Below, piece after piece: positions 1 through 64,000 of a stretch of 64,000 nucleotides of DNA; within the stretch, counting starts at the first letter, position 1; each line of letters begins with the position of its first letter. The stretch is taken from NCBI GenBank assembly GCA_002010215.1, contig MTMY01000033.1, positions 1-64,000 on the forward strand, given 5' to 3'. Made by a program: the position numbers and the translations under genes. This DNA is from Archaeoglobus sp. JdFR-37. Lineage in GTDB: Archaea; Halobacteriota; Archaeoglobi; Archaeoglobales; Archaeoglobaceae. The notes beneath the pieces are model-generated. The model ran no database searches. It had not been told where the DNA came from and saw nothing but the letters and a program-made list of their open reading frames with translations.

Positions 1-111
1 AATCTTTCCTTGATTTTTTCCGACTAAAACAGGCTTTCTACGCTTAGGACACCAGACCAAATGGTATTGGATTAGATACACTTTGTTTCTTGAATGTTGA
101 TGATTGCCCAT
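1..111 (-). mobile_element. tnpA: IS200/IS605-family Y1 transposase TnpA, 5' part (runs off window; apparent +1 frameshift in a 6-A run)
   Basis: Manual translation from ATG at 111: MGNHQHSRNKVYLIQYHLVWCPKRRKPVLVG, the typical TnpA N-terminal YHxVWCPKxR motif; removing one A gives ...VGKIKER. Confidence 0.85.
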
Positions 112-178
112 CTATAAACAATTTAGCTATTGATACATTTAAACTTATCGATAAAGATACTTACATCCCCTAATTCAT

Positions 179-198
179 CCCCTCGTTGAAACGAGGGG
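179..198. repeat. IS200/IS605-type subterminal hairpin (element end upstream of tnpA)
   Basis: Perfect 8-bp stem CCCCTCGT-TGAA-ACGAGGGG in the context TTCATCCCC...GGGGCTTTC typical of IS200/IS605 ends. Confidence 0.75.
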
Positions 199-270
199 CT
201 TTCTTAGATAACATGTTTGGGCTTCCGTCCTTAAATGTTTCAAATAAGAATAAAAATTGGAGGAGATAAC

Positions 271-1253
271 ATGGGCGGAAGCCAAGTGTATGTAGGGGTG
301 GATGTACATAAGAATTACTCCTGGGTATGTGCAATGGATGAGGAGGGCGAAGTCCTTTTCGAGAAGAAAGTGAGATCTGAAGAGCTCGAAGATGCAATTA
401 AAGAGATCCCTGGAAACAAAGTCATCATCCTTGAACCAACTACAATAACGATGCCGATAGCAACAAAGATTCATAAAGCTATGAACGTTAAGCTCGCACA
501 TCCTTTAAAAACTAAGCTTATAGCAGAATCAAAGAAAAAGACAGGCAAAGTAGATGCAAAGGTTCTTGCTGATTTAGCAAGAGCAAACTTTTCTGCCTGA
601 AGCTTATCTACCACCAGACGATATACTAGAGCTAAGAGAAATAATCAGGGAAAGAGTGAGGCTGAAAAGACTATCAGTTTCGATAAAAAAACAGAATTCA
701 CTCAATTCTTGTAAAGAACGGAATAAAGATAGACAAGCCATTTACGAAAGATGGAAGAGGAGAACTTAGATCTATGGGAAATAAGTGGATAGATCGCTAC
801 TTAAGAATTCTTGAGAGAATAGAGGATGAGATAAATGAGATAGATAAGGAGATCAAGAATATATGCCTTATGAATGAGGAAATATCAATTCTGCTTACAA
901 TTCCAAGAATAGGCTATTTCTCAGCTCTATTAATTTACGCAGAAGTTGGAGATATAAATCGATTCCCAAACTCGAAAAAGTTGTGCAGCTATGCAGGCTT
1001 AGTTCCAACTGTTAGGCAATCAGGGAACAAGATAATCAGAGGGAGAATAACGAAGGAAGGAAATAAGCTGTTAAGATGGGTTCTTGTTCAGTGTGCTCAT
1101 ATGGCTGTAAGGAAGGATGAAAAGTTCAAACAGTTCTATGAAAGAATAAAACACAGAAAGGGTCCTCAAAAAGCTATAATAGCTACAGCAAGAAAACTAC
1201 TAACGGTGATTTATGCATGCTGGAAGAATAGAACTGCTTACGATGAGGGCTGA
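271..1253 (+). pseudogene. IS110-family recombinase/transposase, disrupted
   Basis: GVDVHK, ILEPT, YAGLVP..RQSG, ITKEGNKLLRWVLVQCA motifs; +1 frameshifts at T-run 589-592 and A-run 685-691 (correction restores NFLPEAYLPP and IKNRIHSIL); KTGKVDA instead of KTDxxDA. Confidence 0.9.
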
Positions 1254-1403
1254 AACCCGGAATGTCGCTGGATTGATTAAATCCGTTTCTTAGATTGGGT
1301 TAGGCCCTCACCGAACGACTGTTAATGTGGGGGAACCTCGGATGGAAGCTTGTCGATAAAAAGATAATAATAAGAATAAGATGATAAAAAGAGGGTGAGG
1401 GTT
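1254..1403 (+). ncRNA. Putative bridge RNA / seekRNA of the IS1111-type element
   Basis: Two stem-internal loop-hairpin modules whose loop strands match the target (TTTCTTAGA; AATGTC) and donor (ATGGAAGC; TGTTA) junctions; long-range stem CCCTCACC 1305-1312 / GGTGAGGG 1394-1401. Confidence 0.7.
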
Positions 1404-1598
1404 GGGGTTGAATAAACTTTAACTACTAAATACTATCACCTTTGGTCGGAAGCCCAACATGGAAGCGACGTTTTGTAAAAGAAAAATCTCCTTTCGCAAG
1501 AGAAGGTATGTGGGTTACTTTCACCTGTAATGCGAAATTCTAAAAAAGAAAAACTTCGATCAACTGTGAAATCTCTCCTCAAACGTGGCTTCTCGCCT

Positions 1599-1928
1599 TC
1601 ACTGTTCGTCTAATCTTATTTCCAGATCTAGGAGTGGAGCATATTGCTGACTGCCAAAGATGTCGGTTTCACCTGGACTGCCACTTGGCTTAACTCTTCG
1701 AATTGTGAACTTAATGGCGTTTGCCGGATCGAACTCCACGAAACTGATGATCCGCTCCTCAGGAATCCCAAACAACTGTGCAATAGTCTTTTTATTCAAC
1801 ACTCCACTTTTTTTAACCATCATGTAGTTATCTGGATTGCTGAAGATTATGTCGAATGTGATGCTGTTAACTCCAGCATTCTTGCTTCTTATCGTTGTAG
1901 CCAACTCAACCAATCTTTTCACAGCCAT
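1599..1928 (-). CDS. DUF4387 / AtuA-associated small ferredoxin-like-fold protein
   Basis: IRSKNAG..ITFDIIF and D.FGSQQYAPLL motifs; start moved to ATG 1928 behind GAGGTGA SD. Confidence 0.8.
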   Translation of the reverse strand: MAVKRLVELATTIRSKNAGVNSITFDIIFSNPDNYMMVKKSGVLNKKTIAQLFGIPEERIISFVEFDPANAIKFTIRRVKPSGSPGETDIFGSQQYAPLLDLEIRLDEQ

Positions 1929-1938
1929 CCAATCACCT

Positions 1939-3291
1939 CTAAACCTCCTCAAAATGTATCTCAAACAGCTCCAACGGGTCTGAAACCGGAACCAAGTGGT
2001 TAACTGTCCATTCGTATGCTGGTTTTGTCAGTATCGCTTCATCAGACATCATGGCTGCAGTTCCCGCAGTTCCTTTCACATCTGGTAACCTAGCGTAGAA
2101 TGTGTTTCGAGCAGCCAATGTTGCAATTTCTTTAGCCTTTTCTGCAGTTTCTGCAACACATTCGACAATCAAGCAGATCTCATGAGGTGAAGGATTCTTA
2201 ATCGGCTCCAGGTCTTTCATCACCCCGTTGATGCCATACAGGTGGTAATATAGCTGGTATGAGTTGGTGGAATATCTTTCTTCAACCTTCTCCCTTGACC
2301 ACTCAACAACCTTGTCTATATGCTTGATTAAGTATGGGTCTCTGAACCCAACTATGCATATGCATCTCTCACCTACTTTTCCTGCTCCCTCAAGCTTTAT
2401 TTTCAGTTCACTCTCTATGAACTTGAAGCCCGTCACCCTTGTTCTTCTATAGTCAATCTGCTCATATATGCATTCACTCATGTCCAGAATGCCTCCCGGC
2501 ACCCTTTCGTAGTACGGGTCAATTCTTTCATACATGCTATGGCTTGCTACAGAAGCAACTGTACAGCGCTGTTTTGGATGCATGGGCTCAACAATAACTT
2601 CTCCCTCTCTTACATACCCCATCACGCTTTCCTTGCCCATAAAAGGCTCGGCACAAAACGACGCGCACTCCAGAACTTTTCCCGCATAAAATGCTGTTGC
2701 TTTGGATAAACCCTCCCAAATGAGGGGGGCAGCGAAAATTGATGAATCTGAACTGCGTCCCGCGATTATAACATCCGCACCATTGTCCAGTGCATGGATT
2801 ATCGGTTCGGGACCCATTACTGCAACTATTGTGTCAGTTCTATCCAGTATCTGTGGAGTCAGGTCTTCAAAGCCATCCAACCCCTCAATTCTCACTTCGT
2901 TTAGAATCTGCTTGATTTTGTTTTTATCCTGCTGTGAGTATATGTAAGCAAGGTTGAAGTGTAAGTCATTCTCTTTTGCAATATCCTTGATTATCCGTAC
3001 AAATTGGTCAACACCTCTGTTTGTTCCGGTATCTGAAGCGCTTCCTATGATCATAGGGATATCCAGTTCTCTGGATGCTCCGAGGATCAGCTCCAGATCG
3101 TGTTTTTGCCAGATTTCGGGGCTGCAGGGCTTATCAGCCCCCAAATAATACGGGCCGATATCAGCACTTCCGGAGTCTGCAACAATATAATCTGGCTCTT
3201 TGCTAACTCCCAACAGAAAGCTACCTTTTTCTAAAGGGGTGAAACCCAGATGTCCAGTAGGTGACAGTATTTTAATTTCTTTCAACACCAC
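1939..3291 (-). CDS. Acyclic terpene utilisation AtuA-family protein (DUF1446)
   Basis: ILSPTGHLG, DSGSADIGPYYLG, GADVIIAGRSSD, GKVLECASFCAEP, HSMYE motifs; paired with DUF4387. Confidence 0.8.
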   Translation of the reverse strand: MVLKEIKILSPTGHLGFTPLEKGSFLLGVSKEPDYIVADSGSADIGPYYLGADKPCSPEIWQKHDLELILGASRELDIPMIIGSASDTGTNRGVDQFVRIIKDIAKENDLHFNLAYIYSQQDKNKIKQILNEVRIEGLDGFEDLTPQILDRTDTIVAVMGPEPIIHALDNGADVIIAGRSSDSSIFAAPLIWEGLSKATAFYAGKVLECASFCAEPFMGKESVMGYVREGEVIVEPMHPKQRCTVASVASHSMYERIDPYYERVPGGILDMSECIYEQIDYRRTRVTGFKFIESELKIKLEGAGKVGERCICIVGFRDPYLIKHIDKVVEWSREKVEERYSTNSYQLYYHLYGINGVMKDLEPIKNPSPHEICLIVECVAETAEKAKEIATLAARNTFYARLPDVKGTAGTAAMMSDEAILTKPAYEWTVNHLVPVSDPLELFEIHFEEV

Positions 3292-3345
3292 ACCTCCTAT
3301 TAACCTCGCTTTGTAACCGAAATCGGTTTCAGTATTTAAATCTTT

Positions 3346-3359
3346 GGAAATTAGCTTCC
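3346..3359. promoter_or_regulatory. NrpR-type operator GGAA-N6-TTCC abutting BRE/TATA of the atuA-like operon
   Basis: GGAAATTAGCTTCC; minus-strand TTTAAATA at 3333-3340. Confidence 0.7.
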
Positions 3360-3400
3360 AAAAGATTGAAAAATAAAAAGATTAAATTTTGAAGATAAAT

Positions 3401-3414
3401 GGAATAAGATGTCC
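3401..3414. promoter_or_regulatory. Second NrpR-type operator (1 mismatch)
   Basis: GGAATAAGATGTCC within extended palindrome TAAATGGA...TCCATTTA, 55 bp from the first site. Confidence 0.5.
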
Positions 3415-3430
3415 ATTTAGGAGTGCAATG

Positions 3431-4438
3431 TTATTTTAAAATTTTGTCAGGGGTCTTCATCTTGCTTATTTCAATCAATGTGGCGTTTATAGTCAATTTT
3501 ACATTCATTCTTTCTTCGATTAAAGGAGCAAAGTAATTTCCCCCTCCAAAAACGATTAATCTTCCTTTGCTTGCATCCGTGACGTCGATTCTCTCTATTT
3601 CGGGTGTTATTGCAAAAAGTTCGATAATGCCATCTATGCCTACTTTCTTTAATTGGTTAACAGTGCTTTCAACGACATCCGAAAAGAAAAAAGGAAATCT
3701 TTTGATTGCTGCCGTGACATACCCATTACCTGTTTCTGCAATCTTCCTCACAGATGTCCACCCTGCTTTGATGAACAACTCACCTGGGCTTAAAGTAGCC
3801 CCATTATGTGTTATCAGCTCCACAAATCCCACAGGTCTTTTATCTCTGATCTCATAAACTCCTGCTGCAATTGATTCAACAAATATCCCCTTTTTACGGA
3901 GTACGCTGTCATATACTGTAGTGGAAATGCAACCCAGTCCTACATGGTCTTCAGGCACACTGTATTCTCCAAGACTCTCTTCTTCGTCACTCACGGCAAT
4001 CAGCGGTGAAGGAAAAACGTTCAGAGATGAAACGGAATTGATAATCTCCACTGCCCTTTCAAAATCATCTTTGGGCACAACAGCCACATTTGCAAGAACT
4101 GTCCCTTTACCAGTCTCAGGGCTAAAGGTGCTGCTTGAAATCATTTTCTCTACCTGAATGGAGGGCATACCAAGCCTCTCATAAACCATTATTCTTTTCA
4201 GTTGTTCGAGCCCTTCAGGTGTTATAACGCACCCCTTCCTTCCTATCTTGACGATAAATCCGAGCTCTTCCAGCTGCCTAAGATGGTACCTAACCGTTCT
4301 GGAGTCAACGTATACCTTCTCCTTATGGAGAATTCTGGCTATTTCGATTGAATTGGTTAGTTTTGATGACATGGAAATTATCTTAAGTATCTCTACCGCG
4401 GTTTTCGGAAGATCGCCGTACTTCTGAGTCATCATCAT
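3431..4438 (-). CDS. NrpR-like transcriptional regulator (winged HTH + single NrpR regulatory/DUF128 domain)
   Basis: N-terminal wHTH (DSRTVRYHLRQLEELG..ITPEG), then F.PETGKGTVLANVA and G.TLSPGELFI...T segments of the NRD. Confidence 0.8.
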   Translation of the reverse strand: MMMTQKYGDLPKTAVEILKIISMSSKLTNSIEIARILHKEKVYVDSRTVRYHLRQLEELGFIVKIGRKGCVITPEGLEQLKRIMVYERLGMPSIQVEKMISSSTFSPETGKGTVLANVAVVPKDDFERAVEIINSVSSLNVFPSPLIAVSDEEESLGEYSVPEDHVGLGCISTTVYDSVLRKKGIFVESIAAGVYEIRDKRPVGFVELITHNGATLSPGELFIKAGWTSVRKIAETGNGYVTAAIKRFPFFFSDVVESTVNQLKKVGIDGIIELFAITPEIERIDVTDASKGRLIVFGGGNYFAPLIEERMNVKLTINATLIEISKMKTPDKILK

Positions 4439-4472
4439 GTTTTTGGTCTTTTTACTATTAAAATTTTATTAA

Positions 4473-4486
4473 GGATTCGCAATTCC
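4473..4486. promoter_or_regulatory. NrpR-type operator upstream of the regulator's own promoter (1 mismatch)
   Basis: GGATTCGCAATTCC. Confidence 0.45.
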
Positions 4487-4517
4487 AATTGGATCGTTTT
4501 TCATCACTTCAGTTATT

Positions 4518-4531
4518 GGAAGTCAATTACC
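4518..4531. promoter_or_regulatory. NrpR-type operator abutting BRE/TATA of the transporter operon (1 mismatch)
   Basis: TT-GGAAGTCAATTACC-AA followed by AAAG-TTTTAATA (TATA 4538-4545). Confidence 0.6.
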
Positions 4532-4586
4532 AAAAAGTTTTAATATTATCAATGATGTTGAACCTGACGTCGCTGGAGGTGGTAGG

Positions 4587-4697
4587 ATGTGTGAAACTCG
4601 AATGGACGGCTACATTGAAAGAGAAATTCTTGTAGAAAATGGCAAGAGAACACCGATCTCAGTGATATCAAACGTCATCTCACTTTTCCGGAGGTGA
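4587..4697 (+). CDS. Small hypothetical protein (36 aa), first ORF of the transporter operon
   Basis: MCETRMDGYIEREILVENGKRTPISVISNVISLFRR; GGAGGTGG SD upstream; stop overlaps GGAGGTGA SD of next gene. Confidence 0.5.
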   Translation: MCETRMDGYIEREILVENGKRTPISVISNVISLFRR

Positions 4698-4701
4698 GAG
4701 A

Positions 4702-6078
4702 TTGGACACTCTTTTAGGAATCCCTCTACCGATACTCTACATTGTACTGTTGCTAGGAATAATTGCTGTACTGTTCGTTGTCTTTAGACGGCCGATATAC
4801 GAAGTGATGGCTCTCTCGTACGTTCTTCTGATAGTGTTCAGTGGCAGGTTCGACATATTCCTGAAATATCTGATAAAGCCTTCGACCAGTACCCTTTTCT
4901 ATGCAATCGTCGGATTTCTTCTGCTTGCCCACGTCTTCGGAGAGACTAAGGTTATTGACAAGATAATAGGGATAATACTGGCGGCCGTTGGCAGATTCAG
5001 GGGTGGTGCTGGATACGTTAGCCTTTTTGGTAGCACATTCATGGCATCTCTCTCTGGATCAGGTCCGGGTAACGTTGCCTCAACAGGAGTCTTCACGATC
5101 CCATCCATGATACGCACAGGCTTTCCAAGACACCTTGCAGCCTCTGTTGAAATGGCATCAAGTGCCATGGGCCCTATGATTCCCCCTTCGGGAACAATCT
5201 TGCTTGCTTTCGGAGTACTTGACGCATTATATCCAGAGATGTTCTCTCTTTCTGAGTTCTGGCTGGTGGTATGGGGGATCGGAATTTGGTTCGTTCTCCA
5301 GAGGCTGATCACTTTAGTCTCAATGACCTACGTATATGATGTTAAGCCAATACCCAAGGAAGAACTTCCATCGCTGAAAGAGTCGCTTAAGGATAGCTGG
5401 TATGTCTTGATACTTCCGATAATGATATTCCTGCCATTCCTGATAGATGCAACGATGAAGGATCTCATAATAGGCAGAATAGGGGCTGACGGAGCCAAAG
5501 CTTTCTCTAAGACCGTGCTGTTCTTCACACCACCCGTCACAATGGCCTACGCAATTCTGATCTCGCGCTCAGAGTTATCTAAAGGTGGTCTCTTCAACAA
5601 CATTGCAAGAATGTTCAAGAACTCGTACCACAGTGTTGTACCGGTGTCACTCACAGTTTACTTTGCATACTCCATTGCCTATGTATTCAAAGAGCTAGAG
5701 CTGGGACAGGCTGTGAATGCCGTCATAGAGCCATTGAATCTCAGTACCGTAGCTCTTGTGCTTCTGATAGTCTTTCTGGGCGTTGTACTCGGAATGGTTC
5801 TTCCTGGCAGTTCTCAGATAGCAATACTTGGTCCAACGCTGGTTACACTGCTGGTTGCAACGGGAATGAGCCCAATTGTGGCAGCAGCAATCTTGCCGGC
5901 TCTTACAGGTGCTCTGGAAGGTATGACTCCGCCATTAGCATTGTGCATGTATGTGGCGATGGGAATAGCTGGATCTGGATTTAAAGAGACAACAAAGATA
6001 ACCCTTGTGTGGGTTGGAGCCCACGTCATCGTACTGCTGCTACTGTTGCTGGGCCTTCTGCCAATTGCTTTCGCATGA
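4702..6078 (+). CDS. TRAP-type (DctM-like) large permease
   Basis: Highly hydrophobic; SGSGPGNVASTG.FTIPSM..GF..AASVE...G.MIPPS and TPPLA motifs. Confidence 0.8.
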   Translation: MDTLLGIPLPILYIVLLLGIIAVLFVVFRRPIYEVMALSYVLLIVFSGRFDIFLKYLIKPSTSTLFYAIVGFLLLAHVFGETKVIDKIIGIILAAVGRFRGGAGYVSLFGSTFMASLSGSGPGNVASTGVFTIPSMIRTGFPRHLAASVEMASSAMGPMIPPSGTILLAFGVLDALYPEMFSLSEFWLVVWGIGIWFVLQRLITLVSMTYVYDVKPIPKEELPSLKESLKDSWYVLILPIMIFLPFLIDATMKDLIIGRIGADGAKAFSKTVLFFTPPVTMAYAILISRSELSKGGLFNNIARMFKNSYHSVVPVSLTVYFAYSIAYVFKELELGQAVNAVIEPLNLSTVALVLLIVFLGVVLGMVLPGSSQIAILGPTLVTLLVATGMSPIVAAAILPALTGALEGMTPPLALCMYVAMGIAGSGFKETTKITLVWVGAHVIVLLLLLLGLLPIAFA

Positions 6079-6092
6079 TAGGAGGTGATATC

Positions 6093-6341
6093 ATGAAAGA
6101 AAAGACTGAAGAAATTGTAAAAGGAGTCTTTGGGGCACTTCTGGGGATTTCGATGATCTCTGGATTGCTGGTATTTCTCATGATACTTGCTGCTTTCGTA
6201 GTAGGTGGAGAACCGGGAGCATCTATCGCCACATTTGCTTGGAAGCAGATTGTTCCGACATCCATTCAGGTTGCGACACTTGGAGTAATTGTAGGATTCC
6301 TGATATTCTACATACGTGGCGAGCATACTTTGAGAATATAA
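6093..6341 (+). CDS. Small membrane protein (82 aa, ~2 TM), possible transporter partner
   Basis: ATG 6093 with GGAGGTGA SD directly after permease; two hydrophobic segments. Confidence 0.7.
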   Translation: MKEKTEEIVKGVFGALLGISMISGLLVFLMILAAFVVGGEPGASIATFAWKQIVPTSIQVATLGVIVGFLIFYIRGEHTLRI

Positions 6342-6375
6342 ATTTCATTTTTATTTATTAGTAAATTATGAATCT

Positions 6376-6522
6376 ATTATTGTTGTATCCAATTCAAGTT
6401 CTCTAATCACCCTTGCAAAGATGGGAAAGCTGAGCATTCTGAAGGAACTTTTTGGCGAAATAACTATTCCAAAGGCAGTTTGGATTGAGGTTGTTAAGAA
6501 GCTGAAGGAGGAGTATGGCTAA
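6376..6522 (+). pseudogene. Truncated PIN-domain (DUF3368-like) remnant
   Basis: IIVVSNSSSLITLAKMGKLSILKELFGEITIPKAVWIEVV then early stop; no in-frame start codon before the motif. Confidence 0.6.
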
Positions 6523-6647
6523 ATACGAGCTCGGAAACATACCTGCAGAACATTGAGATAAGATAGATTAAAAACACAAAAATCACTTACTTGGACACAG
6601 TTCTTAGAAGAAAAAATAGTCAGGAAGCAGTACTGCCTCTAAAATCC

Positions 6648-7520
6648 TTACCAGCACATGATTTTTCTGACTGCACCAACCACCTCATGAAGTGACTGTG
6701 CAACTAAAACCCCTACACCTCTCAATGCTTCTATCTTGGACTCTGCCGTCCCTCTACCACCTTCGATGATTGCCCCTGCATGGCCCATTCTTTTGCCTGG
6801 AGGGGCAGTTATTCCTGCGATGTATCCTACAACAGGCTTGCTCATTTTTGTTGCGATGTATTCTGCTGCCTCCTCTTCAGCACTTCCTCCGATTTCACCG
6901 ATGAGTAGAACCGTGTCGGTTTCATCATCTTCGTCGAACATCTGGAGAACATCCCTGAAGGCCAGCCCTGGCATTGGGTCTCCGCCTATTCCGACGACCG
7001 TTGACTGGCCAATTCCTGCCATAGTAAGGCTCTCGGAAATCTGGTAGGTGAGTGTTCCACTTCTCGAAACTATCCCTAGCCTTCCGGGAGTGAAACTTCT
7101 GTCTGGAAGCAGGCCTACCTTAGATTTCCCTGGACTGATAACTCCAGGGCAGTTCGGGCCGAGAAGCATAGTTGTAGAGCTTTCAAGCCTAAGATGAATC
7201 TTCATTTCGTCGTAAAGTGGGATTCCTTCGGTGACACAGACCACCAAATCAAGTTCAGAATCTACTGCTTCAAGAACTGCATCGTATGCAAACTTGGCAG
7301 GTACGTAAATTATCGACGTGTTTGCCCCTGTCTCCTCAACGGCCTCCTCCACCGTGTTGAAAACGGGAATCCCAAAAACGTCTTCTCCACCCTTTCCCGG
7401 GGAGACTCCTCCAACGATCTTTGTTCCATAATCAAGCATCCTTTTAGTCTGAAATCTCCCCTGAAACCCGGTAATCCCCTGAACTATTACTTTCGTGTTT
7501 TCATCAACCAGTATTGCCAT
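6648..7520 (-). CDS. sucD: Succinyl-CoA synthetase-type ligase alpha subunit
   Basis: [34 protein letters not shown] (phospho-His). Confidence 0.95.
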
Positions 7521-8672
7521 TCAGATACCTCCTGCAATCTCCACGGCTTTTTTAGCTCCTTCTTCAATGCTGTCCACCAGATATATCTCGGCTCCTGTCT
7601 TTTCTGCATATTCTTTGAGTAATTGCTTTCCGAGTTCCTCATTTGTTCCTACTAGCTTGATGACGTGCGGAACCCTGCCAGTATTTTGCATAGCCAGAAT
7701 TATTCCTTCAGCTACTTTTTCACATCTCGTAATCTCAGCGAAGATGTTTACGAAAACGACCTTCACGTTCTCATCCTTAACCACATGCTCCAGACACATC
7801 TTCATTTTCTGAGGATCGGCCAAACCCCCTCCTGTATCGAGGAAATTTGCAGGCCTGCCCCCCATGAGCCTTATGAGATCCATCGTCGCCATGGCCAGTC
7901 CGGCGCCGTTGGCAACGATTCCTATGTCTCCTTCGATTTTGACGTAGTTTAGCCCTTTCAGTATCGCTTCCCTTTCGAGTTCATCAACCTCTGTCGCATC
8001 CCTGAGTTTTAACAGCTCAGGGTGACGGTAAAGAGAGTTGTCATCGATGTTCAGCCTTGCATCTGCAGCAACGAATCCGGTATCTGTTAAAACAAGAGGG
8101 TTTATTTCGGTAAGCTCGGCTTCAAATTTGAGAGCTATTTTGCAAAGGTTTTTGACTATTTTCAAAAACTCTGAAACCTCGGAACTGCTGAACTCTGCTC
8201 TAAACAGCGTTTTTCTCACCTGATAATCCTGCAAACCCCAGAGAGGGTCGATGTAAATCTTAAGCATCTCTTCAGGATATTTTTCTGCGATTTCCTCCAC
8301 ATTCATTCCGCCCTTTTTACTCAGAATCAATGCGGGTCTCTTTCTGCCCTTATCTATCACATAACCGACGTAGTACTCCTCTTGGACATTCAGAGCTTCC
8401 TCAACGAGAACCTTTTCAACTTTGTGACCTTTTATATAGCTTCCAATAAGCTTCTCAGCAATCCTCTCCGCCTCATCGGGACTCTCTGCCCTCTTTATTC
8501 CTCCAGCCTTTCCCCTGCCACCGACAAGAACCTGTGCCTTGACAACAACCACTCCACCAAGCTCTTCAGCTATCTCTCTGACCTCTTCAGGGGTTTCAGC
8601 AAGTCTCCCTCTTGGAACCGGTATGCCGTGCTCTGAGAAAATTTTCTTTGCCTGATACTCGTGAAGCCTCAT
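7521..8672 (-). CDS. sucC: Succinyl-CoA synthetase-type ligase beta subunit (atypical NIFAEI motif)
   Basis: MRLHEYQAK, KAQVLVGGRGKAGG, EINPL, NGAGLAMAT, PANFLD. Confidence 0.92.
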   Translation of the reverse strand: MRLHEYQAKKIFSEHGIPVPRGRLAETPEEVREIAEELGGVVVVKAQVLVGGRGKAGGIKRAESPDEAERIAEKLIGSYIKGHKVEKVLVEEALNVQEEYYVGYVIDKGRKRPALILSKKGGMNVEEIAEKYPEEMLKIYIDPLWGLQDYQVRKTLFRAEFSSSEVSEFLKIVKNLCKIALKFEAELTEINPLVLTDTGFVAADARLNIDDNSLYRHPELLKLRDATEVDELEREAILKGLNYVKIEGDIGIVANGAGLAMATMDLIRLMGGRPANFLDTGGGLADPQKMKMCLEHVVKDENVKVVFVNIFAEITRCEKVAEGIILAMQNTGRVPHVIKLVGTNEELGKQLLKEYAEKTGAEIYLVDSIEEGAKKAVEIAGGI

Positions 8673-9862
8673 AGTTTCAGCTCCCTTCTGAATGCCTGAA
8701 ATCCCGTTATTGCCCTTCCCAGAATGAGCGTGTGGATGTCATCTGTTCCCTCGTATGTATAAACGGACTCAATGTTTGTCATGTGCCTTATCGGAGAGTA
8801 GTCGAGGCTTATTCCGTTGGCTCCCAGAAGCTCTCTGGCAGTTCTCGCACAGTATCTTGCAACTCTGAGGTTGTTTTTCTTTGCGAGGGATACCTGCTCT
8901 GGAGTGGCCTTTCCCTTATCCATGAGCCTTCCGAGTCTCCAGGATAGCAGCTGCCCCTTCGTTATTCTGATGAGCATATTCACCAGCTTCTCCTGAACAA
9001 GCTGATAGCTTGCAATTGGCACGCCGAACTGCTTCCTCTCCTTTGTATAATTCAGAGCAGTCTCATAGCAGTCCATGGCTGCCCCTATCGCCCCCCAGGA
9101 GATTCCGTATCTGGCCTGATCAAGACAGCTCAAGGGAGCTCTTAAACCGAGAGCTTCGGGCAGTCTGTTCTCTTCAGGGACTCTACAATTGATTAATCCT
9201 ATCTCTCCAACACCTCCAGCCCTCATCGACCCTTTCTTGGTAATTGCATTCTGTTGGAACCCCTTCACCCCTCTCTCAACGATGAAGCCCTTGATCTTTC
9301 CGTCATCAACATCCCTAGCCCACACGACAGCTATATCTGCTATATCTGCCTCCGTTATCCATGTCTTCGTCCCGTTGAGAACCCATTCGTCTCCATCTCT
9401 TCTAGCTGTTGTAGTCATTGAACCTGGATCGCTGCCATGATTTGGCTCAGTAAGGCCGAAGCATCCGATCATCTCTCCTTTCGCAAGTCTTGGCAAATAC
9501 TTGCGCTTTTGCTCCTCACTTCCATACTTCCATATTGGATACATCACAAGCCCGCTTGTTACAGCTACGAAGCTTCTCAGAGCACTGTCAACTCTCTCAA
9601 CTTCCTGACAGATTATCCCGAAGGTTGTATAGTTCATCCCCGGGCAGCCATATTCTTCTGGAATAAATGCGCCGAGCATTCCGAGCTCTCCAAATTTAGG
9701 CCCGAGCTCTCTGAAGTCCAATGATTCCTCCTTGTGCCAGGCTTCGACGACTGCATCTTTAACTTCCTTTTCAAGAAATTCTCTGACAGCACTTCTTACG
9801 AGCCTCTCTTCGTCGGTTAGAAGCTCATCGATGTTGTAAAAATCAACCCCTCTAAACACCAC
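8669..9862 (-). CDS. Acyl-CoA dehydrogenase, glutaryl-CoA dehydrogenase-like
   Basis: EVERVDS, GCFGLTEPNHGSDP, RKQFG, LGANGI, YTYEGT. Confidence 0.85.
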   Translation of the reverse strand: MVFRGVDFYNIDELLTDEERLVRSAVREFLEKEVKDAVVEAWHKEESLDFRELGPKFGELGMLGAFIPEEYGCPGMNYTTFGIICQEVERVDSALRSFVAVTSGLVMYPIWKYGSEEQKRKYLPRLAKGEMIGCFGLTEPNHGSDPGSMTTTARRDGDEWVLNGTKTWITEADIADIAVVWARDVDDGKIKGFIVERGVKGFQQNAITKKGSMRAGGVGEIGLINCRVPEENRLPEALGLRAPLSCLDQARYGISWGAIGAAMDCYETALNYTKERKQFGVPIASYQLVQEKLVNMLIRITKGQLLSWRLGRLMDKGKATPEQVSLAKKNNLRVARYCARTARELLGANGISLDYSPIRHMTNIESVYTYEGTDDIHTLILGRAITGFQAFRRELKL

Positions 9863-9911
9863 TTTACTTCACCCACTTGTGGCTGCATTAAGAATCAATA
9901 TATATAATTTT

Positions 9912-9927
9912 TGGAAGTTAACTTCCA
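9912..9927. promoter_or_regulatory. NrpR-type operator (perfect 16-bp palindrome) abutting BRE/TATA of the dehydrogenase-sucCD operon
   Basis: TGGAAGTTAACTTCCA; minus-strand TTATATATA at 9899-9907. Confidence 0.75.
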
Positions 9928-9957
9928 TTTTAATCAGTCAATTAAGCCTCATATCCT

Positions 9958-10082
9958 TCATATACTTTTAGAGCAATAGGACGCTATAATATAGAAATAA
10001 GCTCCTCTAAACACCATTTTACTTCATTTTATTTATGATAATATTGAAAATTAATGCAAATAGTTTTCGGAAGTAAATTTCC
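9958..10082 (-). repeat. Degenerate duplicate of the acyl-CoA dehydrogenase 5' end and promoter, including operator GGAAGTAAATTTCC (10069-10082)
   Basis: 10004-10026 matches 9849-9871 at 22/23 nt; mini-ORF MVFRGAYFYII... versus MVFRGVDFYNI. Confidence 0.65.
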
Positions 10083-10391
10083 ATATAAGATACTTTACAA
10101 AAATCGCAAAGAAAGCTTCTTCGAAACGAATGGGTGATAATCCGTATTGGCTGAGCTGTCACACCTCAAACGGAACTTTTTGTCTCTCGGATAGAACTGC
10201 TCTTTGGTTACATCTCTAATTGAGATCACTTGAAGTGAAGGTTCTTCGCTCCAATACTCAGTAGCTCTCCCAACCTCACACCCTGATAGAATTAAGGTTA
10301 TGTTTAGTTCTAATTCAAAACATATCACATCTTCGACAGGAATGTAAAAAAGTTAATATATTGGACGTTGAAAGTAAATTTGGTGGCTGAG

Positions 10392-10676
10392 ATGATCAGT
10401 GAAATCTCAACGCTTTTCGGTATGCGAGTATATACTGATGAGGGAAGATATGTCGGAAAGATTCAGGATGTAGTGATAGACGAGGAAAAGAAGATGATTA
10501 AGGGCATCGCTGTTGTTGAGTACAATAGAGCTCTGATAGAATCGCGGGCACAAGGAGTGATACTGCCATACGCTCTTGTCAAGGCTATAGGGGATATAGT
10601 TCTGGTTAAAGATGTTTTCAAGAGAAGGAGGAAGAAACAGGAAGCGGAAGAAGCTGATGAAGTTGAAGCATCTTGA
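10392..10676 (+). CDS. PRC-barrel domain protein
   Basis: LFGMRVYTDEGRYVGKIQDV..., LPY..VKAIGDIVLV. Confidence 0.85.
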   Translation: MISEISTLFGMRVYTDEGRYVGKIQDVVIDEEKKMIKGIAVVEYNRALIESRAQGVILPYALVKAIGDIVLVKDVFKRRRKKQEAEEADEVEAS

Positions 10677-11382
10677 GCTATATTCTCTTCTCTTAGCTCC
10701 TCTGCCATTTATGGTTCGAGTTGATGGGCGCAATTTTTCAAAAATTCTTTCTGATTTTGAGAAGCCGTATGACGAGAAATTCGCAAGAATCATGGTGAAC
10801 TCAGCTGTAGCAATTATGAAGGAGTTCAACGCAACACTCTGTTACATTTTCAGCGATGAGGCAAATTTCTATTTTCAGCATGAAATTTTCTCCCGAAGAG
10901 TGGAGAAAATCAATTCTGTGATTGCATCAATGTTCTCGTCAAGCTTCTCTCTTGCAATAGGTAAGCCAGTGAGCTTCGATTCTAGGATAATACACGTTCC
11001 AGAAAATCTGCTGGTTGAGTATCTTTCAGGCAGGCAAAAGGAATGCTGGAGGAACCACCTAAACGCCTATGCATTCTATAAAATGCTGGAGAAAGTTAAG
11101 AATAGGAATGAGGCTCAAAGGAGGCTCACGGGTATGAAATCTGCACTCCTTCACGATTTTCTTTTTGAGAGAGGTATAAATCCTGCCAGAACTCCTGCTT
11201 GGCAACGAAGAGGAATACTGATTCACTGGGTTCAGGAGGAAAGGAGAAAAATTCATCAGGGAAAAGAAGTGGTTTTTACCAGAAGGGTGTTGAAGCAGAA
11301 CTGGGAACCACCACTTTTCTGGACAGAAGAAGGAAAAAATTATCTTTCGACGGTTACTGGGGTAGTTGGAAATGGGTTATAA
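10657..11382 (+). CDS. tRNA(His) guanylyltransferase Thg1-like protein
   Basis: RVDGRNFSK, FSDE, FDSR, RQ.ECWRN, PAWQRRG. Confidence 0.9.
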   Translation: MKLKHLELYSLLLAPLPFMVRVDGRNFSKILSDFEKPYDEKFARIMVNSAVAIMKEFNATLCYIFSDEANFYFQHEIFSRRVEKINSVIASMFSSSFSLAIGKPVSFDSRIIHVPENLLVEYLSGRQKECWRNHLNAYAFYKMLEKVKNRNEAQRRLTGMKSALLHDFLFERGINPARTPAWQRRGILIHWVQEERRKIHQGKEVVFTRRVLKQNWEPPLFWTEEGKNYLSTVTGVVGNGL

Positions 11383-11437
11383 TAAGGCAAAAGGGCTCGA
11401 AGGGATTAGAAAGAGCTGAGGTAGTTGAGGTGAAGGG

Positions 11438-12931
11438 ATGGTAGTAGGCATTGATGTTGGTGGTACGAACACCGATGCTGCGATAGTTAAGGATGACATA
11501 ACCACAATAAAGCTCCCCAATGAACAGGGGATTGAGGGAGTTCTTGCCGTCATAAGTAAAAAAGTAAATTTAAAGGATGAAAAAGTAATAGTTTCTACAT
11601 CACTTCCACTGAATCTAGTTCTCAGCAAGTTTGATGAGATTTCCACCCTCACACTTCTTGTTCCGGGCCCCGGTCTAGATTACAGTAGTTATGGTGTAAT
11701 CCTCAGAGGTGCAGTCAACCACAGAGGCGATGTGGTTGAGGATGTTGACGTGGCAGAAATACAGAAGATTCTTTCTGGGCTACAGGCAGAGAACGTGGCA
11801 ATTGCGGTTAAGTTTTCTGTAAGAAATCCAAAATTGGAGCACGACATATTCAGATTAGCAGAGTCATATTACGGAGAGACTAGAATTGCCCTGAGCCACC
11901 ATGTTGGTGGTATGAACTATCCTCTGCGGATAAACACTACAGTTCTTAATGCAAAGATAATGGAGACCGTGCACAACCTCACCAGCAATATTCGAGCAAT
12001 GGCTGGAGATTTCTTCTACTATAAAGGAGATGGTGGCATAATCCCATTCTCAATAGCTCTTCGCAATCCCTCCGAGCTTTATAACTCAAGCAGCGCTGCT
12101 GTGGCCATAGGTGCTCATTACCTAAGCAGAAAAAAGGATGCGCTAGTAGTAGATTTTGGTGGTACAACAACGGACTTTGTGATGTTGAAGGATGGAAAGC
12201 CCGAAATCGATGAGAGTGCGATAATTGTAGGGAAAAAAACACTGGTGAGGTGCGTAAAATCAGCAAACATTCCTTATGGTGGAGATTCTCCTATAGTTGA
12301 TGGCGGATTGATAAAGGGGAGAAAAGACAATTCTCTAGCCTTTGGTGGCAGGTACTTCACGATTACCGATGCCCTCAACTGCATGGGATGTGAAATAGGA
12401 GACTACAGAGCTTCCAGAAACTATCCTGAGGAATTTGAGTTACCGCTTCAAACGTATCTCGAAATGGTTGCTGAGATAATAAAAAATAGCAGGGCTGAGA
12501 GGGTAATCGGAACAGGCTATCTCGCCAGATATATGGCGGATGTGCTCCATGACACATTCGGAATTCGCATGGAGGTCCCACTATATGCTGAATCTGCTAA
12601 CGCAATTGGTGTAGCAGTTTCCAGAATCAGCCTCACCCTTTACGCAAGATATGACTTTGAGAACAGGAAAGTTGTGTATAATGGTGAAATTGAAGGGGTT
12701 GAGACTCTCTCCAGAAATGCAGATGATGAGGAGATAATAGCCATGGCGGAGGAGAAGCTGAGAACCATGGCTATGCAGTATGGAGCGGATGAGGAGGATG
12801 TGAAAGACGTTAGAATTCTTTACTTCAACTCCTTTGATGTTGTCAGAGGGGGCATAATGAGAGGTAGAATTGCAGATGTTGTTATTCAGATAGAACCCGG
12901 AATTAGGAGTGATATAGAGGTGGTTGTTTGA
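11438..12931 (+). CDS. Hydantoinase/oxoprolinase-family (ASKHA ATPase) protein
   Basis: GIDVGGTNTD, KGDGG, DFGGTTTD, ANAIGVA. Confidence 0.85.
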   Translation: MVVGIDVGGTNTDAAIVKDDITTIKLPNEQGIEGVLAVISKKVNLKDEKVIVSTSLPLNLVLSKFDEISTLTLLVPGPGLDYSSYGVILRGAVNHRGDVVEDVDVAEIQKILSGLQAENVAIAVKFSVRNPKLEHDIFRLAESYYGETRIALSHHVGGMNYPLRINTTVLNAKIMETVHNLTSNIRAMAGDFFYYKGDGGIIPFSIALRNPSELYNSSSAAVAIGAHYLSRKKDALVVDFGGTTTDFVMLKDGKPEIDESAIIVGKKTLVRCVKSANIPYGGDSPIVDGGLIKGRKDNSLAFGGRYFTITDALNCMGCEIGDYRASRNYPEEFELPLQTYLEMVAEIIKNSRAERVIGTGYLARYMADVLHDTFGIRMEVPLYAESANAIGVAVSRISLTLYARYDFENRKVVYNGEIEGVETLSRNADDEEIIAMAEEKLRTMAMQYGADEEDVKDVRILYFNSFDVVRGGIMRGRIADVVIQIEPGIRSDIEVVV

Positions 12932-14028
12932 CCACAGGTATAGTTTACCACCGCCGCTACTTGGAGCATGAACAAACGCCAACCCATCCTGAGAGGAGAG
13001 AAAGACTGGCATATACCATGGATCAGTTTCTTGAAGAAGGTATTTTTGACTTGGATGAAATAATACTTCTTGAGCCCTTTGAAGCAGATGTAGAGGATGT
13101 TCTTGAAGTGCATACCCCTGAATATGTGGAATTCTTGAGGAGAGAGAGCAGGAAAGGTGGAATAATAGATTACGACACCAACATCCCCGTCGGAGTTTTT
13201 GAGAATGCATTGCTGGCTGCAGGAGGGGCCATAAGGGCCGCCATGGCAGTGAAGGATGGTGAAGTTGATAACGCATTTGCCATGGTCAGGCCGCCCGGCC
13301 ATCATGCAAAACCATACACTGGAGCAGGTTTCTGTTACTTCAACAACATGGCAATAATGGTTAGATGGTTACAGAAGAACGGTTTCAGGAAGGTGCTGAT
13401 AATTGACTGGGATGCACACCATGGAGATGGTACTCAGGAAGTATTTTACCATGATAACACTGTTCTTTTCATCTCTGCCCATCAGATGCCTCTGTATCCT
13501 GGTACAGGCTTCCCACATGAGCTTGGAGAGGGAGATGGAGAAGGATATACTATAAACATACCTCTCCCACCAGGTTCTGGGGATGAGGTGTATCTTTATG
13601 TATTTGAAAAGGTTATTGAGCCTGTAGTGAGGGAATTCAAGCCAGATTTCATCTGCATTTCTGCTGGACAGGACAATCATTTCACAGATCCGATTACGGG
13701 GCTTGCTCTGACAGCTAGAGGGTATGCTGAAATTATGAAGAGGGCCGTCGATCTATCTGAGGAACTCTGCAATGGGAGACTCGTGGCGGTTCTTGAAGGA
13801 GGGTACAGTGTTGAAGCTGCCCTTCCTTACACAAATCTAGCAATTGTGACTGCCATGGCTGGACTTGATACCTCAAACATTAGAGAACCCCCAAAATACC
13901 TTTCTGAGCTTAGATGGCGCAAAAAAGAGTATGCCGGGCAAAAAGCAAGAGATAATATTATGGAGCTCATTAGACTGCACTCTAATTACTGGGAATGCTT
14001 TAGGAAATATCTAGAATCACTGGGTTAG
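12928..14028 (+). CDS. Histone deacetylase-family amidohydrolase
   Basis: HPE, RPPGHHA, GFCYFNN, DWDAHHGDGTQ, LEGGY. Confidence 0.92.
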   Translation: MTTGIVYHRRYLEHEQTPTHPERRERLAYTMDQFLEEGIFDLDEIILLEPFEADVEDVLEVHTPEYVEFLRRESRKGGIIDYDTNIPVGVFENALLAAGGAIRAAMAVKDGEVDNAFAMVRPPGHHAKPYTGAGFCYFNNMAIMVRWLQKNGFRKVLIIDWDAHHGDGTQEVFYHDNTVLFISAHQMPLYPGTGFPHELGEGDGEGYTINIPLPPGSGDEVYLYVFEKVIEPVVREFKPDFICISAGQDNHFTDPITGLALTARGYAEIMKRAVDLSEELCNGRLVAVLEGGYSVEAALPYTNLAIVTAMAGLDTSNIREPPKYLSELRWRKKEYAGQKARDNIMELIRLHSNYWECFRKYLESLG

Positions 14029-14107
14029 TGGGGTAAAGTGATAACCAGAAATTTAATTAGAAGTTAAGTTTAAATACTCAGCTATACTCGGGTCTTCGGG
14101 TGATTAT

Positions 14108-14632
14108 ATGGCAAGAAAACCTGCTAGGATGTTCAGGAGGATCGAAAGGCCCTTCACAAGGAAGGAGTACATAGATGGTGTACCTGGCACCAGACTTAGG
14201 CAGTTCGAGATGGGTAATAAAACGGCCACCTTCCCCGTTAAGGTCACACTTGTGGCAAAAGAAGCCGTTCAGATTAGAGATACTGCTCTTGAGGCTGCTC
14301 GTATTGCAGCCAACAAGTTCATTTCCAGAAGAGTTGGTTCAAGCAATTATTTCCTAAAAGTCCGTATCTATCCCCATCACGTCATTAGGGAGCACAAAAT
14401 GGCTGTAGGGGCAGGAGCAGACAGAATTTCCCAGGGAATGAGAAAGGCTTTTGGAAAACCAGTGGGTCTGGCTGCGCGAGTATTCCCTGGAACAAAGATT
14501 ATAAGTCTCTGGGTAAAACCAGAGAGCTTTGACTTTGCCAAGGAAGCGTTGAAGAGGGCAAGCATGAAATTGCCAACACCAACAACAATCGTAGTGGAAG
14601 AAGGTGCTGAATATCTAAAAGGTAAAGTTTAA
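14108..14632 (+). CDS. rpl10e: 50S ribosomal protein L10e/uL16
   Basis: ALEAARIAANK, GAGADRISQGMRKAFGKP. Confidence 0.97.
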   Translation: MARKPARMFRRIERPFTRKEYIDGVPGTRLRQFEMGNKTATFPVKVTLVAKEAVQIRDTALEAARIAANKFISRRVGSSNYFLKVRIYPHHVIREHKMAVGAGADRISQGMRKAFGKPVGLAARVFPGTKIISLWVKPESFDFAKEALKRASMKLPTPTTIVVEEGAEYLKGKV

Positions 14633-14650
14633 AAATTAATTTTAAAAAAT

Positions 14651-16273
14651 TTATTTTACTGCTTCTTTTGACACAACACCTTCGAAACATCTTTTCACGT
14701 GTTCTTCTGGTGGTGGAGATGTCATTAGGCTGACAACTACGAATATTGCTGCGGATATGGGTAGCACAACCACCAGCGGGTCAATGACAGTCCATGGTAG
14801 TCCAACGATTGTAGGCTTCCCGAATAAAGCCTGACTTATCCCGAGGGGCTTTGCTTCAGATGCGTGGATGAAGGTAAGGTAGAACAGGGCTCCGAAGAAG
14901 CCAACCAGCATGCTTGAGATTGCTCCTGCTTTTGTGGCTCTCTTCCAGAACAAGGCTCCTGTAAAGGCTGGAAGCGTTGATTCTGCCATGAGTGCAAAGA
15001 AAATTGCCGTCCCTCGTGCAATTATGCTTCCTGGTAGAATGTAGGCGAGAACTAGGCTTATGAACACGCCTATGATCACAGCAATTCTAGTAATATGCAC
15101 TGTGCTCTCTCCTCCAGCTCCCAACTTGATTCCCTGCTCATAAACATCCCTGCCCAAGGAAGAGCCGATGGTGAAAATGAGGCTTCCAACTGTAGACATG
15201 GCGGCAGCAATCAGTGTGATCATGAAAAGAGCCACAAACCACTCCGGCATGAAGGCGTCAATGAAAGTTGGAATTATCTTGTCTATGTTCCCTCCTGCCA
15301 CTGCAATGGCTGGCTTTCCATACTTCTCAAGGAAAAAGACATTGGACAGGCTGCCCACTATGAAGGCTGTTCCAGTCATCATGAACACAAAGAACGCCCC
15401 AGTACCAACAGCCCTGTTGAGGGATTTGGTACTTTCCACAGTCATGAATCTTATTGCAAGCTGAGGCTGTGCTAGAACACCTATACCCACACCTAGTATC
15501 AGCGTTGAAACAAGAATCCACCATGTAACTGATGCGAATTCAGGCATGGCGTGCCATCCGGTATGCCCCGGTAACTTCCCTGACTCATGGAATGCCTTTA
15601 TTGCCACATCGGCAAATCCAGCCAGCTTTTCATGAGCTGTCGTGAAGCCGCCAAGGATAGCGTAGGTAGAGAAGAGCAGGAGTACCATTGAGAAAAGCAT
15701 TATTGCACCGTTTAAGGCATTGGTGTAGGATATGGCTATTAAACCGCCGTAAACCACCCAGATTACCACGACTATGGCGATAATGAGTAGCGCTATATTG
15801 TAATCTATGTTGAGGGCCACTTCGAAAAATCTCGCCCCCCCAATTATAACAACTCCTGCGTAGAGGGGCATGAAAAGGAAAATCACAATGCCTACAAATA
15901 TCTGAATGAACCGGGACTGATAACGCCTCGCCAGAAATTCAGGATATGTAAGGGCTCCTAGGTTCATGCCCATGCGCCTTACCCTCTTACCAAACAGCAC
16001 GTAAGCTATGAAAATGCCGACTAGAATGTTGAGAACTGTAAGCCATAGCAATCCCAGACCAAAGAGGGCAGCGGCTCCACCGAAGCCAACGATGGCGGAT
16101 GTACTTATGAATGTTGATCCATAATCCAGAGCCATGATTGCAGGATGTACCTTCCGCCCAGCGACCAAATAATCCTCGGCAACTCTGGTTCGCCTGTAGC
16201 CATACCATGCAAGATATGCTACAACAAGAGTGTACAAAACCACAACAAAACCCATTACTCTATAGTCAACCAC
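14651..16273 (-). CDS. Sodium:solute symporter (SSS family)
   Basis: DYLVAGR, STFISTSAIVG, LA.RY, QPQL.IRF, AAAMST. Confidence 0.92.
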   Translation of the reverse strand: MVDYRVMGFVVVLYTLVVAYLAWYGYRRTRVAEDYLVAGRKVHPAIMALDYGSTFISTSAIVGFGGAAALFGLGLLWLTVLNILVGIFIAYVLFGKRVRRMGMNLGALTYPEFLARRYQSRFIQIFVGIVIFLFMPLYAGVVIIGGARFFEVALNIDYNIALLIIAIVVVIWVVYGGLIAISYTNALNGAIMLFSMVLLLFSTYAILGGFTTAHEKLAGFADVAIKAFHESGKLPGHTGWHAMPEFASVTWWILVSTLILGVGIGVLAQPQLAIRFMTVESTKSLNRAVGTGAFFVFMMTGTAFIVGSLSNVFFLEKYGKPAIAVAGGNIDKIIPTFIDAFMPEWFVALFMITLIAAAMSTVGSLIFTIGSSLGRDVYEQGIKLGAGGESTVHITRIAVIIGVFISLVLAYILPGSIIARGTAIFFALMAESTLPAFTGALFWKRATKAGAISSMLVGFFGALFYLTFIHASEAKPLGISQALFGKPTIVGLPWTVIDPLVVVLPISAAIFVVVSLMTSPPPEEHVKRCFEGVVSKEAVK

Positions 16274-16276
16274 GCC

Positions 16277-16390
16277 TCACACCTCCGAGTTCCATTTGAG
16301 AGCTGAATACGCTATACATCCTGCTACGAGAACTATACAGAGTATATAGGCAAGACCTACCCATACATCCAGTCCACCTAGCAAACCCAT
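16277..16390 (-). CDS. Symporter small accessory membrane protein (37 aa)
   Basis: MGLLGGLDVWVGLAYILCIVLVAGCIAYSALKWNSEV; GGAGGTG SD; immediately upstream of SSS gene. Confidence 0.8.
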   Translation of the reverse strand: MGLLGGLDVWVGLAYILCIVLVAGCIAYSALKWNSEV

Positions 16391-16714
16391 CACCTCCGCT
16401 GTGGGAACGCTTACGAAATATATACATTGCTACAGTGTCTCAAAGTCTCAATTTATCAATCCAGCTTTTTCAATCTTTATTCATGTGGGATATGCACTAT
16501 ATATGGTTTTCGTTGTAAAGTATTAGACCACTAAATCATACCAAATTAAACTTCATAATTTGTTGTGATTTTACAATGTTAAATAAGTTGAGCTGTCTAA
16601 GATTTCACGAAAAAAATTGTCAAACCGGATGAAAACTGAACTTTTATCATTGACAAGTAGTGTATTCTGGCAGAAGTAAAACTCAAATTTGAAAAAATAT
16701 GGAGAATTACCGAA

Positions 16715-18343
16715 TTACTCAGATTTCAAAAAGTAGTCCTTAAACTGCTCTTTCAGAACTTTCTTGTCGAATTTACCCACACTCGTCTTCGGAATGCTGT
16801 CTGTGAATATTATGTCATCTGGTAGCCACCATTTTGCGAATTTTGGCCTCAAAAACTCTATAAGCTCCTCTTTTGTCACTTTTCCCTTGTACTCTGGCTT
16901 AAGCACTACAAATGCCAAAGGCCGCTCCTGCCATTTGGGATGTTCAACACCAATTACTGTTGCTTCAGCTACAGCTTCATGTCCCATAAGGGCATTCTCT
17001 AGATCGACACTGCTAATCCACTCTCCACCGCTTTTTATAACGTCTTTGGCCCTGTCGACAATTTTAACATAACCCTCTTCGTCCACTACAACAATATCCT
17101 CTGTCCTGAACCAGCCGTCGGTGAATTTCTCAGCTGTTTTCTCTGGATCCTTGTAGTATTCCTTAGCTATCCACGGACCTCTAACCAGCAGTTCACCCAT
17201 ATCTCTGCCATTCCACTCAACCTCACTGCCATCATCCTTCACGACTTTCATCTCCAGAAGAGGTGCAAGAACTCCCTGCTTGGTCTTCAAGTCGTAATAT
17301 GCAGCATCGTCAAGCTGCATGTAGCTCTTGGGTCTGTTGAGAGTTACAAGAGGCGTTGTCTCTGTAAGTCCATAGGCATGAATTATCTCGATGCCAAATT
17401 CTTCCCGGAAGGCTTTGATGAGGGCAACTGGAGGAGCAGATCCACCACTTATAACCTCTTTCAGGCTGCTGACATCGTAATCCGGATTCTCCTTCAGGAA
17501 CTGGTAAACCATCAGCCATATCGTTGGCACACCTGCTGTGAAGTCTATCTTCTCGTTCTGTATCAGTTCCACAAGATCCTTTGGGGTTGGGTGGGGCCCT
17601 GGAAACACCTGCTTGGCTCCAACCATTGTGGCAGCGAAGGGTATACTCCAGGCGTTGGCGTGGAACATTGGTACGATGTGCAACACATTGTTTTTCTCAC
17701 CGAGACCCATCATATCGGGAAGAGCAGCCACTATACTGTGCAGAACAAGACCTCGATGGGTGTATTCAACGCCTTTCGGCAGTCCTGTTGTGCCTGAGGT
17801 GTACGCTGTCCCGGCAGTCTGCCACTCGTCCAGCTCAGGCCAGTCGTAGTTCTTTGGCTTTCCTGAGATGAGGTCTTCGTAGGCGTAAGCAGGTTCCAGT
17901 TTCGTGTCGTAGCTCTTCTCCTTGCCCATAATAACATAGTGTTTGACATTCAGCTTGTCCTTCAGTTTCTCTATCAACGGAACCAAGTCCGAATCAATGA
18001 ATAGAACCTTGTCGTTGGCGTGATTGATTATGTAGGCGATCTGCTCGGGAAACAGCCTGATGTTAACTGTATGATAAACAGCTCCCATGCAGGCAGGAGC
18101 GAAGTAGAGCTCCAGATGGCGATGGGTGTTCCAGGCGAAGGTGCCAACTCTATCATCCTTCCCAACATCAAGCTCTTCCAGCGCATTTGCCAGCTGGCAA
18201 ACTCTGTTGTACATCTCGCCGTAATTATATCTGAAAAAGCTCCCGTCCTCCTCTCTGGAAATCAACTCTTTTTTCTTATACAGCTTTCTGGCCCTCTCTA
18301 AAAAGTTTTGCAAGGTTAGGGGATATTCCATCATTTTATTCAC
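16715..18343 (-). CDS. Acyl-CoA synthetase (AMP-forming, AlkK/DmdB-like fatty-acid CoA ligase)
   Basis: YTSGTTGLPKGV, VPMFHANAW, YGLTET, DRAKDVIKSGGEWISS, PKTSVGK. Confidence 0.92.
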   Translation of the reverse strand: MNKMMEYPLTLQNFLERARKLYKKKELISREEDGSFFRYNYGEMYNRVCQLANALEELDVGKDDRVGTFAWNTHRHLELYFAPACMGAVYHTVNIRLFPEQIAYIINHANDKVLFIDSDLVPLIEKLKDKLNVKHYVIMGKEKSYDTKLEPAYAYEDLISGKPKNYDWPELDEWQTAGTAYTSGTTGLPKGVEYTHRGLVLHSIVAALPDMMGLGEKNNVLHIVPMFHANAWSIPFAATMVGAKQVFPGPHPTPKDLVELIQNEKIDFTAGVPTIWLMVYQFLKENPDYDVSSLKEVISGGSAPPVALIKAFREEFGIEIIHAYGLTETTPLVTLNRPKSYMQLDDAAYYDLKTKQGVLAPLLEMKVVKDDGSEVEWNGRDMGELLVRGPWIAKEYYKDPEKTAEKFTDGWFRTEDIVVVDEEGYVKIVDRAKDVIKSGGEWISSVDLENALMGHEAVAEATVIGVEHPKWQERPLAFVVLKPEYKGKVTKEELIEFLRPKFAKWWLPDDIIFTDSIPKTSVGKFDKKVLKEQFKDYFLKSE

Positions 18344-18424
18344 CTGCCGGCAATTTTATAATTAAAATTACTAAAAGTTTGCGCTATGAGGCAGATTTTG
18401 AGTTCAGAATTTAATTTTAAACTG

Positions 18425-19225
18425 TCAGCAAATTCCGTTTTTCAGGAGCTCTTCATAAGCTCTGACGTTTCTATCTGTAAGAGAGTAATTCACATTCTTA
18501 TATGCTCTAATGCTCTCAATGTCCATAGTTGCCATAACTAATTCTTCATCAGTCTCGCTGCTGTATTTGGCTAGAATACCTTCGTGGGAGACTATCACGC
18601 TTCTGCCCACAGTTTCTTCTCCAAGAAAAGTGTAGCCAACACCACCGGCTTTTATTATACCATACGCGTTGTCAAATGATCTTGTAAAGTATAGACAGTA
18701 CCTCAGGTTAGATGAAGGAAGCTCAGAGCGCTTGAATGACACAACCGGATTCAGAACAATCTCTGCACCTTTTAAAGCTGCAACTCTGCATATTTCTGGG
18801 TAAAGAATGTCTGCACAGATAAGTCCAGCAATTTTTACGCCTCTAACGTCGAAAACCTTCAGTTCTTTGCCACATTCAATCCCGAGCTCCCGCTCACTCT
18901 TTGTGGGGTGGAGTTTTTCTTGTACTCCTACAAGCTCTCCCCTGTCGAATATGTGGAGAGAATTGATATATCCTCTTCCACTGGCAGATTCCATCAGTGC
19001 ATTTCCAGCAACAACCATTGAATACTCTCTGCTAACTTTTTCCAGCCAGTCTATTGTTCTAAATGATGTTTCCAAGCTTGTGTCTCCAACTTTGTAAGAA
19101 AAGTACTCTGGAAGAAGTACAATCTCACACTCTTGATCATTGGCCTTTGAAATGAGTTTTTCAGCACTTTTAAAACTTTTTTCAGTCCCACAAGCACACT
19201 GAATGGCTGCAACCTTAACTTTCAT
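18425..19225 (-). CDS. Carbon-nitrogen hydrolase (nitrilase superfamily)
   Basis: LLPEY, EKLHP, LICAD catalytic E-K-C; start moved to ATG 19225. Confidence 0.88.
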   Translation of the reverse strand: MKVKVAAIQCACGTEKSFKSAEKLISKANDQECEIVLLPEYFSYKVGDTSLETSFRTIDWLEKVSREYSMVVAGNALMESASGRGYINSLHIFDRGELVGVQEKLHPTKSERELGIECGKELKVFDVRGVKIAGLICADILYPEICRVAALKGAEIVLNPVVSFKRSELPSSNLRYCLYFTRSFDNAYGIIKAGGVGYTFLGEETVGRSVIVSHEGILAKYSSETDEELVMATMDIESIRAYKNVNYSLTDRNVRAYEELLKNGIC

Positions 19226-19356
19226 TGCTGCAAAAGTGTCAAAGGTAGTATTTAACTCATTCTTTGACACAGCTTGACAGCTCACTTGGGTTTTGAAACA
19301 TTTTAAAACATAGCTAAAAAACTAAAAAAGTAGGGCTATAAGTTTCGGAAGAATAG

Positions 19357-20229
19357 CTATGCAGTTCTTTTGACTTGGGTATCTCTCACAGATTTACTTT
19401 CTGGTATCCCAGAATAAATCCGCATGATAGTCGGTATTGCTATTGCTAGGTATAATGCGTGTACAATCAGTCTGAGCCATTCTGCTTTCACCGTATATCC
19501 AAAAAGCACTGCGAAGATACTTCCAACAATCCCTTTGTGATGGAACGGTGAACTTTTGTCTATCCCGAGGTCATAGGCAGGGCTGGCCAGCCATCCCAGT
19601 TCTATGTCCTTCTCCTCAGCATATTCAATGAGTTCATGGACACCGTATCCAGCAAGACCTCCAGCAATTAGGATCAGCAGTATACTCGAGTAGTAAAAGA
19701 ACCTTCTCAGGTCGAAGCTCATTCCAGCCGCAGAGATACCATACGACAGAACAAGTGCCATTATAACTCCAGACACTGCCCCCACTGCAGTTCCCACTGC
19801 ATCTCTGGCGGCGAATGGAATCAGAAACAGGATAGTCTCTATAACTTCCCTCACAACGAAAACAAAGGATGCAGCTGCTATGGCCAGGGACCCTCTACTG
19901 GACTCTACCCTCTTTTCCACATCTTTTCTGATTTCTCTACCTTTGATAGCCATCCAGTAGACCATGTATGTAAGTACTGCAACTGCCAGAAGCGATGCAA
20001 CCCCTTCGAAAAGTTCCTTATTGCCTTCTCCAAGCCCGCCATATATCACCATCACTGAAGCGGCAATGACTGCCCCTACCACCAGTGCTGCAAGAACCCC
20101 ATAGATAGCACTTTTCACGAACTGCTCCCTTCCAGTCTTTTTGAGATATGCTATCAATATCGTAACCAGCAGCAACGCTTCCAAAGCTTCTCTAAATGTT
20201 ATAACCAGTTGTCCGATCATACCTAACAC
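19357..20229 (-). CDS. FTR1-family iron permease
   Basis: REALE and REVIE (RExxE) motifs in TM helices. Confidence 0.9.
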   Translation of the reverse strand: MLGMIGQLVITFREALEALLLVTILIAYLKKTGREQFVKSAIYGVLAALVVGAVIAASVMVIYGGLGEGNKELFEGVASLLAVAVLTYMVYWMAIKGREIRKDVEKRVESSRGSLAIAAASFVFVVREVIETILFLIPFAARDAVGTAVGAVSGVIMALVLSYGISAAGMSFDLRRFFYYSSILLILIAGGLAGYGVHELIEYAEEKDIELGWLASPAYDLGIDKSSPFHHKGIVGSIFAVLFGYTVKAEWLRLIVHALYLAIAIPTIMRIYSGIPESKSVRDTQVKRTA

Positions 20230-20236
20230 CGTTAAG

Positions 20237-20250
20237 TTAGGTTGCCCTAA
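20237..20250. promoter_or_regulatory. DtxR/IdeR-like palindrome between TATA and start of FTR1 gene
   Basis: TTAGGTTGCCCTAA; minus-strand TTTTTATAAT at 20251-20260. Confidence 0.6.
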
Positions 20251-20268
20251 ATTATAAAAATTTTTCGG

Positions 20269-22920
20269 CTAGCCTAATGTGGTGGTATTCAACTGCTCAA
20301 GAACCTCTCCAAGTCTTTCAAGCATCTCTCCAAAACCACTCCAATTTCCTTTTCCAGCTTCTTCCATCGCCTTACGATAGATCTCGATTGCAATCTGTAC
20401 AAGATCTTCTCTTTCGATTCCCTCTACTTTTTTAGCTACTTCTTTTTCTTTTTCCACTCCAAAAATATCTGATATCGCCTCGTCAAGCGTTGGCCTCATC
20501 ACCAGAACATCATTGTAAGCCACTATGACGCCCCTTAATTCTGGAATCTGGGCATTTTCAGCACGGAGATATACAGGTTCAACGTAAAGGATAGCGTTTT
20601 CAATAGGTATCACCAGCAGATTCCCACGTATCACTCTCGATCCTGACTGGCCCCAAAGGGTGAAGAGCTGAGATATTTCGGCATCCTGGTCTATTCTCGC
20701 CTCTATTTGCATGGGCCCATACACAAGCTCACCCTTAGGGAACTCGAAGAGCAGAAGTTCTCCGTACTTCTCATCGCTTCTTGCAGCCAGCCAAGCTATT
20801 ACGTTGTCCCTGCCTTTAGGTACAAAAGGCAACATAAGGAGAAATTCAGGTTTATCTGAGTCAGGGAGCTTTAATATAACATAGTACGGCTCCATGTCTA
20901 TCCTCTTTTCTTCAAAAAGCTCTTGCGGGATTTCCCAGACATCTTCTCTGTTGTAAAATGTCCTGGGCTCTTCCATATGGTAAAGGGAGAGGATCTCAGA
21001 CTGGATTCTGAAAAGGTCTTTCGGATACCTTATATGTTCTCTGAACTCCTCAGGCATGCTGTCAGAATAGAGCTGAGGGAAGGCTTTGCTTAAAACCTGT
21101 ATTACAGGCTCATATGCCACGATATAATAGCTAACGCTTCCGTTGTATGCATCTACGAATATCTTAACTGGATTTCGAATATAGTTTATGCTTGCTCCTT
21201 TCCAGTATATTTTCTGAGAATATGGAAATCCGTTCAGACTAGTATATGCATCTATAACCCAGTAAAGCTTCCCGTTTATCACTGTAATGTAAGGATCATC
21301 GTCATATTGTAAATACGGTGCGAGGGTCTTCACTCTATCCATGATGTTTCTGTGGAACATTATCTTACTCTCTTCAGTTATGTACTTGGACAGAATCAGA
21401 TTAATGTCGCCGAAACGGGTTGCAAAAAGAATCTTCTTGAGGGGGGAATCCACAGGGACGCCTCCTATTCCTGAGTAGGTTGTAAAAACATTAATATCAC
21501 CTTTCGGGTAATCGAACTCTTTCTGGAGAGTTTTCACAACAATGAAATCGTTTGTTAGTTCCCCGTAGTATATCTCTGGCCTTGTAACGTTGATCTTCCC
21601 CATCGGAGGAATGTCTCTGATTATTAGTTCAGGCAACCCCTCCTTCGAAACACTGTTGACCGGGGCAGCTACAACACCGTAGCCGTGGGTGTAGATCAAG
21701 TGAGTGTTAAGCCAAGTTTTGGCTTTAGCTGAGAGGAGGTCCGTAGACAACTCCCTTGCGGATATCATAACTTGGACATATTTGTGGTCAATGTAATACC
21801 TGTCAACATCAACGTCCCTAATGGTGTAGTATGTCCTTATTTGCTGTACCTGCCTGAAAACACTGGCGATGGGGCGATGATCCCAGAGTCTGATGTTCTT
21901 GATAGTTTCTTCATTCTTTCCTATTTCCTCTATGCTCAGATTACCGGTAGCAGAATAGCTCTTCCGTTCTATGACATCTATACCATAGGCAGCTCTTGTA
22001 AAATTGATGCCATATCCTATGTATTCCTCTTCCATAACCAGCTCATTTGGCTCTACACTGAACTTCTGAACAAGAGCAGGTGGGACATACAGAGTAAATC
22101 CAGCTATCAGCAAGATTACAGCGGGAATGGCTATGAATTTTATTTCCCTCTTCGCTGCTAAATAAATCGTTATAGGGATAGACAGAATACTTAGGGCTGC
22201 CAGAGCCAAAAGCAGTGGAATTTTGATTCTGACGTCAACATAGAGGGCTCCGGCTACAATTCCATGCTGGGAGGTAAGTATTTCGAACCTACTCAGGTAA
22301 AAAAATGATGCAAGGATTACTAGGAAAAACGATGCCAAAAATGCAATATGGGCAAAGCCTATCTGTGGGAAAATCTCTCCTAACTCCTCCAAACTCCTCA
22401 CCCATCGGAACAGGTAGCCATAATAAGCAACGCTTAGAATAATCGACAGCATTAGCACTACCGAAAGAAGGGAGATGAGTTTGGCATAGAAGGGGAGCTT
22501 AAAGGCGTAAAAAGATGCGTCAAGTCCAAAAATTGGATCACTTATATTAAAGTTCTCTGATTTTAGAAAGTAAACGAATTCCACCCAGTTCAATGAGAAT
22601 GTGTAGGCCAGAAACATGGAGAGAAAGATGTCAACCCATACTGGAATTTTGATGGATTCTCCTAGAAATTCATAACTCGCCTTCCTCAACATGAGGTTGT
22701 TGATGGAGAGAACCATAAAGGATACTGCAAAGAATAAAAGAAAGTATTCAAACCTGTAAAGGAGCATAGATACAAAGAGAGATGCCATATTAAGGGATTC
22801 AAACCAGAGATACTCTGTATAGAGCTCAACAGACACTTTAACAGCGATAAGAAATATGATGGGTAACAAAATGGCGAGAACTACCACCCTGTCAATAGGG
22901 GCATATTCTACTTTTTCCAT
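20269..22920 (-). CDS. UPF0182 family membrane protein
   Basis: DPIFGLDASFY.FKLP, NIRLWD, YTHGYG, PEIYYGE, NYIRN.VK, YGPMQ, VIRGNLLVIP. Confidence 0.92.
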   Translation of the reverse strand: MEKVEYAPIDRVVVLAILLPIIFLIAVKVSVELYTEYLWFESLNMASLFVSMLLYRFEYFLLFFAVSFMVLSINNLMLRKASYEFLGESIKIPVWVDIFLSMFLAYTFSLNWVEFVYFLKSENFNISDPIFGLDASFYAFKLPFYAKLISLLSVVLMLSIILSVAYYGYLFRWVRSLEELGEIFPQIGFAHIAFLASFFLVILASFFYLSRFEILTSQHGIVAGALYVDVRIKIPLLLALAALSILSIPITIYLAAKREIKFIAIPAVILLIAGFTLYVPPALVQKFSVEPNELVMEEEYIGYGINFTRAAYGIDVIERKSYSATGNLSIEEIGKNEETIKNIRLWDHRPIASVFRQVQQIRTYYTIRDVDVDRYYIDHKYVQVMISARELSTDLLSAKAKTWLNTHLIYTHGYGVVAAPVNSVSKEGLPELIIRDIPPMGKINVTRPEIYYGELTNDFIVVKTLQKEFDYPKGDINVFTTYSGIGGVPVDSPLKKILFATRFGDINLILSKYITEESKIMFHRNIMDRVKTLAPYLQYDDDPYITVINGKLYWVIDAYTSLNGFPYSQKIYWKGASINYIRNPVKIFVDAYNGSVSYYIVAYEPVIQVLSKAFPQLYSDSMPEEFREHIRYPKDLFRIQSEILSLYHMEEPRTFYNREDVWEIPQELFEEKRIDMEPYYVILKLPDSDKPEFLLMLPFVPKGRDNVIAWLAARSDEKYGELLLFEFPKGELVYGPMQIEARIDQDAEISQLFTLWGQSGSRVIRGNLLVIPIENAILYVEPVYLRAENAQIPELRGVIVAYNDVLVMRPTLDEAISDIFGVEKEKEVAKKVEGIEREDLVQIAIEIYRKAMEEAGKGNWSGFGEMLERLGEVLEQLNTTTLG

Positions 22921-22923
22921 AAA

Positions 22924-23187
22924 TTGAAAGTGTTTTTAATCCTTCTAAAACCTTCCCCTAATAAGAGTAACTCAACTCTCAGGATTATAGGTGATCACGT
23001 TGAAGACAGGGTTGTTACTCAGGCAATGATTCAGGCAGAAGGCTTTGATTCAGTATGGCTGTATGAATGCGATAGCAAAACAGTTCTTCGATATTGGAAT
23101 GGTGATTTCTCTGAGAATATGTATCTGAAAAAGAATATATGCTTGGTTGTAAAGGGAGAAGGCAGAGTGATGCTGGATTTTTCATAG
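22924..23187 (+). CDS. Hypothetical protein (start uncertain)
   Basis: Open frame filling the intergenic gap; no recognisable motif. Confidence 0.3.
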   Translation: MKVFLILLKPSPNKSNSTLRIIGDHVEDRVVTQAMIQAEGFDSVWLYECDSKTVLRYWNGDFSENMYLKKNICLVVKGEGRVMLDFS

Positions 23188-23275
23188 TCCAGTCTTTTTC
23201 CATTCCTTTTTCACATTCCATATTCCATGCTCCGCAATAATTTTTTAAATTCCGCCCTCCATTTCACCTTTCACC

Positions 23276-23749
23276 ATGCTCAGGCTAACCATCGCTTCAG
23301 CCTTCAAGAGCAAGGGAAAGCGGAAGATGACAATGAGTGAGCTAGTCTACACTCTCAGCCTAGATCTCAAATGGTTCTCTCACGAAATAAGCAAGAAAGT
23401 TGTGGAGCGGGCTTTGGACATGGGGATTATTGTGAAGGAAAATGGCGATGTTCTGCCAGCCTTTGACCTTAACGAAATAAGCATCCCGCCCAATTTCAAA
23501 CCAGACATTCGAAAAGTTCTTTCGAGCAGTGTTTTCGATGAAGTTGTTGCAGATATAAGCTTTAAAATCGGGAAAACGGTGCCAGAGGTTATAGCAGAAA
23601 TCAATCAGCTTCAGGAAAAGTTCAACTACATGTTGGAGATTGAAGTGGTTGCTCTGATTCTAGCCAAGAAACATGGCATAGATATTTCTCCGTATCTCAA
23701 AAGAATCAGGAAGTCTGATGAAGCTCCAACAATCTCTGACCATGCTTAA
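23276..23749 (+). CDS. DUF2240 family protein
   Basis: F..KGK..M..SELVY.LSLDLKWFS; IP.NFKP. Confidence 0.8.
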   Translation: MLRLTIASAFKSKGKRKMTMSELVYTLSLDLKWFSHEISKKVVERALDMGIIVKENGDVLPAFDLNEISIPPNFKPDIRKVLSSSVFDEVVADISFKIGKTVPEVIAEINQLQEKFNYMLEIEVVALILAKKHGIDISPYLKRIRKSDEAPTISDHA

Positions 23750-23783
23750 ACTTTTTATCCATGAATTATGAGGAATATGGAAT

Positions 23784-24434
23784 ATGAAAATTCGAAGAAT
23801 CCTTAATCATCCCGCTCTACTGGATAATGGAAGAAGAAAGACTCTAATTGTTGCTGATCTTCACATAGGGATAGTCTCTTTTCCAGATAAGGTTGTGGAT
23901 GATGTCGTCAGTCTTGTCAAATCCACTGGAGCGGAGAGGCTGGTGGTTGTTGGGGATGCGAAACATGACGTGGGAAAGCGTTTTGTGGAGCTGAAAGCCT
24001 GTCAGGAGCTCGTAATAAAAGTTGAGTCTGAAGGGGTGGAGGAGGTTTTGTTCATCAGGGGAAATCACGATGGAGGGCTTGAAGCTGAAAGGTATTTCAT
24101 CGAAGGTGATACGGCCTTTTTCCATGGACACTTCATACCCAATGAAGTTCTTGAGGCAAAACGTTTTATTATTGCCCATGCTCATCCTGCAGTCTTTATA
24201 GCGGATGAGGTATCGGGCTTCAAAGAGAGGGTCTGGCTTGAGGGTTTTGTGGAGATAGATGGAGAGAATAAAGAAGTAATCGTCATGCCCGCTTTCAATG
24301 AGCTGTGCAGCTCCACAGCGGTAAATATTGAGCGTCCAGCAGGGACTCTTTTCAAACTCTGGGACTACTCCAGAGCAGAAATAGTCCTTCTAGATGGAAC
24401 CTATCTGGGAAGAGTTGAGCAGGTAAGGGTATGA
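23784..24434 (+). CDS. Metallophosphoesterase
   Basis: ADLHIG, GDAKH, GNHD, HGH, HAHP, MPAFN. Confidence 0.88.
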   Translation: MKIRRILNHPALLDNGRRKTLIVADLHIGIVSFPDKVVDDVVSLVKSTGAERLVVVGDAKHDVGKRFVELKACQELVIKVESEGVEEVLFIRGNHDGGLEAERYFIEGDTAFFHGHFIPNEVLEAKRFIIAHAHPAVFIADEVSGFKERVWLEGFVEIDGENKEVIVMPAFNELCSSTAVNIERPAGTLFKLWDYSRAEIVLLDGTYLGRVEQVRV

Positions 24435-25408
24435 GGGTTAGGGCCAAGCTCTGGAGGATTAAAAATAGTAAGGCTGTGTGTCACCTCTGCTACAACCTCT
24501 GCCAGATTGAAGCTGGAGAAGCGGGTTTCTGTGGAGCAAGGTACTTCGATGGCAGAGAACTTGTAACGAAAAACTATGGTGTAATTTCGGCTATTGAAAA
24601 CAGACCCATGGAGATAAAACCTTTCTATCATTTTTATCCTGGAAGCTACGCTCTCACATTTTCCACCTTCTCATGCAACCTTGACTGCCCATGGTGCCAG
24701 AACTGGCATCTGTCAAAGGAGAGAGAATTTAGAGGCCAGTATGTGGGGCCTGAAGAGCTAGTGGCGATGGCGGTGGCAAAGAAAAGCCATGGACTTTGTG
24801 CAAGTTTCAACGAACCCACCATTCTTTTCGAATACCTCTTGGATGTTTTCAGTCTTGCCAAGAAAAAAGGGTTGCACACTTCCATGGTCAGCAACGGCTA
24901 TATGACACCTGCTGCCCTGAAAGAACTGTCAGGGGTGCTTGATGCCATCAATATAGATGTGAAGGGTGATGAGGAGATTTACAAACTTATAAGCAGAAGA
25001 GAGAACCTTAAAGGGGTCTGGAGGAACGTAAAGCTCTGCCTTGATTTAGGCATTCATGTTGAGGTAATTCATCTCGTTGTAAGCGGTTTGAATGACAGCA
25101 TGGAGAAATTTGAGGGGATTTTGAGAGGCATGGAGAGATACGCTCAAAGTTACGTGCCACTACACATAAACCGCTACTTCCCAGCTTACCGCTATGTTCA
25201 TCCACCAACAAGCGTTGAATTTCTATACAAGGCTAGAGAAAAGGCGAAGGAGATGCTGGAATTCGTCTATGTTGGGAACGTTGGAGGACATGAGAACACC
25301 TATTGTCCGGAATGCGGAAGGTTACTCATCGAGAGGAGAGGGGTTGTGAAAGTGTACATGGAAGGGAATCGGTGCAAATGTGGAAAAGAAGTATATGGGA
25401 GGTTTTAG
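24431..25408 (+). CDS. Radical SAM enzyme, AmmeMemoRadiSam/PflA-like
   Basis: N-terminal CHLC...C..G.CG, PMEIKPFYHF.PG, CNLDCPWCQN, C-terminal CPECG. Confidence 0.88.
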   Translation: MRVRAKLWRIKNSKAVCHLCYNLCQIEAGEAGFCGARYFDGRELVTKNYGVISAIENRPMEIKPFYHFYPGSYALTFSTFSCNLDCPWCQNWHLSKEREFRGQYVGPEELVAMAVAKKSHGLCASFNEPTILFEYLLDVFSLAKKKGLHTSMVSNGYMTPAALKELSGVLDAINIDVKGDEEIYKLISRRENLKGVWRNVKLCLDLGIHVEVIHLVVSGLNDSMEKFEGILRGMERYAQSYVPLHINRYFPAYRYVHPPTSVEFLYKAREKAKEMLEFVYVGNVGGHENTYCPECGRLLIERRGVVKVYMEGNRCKCGKEVYGRF

Positions 25409-25578
25409 TTGCGACTTAGTTGAATTTGCACCATCACTTTGAACTCTAAGATGGATGAGGGGCGGGCGGTTGGATAAAAAGAGTAAAAGAACATTATTCA
25501 AAAGGATTTTTGAGATGTTGGCACACCCACACACCGATTATAACTTTAAATATCACAACGTAAAAACTCTGGTTTCCC

Positions 25579-28272
25579 ATGATTCAGGTAGTTCAGCATG
25601 CCCTTAAAAAGGTTGGAATTGAGAGGCTGAATGAGCTTCAACTCAAGGCTTACCCAGTAATATCGTCTGGAAGGGATGCCATCATTGTAGCCCCTACAGG
25701 AACCGGGAAGACTGAAGCAGCCTTGATCCCGCTCGTTGAGAAAATAATGACTGAAAACCTCCCTGGCATAGCTCTTCTTTATGTGACTCCCCTCAGGGCT
25801 TTAAACAGAGATATGCTTAGAAGAATTGAGACGCTAGCCAAGGAACTCCACTTGAGCGTTGCTGTAAGACATGGTGACACTGGCAGCTCGGAAAGGAGAA
25901 GACAATCTCTAAAACCACCTCACATTGTCATAACAACGCCTGAAACCTTCCAGATACTCTTCCTTGGAAAGAGACTGAGGAGCGCTCTAAAAAACGTGAG
26001 GTTTGTGGTGCTGGATGAGGTGCATGAGCTTGCGGACAGCAAAAGAGGTGTCCAGCTCAGCGTAGCTCTTGAGAGGCTGAGGAAGCTCACCAGATTCCAG
26101 ACAGTCTGCCTCTCCGCTACAGTAAAGAGTCCTGAAAGGGTTGCTAGATTCTTTGGAGGGGAAATGGAAGTAATTGTTCACGATACGGCCAAAGAGTATG
26201 ATTTTACTGTCGTGAAACCCGCAGAAACAGAAGAGGATGAGAAAATTTCTGAAGAGCTGTTCGTGGATGTTGATGTGGCTGCAGAGCTCAGATTCATCGG
26301 GGATGTGGTAAAATCCCACAAAAGTGCTCTGATATTCGTGAACACTCGCCAGACTGCTGAGGCTCTCGGTCTGAAGCTTAAAAAGCTGGTTGATGTAGAG
26401 GTTCACCATGGCTCTCTCTCAAAAGAGGTGAGAATAGACAGTGAGACCAGATTTGCGGCTGGTAATCTAAAAGCATTGATATGTACATCATCAATGGAGC
26501 TTGGAATAGACATAGGGCATGTAGATGTGGTTATACAGTATAACAGCCCCAGAGAAGTCGCTAGGCTCGTTCAAAGAGTTGGGAGGAGCGGGCACAGAGA
26601 AGGAGAGGTTTCAAAGGGATATATCATTGCCTCAAGCTTCGACGACATCATGGAGTCGTGGGTCATTGCAAAGAAGGCCCTTTGCAATGAGATTGAAGAT
26701 GTAAAGTTCCACGAACTCAGTCTCGACACCTTGGCCAATCAGATCTCCGCAATAGCTCTTGAGTATGGTAGCATTAGTGCGGAAGAAATGTATGCTATTT
26801 TGAGAAGTGCCTATCCCTTCCGCAAACTGAGCTTTGAAGAATTTCTGGAGATCTGTCAGTTTCTCAACGATGCGAATATAGTATACTTTGATGGAGAGAG
26901 AATTGCAGCTCTGCGAAAAAGCAGGAGGTATTTCTACGACAATATCTCCATGATTCCTGATGAGAAACACTATCCTGTTGTAGATATGACGACAGGTAAA
27001 CGAATCGGCGTGCTGGATGAAACTTTTCTGACTACTTTCAGCGGTGAAGTCTTTGCCATGCGGGGGGAACTGTGGAAGGTTGTTGGTGTGGATGACGTGG
27101 TAAAGGTGGAACCAGTCACAAGAGAGGGCGAGATTCCAAGTTGGGTTGGTGAGGAAATTCCCGTTCCCTTTGAGGTGGCTCAGGATGTTGGTAGGCTGAG
27201 GAAGAGGATTGCAGATTTGCTGGTTTCTGAAGGAAGAGAAAAGACGGTGGACTGGTTGATGCAGGAATTCTCCACCAACAGGAAAGCGTGTGAGGAAGTT
27301 GTGGATATTATCCACGAGCAACTTCAAAAGGGATTCGAGATCCCCTCACATGACACGATAACTGTAGAAGGGAGGGACACAGCCGTCATAAACGCCTGCT
27401 TCGGGCACAAAGTCAATGAGACTATAGGCAGAATTGTTGCCCTTCTGCTTTCAGCCAGAAAGGGGCAGAATGTTGCTATTGAAGTTGACCCCTACAGAAT
27501 CAAGCTCAGTCCTGTCAACAGTCAGGAAGTAGTGGAGGTGCTGAGGGAGATCAGGAGTGATGCCGTGGAGAGCTTGGCAGAAAGAGGGCTTGCCGAAACC
27601 AGACTCCTGCAGTGGAAAGTCATCAACGCAGCCAGAAAATTTGGATATCTCAGTAAAGATATGGAACTCAGCAGAATTAACCTGAAAAAACTTGTTGCAA
27701 GATTTATAGGCACGCCTGTGTACAGAGAAGCTCTGAGAGAGCTTTTCGTGGAGAAGCTAGATGTGGAGAAGGCGAAACTGATTTTCGATTCCATTGCTGC
27801 TGCCAGCATAAGGGTGATAATTTACGACGAGCTGAGCCCCATATCTCTTGCGTCCCGGGACCATGTTTTTGACTTGCTGATGCCTACCAGACCTACAAAA
27901 GCCATTCTCAGGATATTCAGAAAGAGGCTAGAGGAGGAGTTTTGCATCATAAAATGCTTGGGCTGTGGTTACAGCATAAGGTGCAGAGTGAAGGATGTAG
28001 AGCTGTCATGCCCGAGATGCGGTTCAAGGCTGATTGCTTGCGTGAATGCTAGAAGGGGCATGGAAGAAGTTTCTAAGAATGAGCTTTTCAGGATAGCCAA
28101 TTTGGTTATGGCATATGGTATGAAGGCTGTTTATGCCATGAACACATATGGTGTGGGGGTTGAGAACGCTAGCAGAATCTTGGGCAGATACTATCCTGAA
28201 GAGGATTCTTTCTTCATGGAGCTGATGGAGGCTGAAAAGAGGTTTATCCGGACGAGGAAGTTCTGGGAGTGA
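25579..28272 (+). CDS. Lhr-like SF2 helicase with C-terminal Zn ribbon
   Basis: APTGTGKT, PLRALNRD, DEVH, SAT, HHGSLS, MELGIDIG, QRVGRSGH. Confidence 0.92.
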   Translation: MIQVVQHALKKVGIERLNELQLKAYPVISSGRDAIIVAPTGTGKTEAALIPLVEKIMTENLPGIALLYVTPLRALNRDMLRRIETLAKELHLSVAVRHGDTGSSERRRQSLKPPHIVITTPETFQILFLGKRLRSALKNVRFVVLDEVHELADSKRGVQLSVALERLRKLTRFQTVCLSATVKSPERVARFFGGEMEVIVHDTAKEYDFTVVKPAETEEDEKISEELFVDVDVAAELRFIGDVVKSHKSALIFVNTRQTAEALGLKLKKLVDVEVHHGSLSKEVRIDSETRFAAGNLKALICTSSMELGIDIGHVDVVIQYNSPREVARLVQRVGRSGHREGEVSKGYIIASSFDDIMESWVIAKKALCNEIEDVKFHELSLDTLANQISAIALEYGSISAEEMYAILRSAYPFRKLSFEEFLEICQFLNDANIVYFDGERIAALRKSRRYFYDNISMIPDEKHYPVVDMTTGKRIGVLDETFLTTFSGEVFAMRGELWKVVGVDDVVKVEPVTREGEIPSWVGEEIPVPFEVAQDVGRLRKRIADLLVSEGREKTVDWLMQEFSTNRKACEEVVDIIHEQLQKGFEIPSHDTITVEGRDTAVINACFGHKVNETIGRIVALLLSARKGQNVAIEVDPYRIKLSPVNSQEVVEVLREIRSDAVESLAERGLAETRLLQWKVINAARKFGYLSKDMELSRINLKKLVARFIGTPVYREALRELFVEKLDVEKAKLIFDSIAAASIRVIIYDELSPISLASRDHVFDLLMPTRPTKAILRIFRKRLEEEFCIIKCLGCGYSIRCRVKDVELSCPRCGSRLIACVNARRGMEEVSKNELFRIANLVMAYGMKAVYAMNTYGVGVENASRILGRYYPEEDSFFMELMEAEKRFIRTRKFWE

Positions 28273-29116
28273 AATGGGAGAAATTAGTGAATAGAGATTC
28301 GGGAATTTCAACATCTTCAGCCTTTTCGTTTACAACTTCTACCATTTTCACTTTTCCAAATTCCTGCCATTCTGATGAGAGCTGTTTCAGCTCCTTCTTA
28401 TCTCCTAAAGCCAGAAAAGTCGGGCCATTTCCTGAGAGGCCAGCTGAAACATCATATTTTGTCGCGACTTCTATGGGCTGGAAAGTGTAACTCAGAACCC
28501 TGCAGTAATACATCGAGTTGTGAAGCATCGCTTGCCTTATGTTGCCCCTTAGCACCTCTTTAAGGGCTATTTCGACAGGTTTAGGGTCTCTTTGAATCTC
28601 TTTCAGGTTTACATTACCTCTCTCCCATTCAGGAAAGAGGAGGAGGCAACTGGTGTTGAGTTCTTCCCACTTCAGAATTTTCATGGCGAAATTGTCTGTT
28701 ACAACGAGGCCGCCCAAGAGGGAGGCGGAGGCATCATCAAAGGCTCCAGTATAGCTTATTCCCATCTCTAGGCTGAGGCGAGAATTAGCAGTAAGAATCC
28801 TTCTCGCGTCCAATCTTTCTCTTCTTTCCTTTAAGCAAGCTGTGATGAGAGCGTTCATGAACGCGCTACTGCTGCCAAGTCCGGATCCCTGTGGGATTTC
28901 GCTTTCAACCTCAACAACCCCTCCACTTCCAAAGCTTCTGAGAACTCTCTCTGCCACTTCGCTTTTACTTTCCTCACCGTTCAGAATGAACGTTACACTC
29001 CTCCCACTTAGTTCCACCTTTACTTTGGTAATGAGAGAGATAGCAAAAGCTACTCCTTTCCCTGTTGCGAGAGCATTTACGACAGTTCCAGCACCAAAGG
29101 CCTTTGCCTCAGCCAT
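28244..29116 (-). CDS. aroK: Archaeal shikimate kinase (GHMP)
   Basis: NALATGKG, P.GSGLGSSSA, TGAFDD, LSGNGP. Confidence 0.92.
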   Translation of the reverse strand: MAEAKAFGAGTVVNALATGKGVAFAISLITKVKVELSGRSVTFILNGEESKSEVAERVLRSFGSGGVVEVESEIPQGSGLGSSSAFMNALITACLKERRERLDARRILTANSRLSLEMGISYTGAFDDASASLLGGLVVTDNFAMKILKWEELNTSCLLLFPEWERGNVNLKEIQRDPKPVEIALKEVLRGNIRQAMLHNSMYYCRVLSYTFQPIEVATKYDVSAGLSGNGPTFLALGDKKELKQLSSEWQEFGKVKMVEVVNEKAEDVEIPESLFTNFSHFTPRTSSSG

Positions 29117-30926
29117 CCACTACCTCCTTGGTCCGGCTGAGAGGGAAGCATGTTCTGCTGGTACAAACGATATCATTACCCTCGGTGAAGATAACTTCGG
29201 GAGATATGAACTTGATGGGTCTGCTGTTTTTATCGCTTTCAATCACCACAGGATTCAGATAGGTCCTCAAAGCCAGCAGGTAGCCGGCAGAGTAAAGGTT
29301 ATGCTCTAGGCCAGCGAACTTCTTTAGGTTTCTGGCTGCAATATCTCTGAATTCTTCCTCTCCGGTTAAGTGGCCAAGGTGGGCGGCATTGAGGCACATC
29401 ATTGGTATGGCAGCGAAGTTTGGTGTGTCGAAGGGCTGAGAAACTCCACCCTTATCCACGAATTCTTCTCCAAATTCCTTAATAGCAGATTCAAAAAGTT
29501 CCACTGCTGGATCAATATCCTGATCTCTCACGTAATGGGACGTTATTATTGCATTTATCAGGTATGCATAGTCTTCTAGGGTTCCTTCTACCTCTTCTTC
29601 CCGGTACAGGACATCATGGAATCTTTTGAGGAGGTTCTTCAATATTGTCGTGATGTTCGGAACATCTGAATGTCCAGTAATAGCTTCAGAATAAAGAAGG
29701 GAAGTTACAGCAGAGGCAGAATAACCAGTGTACACGCTTCTGTCAATCTCCAATCTTTCTTTGAATTTCAGCCTTTCCTTCCGCATTTTTTCCAGAGCTT
29801 TTTGTTCTATCTCCTCAACTTGGCTGATGTCAAAGTTCAGCTCGTCTGCAACGGTCTCAGCACGTGAAACCAGCCGTAAATGGTTTTTACCGTTAAGATT
29901 TCCCTTTTCTGTTACTCCATAAAAGATTTTGATGAGGTTGAACTCATCCTTGTCTAACAGCTCTTCAAGCTCCGAATAACTCCAGAGGTAAAATCCACCT
30001 TCTTCATTGTCAAAATCTGCAGAGATAGAGGAATAGAACCCTTTATTTGACGTCAGAAAATCATTAATGAACTCAGTAATCCCACTAGCTGTTCTGAGGT
30101 AGAGACTAATCCCGAGCTTTCGGTAAGCAAGGAGATAATCCATGAGGAGGAAAGCGTTATCAATCAGCAATTTTTCGAAATGAGGGATTTCCCAGTAGCG
30201 GTCAACGCAGTACCTGAAAAAGCCGCCAAAAACGTGGTCCCGTAAGCCACCTGAGGCCATCTCTGTCAGGCTGTGCTCCGCAACAACATATCTTTTTTCA
30301 ACCAACAACAACAAGTTGGCAACAGGGAAAGGGAACTTCTGAGCGTAACCATAGCCGCCATAAACTTCATCGCTGACAGCCTCTATCCTTCTAATCCCCT
30401 CAATAATTATCCTTTCTTCAGTCTCTGCTGGAGATGCCAGATTAACCCTCCTCTTTATCTCCTTCGCCACTTCTTCTGCCAGCATCTCCACCTTATCCCT
30501 CTCATGCCTGTACGAATGAAGAACAGTCCTCAGAATCTCCAAGAATTTGGCTTTTGGAAAGTAACTGCCTCCGAAAAAGACCTTGCCAGAAGGGGTTGTT
30601 ATTACTGTTAAAGGCCAGCCCGAAATACCAGTCAGAGCGGAAACAGCTTCTTGATATATCTTGTCAATGTGGGGCATCTCGTCTCTGTCTACTTTTATGC
30701 AGATGAAGTTCTCATTCAGAAAAGCTGCAACTTCTTCATCGCTGTAGATCTCAGAGTCCATGACATGGCACCAGTGGCACCACAGTGCGCCAATATCTAT
30801 TAGCACGGGCTTGTCTTCTCGTTCAGCCCTCTCAAAAGCCTCTTCACAGTAGGGATACCAGTTAACCGGCTGGGATGAGCTGTCCCTGAGATATTGGCTC
30901 CTCGAATCCTTCAGTCTGTTTGCCAT
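29109..30926 (-). CDS. Thioredoxin-domain protein (DUF255/SSP411 family)
   Basis: NRL..S.YL, WCHWCHVM, KVDRDE.P..D, GWPL, PHFEK. Confidence 0.9.
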   Translation of the reverse strand: MANRLKDSRSQYLRDSSSQPVNWYPYCEEAFERAEREDKPVLIDIGALWCHWCHVMDSEIYSDEEVAAFLNENFICIKVDRDEMPHIDKIYQEAVSALTGISGWPLTVITTPSGKVFFGGSYFPKAKFLEILRTVLHSYRHERDKVEMLAEEVAKEIKRRVNLASPAETEERIIIEGIRRIEAVSDEVYGGYGYAQKFPFPVANLLLLVEKRYVVAEHSLTEMASGGLRDHVFGGFFRYCVDRYWEIPHFEKLLIDNAFLLMDYLLAYRKLGISLYLRTASGITEFINDFLTSNKGFYSSISADFDNEEGGFYLWSYSELEELLDKDEFNLIKIFYGVTEKGNLNGKNHLRLVSRAETVADELNFDISQVEEIEQKALEKMRKERLKFKERLEIDRSVYTGYSASAVTSLLYSEAITGHSDVPNITTILKNLLKRFHDVLYREEEVEGTLEDYAYLINAIITSHYVRDQDIDPAVELFESAIKEFGEEFVDKGGVSQPFDTPNFAAIPMMCLNAAHLGHLTGEEEFRDIAARNLKKFAGLEHNLYSAGYLLALRTYLNPVVIESDKNSRPIKFISPEVIFTEGNDIVCTSRTCFPLSRTKEVVDG

Positions 30927-30932
30927 GTCTGC

Positions 30933-31940
30933 TTAATATCCTTCTATTATCTTATAAAGGGTATCCCTCTGCCTAGGGACCCTCCCTGCCACTTCTATCA
31001 GCTCTCTAAGCTCCTCAACTGGCATAAATTCGCCACTCGTAGCTCCTGCAGCCTTAGATATGTTCTCTTCCATGAGCGTGCCGCCGAGGTCATTTGCCCC
31101 AGTGTAAAGAGCAGTCTGGGCCAGTTTTGCTCCGAGCTTGACCCATGAAGCCTGGATGTTTCTAATCTCAGGATACAGGATTATTCTTGCAAGGGCAATT
31201 ACCAGTAGGTCTTCGAATCCAGAAGAGCCCTTTGCAATTTTGCCGAGCTCGTTGTTTTTCCTGAGGAAGGGAAGGGGAATAAATTCAGTAAAACCGCTGG
31301 TTTCCTGCTGGATCTCCTTTATGAGGCTTAGGTGTCTGATTCTATCTTCCCAGCTCTCAATGTGGCCATACATCATTGTAGCAGTGGTTGGAATGCCTAT
31401 CTCATGGGCTGCAGTTATGACTTCAACCCACTGCTGGGTTGTCAGCTTCTCAGGACAGATGATTTTTCTGATGGAATCAACCAGAATTTCTGCTGCAGTT
31501 CCGGGCATTGAATCCAGACCCGCATCCTTTAATCTTTCAAGAACCTTCTCTACACTCATCCCTGAATTTCTGGCTGCATGGAATACTTCCATTGGTGAAA
31601 AAGCGTGGATGTGTATGTCGTCTGAAACTTCCCTCACAGCCTCGAGTATGGAAATGTAGAAACTAACGTCTGCTTTTGGGATGAGTCCTCCCTGAATACA
31701 GACTTCAGTACATCCATAATTTACTGCTTCCTCAACTTTCCTTTTTATTTCATCAAGGCTTAAAGTGAAGTTCCTCCTGCTTCTGAAGGAGCAGAAGCGG
31801 CAGCGGTTGATGCAGACATCAGAGAAATTGATATTCCTGTTGACGACGTATGTGACAACTTCTCCCGCTACTTTTTTCCTCAATTCATCTGCATAACGGA
31901 AGGTTTCAAAAGGATCGTTCAACAGCTCTGCTACAAGCAT
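30933..31940 (-). CDS. cofH: FO synthase subunit 2
   Basis: NRNINF, CINRCRFC, SMPGTAAEIL, TATMMYGH, NIQASWVKLG. Confidence 0.93.
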   Translation of the reverse strand: MLVAELLNDPFETFRYADELRKKVAGEVVTYVVNRNINFSDVCINRCRFCSFRSRRNFTLSLDEIKRKVEEAVNYGCTEVCIQGGLIPKADVSFYISILEAVREVSDDIHIHAFSPMEVFHAARNSGMSVEKVLERLKDAGLDSMPGTAAEILVDSIRKIICPEKLTTQQWVEVITAAHEIGIPTTATMMYGHIESWEDRIRHLSLIKEIQQETSGFTEFIPLPFLRKNNELGKIAKGSSGFEDLLVIALARIILYPEIRNIQASWVKLGAKLAQTALYTGANDLGGTLMEENISKAAGATSGEFMPVEELRELIEVAGRVPRQRDTLYKIIEGY

Positions 31941-32899
31941 CTGTATCCCTCTTCATCACTCATTTTTTCAACAAGTTTGGCAACTTCCTGACCATAACAC
32001 CCAAGCCTCACGTATTTCGGATGCACAGGCAATCTTTCCCTCAGGACATACTTCCCCTTTAAACTACTTTCGATTTTTTTCAGGGATGGCCACGGAGCTT
32101 CGGGGTTTATGTAGTCTGGTGTAACGCTGCTTATCCCGCCAATATCGCGGGCTCCAGCATCAAGAAGAGGGAGGATGTCTACAAGGTTTGCAGGTATCTG
32201 AACAACAACATCCTTAGGCAGAATTTCCCGGGCTGCTTTGACCGTTTCTATCATCTCTTCAAGGCTTGGTGGAGGTGTGTTTTCCATGGGGGTGCCTTTT
32301 TTAGGGCTGAAGTTCTGAACTATGACCTCTTGGATGTGCCCATAAGCATCATGAATGTCTGCAATTACCTCAAGGGAGTAAAGACGGTCGTAATGAGTTT
32401 CACCTATGCCGATGAGCAAACCGGTGGTGAAGGGGATCTGGAGTTTTCCTGCATCTTTTATGGTTCTAATCCTCTCTTCGGGCTTTTTACCCGGACTCTC
32501 GTCGTGACATGGCAGTTCCACAGCCTGCTCTAGCATCAAGCCCATACTGGCGTTAAGAGGCTTTAAAATCTTGAGTTCAGATTTGCTGAGCACTCCAGCA
32601 TTTGTGTGGGGTAGAAGACCATGGGAGATTGCCAGTTTATTCATGTCGGCAACGTAGAGTATGAAATCTTTGTATCCGAGGCTTTTCAGCTTTAACGCTA
32701 TTCTCTCATCAACCTCTGGTCTTTCACCGAAGGTAAAGAGTGCTTCACTCGCATTTTGAGCTCTTTTGAGAAAAGAGGCGACTTTATCCGGAGTCATCAA
32801 ATTTGGGTTGTTACTTCTGAACCCGCAGTAGTGGCAGCGGTTTCTGCAGGCATTTGTGAGGGGGATGAAGACATTTCGAGAGTAGGTTACGATTTTCAC
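31931..32899 (-). CDS. cofG: FO synthase subunit 1
   Basis: TYSRNVFIPLT.ACRNRCHYCGF, LLPHTNAG, SMGLMLE, GHIQEVIVQNF. Confidence 0.93.
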   Translation of the reverse strand: MKIVTYSRNVFIPLTNACRNRCHYCGFRSNNPNLMTPDKVASFLKRAQNASEALFTFGERPEVDERIALKLKSLGYKDFILYVADMNKLAISHGLLPHTNAGVLSKSELKILKPLNASMGLMLEQAVELPCHDESPGKKPEERIRTIKDAGKLQIPFTTGLLIGIGETHYDRLYSLEVIADIHDAYGHIQEVIVQNFSPKKGTPMENTPPPSLEEMIETVKAAREILPKDVVVQIPANLVDILPLLDAGARDIGGISSVTPDYINPEAPWPSLKKIESSLKGKYVLRERLPVHPKYVRLGCYGQEVAKLVEKMSDEEGYRCL

Positions 32900-33091
32900 G
32901 GGAGATGGTTTTGCGGAGGGAAATTAAGTTTTTGCTGTAGAGACTATGAGGCGTACAGACTAATGAATTAAATAGTATGAGTCTCTGGAAATCTAGTAGG
33001 TTTGTGAGGTTTTAGTCTCAAGTTTAAAATATAGGTCAGAAAAACAGCAAACACAGCTAAAGCTATATATCCAGTAAGACTTAAAAAACTC

Positions 33092-33445
33092 ATGGAATTT
33101 CTCAGGAAAAATGCTCTGAAGTTTCTTAAAAAAGCTGAAGAAAGTTTGGAGGAGGGGGATTATAACTTCACCATGTTCTTCGTTGAGCAGTTCTTTCAGC
33201 TTGCCCTGAAGTACTATCTCTACAACAAATATGGCGATTTTCCAAAAACCCACAGTTTGAAGGTGCTTTTCGAGTTAACAAAAGACGGCAGGCTTTTGAA
33301 ATATTATAAAGAGAATTTAGACCTGTTAAGAGAGGTGGAGTTGTCTTACGTTGCATCAAGATATTTTGATGTTGACTACAGTGAAAATGTGGCAAAGAAA
33401 AGTTTAGAGTTGGCTAAAAGATTTGTTGAGGTTTTGGCTTTATGA
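33092..33445 (+). CDS. HEPN-domain protein
   Basis: F.VEQ..QLALK, PKTHSL, Y.ASRY. Confidence 0.85.
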   Translation: MEFLRKNALKFLKKAEESLEEGDYNFTMFFVEQFFQLALKYYLYNKYGDFPKTHSLKVLFELTKDGRLLKYYKENLDLLREVELSYVASRYFDVDYSENVAKKSLELAKRFVEVLAL

Positions 33446-33789
33446 CGGAGTTTCTGATGGAATACTTCAGATTGCTGGAAAAGAACAGAAAATTTTTTGA
33501 TAATGCGATGATTACAGCTAGACAAGTAGAGAGGAGAGCTAAAAAGATCTTTGACGACTGTCAGGTATTTATAGTTGGGAGTTTTGCTGAAGGAAGACAC
33601 AAATTGTCTTCTGATCTGGATATACTAATCATCTCTCAGAAAATCCCTGAAAAGTTCAGCTTTGAGTGGTATTGCAATATAGTGAAACGCTTGAGTGACG
33701 ATAACAGAGTGAATATTCACTTGGTAAATAAAAGGAAGTTTAAAGAGGTTAAGAGGCTTTATTGGCCCAGAATTGAAGTCGTACCTTAA
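33442..33789 (+). CDS. Minimal nucleotidyltransferase (MNT)
   Basis: GSFAEG....SDLDILI; overlaps HEPN stop. Confidence 0.85.
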   Translation: MTEFLMEYFRLLEKNRKFFDNAMITARQVERRAKKIFDDCQVFIVGSFAEGRHKLSSDLDILIISQKIPEKFSFEWYCNIVKRLSDDNRVNIHLVNKRKFKEVKRLYWPRIEVVP

Positions 33790-33794
33790 AAACT

Positions 33795-34163
33795 TCAATC
33801 AATCAGAGTTAACTCAAGTCCGAAGTCTTCAAGGATCTTGAAATCTGAATCAAGGGTTATAAGGCCGTGTCTATTCGTTATGCAAATAGTGCCTATGAAG
33901 AGGTCTCTCAAGCTCATTTCTCTACCAGATTTTTTTAGTTCCTTGTAAATATTTGCAGATATGTCCGCAGATTTTTCGTCGAAGGGTAAGCAGTCCAGAG
34001 ATCCAATCAAATTGAGTTCAACTAGTTTTGGAGTTCCCACCATTATTTCAAATCTCGTTATTGAAGTAATAAGGAAGTAGCTGTCAATAGAAAGAACCTT
34101 GTCAAGTAATTCTTTGTTTCCTCGTGCTACCTCGATAATCACGTTCGTATCAAGGACTGCCAT
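33795..34163 (-). CDS. vapC: VapC-family PIN toxin
   Basis: LDTNVII, FE, DLFIG, LITLDSDF. Confidence 0.88.
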   Translation of the reverse strand: MAVLDTNVIIEVARGNKELLDKVLSIDSYFLITSITRFEIMVGTPKLVELNLIGSLDCLPFDEKSADISANIYKELKKSGREMSLRDLFIGTICITNRHGLITLDSDFKILEDFGLELTLID

Positions 34164-34372
34164 TTCTCGAACTCACCTTTGATAGCTTCGATTTTTTTCT
34201 TGGCTTCATTGTACTCGTCCTCACTGAGCACGCCAAACATTTTGAGTAATGTATCTGAGTTACCCTTTTTTGTTTTCAGCAATTCTCTGAGTACCTCTGA
34301 GAAACTCTTATTTCCCTTTATTCTCAGGAGTTCCATGTAAACATCGTCCGCTATGGTTATAGTTTTGACCAT
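34139..34372 (-). CDS. vapB: VapB-type antitoxin
   Basis: MVKTITIADDVY..L..K...SFSEV; overlaps vapC start. Confidence 0.85.
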   Translation of the reverse strand: MVKTITIADDVYMELLRIKGNKSFSEVLRELLKTKKGNSDTLLKMFGVLSEDEYNEAKKKIEAIKGEFEKWQSLIRT

Positions 34373-34379
34373 ATTAAAC

Positions 34380-34391
34380 TGAGTGCACTCA
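34380..34391. promoter_or_regulatory. Palindrome upstream of vapB, likely autoregulatory operator
   Basis: Perfect TGAGTGCACTCA 7 nt before the ATG. Confidence 0.45.
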
Positions 34392-34616
34392 ATGTATTTT
34401 AGGTTTTTGTTTGATGCAAATCGCAATCTTGGCAGTTCCTTTTTTGGCAGATCGAGTAACTTTTGTTCTTATACGGTAATAAGAAGGTTAGATAAGGCAT
34501 AATAACTAAACCAACAGCTTATGAGAGATTTTGTTTGTTATTGTGAAATGAATTCTACAATTAATCTTTTGCAAATCTTCAAAAAATAATTAAATAATTA
34601 AGTTCTAAAAAACTTG

Positions 34617-35117
34617 TTACCACACTTGCACCTGTGCTGAGGTAATAGGCTGATTGCTTACTGTATCGAGCACTTTGACTTTCAATATAGATCCAGAACT
34701 AACATTGAATCCGGTGAACTCTTTAATAACAATGACATCTCCGGGATCGAATCTACTATCACTCAGTGTCGTATCTGATGTAAGCTTACCAGTTCCGTTG
34801 TATTTTGTGGTCGTTGTGTCAAAGGTTAATGTATCAAGTACTGTGTCGTTTTGATAGTATACTATTATTTTCATATTTCCGGCTGATATTGCTTCACCAC
34901 CATTGTGTGCTATAGTCATGATATCATCTGTCGAAGAACTTGATAAACTTGCTTGTGCATCACTAATTGCAAGTTGTGCTTGTGGAGCAGTTTTTGGAGC
35001 CTTGCTTCCCAGTCCGAAGACGAAACTCGCAATCACTGCCGCCAGTATAACTGTTATTGCCACCATCAGTATTACACCAATTACTGGCGAGACACCTTTC
35101 TCATCTTTCCACATCAA
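34617..35117 (-). CDS. Archaeal type IV pilin (DUF1628-type)
   Basis: Class III signal peptide DEKG/VSPVIGVILMVAITVILAAVIASFV. Confidence 0.9.
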   Translation of the reverse strand: MMWKDEKGVSPVIGVILMVAITVILAAVIASFVFGLGSKAPKTAPQAQLAISDAQASLSSSSTDDIMTIAHNGGEAISAGNMKIIVYYQNDTVLDTLTFDTTTTKYNGTGKLTSDTTLSDSRFDPGDVIVIKEFTGFNVSSGSILKVKVLDTVSNQPITSAQVQVW

Positions 35118-35276
35118 ACCACCTCCCTACGTAATCATTATAATCATGTAATCCTATTTAAGCCTTTTGGTATTATAATAACAATAATGAAATCAGGTAA
35201 TTGTGGGGAAATAAATAATTTAACGTTCATTATGATTTAAAGTTACAAACTAAGGGTGAAACAAAAAGATTAGAGA

Positions 35277-35882
35277 CTAAACGTATCTGTCGCCCACATC
35301 TATTCTTTCTCCTTCAATGACTAACTCATAAAAATCACTAGGTGGTCTGAAAGGGCTCTTCTTTACTCTGATACCCTTCTTTAGTCTGAATCCTTCTGCA
35401 ATTTCCCTCAGCTCAATTACGTAATCAGATTCCTCTTCGAACATCGCAAGTATTTTTTCATCAACCAGATTTTTATCAAATGTGACGATAAGAATCTGCT
35501 CCTTTTTTCTCACAACATCTGTGATCTCCCTGAAGAGCTGGAAAACTTTTTCGGGAGAATGTAGAATTATGAGGGTGTCCAAAAGGAGGAATCCACCAAT
35601 CTTCTGTCGAGCATTACGAAGTGCAAGAGAAATTGAGAAAAGTTCGTGAAGGTTGATACCTTGCTCTGGATAGATTACAAAGGCATTTTTCAGCCATTTC
35701 CTAACGTCATGGACCATTCTCCCAGGTACGAAGATAAAGACTTCCTCTCCACTCTTCTCAGCAGTCTGAAGAAATTTGAAAACGAACTCTCTACCCAATT
35801 CACCTACTGTCTCCAGTAATACCACCCTTCCTGGTTCAATCTCTCCTATCAACTCATCCAGCTTTGCTATCGCAAAGCGCAT
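35277..35882 (-). CDS. Degenerate RecA/KaiC-superfamily protein
   Basis: I.KLDELIG.I.PG start, degenerate Walker A, D.VIEL...IRVKK C-terminus. Confidence 0.65.
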   Translation of the reverse strand: MRFAIAKLDELIGEIEPGRVVLLETVGELGREFVFKFLQTAEKSGEEVFIFVPGRMVHDVRKWLKNAFVIYPEQGINLHELFSISLALRNARQKIGGFLLLDTLIILHSPEKVFQLFREITDVVRKKEQILIVTFDKNLVDEKILAMFEEESDYVIELREIAEGFRLKKGIRVKKSPFRPPSDFYELVIEGERIDVGDRYV

Positions 35883-35888
35883 ACCCCA

Positions 35889-36578
35889 TCACTTGAAAAG
35901 AGCAGTTTCATGCAAAACCTCTATCCCCTTCTCAGTAATTCTATATGGCCGAATCACCTCATCAAAATCAGAACCTCTGAATTTCCGTATCATAACTCCT
36001 CTTATGATTCTACCCGAGTCTGTTGAGGTTAGCAGTTCAATCACGCCACTCACAAGAAAGTCCTCGATGGTCTCTCCTGTTCTTTCGGAGGTGATTATGG
36101 TGGTGGCTCCAGTGTTTTTAAGCAGTTTTATCAGTATCAGTAAATCCCGCCTGTAGTCAGTTTCAGACTTGCTGCCCACTTCCAGCATTGTAATTGGGTC
36201 GATAACAATTCTTGATGGATTGTTTTGTTTCAATACATCTTCAATGATCGATTTGAGATTAGATACATCAAGTGTATACTCAGAGAAAAACATCTCGCTG
36301 AAGATCGTTAGGCTGCCTGCGGGGGATGCATCAACGAAAGTCACAGGAGATAAATCGAATCCAAAAACTTCCATTTCTTCAGCTATTTCATCAGCACTCT
36401 CTTCAAGAGTTATATAAAGGACATTCTCACCAGAAACAACACCCTGATACGCAAATTGAGATGCAAGAGTTGTTTTTCCACTTCCTGGGCCACCCTTAAC
36501 TAAATAAGATTTCCCCTTTATTAGGCCTCCGTTAAGCATGTTATCCAGCCCAGGTATCCCGATTGAAATTCTTTCCAT
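35889..36578 (-). CDS. KaiC-like / RAD55-family ATPase
   Basis: GIPGLD..L.GG, GGPGSGKT, TLEE, VIDPIT, IRKFRGS; start moved to ATG 36578. Confidence 0.88.
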   Translation of the reverse strand: MERISIGIPGLDNMLNGGLIKGKSYLVKGGPGSGKTTLASQFAYQGVVSGENVLYITLEESADEIAEEMEVFGFDLSPVTFVDASPAGSLTIFSEMFFSEYTLDVSNLKSIIEDVLKQNNPSRIVIDPITMLEVGSKSETDYRRDLLILIKLLKNTGATTIITSERTGETIEDFLVSGVIELLTSTDSGRIIRGVMIRKFRGSDFDEVIRPYRITEKGIEVLHETALFK

Positions 36579-36713
36579 CAGCCACACCACCCAATTCCTT
36601 ATACATTGTTCAAACCTCTTATTGAGCATCCTCATTATATGTTTGAGTAGTAAACATAGAAAACTCTTTCGCAGATGGAAAACATTCATAACCTTCCAAG
36701 ACAGTTGTAGAAT

Positions 36714-37058
36714 ATGCGAAGAATTGAGATATATACTATTGAAGATGCTAAAAGAGACCTTGATAAGGGCGATAGCAATTCAGAAGTTGCTCTAAGAAAA
36801 TGGGAATCAATTCTAGATGCCCTCAGAGCTGTGGAGGAAACAGCAGTTCAGATGACCTCCTTCTGCTTGAAGTACATGGATAAGGGCTGCCAAGGTTGCC
36901 CAATTCTCAACTATGATTATCCATGCGGACACCCCTACGCCTCATTTACCCTCTTTTATCAGGAATTGAGGAAGTTAAGGATGATCTCCGAAAACCTTTA
37001 TGCAATACTAATGGCAATTTATAGAGATGACATGGATACCCGAAAGGATTTTGTTTGA
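36714..37058 (+). CDS. Hypothetical protein with Cys cluster (C..GCQGCP..PC)
   Basis: Clean ORF filling the gap between divergent and convergent neighbours. Confidence 0.6.
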   Translation: MRRIEIYTIEDAKRDLDKGDSNSEVALRKWESILDALRAVEETAVQMTSFCLKYMDKGCQGCPILNYDYPCGHPYASFTLFYQELRKLRMISENLYAILMAIYRDDMDTRKDFV

Positions 37059-37601
37059 TTACTCTCTAGCCACCATCACTTCAGTCGCTTTGATTACGGC
37101 ATAGACTTTCTCGCCCTCCCTCAGTTCAAGCTCCTCGGCGGCCTCTTTCGTAATAACAGCCTTAATCACACAGGGCTGTGAAACCTCTATTTCAACCTTT
37201 GCAGCAATTCCGTCAACCTCTATTTTCCTCACAACACCTTCTATCTTATTCCTCGCAGATATTTTCAATCCTATCGCCTCCCAGAAGCTGTCATAATCTC
37301 TGCCGACATCTTCAATATATTTCTCGATCCTTCTATACTGCCTGAGAACTCTTTCACCAAATTCTGTTAGCTCTGCTCTGCCCCCTTTTGCTCCTCCCCT
37401 TCTTGCATCAACAACTTTCGTTCCAAGGACTTCCTCCATTCTCTTCAGATAGTTCCAGACATAACGGTAAGACATACCAAGCTTTTCAGCGGCTTTGGAG
37501 ATGGAACCGTATTCCTTTATGGCTGAGAGTATCTCTGCTCCGCCTTTTCCAAGTAAATGTTCCCCATCTTTCTCAAGCCAGACTCGCCATGCAACCTTCA
37601 T
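37059..37601 (-). CDS. modE: ModE-family regulator (wHTH + TOBE)
   Basis: GSISKAAEKLGMSYRYVW, RGGAKGG.AELT, SARN, AVIKATEV. Confidence 0.88.
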   Translation of the reverse strand: MKVAWRVWLEKDGEHLLGKGGAEILSAIKEYGSISKAAEKLGMSYRYVWNYLKRMEEVLGTKVVDARRGGAKGGRAELTEFGERVLRQYRRIEKYIEDVGRDYDSFWEAIGLKISARNKIEGVVRKIEVDGIAAKVEIEVSQPCVIKAVITKEAAEELELREGEKVYAVIKATEVMVARE

Positions 37602-37608
37602 GCAATAT

Positions 37609-38334
37609 CTAAAAGTAAGTTTCACCCATTATGAATCTTTTTGTCATCTCTTTCTCTGGACTTTCAAAAATCTGTTTTACGCTGCCAACTTCTACCAGCT
37701 CACCAGAATTCAAATATGCAACCATATTTGCAAGTCTTTTAGCTTGAAAGAGGTTATGGGTGGCCATAACAACGGTAACACCATCATCCGTAATTTCCTT
37801 GATGATTGCCTCAATCATCTGAACGTTCCCAGCATCAAGATTTGCTGTTGGTTCATCCAACACAAGAACTTCTGTTTCAAGAACGAGAGCTCTAGCTAGA
37901 GCTACTCTCTGCTGTTCTCCTCCGCTGAGTTTTTTCGCATTCTTTTTTCTCAGCTCATAAAGGCCGACAAGCTCGAGAACGCTATTTACTCTGCTTTCGA
38001 CTTCCCGGCTACTCAACCCCCGGATTCTGAGGCCATATGCCACATTATCAAAGACTGAGGTATTGAACATCACAGGTTTCTGGAACACCATGGTGATACG
38101 TTTCCTCAAATCCTCCTGATTCTTCCTGACGTCGATGTCATTGAGGTAATACTCACCGGAGTAATCGGTTTCCAACATGGAAATTATCCTGAGCAAAGTA
38201 GTTTTACCGGCTCCACTGCTCCCGATGATGGCAAACACATCACCCTTCTTTATCTCGAGGCTCACGTCCCTCAGCGCCTCAGTTTCTCCATACCTCTTTG
38301 TTATTCCTACTAGCCTAATCATTTCAACACCCAT
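37609..38334 (-). CDS. tupC: Tungstate ABC transporter ATPase
   Basis: GSSGAGKT, LSGGEQQR, LDEPT; operon context. Confidence 0.85.
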   Translation of the reverse strand: MGVEMIRLVGITKRYGETEALRDVSLEIKKGDVFAIIGSSGAGKTTLLRIISMLETDYSGEYYLNDIDVRKNQEDLRKRITMVFQKPVMFNTSVFDNVAYGLRIRGLSSREVESRVNSVLELVGLYELRKKNAKKLSGGEQQRVALARALVLETEVLVLDEPTANLDAGNVQMIEAIIKEITDDGVTVVMATHNLFQAKRLANMVAYLNSGELVEVGSVKQIFESPEKEMTKRFIMGETYF

Positions 38335-39038
38335 CGGCTCTGCAGGAAGTTAGATACGGTCGTAATGACAAAGACTATCCCAAGCAGGATCATTCCAAGA
38401 GCTATGGCTATGTCTATATCTCCTCTGGCCACATACATCTGAATCGATGTTGTTAGTACTCTGGTGTTCAGGGCTCCCCCTCTGACAAAAATATTTCCGC
38501 CCACCATGAGGGCTATTCCGAGTTCTGCAATGGCTCTGTTGAAGGCTGCGATAACAGCAAGCAAAACTCCTGCCGAAGCCTCTCTAATAACCTTCAGCGT
38601 CGCCTCAGCTCTGCTAGCTCCCAGTGTAAGTGCAAGCTCTCTAATCTCCCTCTCAACACTCTCAATTGAACTTGCTGTAAAGCTCACAACTATCGGCAAA
38701 ATCAATAGCATCTGTCCAAAACTTATGCCCATTTCCGTATAAAGGAGCTTTAAAGAGCCAAGAGGCCCTGCTGGAGCCAAAATAAGGTAAAGAATTAACC
38801 CCATAACTACGGTGGGAATCCCGAGCATGCCGTTGAAAAACGATCTCAGCACATTTCTGCCTCTGAATGTGGATATTCCCAGTGCAACACCTGTCGGGAT
38901 TCCGATTATGGCAGCCATTAGCGTGGCGATACCGGAAACTTTTATGCTTCTCAGTGCTATGTCTGCAACCTCTACGTCAAGAGATGCTATCATCTCAAAG
39001 GCTCCTTCAATTCCCTTGAGTACGTATTCCCAAGTCAT
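38319..39038 (-). CDS. tupB: Tungstate ABC transporter permease
   Basis: PTVVMGL, GPLG, E.GIALMVGGNI, TRVLTT. Confidence 0.88.
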   Translation of the reverse strand: MTWEYVLKGIEGAFEMIASLDVEVADIALRSIKVSGIATLMAAIIGIPTGVALGISTFRGRNVLRSFFNGMLGIPTVVMGLILYLILAPAGPLGSLKLLYTEMGISFGQMLLILPIVVSFTASSIESVEREIRELALTLGASRAEATLKVIREASAGVLLAVIAAFNRAIAELGIALMVGGNIFVRGGALNTRVLTTSIQMYVARGDIDIAIALGMILLGIVFVITTVSNFLQSRWVLK

Positions 39039-39047
39039 GGTCCAATA

Positions 39048-40043
39048 TCAAGTTTGGTTAACCTCGAAAAAGGTCAGTGATGACTGATATCTGTACCTCT
39101 GGGGACATTCAGTGAGCTTATCACCATCTTCTATTAAGCCATAGCGGAGGATCCAGTCGTATATCGGTTCTTCCTTCTTTTCCAGTACACTCACGATCGG
39201 GAAGAAGAGGGGTTTGTCGTACTGATCGACTCCAAATTGGCCAATTATCTTCTGACCTTCTCGGCTTGTTAGCCATTTGGCGAGCAGTATTGCCCCTTCA
39301 AAGTCCTTCTGGAACTTTTCCGGGTTGACGATTATTATGGCATAGATGTTTATCAGCTCCTCTCCTTTGTCAACGAGAGCTTCTAAGCTGATCAGACCGT
39401 CCTTTCTGAATTTCAGATATGTTCCAGTATCTGATAGAGTGTATCCGCCCACATTGTTGGCGTAGTTGAGCGTAGCCCCCATTCCTGTTCCGGTTCTTCT
39501 GAACCAGTTTTCTTCCTTGACCTCAACATAGTCAAAACCTGCCATTTTCCACAAAGCCTTCTCTTTTGTGTTAGTTCCGGATCCATCGTCTCTGGACACC
39601 CAGATCGCCTTCCCTGATCTGCCTGCCTCAGCAATCTTCTTAAGAGCTTCGACAGGTGAGAGACCCTTTATCTCTGCTGGGTCTTCTGGTGGACCCACTA
39701 TAACAAAGAAATTGTATGCGAAAATCTTTCTGTTCACTCCATATCCTTCTTCCATGAACTTTACTTCCTTGCTTCTGGCGTGCACCATTATTGCATCGCT
39801 GGCACCATTTTTAGCATCTTGAATTGCTGCACCGGTTCCTTTTGGGATGAAGTGGAGCTCTATCCCGTATTTTTCCTTGAATGCTGGAGCAATTGCCTCT
39901 TCAAGCAAACCAGTATCATATAGGCTAGTAGTTGTAGAGATTGTTAGCACTCTAGTTTGATTTTGATGCTGGACCTGCAATACCCAAGCAATGCTTATTA
40001 CGAATACTATTAAGAGTATGGCTACCAATACTCTTTTCATCAA
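39048..40043 (-). CDS. tupA: Tungstate ABC transporter substrate-binding protein
   Basis: TTTS.YDTGLL, GTG.A, SRDDGSGT..KE, YTLSD.GT. Confidence 0.9.
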   Translation of the reverse strand: MMKRVLVAILLIVFVISIAWVLQVQHQNQTRVLTISTTTSLYDTGLLEEAIAPAFKEKYGIELHFIPKGTGAAIQDAKNGASDAIMVHARSKEVKFMEEGYGVNRKIFAYNFFVIVGPPEDPAEIKGLSPVEALKKIAEAGRSGKAIWVSRDDGSGTNTKEKALWKMAGFDYVEVKEENWFRRTGTGMGATLNYANNVGGYTLSDTGTYLKFRKDGLISLEALVDKGEELINIYAIIIVNPEKFQKDFEGAILLAKWLTSREGQKIIGQFGVDQYDKPLFFPIVSVLEKKEEPIYDWILRYGLIEDGDKLTECPQRYRYQSSLTFFEVNQT

Positions 40044-40046
40044 CTC

Positions 40047-40074
40047 ACCGATATGTACGACTATGCATAACGAT
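40047..40074 (-). promoter_or_regulatory. ModE-type operator upstream of tupA
   Basis: Minus strand ATCGTTATGCA-N6-TACATATCGGT, resembling ModE consensus ATCGnTATATA-N6-TATATAnCGAT. Confidence 0.65.
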
Positions 40075-40195
40075 AAAAATATTTCGGTTGTTTATACATT
40101 ACTCCAGTTTCCGATCATTCTAGAATGTAGTGGATAAAACGTCTAAAGTATGCATATCGGTAATATTAAATACTGGACAGTTGAAAGCGTAGCAA

Positions 40196-40750
40196 ATGAT
40201 CTTTGAAGTGGATGAGATAAAACGTCGCCGCAAAAAACTTGGTATTACCCAGAAGAGGTTGGCGGAACTCGTTGGAGTGAGTCAGCCATTAATAGCGAGG
40301 ATAGAGAGTGGAGACATCGACCCAAAGCTATCTCTCGTCAAGAAAATTTTTGAAGTGCTTGAGGAGCTTGAAGGAAAGCATGTTACTGCCCGTTCAATAA
40401 TGAATTCTCCAGTCATTTCAGTCCCTCCTGACGCAAATCTCAGAGAAGCAATAGAGATCATGAGACGAGATAACATTTCTCAGATACCTGTTATGGATTC
40501 AGGCAGGGTTCTAGGAAGCATAACTGAGAGCTCGGTCGTCAGGATTATCCTTGCCAGAGGACTTGAGGGGGTTGAAAGCTTGAAAGTAAGGGAAGTTATG
40601 GAAGACCCTTTGCCGACTGTTGAGGCAGAGGAGAAACTAGAAACTATATCGAGAATCCTTCTTTCAAATCCGGCTGTTCTGGTGATGGAAAACGGTAAAA
40701 TAGTGGGAATTATTACCAAACACGACGTCATGAAGGTGATGGGTAAATGA
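40196..40750 (+). CDS. XRE-HTH + CBS-pair transcriptional regulator
   Basis: RKKLGITQ.RLA..GVSQPLIARIESG; two CBS repeats. Confidence 0.9.
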   Translation: MIFEVDEIKRRRKKLGITQKRLAELVGVSQPLIARIESGDIDPKLSLVKKIFEVLEELEGKHVTARSIMNSPVISVPPDANLREAIEIMRRDNISQIPVMDSGRVLGSITESSVVRIILARGLEGVESLKVREVMEDPLPTVEAEEKLETISRILLSNPAVLVMENGKIVGIITKHDVMKVMGK

Positions 40751-41367
40751 GCATGAAGCTGATTTTCTGGCATGGAATGGCAGATGAGGACAAAATAGAA
40801 TACCTCAAGAAATTTAGTGTGGCCATAATAGGAAGCAGAATGCTCATGGAGCTTCTCTGGAGGGGTGGGGTTGGCTGTATAAGGTATATTGGCGATTACA
40901 TAACCCCAAATGATGCCAGAATAGATTCAACAATTCACCCTCTTGAGGCCAATGACTATGATGTTGTTCACCCTATGAGTACAGATTCGTGTGTTATCAG
41001 CTACCCTTATCCTTGGGATTACAGAGAGCTCAAAAGGCAGTTGAAGGGAATAGATGTGGTTGTAGCTCACAAACATATGGAGGTGGCTGCCAGAATCGCT
41101 GAAGAGCTTGGCGTCCCCTTCATTCCGGACATCATCACGACCTTTCTCCCTGATGGCGTATCTTTCTTTGATGTAGAATATCCCCGGATCAAACTTGACC
41201 CCATCAGTTATGCTCTCACATGCTCAATTCAGGCCGGAGAGATCATGAGAATATTCACCGGATACCATCTCCCTGCCATTGCTCCAACAGCATATGTGGT
41301 GGACACACGAATAGAGAATTATTTAAAGAGGATTCAACTGAGGATTAGGGATGAAGGTGAAGATTAG
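40747..41367 (+). CDS. Degenerate ThiF/MoeB-like hypothetical protein
   Basis: LKKFSVAIIG...LWRGGVG.IRYI and CSIQAGE.MR..TG resemble E1-like fold ends; lacks GxGxxG. Confidence 0.5.
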   Translation: MSMKLIFWHGMADEDKIEYLKKFSVAIIGSRMLMELLWRGGVGCIRYIGDYITPNDARIDSTIHPLEANDYDVVHPMSTDSCVISYPYPWDYRELKRQLKGIDVVVAHKHMEVAARIAEELGVPFIPDIITTFLPDGVSFFDVEYPRIKLDPISYALTCSIQAGEIMRIFTGYHLPAIAPTAYVVDTRIENYLKRIQLRIRDEGED

Positions 41368-42307
41368 AACACCTTCCAGAATTCACATCAGTCTTATAGA
41401 CCTCAATGGCGCTCTCGGCAGAGTGGACGGAGGTGTGGGTTTAGCACTTGAAGAACCATTCATTGAAATAATTGCTGAGGAGGCAGACGAATCTGAAGGT
41501 GTAATTGTCGAAGGATCGAAAAACGAGCGGTATAGAGATGTAGCGAAGAAAGTTTCTTCTATTTTCAATTCTGGAGGTTTAAAACTCAGAGTTCTTCACG
41601 AATATGAACCACATATAGGACTTGGAAGTGGGACGCAAATCTCTCTTGCTGTGGCAAAGGCCTATGCGGAGATTTACAGGATTGATAAAAGTGTTGAGGA
41701 ACTAGCATACATAGTGGGTAGAGGGGGGACGTCCGGGATTGGCGTGGCAGCCTTTAGGGTAGGTGGTTTTGTTGTTGATGGTGGACACTCCAGAAACGAG
41801 AAAAAGGATTTTCTACCATCTTCTGCCAGCAAAGCGACACCGCCTCCCCTGATATCTCGACTCGAGTTTCCTGACTGGAAGATTTTTCTGGCTGTCCCCA
41901 GCAAGAAGGGGTTTTATGGTCACAAGGAGGTCAATCTCTTTCAAGAAAACTGCCCTATTCCCTTGGAAGAGGTCAGAGAACTCGCTCATCTAATTCTAAT
42001 GAAACTGCTCCCCTCAGTTGTAGAGGAAGATGTCCAGACTTTTGGCGATGCTCTGTGGAGGATTCAGCACCTAGGGTTCAAAAAGGTCGAAGTGGATCAA
42101 TATGGCGAGAAAATCTGGAATGTGATGGGGGAGGCAAGAGAAGTTTTTCCTGCTGTGGGTATGAGTTCAACAGGCCCCACCGTTTACTGCATCTCTGATT
42201 CGGGAAGAAAGAAAGATCTTGAATCTATATTTAAAGAGGCCGAAATGAACTTTGTGGTTTTCGAAACTGTCGCAAGGAACAGGGGGGCCGACATTGAGCG
42301 AATATAG
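41351..42307 (+). CDS. mptG: Beta-ribofuranosylaminobenzene 5'-phosphate synthase (methanopterin biosynthesis)
   Basis: PSRIH.SLIDLNG..GRVDGGVG, H.GLGSGTQ, GRGGTSGIG, DGGH, SSTGP. Confidence 0.9.
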   Translation: MKVKIRTPSRIHISLIDLNGALGRVDGGVGLALEEPFIEIIAEEADESEGVIVEGSKNERYRDVAKKVSSIFNSGGLKLRVLHEYEPHIGLGSGTQISLAVAKAYAEIYRIDKSVEELAYIVGRGGTSGIGVAAFRVGGFVVDGGHSRNEKKDFLPSSASKATPPPLISRLEFPDWKIFLAVPSKKGFYGHKEVNLFQENCPIPLEEVRELAHLILMKLLPSVVEEDVQTFGDALWRIQHLGFKKVEVDQYGEKIWNVMGEAREVFPAVGMSSTGPTVYCISDSGRKKDLESIFKEAEMNFVVFETVARNRGADIERI

Positions 42308-43076
42308 ACTCTGGTTTGGCATAGTGAAAAATGGCAAAATAACTCCAAGCGATGACTTCAAAAAATCTTTCCAGAACTGTGAAAACGCTGAACCACTGCC
42401 GTTTTCACCTTCAGAAGTTGGAATCAAGCATTTTGGGTCTCTCGATGCATATTTCTCAGCTCTGAGGAAAGTGGCAATAGATGTGGTAAAGAAGATAATA
42501 GAGCATGAGCTGAAAAGAGAGGACAGATATGCGGTTCTCTTACTCAAGTCTTTGGATGAACTAAATGAGACTATAAACCTGCTGGAGGAGAAGCTCAGAG
42601 ATCTGGAAGAAGTTAAAGTCAGTGAGGTAACGGAAAGCTTTAGAGACAGAATAGCTGAGCTTAAGAGGCTCAGAAGAGATGTGGAAAAGGAGATCGAAGC
42701 AATAGTTAGCAAAATAGCTCCGAACCTCACTGAGATTGTTGGAGCAGTAATTGCTGCTAGGCTGTTAGAAAAGGCAGGAAGTCTAAAAAGGCTTGCGGAA
42801 ATGCCTGCCAGCGCTATTCAGCTACTTGGTGCGGAGAAAAGCCTTTATAAAGCTCTCAGCAGGATGAAGAAAGGAAAACCAGCCAAGTTTCCAAAACATG
42901 GCGTGATTTTTCAACATCCTTTCGTAAGAACTCTCCCAAAAGCTAAACGGGGCAAAATGGCCCGTTTTATGGCAGCAAAGCTAGCAATTGCTGCTAGGCT
43001 GGATTATTTCAGCGGTGAACTGAATGAAGAACTCGCAGAAGCCGTTAGAAAGAGATATGAGCAGCTAAGGAGATAG
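42294..43076 (+). CDS. nop5: C/D box RNP protein Nop5 (Nop56/58)
   Basis: APNL..IVG..IAARLL..AGSL.RLA.MPAS.IQ.LGAEK, PKHGVIFQHP; start estimated at TTG 42294. Confidence 0.92.
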   Translation: MSEYRLWFGIVKNGKITPSDDFKKSFQNCENAEPLPFSPSEVGIKHFGSLDAYFSALRKVAIDVVKKIIEHELKREDRYAVLLLKSLDELNETINLLEEKLRDLEEVKVSEVTESFRDRIAELKRLRRDVEKEIEAIVSKIAPNLTEIVGAVIAARLLEKAGSLKRLAEMPASAIQLLGAEKSLYKALSRMKKGKPAKFPKHGVIFQHPFVRTLPKAKRGKMARFMAAKLAIAARLDYFSGELNEELAEAVRKRYEQLRR

Positions 43077-43090
43077 GTTGGGGAGATAGG

Positions 43091-43747
43091 ATGGATAGGA
43101 TGAAGGTCAAAGAAGTGCTTCACAATGTAGTTCTCCTAGATCGAAACGGCAGGAAAATTCTTGCAACTAAAAGCAGATACGCTCCTCATTACGGGGAGAA
43201 GAAGTATGGAGAGTTCAGAGAGTGGATGGCTTCAAGAAGCAAGCTGGCGGCGTTGATCCTCAAGGAGTACGTGCCTGAAATAAAAGAAGACTGGAAAATA
43301 CTGTACCTTGGTGCTGCAAGCGGTACTACAGTCAGTCATTTTGCTGATATTGTTGAGAAAGGAGTCATTTTTGCTGTAGAGTATTCAGCAAAACCTTTCT
43401 CAAAATTCTTGGAGTTGGCCATGGAGAGAAAGAACATAATACCCATTCTCGCTAACGCTCTGCAACCTTGGAAATACAGCGGAATCGTGGACAAAGTAGA
43501 TATGATATACCAAGATGTTGCTCATCCCGAGCAAGTGGAGATTTTTGAAAGAAATGCTGACTTCTTCTTGAAAAAAAGAGGAGAGGGACTCATAATGGTT
43601 AAAGCAAGGAGCATTGACTCCACCGCCGAACCCAAAGAGGTGTTTACTCGGGTTAAGCAGAGACTTAAGAGTAAGTTTAGAGTTCTTGCTGTTATTGACC
43701 TTGAACCTTACCACAAGGACCACGTTGCAATTCACATTCAGAGGTAA
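43091..43747 (+). CDS. flpA: Fibrillarin-like rRNA/tRNA 2'-O-methyltransferase
   Basis: [36 protein letters not shown]. Confidence 0.95.
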
Positions 43748-43779
43748 TTTTTTATCCTCAGCTTCCGTGGTGTTTTCAG

Positions 43780-44454
43780 ATGAGGCAGAGATTCGTTCTC
43801 GACACAACAGCCATAACTGATACTGGGATGAGGGTTCAGGAGGGTTTTGAAACCCTTTGCGATTCAGCCATGGCTATTCTCGATCTTATCGCTCAAGCCC
43901 GTCTCAAGCTGGATATCAGCTGTTATATTCCATACCCTACCGTTTACGGGGAGCTTGTGAGCTTTCTTCGTCGTTATGACTGCAATGACGAGGTATTTGT
44001 TAAACTCGATACATGGTTGGTGAAGAAAACTCCCAACAGGTATGAGGTCGCAATTCCAGCAGCAATTTTCTACGAATATGTTCTCACCATGAGGCAAAAA
44101 ATTAACAGAGGTCGAAGGGTTGCTGAAGAATTCATCTGGGAGAGTTCGACAGTAGCTTCAAAAATTGAAGATAAAGATGAGCTTCAAAAGGAAATTGGAC
44201 AACTAGTGAGTAAATTTAGAGATAAATATCGTGCCACATTACGACAGGGAATTCTTGACAGCACTCCTGACTTAGATGTACTACTCCTCGCGAAGGAGCT
44301 TGATGCAGGCGTTGTCAGTAGTGATGCAGGCATTAGGAAATGGAGTGAGAGAATGGGTTTGAGGTTTGTAGAAGCTAGCAAATTTCCAAGGATGCTGAAA
44401 GAGTATCTTGTTCTTTCGGAAGAAGGTTTAAAGGAGGGGAAGAGTATTGATTGA
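43780..44454 (+). CDS. RNA-free RNase P (HARP, UPF0278 PIN-like)
   Basis: [39 protein letters not shown]. Confidence 0.85.
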
Positions 44455-45676
44455 GCGACCAAGAGGGACGAGAGATTTTCTGCCGGATGAGATGGAGAAG
44501 AGAAGAGCAATTGAAGTGAGATTTAGGGAGATTGCCGAAAGTTATGGCTATAGGGAGATTGCCACACCGACCTTTGAGCATCTGGAACTTTTCACTATAA
44601 AGTCTGGAGAGAGTATAGTAGAGGAGATCTACGCTTTCAAGGATAAAAGTGGGAGAGATCTTGCACTGCGGCCTGAGCTTACAGCCCCTGCCATGCGTTT
44701 GTTCATCAACGAATGTAGCGTTATGCCCAGGCCCCTCCGCTTCTACTATTTCGGCAATTGTTTCAGATACGAAAGGCCTCAGAAAGGAAGGTATCGAGAG
44801 TTCTGGCAGTTCGGTGTGGAGCTTATCGGCTCAGAGAGGGTTGAGGCTGATGCAGAAGTAATAATTCTTGCATATCGTATGCTTAAAAGCCTGAATATTA
44901 ACTTTGACTTACAAATAGGGCATGTTGGAATTTTGAGGAGTATTTTGGAGAATGTTGACGAAGAAAAATCTTCCAAAATCATGAGGCTCATTGACAAGAA
45001 AGACTATGATGGGCTGGCAAGTTACATGGATGAAGCCAAAATTCCAGAAGATGTTCAGGAGAACGTTTTTCAGGTTTCAGCACTTCATGGTGGCAGAGAA
45101 GTTCTGAACGAGGCTGAAGGGTTTACGGGTCGGGAAAATCTCCAATATCTTAATGGATTGTGCGATATTTTGGACTCCACCGAGATAGAATATACAATAA
45201 ACCTTGGAATTGCCAGAGGGCTGGACTATTACACAGGCATGGTTTTCGAAATTTACGCTGAGGGTTTGGGGGCGCAGAAGCAGATTTGCGGTGGTGGAAG
45301 ATACAGACTGGCACATCTATTTGGTGGAGAGGATGTCCCATCAACTGGCTTCGCCATCGGATTTGACAGAGTTTCAGAAATTTGCAAAATCAGTGCTGAA
45401 CGTAGAAAACTCGTTGTCATAGTGAATTTTCCCGACACCTTAAAAGAATCTCTCGAAATTGCTGAAAAGCTGAGATCTGCAGGTTTAAGGGTTGTGTCAG
45501 ATGTCATGGGCAGGAATGTTAGGAGACAGCTCTCCCACGCCAGCGATATAGGTGCCGATTATGCTATAATTGTTGGTAAAAAAGAGATTAATGAGGGTGC
45601 GGTAGGGGTAAAGGACCTTCATACCGGGATTCAGAAATCTGTAGCGATAAATGAGCTAACAGAATATTTGACTTAA
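44447..45676 (+). CDS. hisS: Histidine--tRNA ligase
   Basis: [40 protein letters not shown]. Confidence 0.97.
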
Positions 45677-45745
45677 AATTTTTTAAAAAATAAAATTTTT
45701 AATAGCTTGTCCAAAAGGTTTAAATAGATGTAAGTTTATGACTTT

Positions 45746-46366
45746 TTGTCGGTGATTATAATGATTACAATAAGAATAAGTAAGCCTGGAATACTATTTT
45801 TGATGATGGCGGTGGCCATTTCAATATTTAGTTATGAACCAGTTCTGACACTAAGTGGAGAGATTACAGTACCTGATTTTTCTACATCCTCAACACCATC
45901 ATCTTTTCCAAATCAAGGGGGGAAAAACCTCTATGCTGATGAGGAGAACATTAGAATTCTGGAACGGTATGTCATGCAGTTCCTCAATATAGAGAGAGCA
46001 AACAATGGCCTTCCACCACTTCTGTGGAATGATCAGCTAGCTGAAGCTGCCAAAATGCACAGTACAGACATGGCGGAACGGAACTACTTGAGTCACTACT
46101 CACCAGAGGGAGAGGGTGTTGAAAATAGACTGAATAAGGTAGGGTATCGCTTTGCTGTAGCTGGAGAAAACATATTTGAGGCAACATATCTTGAAAACAA
46201 AGAACCAGTAGAACTTGCAAAGATTATAGTCACTGGATGGATGGAGAGCAAAGGACATCGATTTAACATCCTAAATAAAGCCTACGAGGAATGTGGTGTA
46301 GGTATCGTTTACGATAAGGACACGCATCGGATAATCGTTACTGCTGTTTTTGCTACCCCCCTCTGA
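45746..46366 (+). CDS. CAP/SCP-domain secreted protein (start uncertain)
   Basis: N.ER..GL.PL, HS.DMA...Y.SH, GENI, WM.S.GH..NIL; N-terminal hydrophobic segment. Confidence 0.85.
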   Translation: MSVIIMITIRISKPGILFLMMAVAISIFSYEPVLTLSGEITVPDFSTSSTPSSFPNQGGKNLYADEENIRILERYVMQFLNIERANNGLPPLLWNDQLAEAAKMHSTDMAERNYLSHYSPEGEGVENRLNKVGYRFAVAGENIFEATYLENKEPVELAKIIVTGWMESKGHRFNILNKAYEECGVGIVYDKDTHRIIVTAVFATPL

Positions 46367-47216
46367 TTTTTCTGAGGGTTTCATTTCTTTTATTTTCCCA
46401 AGATTTTCCATACAAGCCACTTAAACTCCGAGATTTTTCCAACAAAAGAGTCAGATACAGCCGAATTAAGGACTCATTAAATCGTACTCTGTTGGAACGG
46501 AATTAGTTTGTTGTTTTTTGCAAAGATGTGGATTTCTGGAGCAATTAACTGTGGATAACTACTATTATTTCAGACTCTCAACACTCACATTTCCGAATCG
46601 AGAGGTTAATTATTATATATATTTAATAAAATTAGTCAAATTATCTTCACAAGTAATTATTATTCTAAATTTGAATTAAATGTTTTGAATACTTAATATT
46701 TTGCAGTACGAAATAATCTTTGAATAATATTATCATTAAAATTTAAGTATTAGAAATTTTAATTTTAATCAAAATCTATTATTTTAATCACTAAAAGTAA
46801 TTATTCCAAATTTTTTGAAATAAAATTGCATTAGGATGGCCTAAAATATATGAAGTAAGCACTTTCATGCAATTACCCCCCCTTCAACACACAGCAACCC
46901 CCGTATTCACATGTTATTTGGAATAATTGAGTTCCTCAATTGCAGGTTTTTAGGGCCTCCTAAAATTCATCCATTCTACAAATTTTGGAATAATTATATT
47001 GCGCTATTTTAAGAATATTAATTTATTTTTGTAGCTTATACTCATACTACCGGATATATTTTGTAAAATATATGAAATTAATAGAAAATATAAATTAATA
47101 AATTTATTTTTTTACAAATAATACATATATTAAAACATTAAAATTTCTTTAGAATTATTATTTCTTCCCAAATTAAATTGGTCACAATGTGAGTTGTGAG
47201 TGATGGAATACATGAT
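46367..47216. other. 850-bp AT-rich non-coding region with nested inverted repeats between convergent genes
   Basis: No ORF >=60 aa; IR pairs 46799-46810/46984-46995 and 46831-46846/46948-46963 share centre ~46897. Confidence 0.6.
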
Positions 47217-48254
47217 TTAATACAGCATGTCTCCGATAAGAGAGCATCCACCACACCTAATACAACCAGCAGCACTCTTTTTGGGAGAGAGACCATATTC
47301 TTTCATTTTTTCCGCTGCAAATTTAGATAGTCTGATTAAATATTCTGGATCTGGAGGTCTTAGAGAGACATGAGGTGGGTTAAGAGGTGCTACAAATGGG
47401 ATAACACCAATAGAGGCGATAAGCTCTAAACCTGCCTTGGTAACGTTTTCACGTTCTCCTAGGCCTAGGATTATCCAAGAAGAGACTTGATTTTCTCCGA
47501 AAAGCTCAATAGCGTAATTCCAGCTAGCCATGTAGCTCTTCAAATCTTTCTTGGCTGGCACATGCTTAGCTCGAACATATGGGTCAAAAGATTCCGCATT
47601 GAACCCTACTGAGTCGGCACCGGCTGCATAAATCTCTTCGATCAAGTCATTTCTGATTGGTTCCAGCTGAACCTGTATGGGTATATCACAGCGTTCCTTG
47701 ATAGCTCTAACAGCTTCCGCAATATTTTTGGCAGTCACCTCCCTATCAGGGAAGGTTCCACTGGTCATTACAAGGTGACGATTTTTATCCTCTCGGTAAG
47801 CTTCTAGCACAATTTCTGCCAGAGTTTCAGGATCTTTGTTCCAGACAGGGTTGCCATGCTGAATGCTGCAAAAACTACATCTCCGTCCGGAACTCCAGTG
47901 AACGCATTTTCTCGATAGAGACGTAACAAGACACTCTAATCCATCCAGAGCTACATATTTATTGTATGGTATGCCCTCCCTAGTCTTTAACCGATAGTAC
48001 TTGGGATAAACTGGAAGTAACAATTTGGATATTTCATCCCCATTCTTTGTGAGTATCCATTCTCCATCCAGATTGATAATTTCGTAGGGAGAATAACTTC
48101 TAGGGGGTGCAGAAACTGTACTTCCTTTTATCTTGAAACCTATTCCAGCTATACCTCCTCCACCGCCTCTAAGCTTTTGAACCTCTCCTTTAACGCCCAA
48201 AGTCAGCAAGTCGGCCTTTAGTCTAGGGATATCCGCATTCTTAACATCTTCCAT
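47217..48254 (-). CDS. Radical SAM protein, MSMEG_0568/LipS1-like
   Basis: CVHW....CSFC, FG.NQVSS.IILGLGE, C-terminal AGCIRCGGCS. Confidence 0.7.
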   Translation of the reverse strand: MEDVKNADIPRLKADLLTLGVKGEVQKLRGGGGGIAGIGFKIKGSTVSAPPRSYSPYEIINLDGEWILTKNGDEISKLLLPVYPKYYRLKTREGIPYNKYVALDGLECLVTSLSRKCVHWSSGRRCSFCSIQHGNPVWNKDPETLAEIVLEAYREDKNRHLVMTSGTFPDREVTAKNIAEAVRAIKERCDIPIQVQLEPIRNDLIEEIYAAGADSVGFNAESFDPYVRAKHVPAKKDLKSYMASWNYAIELFGENQVSSWIILGLGERENVTKAGLELIASIGVIPFVAPLNPPHVSLRPPDPEYLIRLSKFAAEKMKEYGLSPKKSAAGCIRCGGCSLIGDMLY

Positions 48255-48269
48255 ATTTTTCCACCTAAA

Positions 48270-49208
48270 TTAAGGAATCTTAACTGCATCATCTGGTGAG
48301 TCGGAAAAAGATATCGCTGCAAGAGCACCAATAATTCCTCTCTCTCCCGTTACGGCTATTAGCTCAATATCGTTTCTCTCTGCCACATCTCTTGCGTAAT
48401 TTACATCCAGCATCTCCATCTTTGCCAGCTTTCCGTATTCCCTTAACTCTTCGTCAATTGTGATTTGAGTAGAGACAGCCATGGCGGTATCTTCACTGAG
48501 TGTTCTCTCTTCAAGCATACTTCCGAATTCATCCACCAGTGCCTCCACATCTTGGGTGGCGAATGTGACGGAAATGCTGACACAATTAGTGGTTTTATAT
48601 GGATTGTCGAGATAGAGTTGAGTGATAGTGTGTAGCAAATAAATGCCCAGCCCATCTTTTTCAAGTTTGTAGGCTATTTCATTAACCAGTGACCATGTGG
48701 CTCCGCTTTCTTTGGTATCAGTATCATCAACACCAATTACAACCTTTTTCATGGCTGGAACAACGAGTTTCGCCTTTCCGAGCTTCCCACCGCCCCCTTC
48801 TTGAATTATTTCGATGCCCTTCACACCTTCAGCCATTCCCCTGCATACTGTCGCAGCAATACCTCCCCCAGCCAGACCAGCATAGGTTATCTCTATATTC
48901 TCCCCATTGATTTCAGCCATCTCCATGCCAGCTCCTGCAACTCCAGGAATGAGATTGAGCTCTGCTCTTCCAGTTCTTACCACAAAAATATTCCTTGATC
49001 CTTCCCGTCTCGCTCCCAAAACCAGATTACTAACTCTGGGATAGTGATAAACCTCCCATGCGGCTCCGCCGCTGCATTTATTTCGGGCATGAAATTCGTG
49101 CAATTCTATGTACTCTCCATCAGTCATGGCAATTATCCTCTCATATGGTGATATCCAAGGAATATCACCGTATCTCCTGATGAGTTCGCTTTTGCTCATT
49201 AACGACAT
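48270..49208 (-). CDS. Methanogenesis marker protein 11-like (DUF1743/TiaS-related)
   Basis: PYERIIA, C.GGAAW..HY, ITYAGLAGGG, CRG.AEGV, IGVDDTD..E.GATW, KTTNCVS. Confidence 0.8.
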   Translation of the reverse strand: MSLMSKSELIRRYGDIPWISPYERIIAMTDGEYIELHEFHARNKCSGGAAWEVYHYPRVSNLVLGARREGSRNIFVVRTGRAELNLIPGVAGAGMEMAEINGENIEITYAGLAGGGIAATVCRGMAEGVKGIEIIQEGGGGKLGKAKLVVPAMKKVVIGVDDTDTKESGATWSLVNEIAYKLEKDGLGIYLLHTITQLYLDNPYKTTNCVSISVTFATQDVEALVDEFGSMLEERTLSEDTAMAVSTQITIDEELREYGKLAKMEMLDVNYARDVAERNDIELIAVTGERGIIGALAAISFSDSPDDAVKIP

Positions 49209-49310
49209 ATCAGCTCACGATTTTATAATGCAAAAACCAACCTAAAAAAGGTTTATGTAACCCCGTTGTGTAGCGGGAGTGTATCAAGAGGAGATGAGGG
49301 AGGTGTCATC

Positions 49311-50258
49311 ATGGAAGTGTTCATAGAACGTAATGATGGTGATCTAGAATTTGATGTGGCAATAGTTGGGGCGGGTCCTGCTGGCCTTACCGCTGCAATA
49401 TACGCAGCAAGATATGGACTCAAAACAGTTTTTTTCGAAACAGTAGATCCCACTTCTCAGCTTGCTCTGACCCCCACAATCGAAAATTATCCTGGATTTG
49501 AAGGGCCTGGTTACAGGCTTTTGGAAAAAATGAGGGAACAGGCTCTGAAGTTTGGTGCAAATCACAAACTTGAGAACGTGGAGAAAGTCATAAGAGGAGA
49601 GAATGGATTTATCGTGATAACCGATTCTGCTACATACAAAGCAAAGGCTATTATCATCGCAACTGGTGGAAAACACGCAGAACTTGGAGTTCCAGGCGAG
49701 AAGGAGTTTGTTGGAAGAGGTGTCAGCTACTGTGCCACCTGTGATGGCAACTTTTTCAGAGATAAGAGAGTTTTGGTGGTTGGTGGCGGGAACACTGCAG
49801 TTACTGATGCTATTTATCTCAAAGAAATTGGATGCGATGTAACACTTATCCATCGTAGAGATGAGTTGAGGGCTGAAAAAGCTTTGCAGGAAGAGCTTTT
49901 TAAGAGAAAGATACCTGTAATCTGGAATTCAGTAGTTATAGGGATAGAAGGGGATGGAAAGGTTCAAAGAGCAGTCATCAAAAACAGAGTTACGGGAGAG
50001 GAAAGTGTCATTGAAGTTGATGGGGTCTTTATTGCAGTGGGCATAAGGCCTGCCACTGAAATTGTTGAAGAGCTAGGAGTGGAGAGAGACGAGAATGGTT
50101 ACATAGTCGTGGATTCGAGGCAGGCTACGAACGTTAAAGGTGTTTTTGCTGCTGGAGACTGCTGCAATAAACCCCTCAAGCAGGCAGTGACTGCTGCTGG
50201 AGATGGAGCATTGGCTGCCAACTCAGCTTTTGAGTACATAAAGATGGCATCAAAATGA
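49311..50258 (+). CDS. trxB: Thioredoxin reductase
   Basis: GAGPAG, GVSYCATCDG, GGGNTA, FAAGD; start ATG 49311 with GGAGGTG SD. Confidence 0.95.
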   Translation: MEVFIERNDGDLEFDVAIVGAGPAGLTAAIYAARYGLKTVFFETVDPTSQLALTPTIENYPGFEGPGYRLLEKMREQALKFGANHKLENVEKVIRGENGFIVITDSATYKAKAIIIATGGKHAELGVPGEKEFVGRGVSYCATCDGNFFRDKRVLVVGGGNTAVTDAIYLKEIGCDVTLIHRRDELRAEKALQEELFKRKIPVIWNSVVIGIEGDGKVQRAVIKNRVTGEESVIEVDGVFIAVGIRPATEIVEELGVERDENGYIVVDSRQATNVKGVFAAGDCCNKPLKQAVTAAGDGALAANSAFEYIKMASK

Positions 50259-50284
50259 GATAAATATCTGACTTTTTCACAAGA

Positions 50285-51241
50285 CTATGATGAAGTGATA
50301 CTGATTATTTTTTGATGAGTCTTGTAAAGCCTGTCGGCAACACCTATAAGATAATCGAGGTCCTTTAAACTCTCTAGAAACTTTTTCTCTATTCCCTCCA
50401 ACCCAACCTTTGCCCCCATAAGGCTTCCAGCAATAGCAGCGGTTGAATCTGCATCTCCTCCGGAATTCACGGCTGTGATGACTGCATCACTGAATTTCTC
50501 TGCTGAAAAGTAGCAGTAGAAAGCGAAAGGAACAGCATCATAGCTGGATATGGAGTTGCCAAGTTCTGCTATTGCTTTACCTACATCTTCTCCTGCAATT
50601 TTGTAGGCATATCTTACTTTATCAGCAAGGAGCTCATCATACTTGGTGGCACGTGTAGCTGCCTCTTCAGCAATCTCTGCATCATCAAAATCTAGAAGTA
50701 TTGAAGCAACGGCTACAGCAACAGCCACGCTTCCTGCGATGGCAGCATCACCTTTGTGAGTAACCATGGCAGATATGACAGCATACCTCTCAACTAGGTC
50801 AAGATTGAAGTGGTATACCAGACCTACCGGCGCAACCCTCATAGCTGCCCCGCAAGTGTCCGAAATTATTCCTGAATTTTTCCATTCTGCTCCTTGACTC
50901 AGTCTGTAAATTGCCCTTCTTGTTGTCGGCCCGATTCGAGGGTTCATGGACTCTATGCCCCACTTTTTCAGCCTTTCAGAAAAATCTTCTGGGCTGAAAT
51001 AGATGGTTTCTGCAATGGATTGTGCAAGAATGATTGCCTGTTCTGTGTCGTCAGTCCACTCTCCTGCATTGAAATCACCGACAGGAGATGGGAGATAGCA
51101 GTCTATTCGCCCGTAAATTTCATTAATCTGTTCTACACTCATTCCTTCCGCTGGCATTCCCAGAGCATCACCTACCGCAAGCCCAGTTATACAGCCTCTG
51201 AACTGTGACTGGAGATCCATTGAATCAAGCTCTGCAGCCAC
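50285..51241 (-). CDS. ADP-ribosylglycohydrolase family protein
   Basis: GDALGMP.E, WTDDT, GAAMR, VTH, GGDADSTAAIAG. Confidence 0.92.
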   Translation of the reverse strand: MAAELDSMDLQSQFRGCITGLAVGDALGMPAEGMSVEQINEIYGRIDCYLPSPVGDFNAGEWTDDTEQAIILAQSIAETIYFSPEDFSERLKKWGIESMNPRIGPTTRRAIYRLSQGAEWKNSGIISDTCGAAMRVAPVGLVYHFNLDLVERYAVISAMVTHKGDAAIAGSVAVAVAVASILLDFDDAEIAEEAATRATKYDELLADKVRYAYKIAGEDVGKAIAELGNSISSYDAVPFAFYCYFSAEKFSDAVITAVNSGGDADSTAAIAGSLMGAKVGLEGIEKKFLESLKDLDYLIGVADRLYKTHQKIISITSS

Positions 51242-51299
51242 GGTTAAAAATGTAGCGGAAAAGATAAAAGATATAATTCCTACATGCTATTAGTTCTTC

Positions 51300-51914
51300 A
51301 TGGATCGTAAAATTGCAGCTTTAATGGTTCTTGGAGTCATTCTTGTTCCGATTGTCATGCTACTGCCTCCTGAAAAGAGTCTGGGCAACTCTTACAAATT
51401 CATCTATGTCCATCTGCCAATGTCTATAATTGTGCTCGGCTCCGTGATGCTCTACCCCATCATAATTCTAGCATTCAGAAATACTGAACTAAGTGCTCTG
51501 ACATTTACTATCGTAACCTTTCTTTTCTCTATTGCCCAAATCTTGGTTTCCATGCTGTTCATGCAGTTTGCATGGTCAGGTATCGCATTTTATGAGCCTA
51601 GAATGCTTTTTAATTTAGCAATTGTGGTGATTCTGGCAGGATCAGTCGCCCTTAGATTCCTCGAACAAAAACTTGCTTTTTCATATTCCCTAGCAGTTCC
51701 CATTCTAGCCATTTGGGTGTATTACAGCATCATGTCGAATTATACATTCCAGCTCCATCCTGAGAGTTTTGTCAAAATGAATGTCCTTCTTTTATCGCCT
51801 TTTGTGATTGCAATCCCGTTTTTTGGGCTTCTGTACATAGTGACATTCGAAAAAATTAGAGTAATTCTGAAAAAACTCTCAGAGCATGGTCAACTTCCTC
51901 TTCAGAAATTGTAA
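51300..51914 (+). CDS. Membrane protein, CcmC/cytochrome c assembly-like (divergent)
   Basis: YKFIYVHLP, W....YEPR, LHP motifs in a multi-TM protein. Confidence 0.5.
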   Translation: MDRKIAALMVLGVILVPIVMLLPPEKSLGNSYKFIYVHLPMSIIVLGSVMLYPIIILAFRNTELSALTFTIVTFLFSIAQILVSMLFMQFAWSGIAFYEPRMLFNLAIVVILAGSVALRFLEQKLAFSYSLAVPILAIWVYYSIMSNYTFQLHPESFVKMNVLLLSPFVIAIPFFGLLYIVTFEKIRVILKKLSEHGQLPLQKL

Positions 51915-52998
51915 GAGGTGGAAGAAGTCTGACTGTTTTTTCGGAAGTATTGTTAATAACCACTCCTTTCTCAAGAGCTTTTTTGACGAACTCTGCAGCG
52001 TCTTTTACCTCGAAGCCAATCATCAAACCCATACCTCTGCTTATTAGACCTAGGTCTGAAAGAGCCTCTTTAAACCGTTCACCCATTTTTCTGGAGTTTT
52101 CAACCAAGTTCTCCTTTTCTAACACTTCAATAGTGGCAAGAGCTGCCATACATGCAAGTGGATTTCCGCCGAATGTGGAACCGTGATCTCCTGCCTCAAG
52201 CTTTTCTGCAACCTCTTCTGTTACCCCAATCGCTCCTATAGGAAAGCCGTTGCCCATACCCTTGGCCAAGGTGATTATATCTGGCTGAACTCCGAAATGC
52301 TCTTTGGCAAACCACTTCCCAATTCTGCCGAACCCTGTTTGGATTTCGTCAAAAATGACCAAATAGTTGTACTCATCCCTCAGCCTCATGATCTCTTGGA
52401 TAAACATCTGTTCTGCAGGATAAACTCCTGCCTCTCCTTGGACAGGCTCTACTATCACCGCTGCAGTCTCATTATCAACTGCTTTATTCAAATCATCCAC
52501 GTTGTTATATTCTGCAAACTCTACAGGATGAATTAGTGGTTCAAAGGGTTTTCTGAATTTCTCCTTGTAAGTGACAGAGAGGGCCCCCATTGTTCTGCCA
52601 TGAAATGCATTGCTGAAAGCTACAAACTTCTTTCTGCCCGTTACTTTCCTTGCAATTTTTAATGCAGCTTCAACAGCCTCAGTTCCACTGTTACAGAAGA
52701 AAAACCTGTCCATACCAGTGATTTTCCCCAGCATTTCAGCCAGCTCCACCTGTGGAGTTGTATAGTAGAGGTTTGAAACTTGAATGAGTCTGGAAAGCTG
52801 CTCAGAGACCTTTTTGACAAAGTAAGGGTGGGAGTGGCCGAGCACAACGCATGCTATTCCTGCAACCAAATCAAGGTATTTTCTCCCCTCTACATCGTAG
52901 AGCCAGCATCCCTCGCCTCTTTCAAACACAACTTTCTGTCGCCTGAAGAATTGTATCAAAAATTCTGCCTCCCTCTTGATGATATCGTCGGCATTCAT
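51856..52998 (-). CDS. argD: Acetylornithine aminotransferase
   Basis: NSGTEA, FHGRT, EPVQGE, DEIQTG.GR, LAKG, HGSTFGGNP. Confidence 0.92.
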   Translation of the reverse strand: MNADDIIKREAEFLIQFFRRQKVVFERGEGCWLYDVEGRKYLDLVAGIACVVLGHSHPYFVKKVSEQLSRLIQVSNLYYTTPQVELAEMLGKITGMDRFFFCNSGTEAVEAALKIARKVTGRKKFVAFSNAFHGRTMGALSVTYKEKFRKPFEPLIHPVEFAEYNNVDDLNKAVDNETAAVIVEPVQGEAGVYPAEQMFIQEIMRLRDEYNYLVIFDEIQTGFGRIGKWFAKEHFGVQPDIITLAKGMGNGFPIGAIGVTEEVAEKLEAGDHGSTFGGNPLACMAALATIEVLEKENLVENSRKMGERFKEALSDLGLISRGMGLMIGFEVKDAAEFVKKALEKGVVINNTSEKTVRLLPPLTISEEEVDHALRVFSELL

Positions 52999-53031
52999 AA
53001 CTACCCCTACCCGATGGAAACCCTACAACCT

Positions 53032-53946
53032 CTACTCATACTCGATGGTGGCGGGAGGTTTGGGAGTAATATCGTAGACCACTCTTGCAACCTCTGGGAT
53101 TTCTCCTGTTATCCTCAAAGCCATTTTTCTGAGCTTTTCATAGTCGATTTGAATGGGGTCTGCTGTCATGCCATCCCTACTTTCTACAGCCCTGATGGCA
53201 ATTATGTAACCATAAACTCTGATATCTCCCTTAACGCCTGTTGCTTTTCCAATCAAGGCAGCAAATGCCTGCCATTTTGGATAATCCTTGAGTTCGTCCT
53301 CCACTATTTTTGTGGCTCTTCTTACAACCTCTACTTTCTCAGGTGTTACCTCTCCGACAATCCTGACTGCCAGTCCAGGGCCAGGAAACGGCATTCTTTC
53401 TGAAATCTCGTCAGGTAAGCCTAAATACCTTGCAACTTCCCTCACCTCATCCTTGTAAAGTTCTCTCAGAGGTTCAATAACATCCTGGAAGGTATAGTGA
53501 AGCGGAAATCCGCCAACGTTGTGATGACTCTTTATCCCACCCTGGCTTTCGATGATGTCTGGATATATTGTTCCCTGTATCAGGTAATCTGCCTTGTGCT
53601 CTTCGGCAACCCTCTCGAATATCCTCACAAATAGCTCTCCAACAACCTTTCTCTTTTCTTCTGGGTCGATAATACCTTCAAGTGCCTTGAAAAACTCATC
53701 CTTCGCATCAACAAAAACCAGATTCATTTTGCCAAATATCTCTCGAACTCTCTCTGGCTCGCCTTCTCTCATAAGCCCCGTATCAACAAAAACCGGGATC
53801 AATCTCTCGCCTATTGCTTTGTAGGCCAGAACGGTACATACAGAGCTATCAACACCGCCCGATAGGGCAATTATCGCTTTTCCTTCACCAACCTTTTCTT
53901 TTATCTCTTGAATCGCTTCCTCAACGAACTTTTCAACATTCACCAT
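53032..53946 (-). CDS. guaAB: GMP synthase subunit B (ATP pyrophosphatase)
   Basis: [36 protein letters not shown]; start ATG 53946. Confidence 0.95.
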
Positions 53947-53956
53947 GATCACCTTC

Positions 53957-55624
53957 CTAGTTCTCTTCCTGATATTCCTCCCGACCTTTAATTTGATCTT
54001 TAACTTCACCTTCTCCGGCCTCTTTAGCCAGTGTTCCATATTCTTCAGCATAGGAAAGAGCTGCTTTAACAAGCCCTACGAAGGGTGGAGATGGTGCATA
54101 GGGGCGTGATTTAAATTCAGGATGGAACTGAGTCGCAAAGAAAAACCTCCTGTTCGGAAGTTCAAGAATTTCCATTCTTCTTCCGCTATCAGAAAAACCT
54201 GAGAAAACTATCCCTTTTTCTTCGAATTCGGGGATATACTCTGGGTTCACTTCATAACGGTGCCTGTGCCTCTCAACAATCTTATCTTTTCCATACAGCT
54301 TCCAAGCTATGGTGTTGGGCTTTATGGTTACTTCAATGTCGCCCAACCTCATAGTTCCTCCTAATTTATCCAGATTCTTCTGTTCTGGAAGCAAATCTAT
54401 GACTGGATGAGGTGTGTCTGCAAGCTCATTGCTGTTGGCCTCTTCAAGACCTAGCACATTTCTAGCAAACTCTATCACCGCCAGCTGAAAACCGAAACAA
54501 ATGCCCAGAAAAGGAATGTCGTTAACTCTTGCATATTCTATGGCCTTTATCTTACCCTCGCTCCCTCTCTTTCCGAAACCTCCGGGGACAAGAACTCCAT
54601 CTGCCTCAATTTCAACCTCATCGAACCACTCGAATTCCTCACTATCTATCCACAATACATTAACCTTACAGCCTGCTGCAATTCCTCCATGCTTCAATGC
54701 CTCTCTTATGCTGATGTATGCGTCTCTCACATCAATATATTTCCCAACCACCGCAATAGTGATCTCTTTTTCAAGCTCTTTAAGCCGTTTCACCATATCA
54801 GTCCACTCTTTTCTCTCCTTCTTTCTGTCAAGCCTGAGCCGTTTTAGAAGAATCTCATCAAGCTTCTCCTCCTTGAACTTCAAAGGTACTTCATAAATAT
54901 CTTCAGCGTCTTCAGCGCTGATGACTGCTTCAGGTGAGACATCACAGAACAGGGCGATCTTCTTTTTCGTGGATTCCTTCAACCTTTCTCTGCACCTTCC
55001 CACAATGACGTCTGGATGTAGACCTAAACTCCTCAATTCCTTCACGCTGTGCTGCGTCGGCTTTGTTTTCTGTTCACCACCGCTGTCTAGAGGCACGAGA
55101 GTTACATGCACGAGGATGAAGTCCTCTTCTTTTTCCTCGTTGTGCATCTGCCTTACCGCTTCTAGGAATGGCATGCTTTCAATGTCTCCTACTGTGCCCC
55201 CAATCTCAATTAAACAGATGTCCGCATCATTTTTCGATGCAGTCCTTCTTATCCAAGATTTAATCTCGTCTGTTATGTGGGGGATTATCTGGACCGTCTG
55301 ACCGAGATATTCTCCTTTTCTCTCCTTTTCTATAACTCTGCTGTAAACCTTACCTGTGGTTATGTTGTGGTCTCCTGTTAGCTCTACGCCAATAAAACGT
55401 TCGTAATGTCCTAAATCAAGATCAACCTCAGTTCCATCCTTCAAAACATAAACTTCTCCGTGTTGGAATGGGTTCATGGTGCCGGCATCTATGTTAATAT
55501 AGGGATCAATCTTGATAGGTGTCACCTTATATCCCATGTCTACCAGCAGCCTGCCTATGCTAGCCGCTGTAATCCCTTTGCCCAGCCCACTCATGACACC
55601 GCCTGTCACAACGATATACTTCAT
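53957..55624 (-). CDS. pyrG: CTP synthase
   Basis: [42 protein letters not shown]. Confidence 0.98.
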
Positions 55625-55656
55625 TGCTTCACCTCAGACATCTAGCTCTCAAGACA

Positions 55657-55836
55657 TCATCTCAATTCCGGCGGGAGCATGTTTGGAATACCCTCTTCGA
55701 TGGGATAAATGATGTCGCACTTCTCACAGATCAGCTTTCCAGTTATGATTTCCTCTTCTGTCTCCTCATCTATCTCAAGCTCGAGATCTCCTTTACACAG
55801 TGGGCAGCAGAGTATTTCCATCAGCTTTTTCCTCAT
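55657..55836 (-). CDS. trm112: Trm112-like methyltransferase activator (59 aa)
   Basis: Manual translation MRKKLMEILCCPLCKGDLEL...CEKC..YPIEEGIPNMLPPELR; below ORF-track cutoff. Confidence 0.9.
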   Translation of the reverse strand: MRKKLMEILCCPLCKGDLELEIDEETEEEIITGKLICEKCDIIYPIEEGIPNMLPPELR

Positions 55837-55888
55837 ATACTCACCTCTTACCTCCTTATCCGGCTCACCAGCTCACCATTACATCCCA

Positions 55889-56899
55889 TTACAGCTTCTC
55901 ATCTCTCAAGTCAATTATATGCTCCATTTCAGGGCCAGTGGATATAAGCGTTACAGGTGTTCTGGTGTCCTCCTCAACTTTCTCAATGAAGGACTTAGCT
56001 TTGGATGTCAGCTTCCCCCACTCCTTCACTCCAAAACATTCTTTGTCCAACTTATCTATTCCGGTAATAGCAATCTGCGTCGCCCCATTAATCATTGCGG
56101 AGTACCTTGCAAGCTCACCATCCCAATAGCCAACTCTCCTCCTTCTACCAGTGACCGTGCCATATTCCACAATCCCTAGTCTTTCGGCTTCCTCTTCAGG
56201 CATCTCCGTTGGGAATGGGCCAGCACCAACTCTCGTTGGGAACGATTTGAAGACCACAACAACATCTTCAACTCTTGTAGGCCCGATTCCAACATCAGCG
56301 GCCATGGTAGAGGCTGTTGTATCTTTGGAAGTTACATATGGATACGTTCCATAATAAAGACTTAGAGCGAATCCCTGAGACCCTTCTACCAAAACGAACT
56401 CTCCCTTGTCCATAGCTTCGTTTATGGCAATGGGAACATCTTCAAGAAACGGTTGAAGGGTTTCCACATCTTTGGCAAGTTTTGCAACTCTCAGCACTCT
56501 ATCTGCATTTGCTGGCCCACATCCACTTCCTGTTGTGCCAATTTTTTCCTTTAGGTAATCCTTCGAGTCTGCTTCGATGTGCTTTTGCTCAATAACAGCA
56601 CACCTATAATCAATAAAAGTTCTGTCATGGGCCTTCAGAAGCTCAACCTCCTTTAGAAACACTTCAGGGTTAATCAAAACACCAGCCCCAATCATTAACT
56701 TAGCATCCCTGTACACAAAACCAGAGGGAATCATTCTAACTCCAAACTTCTTTCCTTCAAAATATACTGTATGTCCTGCATTCGGACCCACGCCACCTCT
56801 TGCTATTATGCTTGGTTCATCGGTATGTGCGATGTGGGCGATTATTTTCCCTTTACCTTCATCACCCCAAAATCCTCCAACAACTATAGTTGCCGTCAT
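55889..56899 (-). CDS. purA: Adenylosuccinate synthetase (short archaeal type)
   Basis: [37 protein letters not shown]; start ATG 56899. Confidence 0.96.
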
Positions 56900-56999
56900 A
56901 GCCAATCCCACTAAAGCTCGGGAAGGGTGTATATAAGGTTGATGAATATCCAATATGGTGAGGGTGAAACACCCTATCGGCACTTTTTTATTCAAAGCA

Positions 57000-57737
57000 A
57001 TGTTCAATTTCGTCATGCTCTTTGTAATTCTCTTAAGCTCCATCCTTGTAAGCTTGCCTTCACTTGCTGGAGTAGTAACCCTTTCTATGAGGGAAGATCT
57101 CTTCAGAAAAATAATCTTCATGCTTGTAAGCCTTTCTGCAGGAGTTCTCATGGGTGCATCGCTTCTCCACCTGATACCTGAGGCTATAGAGGAGATAGAA
57201 GTAAGAACAGTAATGCTGATTACATTACTGGGTTTTTCCTCCTTTTTCCTCCTTGAGAGGGTGATGAGGTGGCGGCACTGCCATGAAGATGAATGCGATG
57301 TTCATCCGGTAACGTACCTCGCACTGATAGGCGATAGCCTCCACAACTTTATTGATGGAGTCATCATTGCGGGAAGCTACCTCATAGACTTTAACGTGGG
57401 ATTGATAACTACAACAGCAGTACTGCTGCATGAGGTTCCTCAAGAGCTAGGAGATTTTGCAGTTCTCGTACACGGCGGTTTTACAAAGAATAAGGCCATT
57501 ATGTTTAATTTTGTAACAGCATTGACTTCTGTCTTGGGAGCGGTTCTTGGGTATTTCCTCCTCTTTTCTGAAAATTTTGTTGTCTTCATCCTGCCTTTTG
57601 CTGCAGGAAACTTTCTGTATATAGCAAGCTCAGACCTGATTCCTGAGCTACATAAAGAGACCGAGATCAGGAGATCAGCTACAAGCTTTACGATATTCCT
57701 CCTTGGATTGGGAATTATGGTCCTGTTCTCCATCTGA
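57000..57737 (+). CDS. ZIP-family metal transporter
   Basis: [33 protein letters not shown]. Confidence 0.92.
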
Positions 57738-57820
57738 TGCAAATTGAAATTATTTTACATTACAAAAACTCAACGTTAAGCTTCCTAAAAATTATAAATC
57801 CCATTTGACAACTGGACATC

Positions 57821-58318
57821 ATGAAACTTACCGGTAAAGCATGGAAATTCGGTGACGACATTTCCACCGACCATATTACTCCAGGAAGGTACTACCATTT
57901 AAGAAGCAAAATGGAAGAGCTTGCAAAACACGTAATGGAGGATGCTGATCCTGAATTTCCCAAGAAAATGAAACCCGGAGATTTTATTGTTGCTGGAAAA
58001 AATTTCGGTATGGGGAGCAGCAGAGAACATGCTCCTCTGGCTCTGAAAATAGCTGGTGTTTCAGCGATTATAGCAAAATCTTTTGCCAGAATTTTCTACA
58101 GAAATGCCATCAATATTGGCCTTCCGGTCCTCATTGCTGATACTGATGCTATTGAGGAAGGGGATGAACTTGAAGTTGACCTCTCCACAGGTGTTATAAA
58201 GAACCTGACAAAGGGAAGTGAGATAAAGGCAAAGCCAATGCCGAAAGTAATGATAAGAATCCTTCAGGAAGGTGGACTGGTAAATTTCGTCAAAAAACAC
58301 GGTGATCTGGCAGTATGA
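57821..58318 (+). CDS. leuD: Isopropylmalate/homoaconitase-type dehydratase small subunit
   Basis: [33 protein letters not shown]. Confidence 0.88.
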
Positions 58319-58404
58319 GATGCCCGAATTGTGGTAACGGATCGTATTTCAGCAGTTCTGGCGGTAAAGTAAGATGCGACGTTTGTGGAGAAGAGATAGG
58401 ATAG
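58315..58404 (+). CDS. Putative 29-aa CPxCG zinc-finger micro-protein
   Basis: [33 protein letters not shown] overlap with leuD stop; GGTGA SD. Confidence 0.55.
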
Positions 58405-58409
58405 ACAGG

Positions 58410-58790
58410 GTGGATGAGACTGCCCCCAAGAAGGCTATTAGAAGGGGGTTGTTGATGGCCATGATAGAAGCCTCCAAGAGCAGTCACCCTTACGAGTTTG
58501 TAGCACTTTTGACAGGTAAAAAAGGCGTGATAGAAGAATTCATAATGCTACCCTATGAGAGTGGCGAGACAATGGCCATTATTCAAACTCATGCTCTTCC
58601 TATTGGAGTCAAGATAATGGGAACCGTTCACAGCCATCCCTCACCGAACCCAACACCATCCGATGAGGACTTAAACATGTTCTCCTCTTATGGTGGTGTA
58701 CATATAATCATTCATTACCCCTATTGCCAGAATTGCTGGAAAGCATACAATGTAAGGGGTGAAGAGACGGAACTGGAGGTGATAGATTGA
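58410..58790 (+). CDS. JAMM/MPN+ metalloprotease
   Basis: HPYE, HSHPS...PS..D; start uncertain (GTG 58410 assumed). Confidence 0.85.
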   Translation: MDETAPKKAIRRGLLMAMIEASKSSHPYEFVALLTGKKGVIEEFIMLPYESGETMAIIQTHALPIGVKIMGTVHSHPSPNPTPSDEDLNMFSSYGGVHIIIHYPYCQNCWKAYNVRGEETELEVID

Positions 58791-59239
58791 AAAGGGTGGT
58801 GGCAACCGGTACTTTTGACATCATACATCCCGGTCACATTACCTTTCTTGAGGAGGCAAAAAAACTGGGAGATGAGCTAATCGTAATTGTAGCCAGAGAA
58901 AAGAATGTTAAACACAAGCCCAAGCCCGTTATTCCAGAGGAACAGAGGAGAAAAGTTGTTGAAGCCCTTAAACCCGTAGATAAGGCAATTCTGGGAGATA
59001 GAGACGATATTTTTAAACCAATAATGGAGCTAAAGCCAGATGTTATAGTTCTCGGGTACGATCAGCACTTTAACGAATCTTGGCTTGAGAATGAACTAAT
59101 GAAAAGGGGTCTTAACTGCAGAGTTGTAAGGATAGAAAAAAGGGTTGAGTGCGAACTCTGCAGCTCTGCTAAGATTATTGAAAGAATTCTTGGCTTGAAA
59201 TTGCAGCAAGAACAGCAAGAACAGAAACAGCAGCCTTGA
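58787..59239 (+). CDS. ribL: FAD synthetase (archaeal cytidylyltransferase family)
   Basis: GTFDIIHPGH, QR..VV.ALKPVD, LGYDQ, C.LCSS. Confidence 0.82.
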   Translation: MKRVVATGTFDIIHPGHITFLEEAKKLGDELIVIVAREKNVKHKPKPVIPEEQRRKVVEALKPVDKAILGDRDDIFKPIMELKPDVIVLGYDQHFNESWLENELMKRGLNCRVVRIEKRVECELCSSAKIIERILGLKLQQEQQEQKQQP

Positions 59240-59417
59240 GATTTATCATAAAATCATCTATGGCAGATATAACCGACTCTACTCTCGATTCTACTTCTAT
59301 AACCACCCCGTCTTCAAACCTGCTTTTTGCCCATGGCTGGTCATCAGGATTCAGGGAAGCTGCTAGAATCTCAGAATTCTCATGGCATATGTCTATACGG
59401 ACGCGAACTCGTAGCAA
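59175..59417 (-). CDS. pcc1: KEOPS subunit Pcc1-like
   Basis: SL.PDD, S...AIDDF..NL; follows DHH gene as in the conserved euryarchaeal cluster. Confidence 0.65.
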   Translation of the reverse strand: MLRVRVRIDICHENSEILAASLNPDDQPWAKSRFEDGVVIEVESRVESVISAIDDFMINLKAAVSVLAVLAAISSQEFFQ

Positions 59418-60697
59418 AGTCTGTCAACCTCCTTTATAAACTCTTCAACCCTCTCGGGAGGTACTGTAGCTCCTGCAGCAACGCTATGGCCACCACCAGT
59501 CCCTCCAACTTTTTCTGCAGCCATTCTCATAACTGCTGCCAGATCAATCTTTTCAGCAATTCTGGCATTGGATCTGGCTGAAACCTTGGCGATACTGTTC
59601 TTGATGTTTACTACAATCAGTGGCCTATCACTGAAGAGGCATCTTGAGAGAGCTGAAGCTATCGGACCGGTTGTTGGAGCTCTTTCCATAATGAGATATC
59701 TTATGCATTCTCCTTCCTGTACTTCTGCCCTTCTCTTTCTGATCTCCTCTACAACTTCACTCTGGAACCTCATCCAAATTTCGTAGGCTCTATGGAGGTA
59801 ACTCTCATCCCTCATGCATAATGCAAATCCTACAGAATGCTCAGATACTCTCCCACATGCATTTACAATTTCAGAGAGCATAAATGCGTTATTTACAAGT
59901 TCGTGTCTGAGCCAGTATTTCCTACCAATGAACTGTTCAAAGACGCCTTCATAGGCGTTATTCCCTAGCAACCTGATTGCTATGGCGTTTGCAAGCTTCT
60001 CTTCCGATTCCTCATCCAGTTCATCAAGTTCTATGTCACCTGAAAGGCTGATATCCTCGAGAAATTCATCAACTTCAGCTGGCTCATTAAAACCTAGATA
60101 CGGCTCAGTGGAAAGCCAGAGAACATCCTTGAGTTTGCCTGAGATCATGTTGAGTCCTTTTCTTTCTTCTATAAATCCTCTTTCTAAACCTTCTTTGACG
60201 ATTTGAGCGTTTCCAGCAGTTATTTGCTGCTTATCACCTATGATTCCAAGAAGCGCAATCGTCGAAAGGTCGTGATTTTCTCCGAGTTCGCTCGCCACAA
60301 AATATGCTGTCCCACTTCCAGAAAGTTCAAAACTACCGTCAAGCCCGGCAAGATGTGGGTTTACGTGAACAAATGTTCTGGTAGGTGTTGCCTTACCATA
60401 TGGGAAGTGATGGTCTATTACTATGATGTCAGCGTTTATGGATGAGATCACCTCTGGATACCCGCTGCCCATGTCCTGAAAGATTACTAACTCATCGCTG
60501 CTGTACTCCAGTTCATCGCTAGCAGGATTGCGTACGTATGAAATATGAAAAGGCTTCCCTGCTCTGAGTAAAGATGTAGCAAGAACGGCGGAAGCAGATA
60601 TACCATCTACATCATAGTGGGCGAAGATTCTTATGAAATCATGCCTCATTATCAGCTCTGCTGCTTTTCTCGCTTCAGCTCTCAGTAAATCAAACAT
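59393..60697 (-). CDS. DHH-family phosphoesterase (RecJ-like, DHHA1)
   Basis: HYDVDG, DMGSG, IDHH, GDKQ, GGGH..AAGA. Confidence 0.9.
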   Translation of the reverse strand: MFDLLRAEARKAAELIMRHDFIRIFAHYDVDGISASAVLATSLLRAGKPFHISYVRNPASDELEYSSDELVIFQDMGSGYPEVISSINADIIVIDHHFPYGKATPTRTFVHVNPHLAGLDGSFELSGSGTAYFVASELGENHDLSTIALLGIIGDKQQITAGNAQIVKEGLERGFIEERKGLNMISGKLKDVLWLSTEPYLGFNEPAEVDEFLEDISLSGDIELDELDEESEEKLANAIAIRLLGNNAYEGVFEQFIGRKYWLRHELVNNAFMLSEIVNACGRVSEHSVGFALCMRDESYLHRAYEIWMRFQSEVVEEIRKRRAEVQEGECIRYLIMERAPTTGPIASALSRCLFSDRPLIVVNIKNSIAKVSARSNARIAEKIDLAAVMRMAAEKVGGTGGGHSVAAGATVPPERVEEFIKEVDRLCYEFASV

Positions 60698-60744
60698 GAA
60701 ATCACCTTAAAATTGGGGGTGGAGTGAGGTGTTGGTTGTGCATA

Positions 60745-60819
60745 TAGCGGGGCGTGGATTTGAACCACGGATCTGCGGGTTATGAGCCCGCCGGGATTAC
60801 CTAGCTACCCCACCCCGCT
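60745..60819 (-). tRNA. Initiator tRNA-Met (CAT)
   Basis: AGCGGGG..CCCCGCT acceptor stem with A1:U72, GGG/CCC anticodon stem around CTCATAA, GGTTCAAATCC T-arm; CCA not encoded. Confidence 0.95.
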
Positions 60820-61020
60820 TCATGATGTAGAGGCGGCATGCTGTATTTAAATTTTTAGCTCATATTGTTCAGCCATGTTTTCTGGATTTTGTTGCCCATC
60901 AGTAAAACCCTTTTATAGAGATAAGTAGCCCACATACCTTTACCTACCTCATAAAGGATTTGTATCAAATTGAGGAAAGTGTTAAATCTGGCAGCTTAGC
61001 TTCAGACCACTAAGAACACA

Positions 61021-61584
61021 TTAAGAACCAACAATCTTTTTTATGGCACCCTCTATATCTTCGGGCTTCTCCAGAATATAAATCCCATCCATTGCCTTGA
61101 GTTTTTCTACGTGTTCAACATCCTCCTTCCTTATCCTTAGCCTTAGCTTCCTGCCATCTGGTAGCTCTGTAGTAACTTCACCCTCCTCATAATCTGAAGG
61201 CATGATATATACTGGTACAAAAGCCTTGAGGGCCATGAGGGCTGCATTGGATAACAATGTGTCTGCTATACCGCTGGCAATTTTTGCTACAGTGTTTGAA
61301 GTAGCAGGAGCAATAACCAGCATGGCGTACTTACCAATTTGAACCTCACCGGCAAGAAAAGGAGAATTAGCATTCACCTCAACTGCAAATCTGTCAAAAG
61401 AACTCTTAACATCATCGTAAACTTTATACCACTTGAGAACTTGTTCTCCAGCCTTTGATGCAAAAATCCTGATCTCAACCAGATACAACTTTTTCACTTT
61501 CTTCATTACGTCGATTGTCTCTCTGAGCCTATCCCCTGCCCCTGTTATTCCCCAAGCTATCCTCACTTTTCCTATATTTTCCAT
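61021..61584 (-). CDS. afpA: Archaeoflavoprotein AfpA
   Basis: IAWGITGAG, NANSPFLAG, PATSNTVAKI..GIADTL, PSD, R.RKED. Confidence 0.88.
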   Translation of the reverse strand: MENIGKVRIAWGITGAGDRLRETIDVMKKVKKLYLVEIRIFASKAGEQVLKWYKVYDDVKSSFDRFAVEVNANSPFLAGEVQIGKYAMLVIAPATSNTVAKIASGIADTLLSNAALMALKAFVPVYIMPSDYEEGEVTTELPDGRKLRLRIRKEDVEHVEKLKAMDGIYILEKPEDIEGAIKKIVGS

Positions 61585-62158
61585 ACATTCTCAAATATTC
61601 CGCAAACTTCTTAAGAGTTTTCCTGAGGCTTCTAAACCCCTCCTCATCGTCCATTACTCCTTCAAGAGTATCTCTGCTCCATAGCGTTGCACCCAGATTG
61701 GCTCCAAAGAATCCACCACTCACAGGTATTACCCCGTTGAGAATGAAAAATGCATGGATCTGGAGAAGAGCAATCTCCTGTCCACCCATCCTGTCCCCTC
61801 CTACTGCAATACCCATTCCTACCTTACCTCGTAATGCGTTGGGATTTTTAGCCATGAGTGCACGGGTTCTGTCCATCACCGTTTTGAGTTGGGCAGAAAC
61901 TCCGCTGTTGTAAACCGGAGTTGCGAATATCAACCCTTCTGCATCTTCAAGAACGTCATATATTTCCCCCATTCCGTCTTGGAATATACACTCTTTCGCT
62001 TTTAAACAGTGATCGCAATGAATGCAGAAATTTATTTTCCGACCCCTAACGGTAATAAGCTTAGTTTCGAAACCCTCGTCTTCAAGGTATTTAAGTGCCT
62101 GAGAGAGCACATATTCTGTTGTTTTCTTTCTGGGGCTGCCTGAAATCCCAAGAATCAT
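61529..62158 (-). CDS. Iron-sulfur flavoprotein (Isf / multimeric flavodoxin)
   Basis: GISGSPR, CIHCDHC....C..D, TPVY, GG.R.GGQE. Confidence 0.88.
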   Translation of the reverse strand: MILGISGSPRKKTTEYVLSQALKYLEDEGFETKLITVRGRKINFCIHCDHCLKAKECIFQDGMGEIYDVLEDAEGLIFATPVYNSGVSAQLKTVMDRTRALMAKNPNALRGKVGMGIAVGGDRMGGQEIALLQIHAFFILNGVIPVSGGFFGANLGATLWSRDTLEGVMDDEEGFRSLRKTLKKFAEYLRMYGKYRKSEDSLGNNRGRG

Positions 62159-62238
62159 ATTTATAATGCTTGATTTACTAATTTAAATTTTGGGATAAAT
62201 GTCGAAATTAAAATATACTTCCCCGTTAAATTAACATT

Positions 62239-62862
62239 ATGAGCGATGCTGATTTGCTTGTGATTGCCGATCCTGGCGTTGAAGGCTCATCTCTCCTATT
62301 TGACCTTGCTACATCTGTTTCGGACAATGTTATATGGCTCGCATCAGAGCCAGCATTCACGATAAAAAATATTATTTTTTCCCACGATTATTCACCCGAT
62401 AAATTCACCATTTTCACAACCAAACAGATTGAAGGGTTCCATTTCGCCAACCTGATGAACCTCAATGAGATAAGCATAGGAATCTCCAAGGCAACATCTG
62501 GATTGAAGGATTTCAGCATGATAATCACGCTTCTTCCTGAACTCCTCCTGATCCATGGTCTGGAAAAAACATACATGTTCATGCTGAATACTATGTGGAA
62601 GATTCACAATCAGAACGGCAGGATATTCTGTCTTCTCACAAGGGGGGCTCAGCCAGAGAGAGATGAAATAATAGTTGGTCGGCTTTTTGCAATAGCCCTC
62701 AAACTTATCAGGAGGTTCTCAGAAAAGGCCTTCGAGCGGTATATTTTGCTGGAAACCCCTGTGGAGAGTGTAAAAGAAGATGTTTTTCCCGTCTCTACTG
62801 AAGGGTACAAAACGGTAATACCCCCTGCCCTCAAACACAAGCTTGTTGAAATAATGAAATAA
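62239..62862 (+). CDS. Hypothetical protein, possibly degenerate RecA/KaiC-like (DUF835-like)
   Basis: L.IADPG start, NL.EISI.IS pattern; weak resemblance only. Confidence 0.5.
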   Translation: MSDADLLVIADPGVEGSSLLFDLATSVSDNVIWLASEPAFTIKNIIFSHDYSPDKFTIFTTKQIEGFHFANLMNLNEISIGISKATSGLKDFSMIITLLPELLLIHGLEKTYMFMLNTMWKIHNQNGRIFCLLTRGAQPERDEIIVGRLFAIALKLIRRFSEKAFERYILLETPVESVKEDVFPVSTEGYKTVIPPALKHKLVEIMK

Positions 62863-62871
62863 ATTTATAAA

Positions 62872-63801
62872 CTATTTTCCATACATATATTCAAGCGATT
62901 TTACAAGCATTGTTATGACCTTATTCGCTTTCACATCAACTCCTAACTTTTCGCCTTCTGCAACTATCGCACCATTTAGAGTATCAATCTCTGTTCTGCG
63001 CTTTGCCTCCACATCCTGAAGCATAGAAACCTTATTATCTTTGGTTCCAGCGAAGGCCTGATAAACAAAGTCAGTGATGTTTTCCATCTCCGGGAAGTAG
63101 ATTCCCCTGGCTCTGGCAACATCCACGACTTCCTCTGCCAGCATCCTGATTAGCTCCTTAGTCTCACTGCATGCTAAGGCTTCAATACTGGTCATCCCGG
63201 TTATGGCTGCAACAGGGTTGCAGGCGACATTAGCAACGAGCTTCTTCCAAATGACTGCCTCGATATCGTCAACTACTTCAATCTGCTCTCCGGTCTTCTT
63301 CAGTTCGCCTATTACCTCCCAAAATCTCTCGTCAGGTTGCTTGTCGTACTTTCCAATCATCAAGAGGGGGCCATATCCACCAACGTACCTTATCACGTTC
63401 GGCTTCACAGGCATGCCGCTGTGAGCAGTTATTCCGGCAATAACTTTCTCCTTTCCTACAATGGATGCAATTATATCGTGAACTAGACCGTTCTGCACAG
63501 AAAGCACCATAGTGTCGTCTCCAATCATTGGCAATGCACCCTTTGTTGCGGGTTCAGTGGCATAACCTTTTACAGAAATCTGCACAAGGTCGACAACTCC
63601 GACTTCTTTAGGATTGGAGGTCACATTGATATTGTCAACGTGAACTTCAGAGCCGTCGGGCATGATTATCATAAATCCCTCTTTCCTGTACAGATCCACT
63701 TTATCCTTCACAACCTCGATCAGTGTAACTTCATGGGCTTTACTGAATATGTATGCAAAAATGCTACCGATAACTCCAGCCCCAACAATTGCAACCCGCA
63801 T
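62872..63801 (-). CDS. panE: 2-dehydropantoate 2-reductase family
   Basis: GAGVIG, VKGY, QNG, W.KLVAN...NP, SMLQD, TEID.LNG. Confidence 0.88.
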   Translation of the reverse strand: MRVAIVGAGVIGSIFAYIFSKAHEVTLIEVVKDKVDLYRKEGFMIIMPDGSEVHVDNINVTSNPKEVGVVDLVQISVKGYATEPATKGALPMIGDDTMVLSVQNGLVHDIIASIVGKEKVIAGITAHSGMPVKPNVIRYVGGYGPLLMIGKYDKQPDERFWEVIGELKKTGEQIEVVDDIEAVIWKKLVANVACNPVAAITGMTSIEALACSETKELIRMLAEEVVDVARARGIYFPEMENITDFVYQAFAGTKDNKVSMLQDVEAKRRTEIDTLNGAIVAEGEKLGVDVKANKVITMLVKSLEYMYGK

Positions 63802-63911
63802 ATTTAATAGTTACTTTACAGAATTTAAAAACTATTCGTGATAACTTGACACACTGTCTCAGGGTTCCAATGTATGATTAGCTTTTAATACTCTCCTGAT
63901 TGCATAATCTC

Positions 63912-64000
63912 ATGCCCGGCATAATTCCACATCGCCACTGTATAGTTTGTGGGAAAGCTGTTGAACCTGATGTTGTATATTGTAGTGATGAATGTCAGGA
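63912..64000 (+). CDS. DUF2116-type Zn-ribbon protein, 5' part (runs off window)
   Basis: MPGIIPHRHCIVCGKAVEPDVVYCSDEC. Confidence 0.75.
   Translation, partial: MPGIIPHRHCIVCGKAVEPDVVYCSDECQ

Follow-up and report, generated by a model that had tools for sequence, protein, structure and literature searches.

Does the insertion sequence lying near the start of contig MTMY01000033.1 of Archaeoglobus sp. JdFR-37 carry an RNA that reads its own junctions, and can it still use it? The window considered here is the whole 64,000-nucleotide stretch that was analysed (positions 1 to 64,000 of the contig). An earlier note, made from the letters alone, had seen there an archaeal IS1111-type element with subterminal inverted repeats and had gone on to propose a programmable recombinase that could be repaired. 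The first of these proposals is sustained by what follows, with inverted repeats of 14 nt and with Pfam and NCBIfam matches; the second is not. Positions 208 to 1463 are, with high probability, a decayed IS110-family insertion sequence of the IS1111 type in an Archaeoglobaceae host, which carries a bispecific bridge/seek RNA and has AG as its core. It belongs to a known kind (IS110/IS1111); the element is a member of the IS110 family by descent, but it is inactive. The coordinates are collected in Table 1.

Table 1. Positions, within the window, of the element, its flanks, its RNA and the lesions of its transposase gene
Feature	Positions	Strand	Basis or remark
Left-hand gene: IS200-like Y1 transposase, N-terminal part, cut off by the contig start	1-111	-	Pfam PF01797 Y1_Tnp, E 6.8e-5
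Hairpin CCCCTCG-TTGAAA-CGAGGGG, end region of the IS200-like element	179-198	.	Read from the sequence
Left target (LT) TTTCTT	200-205	+	Identical to RNA 1286-1291
Left core copy AG (CT on the other strand)	206-207	+	AG at 8/8 left junctions; uninterrupted homologue GCTTTCTT-AG-CGAC
Element proper, ATAACATG...ACATGGA	208-1463	+	1256 bp; ends from alignment with relatives and from relatives' empty sites
Left subterminal inverted repeat	217-230	+	Repeat search, pair I1, 14 nt, 93% complementary
Transposase pseudogene, three frames (271-591, 593-685, 687-1253)	271-1253	+	Pfam PF01548, E 1.2e-12; PF02371, E 2.9e-28
GGC (Gly) at third acidic residue of DEDD (KTD-VDA)	544-546	+	Asp in 9/9 homologues, ISCro4 and IS621
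First frameshift, a single T added to a T run (frame 1 to 2)	589-592	+	Aligned to intact relatives; no indel variant in X1-X3 or L136
Second frameshift, a single A added to an A7 run (frame 2 to 3)	685-691	+	Aligned to intact relatives; no indel variant in X1-X3 or L136
AGA (Arg) at invariant Gly, IPGIG motif	906-908	+	Gly in 9/9 homologues, ISCro4 and IS621
Codon of conserved Ser in RQSGN, intact	1020-1022	+	Alignment; nucleophile position in IS621
Bridge/seek RNA domain	1242-1355	+	Fold, covariation, covariance model
First domain: basal stem	1242-1251/1303-1312
First domain: P2	1255-1258/1297-1300
First domain: inner hairpin	about 1269-1285
Second domain: stem	1316-1319/1352-1355
Second domain: inner hairpin	1328-1340
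Target loop, 5' arm AATGTCG-CT	1261-1269	+	Complementary to core + right target, AG-CGACGTT (1464-1472), one G:U
Target loop, 3' arm TTTCTT-AG-AT	1286-1295	+	10/10 identical to LT + core + first 2 nt of the element (200-209)
Donor loop, 5' arm TGTTA	1320-1324	+	Complementary to TAACA, 209-213
Donor loop, 3' arm ATGGA-AG-C	1342-1349	+	8/8 identical to last 5 nt of the element + core + first right-target nt (1459-1466)
Right subterminal inverted repeat	1444-1457	+	Partner arm in pair I1
Right core copy AG	1464-1465	+	AG at 11/11 right junctions and 3 further
Right target (RT) CGACGTT	1466-1472	+	6/7 Watson-Crick and one G:U with target-loop 5' arm

The element and its insertion site

The element sits in TTTCTT-AG-CGACGTT, where an IS200-like element ends; the Y1 transposase gene of the latter extends further in the metagenome contig L136, and the insertion point is 8 nt past the hairpin, a homologue of which, with its stem letters changed, is present in another genome (G020:C19). 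Membership of the IS110 family shows in the two domains of the encoded protein, DEDD_Tnp_IS110 (PF01548) at the N-terminus and Transposase_20 (PF02371) at the C-terminus, and in the NCBIfam model NF033542 ('IS110 family RNA-guided transposase'), which gives 161.7 bits to the window fragment and 275 bits to a relative for a cut-off of 140. It shows also in the 2-nt core that flanks the element, with a single AG in uninterrupted sites, and in a bispecific RNA with target and donor loops, the arms of which match flanks and ends, as seen in structure and in guide covariation. The IS1111 assignment is drawn from features of layout and motif, and the likeness to ISEc11, ISPa11 and ISKpn4 from their published description. 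The subterminal inverted repeats, at 14 nt, fall within the range of about 7-17 bp and are set back from the left end by 9 nt and from the right end by 6 nt; the longer non-coding region, with the RNA, is downstream of the transposase gene (210 nt vs 63 nt on the 5' side); the motif GL-P----S(T)G takes the form AGLVP(S/T)xRQSG in the window and in its relatives, whose transposases, of 342-344 aa, fall inside the 330-350 aa of the group; and, read 5' to 3', the target-loop arm with complementarity to the top strand (1261-1269) precedes that for the bottom strand (1286-1295), which is the IS1111 order.

A search of the host genome for a second copy gave the window as the sole match, and a search at E <= 1e-30 turned up no further transposase of the family in it. 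Logan contigs of three runs (X1-X3) and the JGI metagenome contig L136 carry the same sequence without indel variants, these runs being possibly the source of the assembly itself. One metagenome scan recovered the same locus alone, with 1 mismatch in 2895 nt, and no independent insertion of the exact element; the contigs of four runs (those of run X4 being without coverage of 470-830 and about 1274-1340) had no joints, hence neither circle junction nor empty allele of the window copy. The sequencing runs listed included none of RNA. In its own genome, the left flank was not found elsewhere, and the predicted target had no exact match; with at most two mismatches it had 0 forward and 5 reverse matches, against 13 and 11 for a control pattern. 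An orthologous empty site was also sought through the gene of the right flank, which G020:C13 has at 85% identity, the intergenic DNA being not kept.

Core dinucleotide and ends

As read from the aligned junctions, the core shared by both flanks and the target is AG, which reads CT on the non-coding strand of the transposase gene. It is so placed because AG stands at all junctions compared (8/8 left, 14/14 right), because the uninterrupted sites of relatives and of the window's target agree with it, and because, in the target loop, the CT of the 5' arm (10/10 RNAs) and the AG of the 3' arm are invariant. Uninterrupted sites were found for three relatives. Four close ones for G065 match LT+AG+RT exactly in length (28 nt from one fixed landmark to the other, counted by eye). 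For G021, both flanks are present at 8/8 candidate loci, the three closest sites being one T shorter than LT+AG+RT, in a T run, and three more being exact. For G007a, an empty site in G034 has the length LT+AG+RT, and may alternatively be aligned to a GA core, given a 2-nt gap; in the case of G007b and G070, empty sites were sought in congeners and just one flank was found. The window's own target has an uninterrupted homologue in an IS200-like copy of G020, GCTTTCTT-AG-CGAC, which comes from another genus and diverges 4 nt past the core: it is a homologue, not an orthologous empty allele. With AG as core, the predicted circle junction of the window element is ...ACATGGA-AG-ATAACATG... (predicted circle ACATGGAAGATAACATG; predicted empty allele TTTCTTAGCGACGTT), and those predicted for relatives are ATGGT-AG-ACAACATG in G065 and ...CACATGGG-AG-ATAACATG in the G007 type.

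A GA core may be entertained in the register LT...A-GA and ...ATGG-GA-G, where the window and G065 would have a mismatched right core (AA, TA). Both AG and GA do occur in junctions of the G007 group, and the G007a empty site fits GA if its 2-nt gap is permitted; however, this register requires mismatched cores in the window, G065 and G081, it predicts sites 2 nt too long for the four G065 sites and 3 nt too long for the nearest G021 site, and it lets the invariant CT of the 5' arm match just one of the two core letters, so that we hold it very unlikely. The search for empty sites and other copies that the earlier note had recommended thus gave the uninterrupted sites of relatives and no second copy in the host genome, and its result favours AG over GA.

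State of the transposase gene

By sequence, the nearest solved structures are those of ISCro4 (E 3e-18) and IS621 (E 1e-16). The catalytic set, D-E-D-D and Ser, fails in the window at its third position, which is Gly; the four other residues are present, and the relatives have the complete set. According to the IS621 papers (PMC11208160/PMC11208158), from which the role of S241 as nucleophile is also taken, the equivalent of this third residue is D102 in their numbering, and mutating the corresponding DEDD residue abolished recombination. Two indels and one Asp-to-Gly change had been counted earlier; all three are present, and there is a fourth lesion, Arg at an invariant Gly, so that the count was short. 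Because of the two +1 frameshifts, of Gly in place of the third DEDD residue and of Arg in place of the invariant Gly, the copy is, to judge from its reading frames, dead: the enzyme can no longer be made. There being no other transposase of the family in its own genome, it is therefore a solitary fossil, and the candidates for a programmable recombinase are its intact relatives. These are held by other Archaeoglobaceae genomes, with genes of 342-344 aa, and one complete genome has two copies of 1216 bp that are identical to each other; these relatives with intact genes are likely to be the active forms.

Could the window copy nevertheless still function, its frameshifts being sequencing errors, or being overcome when transcription or translation slips at the T4 and A7 runs? 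Both are indeed single extra letters in homopolymer runs, and the guides and ends of this copy are almost undamaged. Against this stand the identical letters of the independently assembled X1-X3 contigs and of L136, with no indel variant (though the source is possibly shared), the need for two separate +1 corrections, the replacement of the DEDD Asp by Gly and of the invariant Gly by Arg, the loss of recombination reported in the IS621 papers (PMC11208160/PMC11208158) for mutation of the corresponding residue, and the single copy in the genome, which together make continued function highly improbable. Programmed frameshifting of the window transposase was rejected in view of the same two +1 corrections and two substitutions.

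The predicted RNA and its guide arms

The RNA predicted for the window fossil would be about 115 nt long and would start within the last codons of the transposase gene, an overlap also found in relatives. Folded as a single sequence, it forms two stem-loops with internal hairpins and a basal stem (MFE -38.8 kcal/mol, z = -2.19; 5/200 shuffles as good). Among 10 sequences, 95.7% of the cells are paired, against 33-48% with slid partners, and compensatory, two-sided changes are seen in 11/29 pairs, a number reached by 0/500 shuffles; spread over four of the five helices, these changes point to selection for the folding of an RNA (or of a single strand). A covariance model matches the window at E 3.2e-23, the window sequence being itself among the set used to build it, and it found copies outside that set in G063:C71 (E 3e-26) and G071:C26 (E 1.6e-12). 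Rfam had no family matching window 1-2000 at E <= 1. The RNAalifold prediction for the second domain disagreed with its closure by CGAC/GTCG; this closure is retained because it is invariant (covariation being uninformative for that stem) and agrees with the single-sequence fold. The two-loop RNA drawn after the transposase in the earlier note agrees with the fold and with the relatives, its basal stem (1242-1251/1303-1312) having been missed, and the homologue-based covariance model that it had called for found the further copies. All the strings that it had listed are in place: AACCC 1254-58, GGGTT 1297-1301, AATGTC 1261-66, TTTCTTAGA 1286-94, GGATT/AATCC 1270-74/1280-84, CGAC 1316-19, GTCG 1352-55, TGTTA 1320-24 and ATGGAAGC 1342-49.

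How far do the arms match the junctions beyond chance? In a chance test confined to the window, the same-strand matches proved rare: the 10-mer TTTCTTAGAT was reached in 3/2000 shuffles and the 8-mer ATGGAAGC in 56/2000. The two complementary matches are at chance in the window alone (6-nt exact cores in 1281 and 1089 of 2000 shuffles); therefore, their support comes solely from relatives. There, in 7/11 copies, the donor 3' arm repeats in full the five final nucleotides of the element, AG and the first flank nucleotide; the agreement is 7/8 in 3 copies and 5/8 in the decayed G081. The arm has four states (ATGGA, ATGGG, ATAGG, ATGGT), which track the element end. The left end covaries as well: GTTA with TAAC vs GTTG with CAAC, the latter pair facing each other in G065, and AGAT vs AGAC; the donor 5' arm pairs over just 4-5 nt, with no visible complement to the core. 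Matches to the target have a cognate mean of 4.9/7 (LT) and 4.1/7 (RT) vs 2.6 and 2.3 for non-cognate ones, RT matches being weak (2-3/7) in G007a, G070, G005, G034b and G081. The summed guide score is 76 vs a permuted mean of 51.3, and 19/20000 permutations were as high, a figure that, like the shuffle figures, overstates independence, the elements being related and making up about 3-4 distinct guide lineages. Guide-flank covariation among homologues, which had been named as a check, is thus positive, and it backs the claim that the four arms match the element's own junctions.

One may wish to see in this conserved 3' region DNA-binding sites of the transposase, or a transcription terminator, the flank matches being by-products and there being no guide RNA. 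The invariant CGAC/GTCG stem would suit such a role, but base pairs changed on both sides in four of the five helices, arms that vary jointly with flanks and ends, and an architecture that is the same as that experimentally shown for IS621 and ISEc11 make it scarcely credible. The least credible reading is the layout of the earlier note itself, an element at 209-1466 with a GA core at 207-208 and 1467-1468, an empty target TTTCTTA-GA-CGTT and a circle junction ATGGAAGC-GA-TAACA (which reads ATGGAAGCGATAACATG): GA is present at both places and the four arms are readable so in this single sequence, but GA follows the equivalent 8-nt string at 0/10 related right ends, the uninterrupted target homologue is ...TTTCTTAGCGAC... 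and not ...TTTCTTAGACGTT, the empty sites of G065, G021 and G007a are consistent with AG, and the pairing of the target-loop 5' arm extends through GC and CT, which this layout leaves unexplained. The left end had been misplaced by 1 nt and the right one by 3 nt, the true core is AG at 206-207 and 1464-1465, and TTTCTT-AG-CGACGTT replaces the former target, on the evidence of the relatives and of the uninterrupted homologue.

Comparison with known systems

With AG as core, the window element may be set beside its described counterparts. In IS1111 seekRNAs (ISEc11, ISPa11, ISKpn4; Siddiquee et al. 2024, PMC11187229) the order is reversed relative to IS621. The window element shares with these three its subterminal inverted repeats, a long non-coding region downstream of the transposase gene, a transposase of 330-350 aa with the GL-P----SG motif, and a top-strand-complementary segment placed 5' of the bottom-strand one, with matches that overlap in the target. 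Unlike that group, its host belongs to a hyperthermophilic archaeal family, the window copy is a pseudogene, and the relatives' RNA has its start within the reading frame of the transposase. The core of IS621 is CT (Durrant et al. 2024, PMC11208160; Hiraizumi et al. 2024, PMC11208158). Compared with IS621 as described in these papers and in PDB 8wt6, the window element likewise has target and donor internal loops with one arm per DNA strand, a 2-nt CT core if it is read on the other strand, letters past the core that match partner DNA (handshake guides), and DEDD and Ser catalytic residues (sequence match E 1e-16); it differs in having the RNA 3' of the gene, not 5', a mirrored arm order and strand, long subterminal inverted repeats and a donor 5' arm without complement to the core. 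Read on the opposite strand, the window layout is the IS621 layout, and this agrees with the reversed order that PMC11187229 reports for the IS1111 seekRNAs. Among solved structures, the ISCro4 transposase (PDB 9t56) is the best match (E 3.2e-18, residues 7-325), with aligned DVxK, E, TDxVDA, IPGIG and SG motifs; it differs in being bacterial and of distant similarity.

By analogy with IS621 and ISEc11, a tetramer of the DEDD/Ser recombinase together with the RNA would align the circularised element with its target, and strand exchange would then occur at the core. In the target loop, the 3' arm, equal to top-strand LT and core, would pair with the bottom strand, and the 5' arm, complementary to top-strand core and RT, would pair with the top one; the donor-loop arms would follow the same scheme on the circle junction ...ACATGGA-AG-ATAACATG... 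Immediately past the core, the 3' arm of the target loop has AT and that of the donor loop has C; these letters agree with the other DNA partner, and might act as the handshake guides of IS621 do.

Meaning for the Archaeoglobaceae

Bridge/seek RNAs are known by demonstration from bacterial elements. Our literature search found no description of such an RNA from Archaeoglobaceae or from any hyperthermophilic archaeon, and Archaeoglobaceae names are absent from the supplements of two 2024 papers. We propose tentatively, at a little less than even chances, that the intact relatives are an active lineage of bridge recombinases of hyperthermophilic archaea, with an RNA that overlaps the 3' end of the gene and is mirrored (CT on the non-coding strand, handshake letters on the 3' arms). 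The lineage offers a clean, alignable set of RNAs, for which filled and empty sites allow a direct reading of each of the four arms, of the core and of the handshake-like positions, and it shows the IS1111 layout to be the IS621 layout on the other strand. Correcting the core to AG fixes the junction that any PCR or reprogramming work will need. It is the intact relatives, and not the dead window copy, that are of practical value: if the proposal is true, their system could be reprogrammed at high temperature and could serve in the engineering of archaeal genomes.

Junctions and core of the element

The transposase gene, broken into three frames, is recognized at both ends: Pfam assigns its N-terminal piece to DEDD_Tnp_IS110 (E 1.2e-12) and its C-terminal piece to Transposase_20 (E 2.9e-28), and the C-terminal fragment alone scores 161.7 bits against NCBIfam NF033542, "IS110 family RNA-guided transposase" (cut-off 140). 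The subterminal inverted repeats (sTIR) announced in an earlier note, made from the sequence alone, are present, and every motif that it listed was found in its place. Rfam has no family for this region. Its assignment to the IS1111 type agrees with the features named in the accessible part of Siddiquee et al. (PMC11187229): sTIR, a downstream non-coding region, a transposase of 330-350 aa and the motif GL-P----S(T)G.

By contrast, the ends had to be moved. The earlier note had placed a GA core at 207-208 and 1467-1468, with element ends at 209 and 1466. In ten related right ends, the dinucleotide following the 8-nt equivalent of ATGGAAGC is never GA (it is TG, TA, TT, TA, AT, TC, TT, AT, TT and TT). 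The dinucleotide common to all junctions is AG, found directly before A(T/C)AACATG in 8/8 left ends and directly after ...ACAT(G/A)G(A/G/T) in 11/11 right ends, as well as in three right ends found later. Aligned on this AG, the ends fall at 208 and 1463, which defines the left and right targets (LT, RT) of the window.

Features of the element under the AG model
Feature	Position	Sequence	Remark
Element	208-1463		1256 bp
Core, left and right copies	206-207; 1464-1465	AG	common to junctions
Window targets		LT = TTTCTT; RT = CGACGTT
Inverted repeat	217-230; 1444-1457		14 nt, 93% complementary, just within the two ends
Transposase gene	271-1253		broken into three frames
Target loop, 5' arm	1261-1269	AATGTCG-CT	complementary to AG-CGACGTT (1464-1472), one G:U
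Target loop, 3' arm	1286-1295	TTTCTT-AG-AT	identical to 200-209: LT, core and the element's first two letters
Donor loop, 5' arm	1320-1324	TGTTA	complementary to 209-213
Donor loop, 3' arm	1342-1349	ATGGA-AG-C	identical to 1459-1466: the element's last five letters, core and RT letter 1

Empty sites

No orthologous empty allele was found for the window copy. Its surroundings provide a substitute: a copy of the neighbouring IS200-like element in genome G020 (83% identical) reads uninterrupted GCTTTCTT-AG-CGAC across the junction and diverges thereafter, in place of the empty target TTTCTTA-GA-CGTT proposed earlier. By sequence, this site fits the AG model and speaks against the GA target. The IS200-like element, with its Y1 transposase N-terminus (1-111, minus strand), has a hairpin (179-198) in its end region, and the IS1111-type copy lies 8 nt past this hairpin; its insertion has thus hit the end part of another mobile element. 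In the G020 copy, which belongs to another genus (locus L137, G020:C19 ~1880-2000), the hairpin is retained with changed stem letters and the target is uninterrupted.

Congeners of other carriers tell of the same register. For G065 the flanks are adjacent, and in the four closest loci (L100-L103) 28 nt, counted by eye from the site strings, separate fixed landmarks, the exact length of LT+AG+RT, where 30 would be expected with a GA register. Among the four other candidate loci, L104 has adjacent flanks (uncounted), L105 lacks one flank, and L106 and L107 align further out only. For G021 both flanks are present at all 8 candidate loci. In the three closest, the aligned flank parts stand 25 nt apart, one less than LT+AG+RT, with one T missing in a T run; three further loci have the exact expected length, and at two the left-flank match ends further from the junction. 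The nearest G021 empty site (92-94% identity) is CCCTTTT-AG-TTAGCTA, and one congener site, TTT-AG-TTAGTTA, is exactly what the RNA arms predict. For G007a, one congener has joined flanks of the same length; a GA core with a 2-nt gap can also be drawn there.

Public sequencing runs add two observations. A 33-nt left-end stretch (window 204-236) recurs with 2 mismatches and different flanks on another contig in all four runs, X1-X4; it would be either a related element or a solo end, belonging to another organism of the same samples. The neighbouring DUF4387 gene (1617-2000) has a commoner relative in all four runs, ~86% identical (53 differences in 384 nt), with the upstream sequence of G020:C13 and no element.

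A conserved two-loop RNA fold

The two-loop RNA that the earlier note had drawn 3' of the transposase stands. Ten sequences, aligned over 151 columns (G007b omitted, being identical to G007a), share a basal stem starting within the gene's last codons, a second stem (AACCC/GGGTT) with its inner hairpin, and a second stem-loop closed by CGAC/GTCG, again with its own inner hairpin. Standard pairs fill 95.7% of cells, against 33-48% after a shift of the 3' partners by 1-3 columns; compensatory, both-sided changes affect 11 of 29 pairs, and values as high occur in 0/500 shuffles. The CGAC/GTCG helix is invariant, so that covariation is silent there. Folded alone, the window sequence adopts the same fold (-38.8 kcal/mol, z = -2.19; 5/200 shuffles as good). 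Searching with a covariance model of this alignment gives matches in 12/96 genomes; ten matched copies are its training sequences, and among the copies outside that set are G063:C71 (E 3e-26) and, in G071, a decayed one (E 1.6e-12).

In relatives (e.g. L044:2500-2593) the transposase frame also spans both the basal and the second stem as well as the 5' arm of the target loop (tail ...GEECTPVTNWA), so that their right-target guide is also coding sequence; the window gene stops earlier, at 1251-1253. The spacer between RNA and right repeat (1356-1443; ~90 nt, A-rich then G-rich, GAGGGTGAGGGTTGGGGTTG) is far longer than the ~25-45 nt of G007-type relatives. At the other end, 220-230, in the left subterminal repeat, is complementary (11 nt, 91%) to 273-283, the first transposase codons (ATGGGCGGAAGCC), and both strings are kept in relatives; their pairing could form a 5'-UTR hairpin masking the start codon in read-through transcripts.

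Guide arms follow flanks and ends

Whether guides change with flanks was the check proposed earlier, and across the window's subfamily they do. The target arms never vary in their CT (5' arm) and AG (3' arm); the donor 3' arm carries AG in 9/10 RNAs and GG in the decayed G081. This arm matches element end, core and first flank letter at 8/8 positions in 7 of 11 copies, 7/8 in three and 5/8 in G081. Its four states (ATGGA, ATGGG, ATAGG, ATGGT) track the element end, and position eight (C, T or A) tracks RT letter 1 as specified by the target 5' arm. In G065, with left end ACAACATG, AGAC stands in place of the AGAT of the others, and GTTG in place of their GTTA. Target arms match cognate LT at a mean 4.9/7 and cognate RT at 4.1/7 (non-cognate 2.6 and 2.3), RT matches being poor (2-3/7) in several copies. 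Summed over 8 two-flank sites, the target score amounts to 76 (mean under permutation 51.3); 19/20000 permutations reach this value, a figure that overstates independence because the copies are related. In the window alone, same-strand matches exceed chance (reached in 3/2000 and 56/2000 shuffles) and complementary cores do not (1281/2000 and 1089/2000).

In the accessible text on IS621 (PMC11208160, PMC11208158), the core is CT, the left target and donor guides (LTG, LDG) pair with the bottom strand, the right ones (RTG, RDG) with the top strand, and RTG and RDG are extended by two-letter handshake guides, which pair with partner DNA once strands have been exchanged. Here the core is CT on the strand opposite to that of the transposase gene, and the 3' arms with their extra letters, read on that strand, are the equivalents of RTG, RDG and handshake guides; the layout is thus that of IS621, mirrored. 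It differs in one respect: the donor 5' arm shows no complement to the core. The order of top- and bottom-strand arms is that of IS1111-type seekRNAs, for which PMC11187229 describes an inverted order compared with IS110, the segment that matches the top strand being placed 5' of the one that matches the bottom strand, with overlap of the two matches in the target.

Relatives, and a copy in decay

DNA searches match in 15/61 related genomes, own genome included, and protein searches in 22/96 genomes of the class (E <= 1e-30); the named loci place the group in Archaeoglobaceae (Archaeoglobus, Geoglobus and Archaeoglobales MAGs). Subfamily A, with the window's layout, has ten other copies, seven complete and three fragments: G007a, G007b, G070, G021, G037, G082, G065, G081, G005 and G034b. 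Among the four whose reading frames were listed (G007a, G007b, G021 and G037), all have intact genes of 342-344 aa. G007a and G007b, at loci L044 and L066 of a complete one-contig genome (G007:C1), are 100% identical over 1216 bp with the same intact 344-aa gene; two identical copies at different loci point to recent movement, and this element is the best candidate for an active member of the lineage. A second IS110-family lineage in Archaeoglobaceae, at ~50% protein identity (L050, L051, L052, L054, L057, L059, L067 and others), has ~130 nt of non-coding DNA on the 5' side but only a short region on the 3' side, and its ends read ...ACATGTTGGAACCC / GGGTTCCACATAGGTG; the RNA of this lineage probably lies upstream, as in the IS110 group.

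The window copy is the only one in its genome (52 contigs, 94.5% complete). The earlier note had counted two indels and one Asp-to-Gly change. All three are there: compared with intact homologues, an extra T in the run 589-592, an extra A in the run 685-691, and GGC (Gly) at 544-546, the third acidic residue in 9/9 homologues, ISCro4 and IS621. The list was incomplete, AGA (Arg) at 906-908 replacing the Gly of IPGIG kept in the same 9/9 homologues, ISCro4 and IS621. Any one mutation at D11, E60, D102, D105 or S241 of IS621 abolishes recombination, according to the available text of PMC11208160 and PMC11208158. Contigs from three public runs and a JGI metagenome contig (1 mismatch in 2895 nt) reproduce the frameshifts with no indel variant, some of these contigs being possibly what the assembly was made from; the fourth run covers neither site. 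The RNA arms and ends have stayed nearly intact. Given these lesions, and since protein search finds no other transposase of the family in its genome at E <= 1e-30, the copy is read here as a young fossil, with nothing left to move the element.

Significance

Archaeal IS110 recombinases are already on record, 662 of them in a 2024 preprint, and bridge RNAs have been predicted for 93% of ISfinder IS1111 elements, according to a source likewise available in part. The literature searched has no description of a bridge RNA from Archaeoglobaceae or a hyperthermophile, and the text parts of the supplements of two 2024 papers (one PDF each excepted) have no Archaeoglobus, Ferroglobus or Geoglobus entries. 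The main use of the present case is its corrected junction, together with the pointer it gives to intact relatives.
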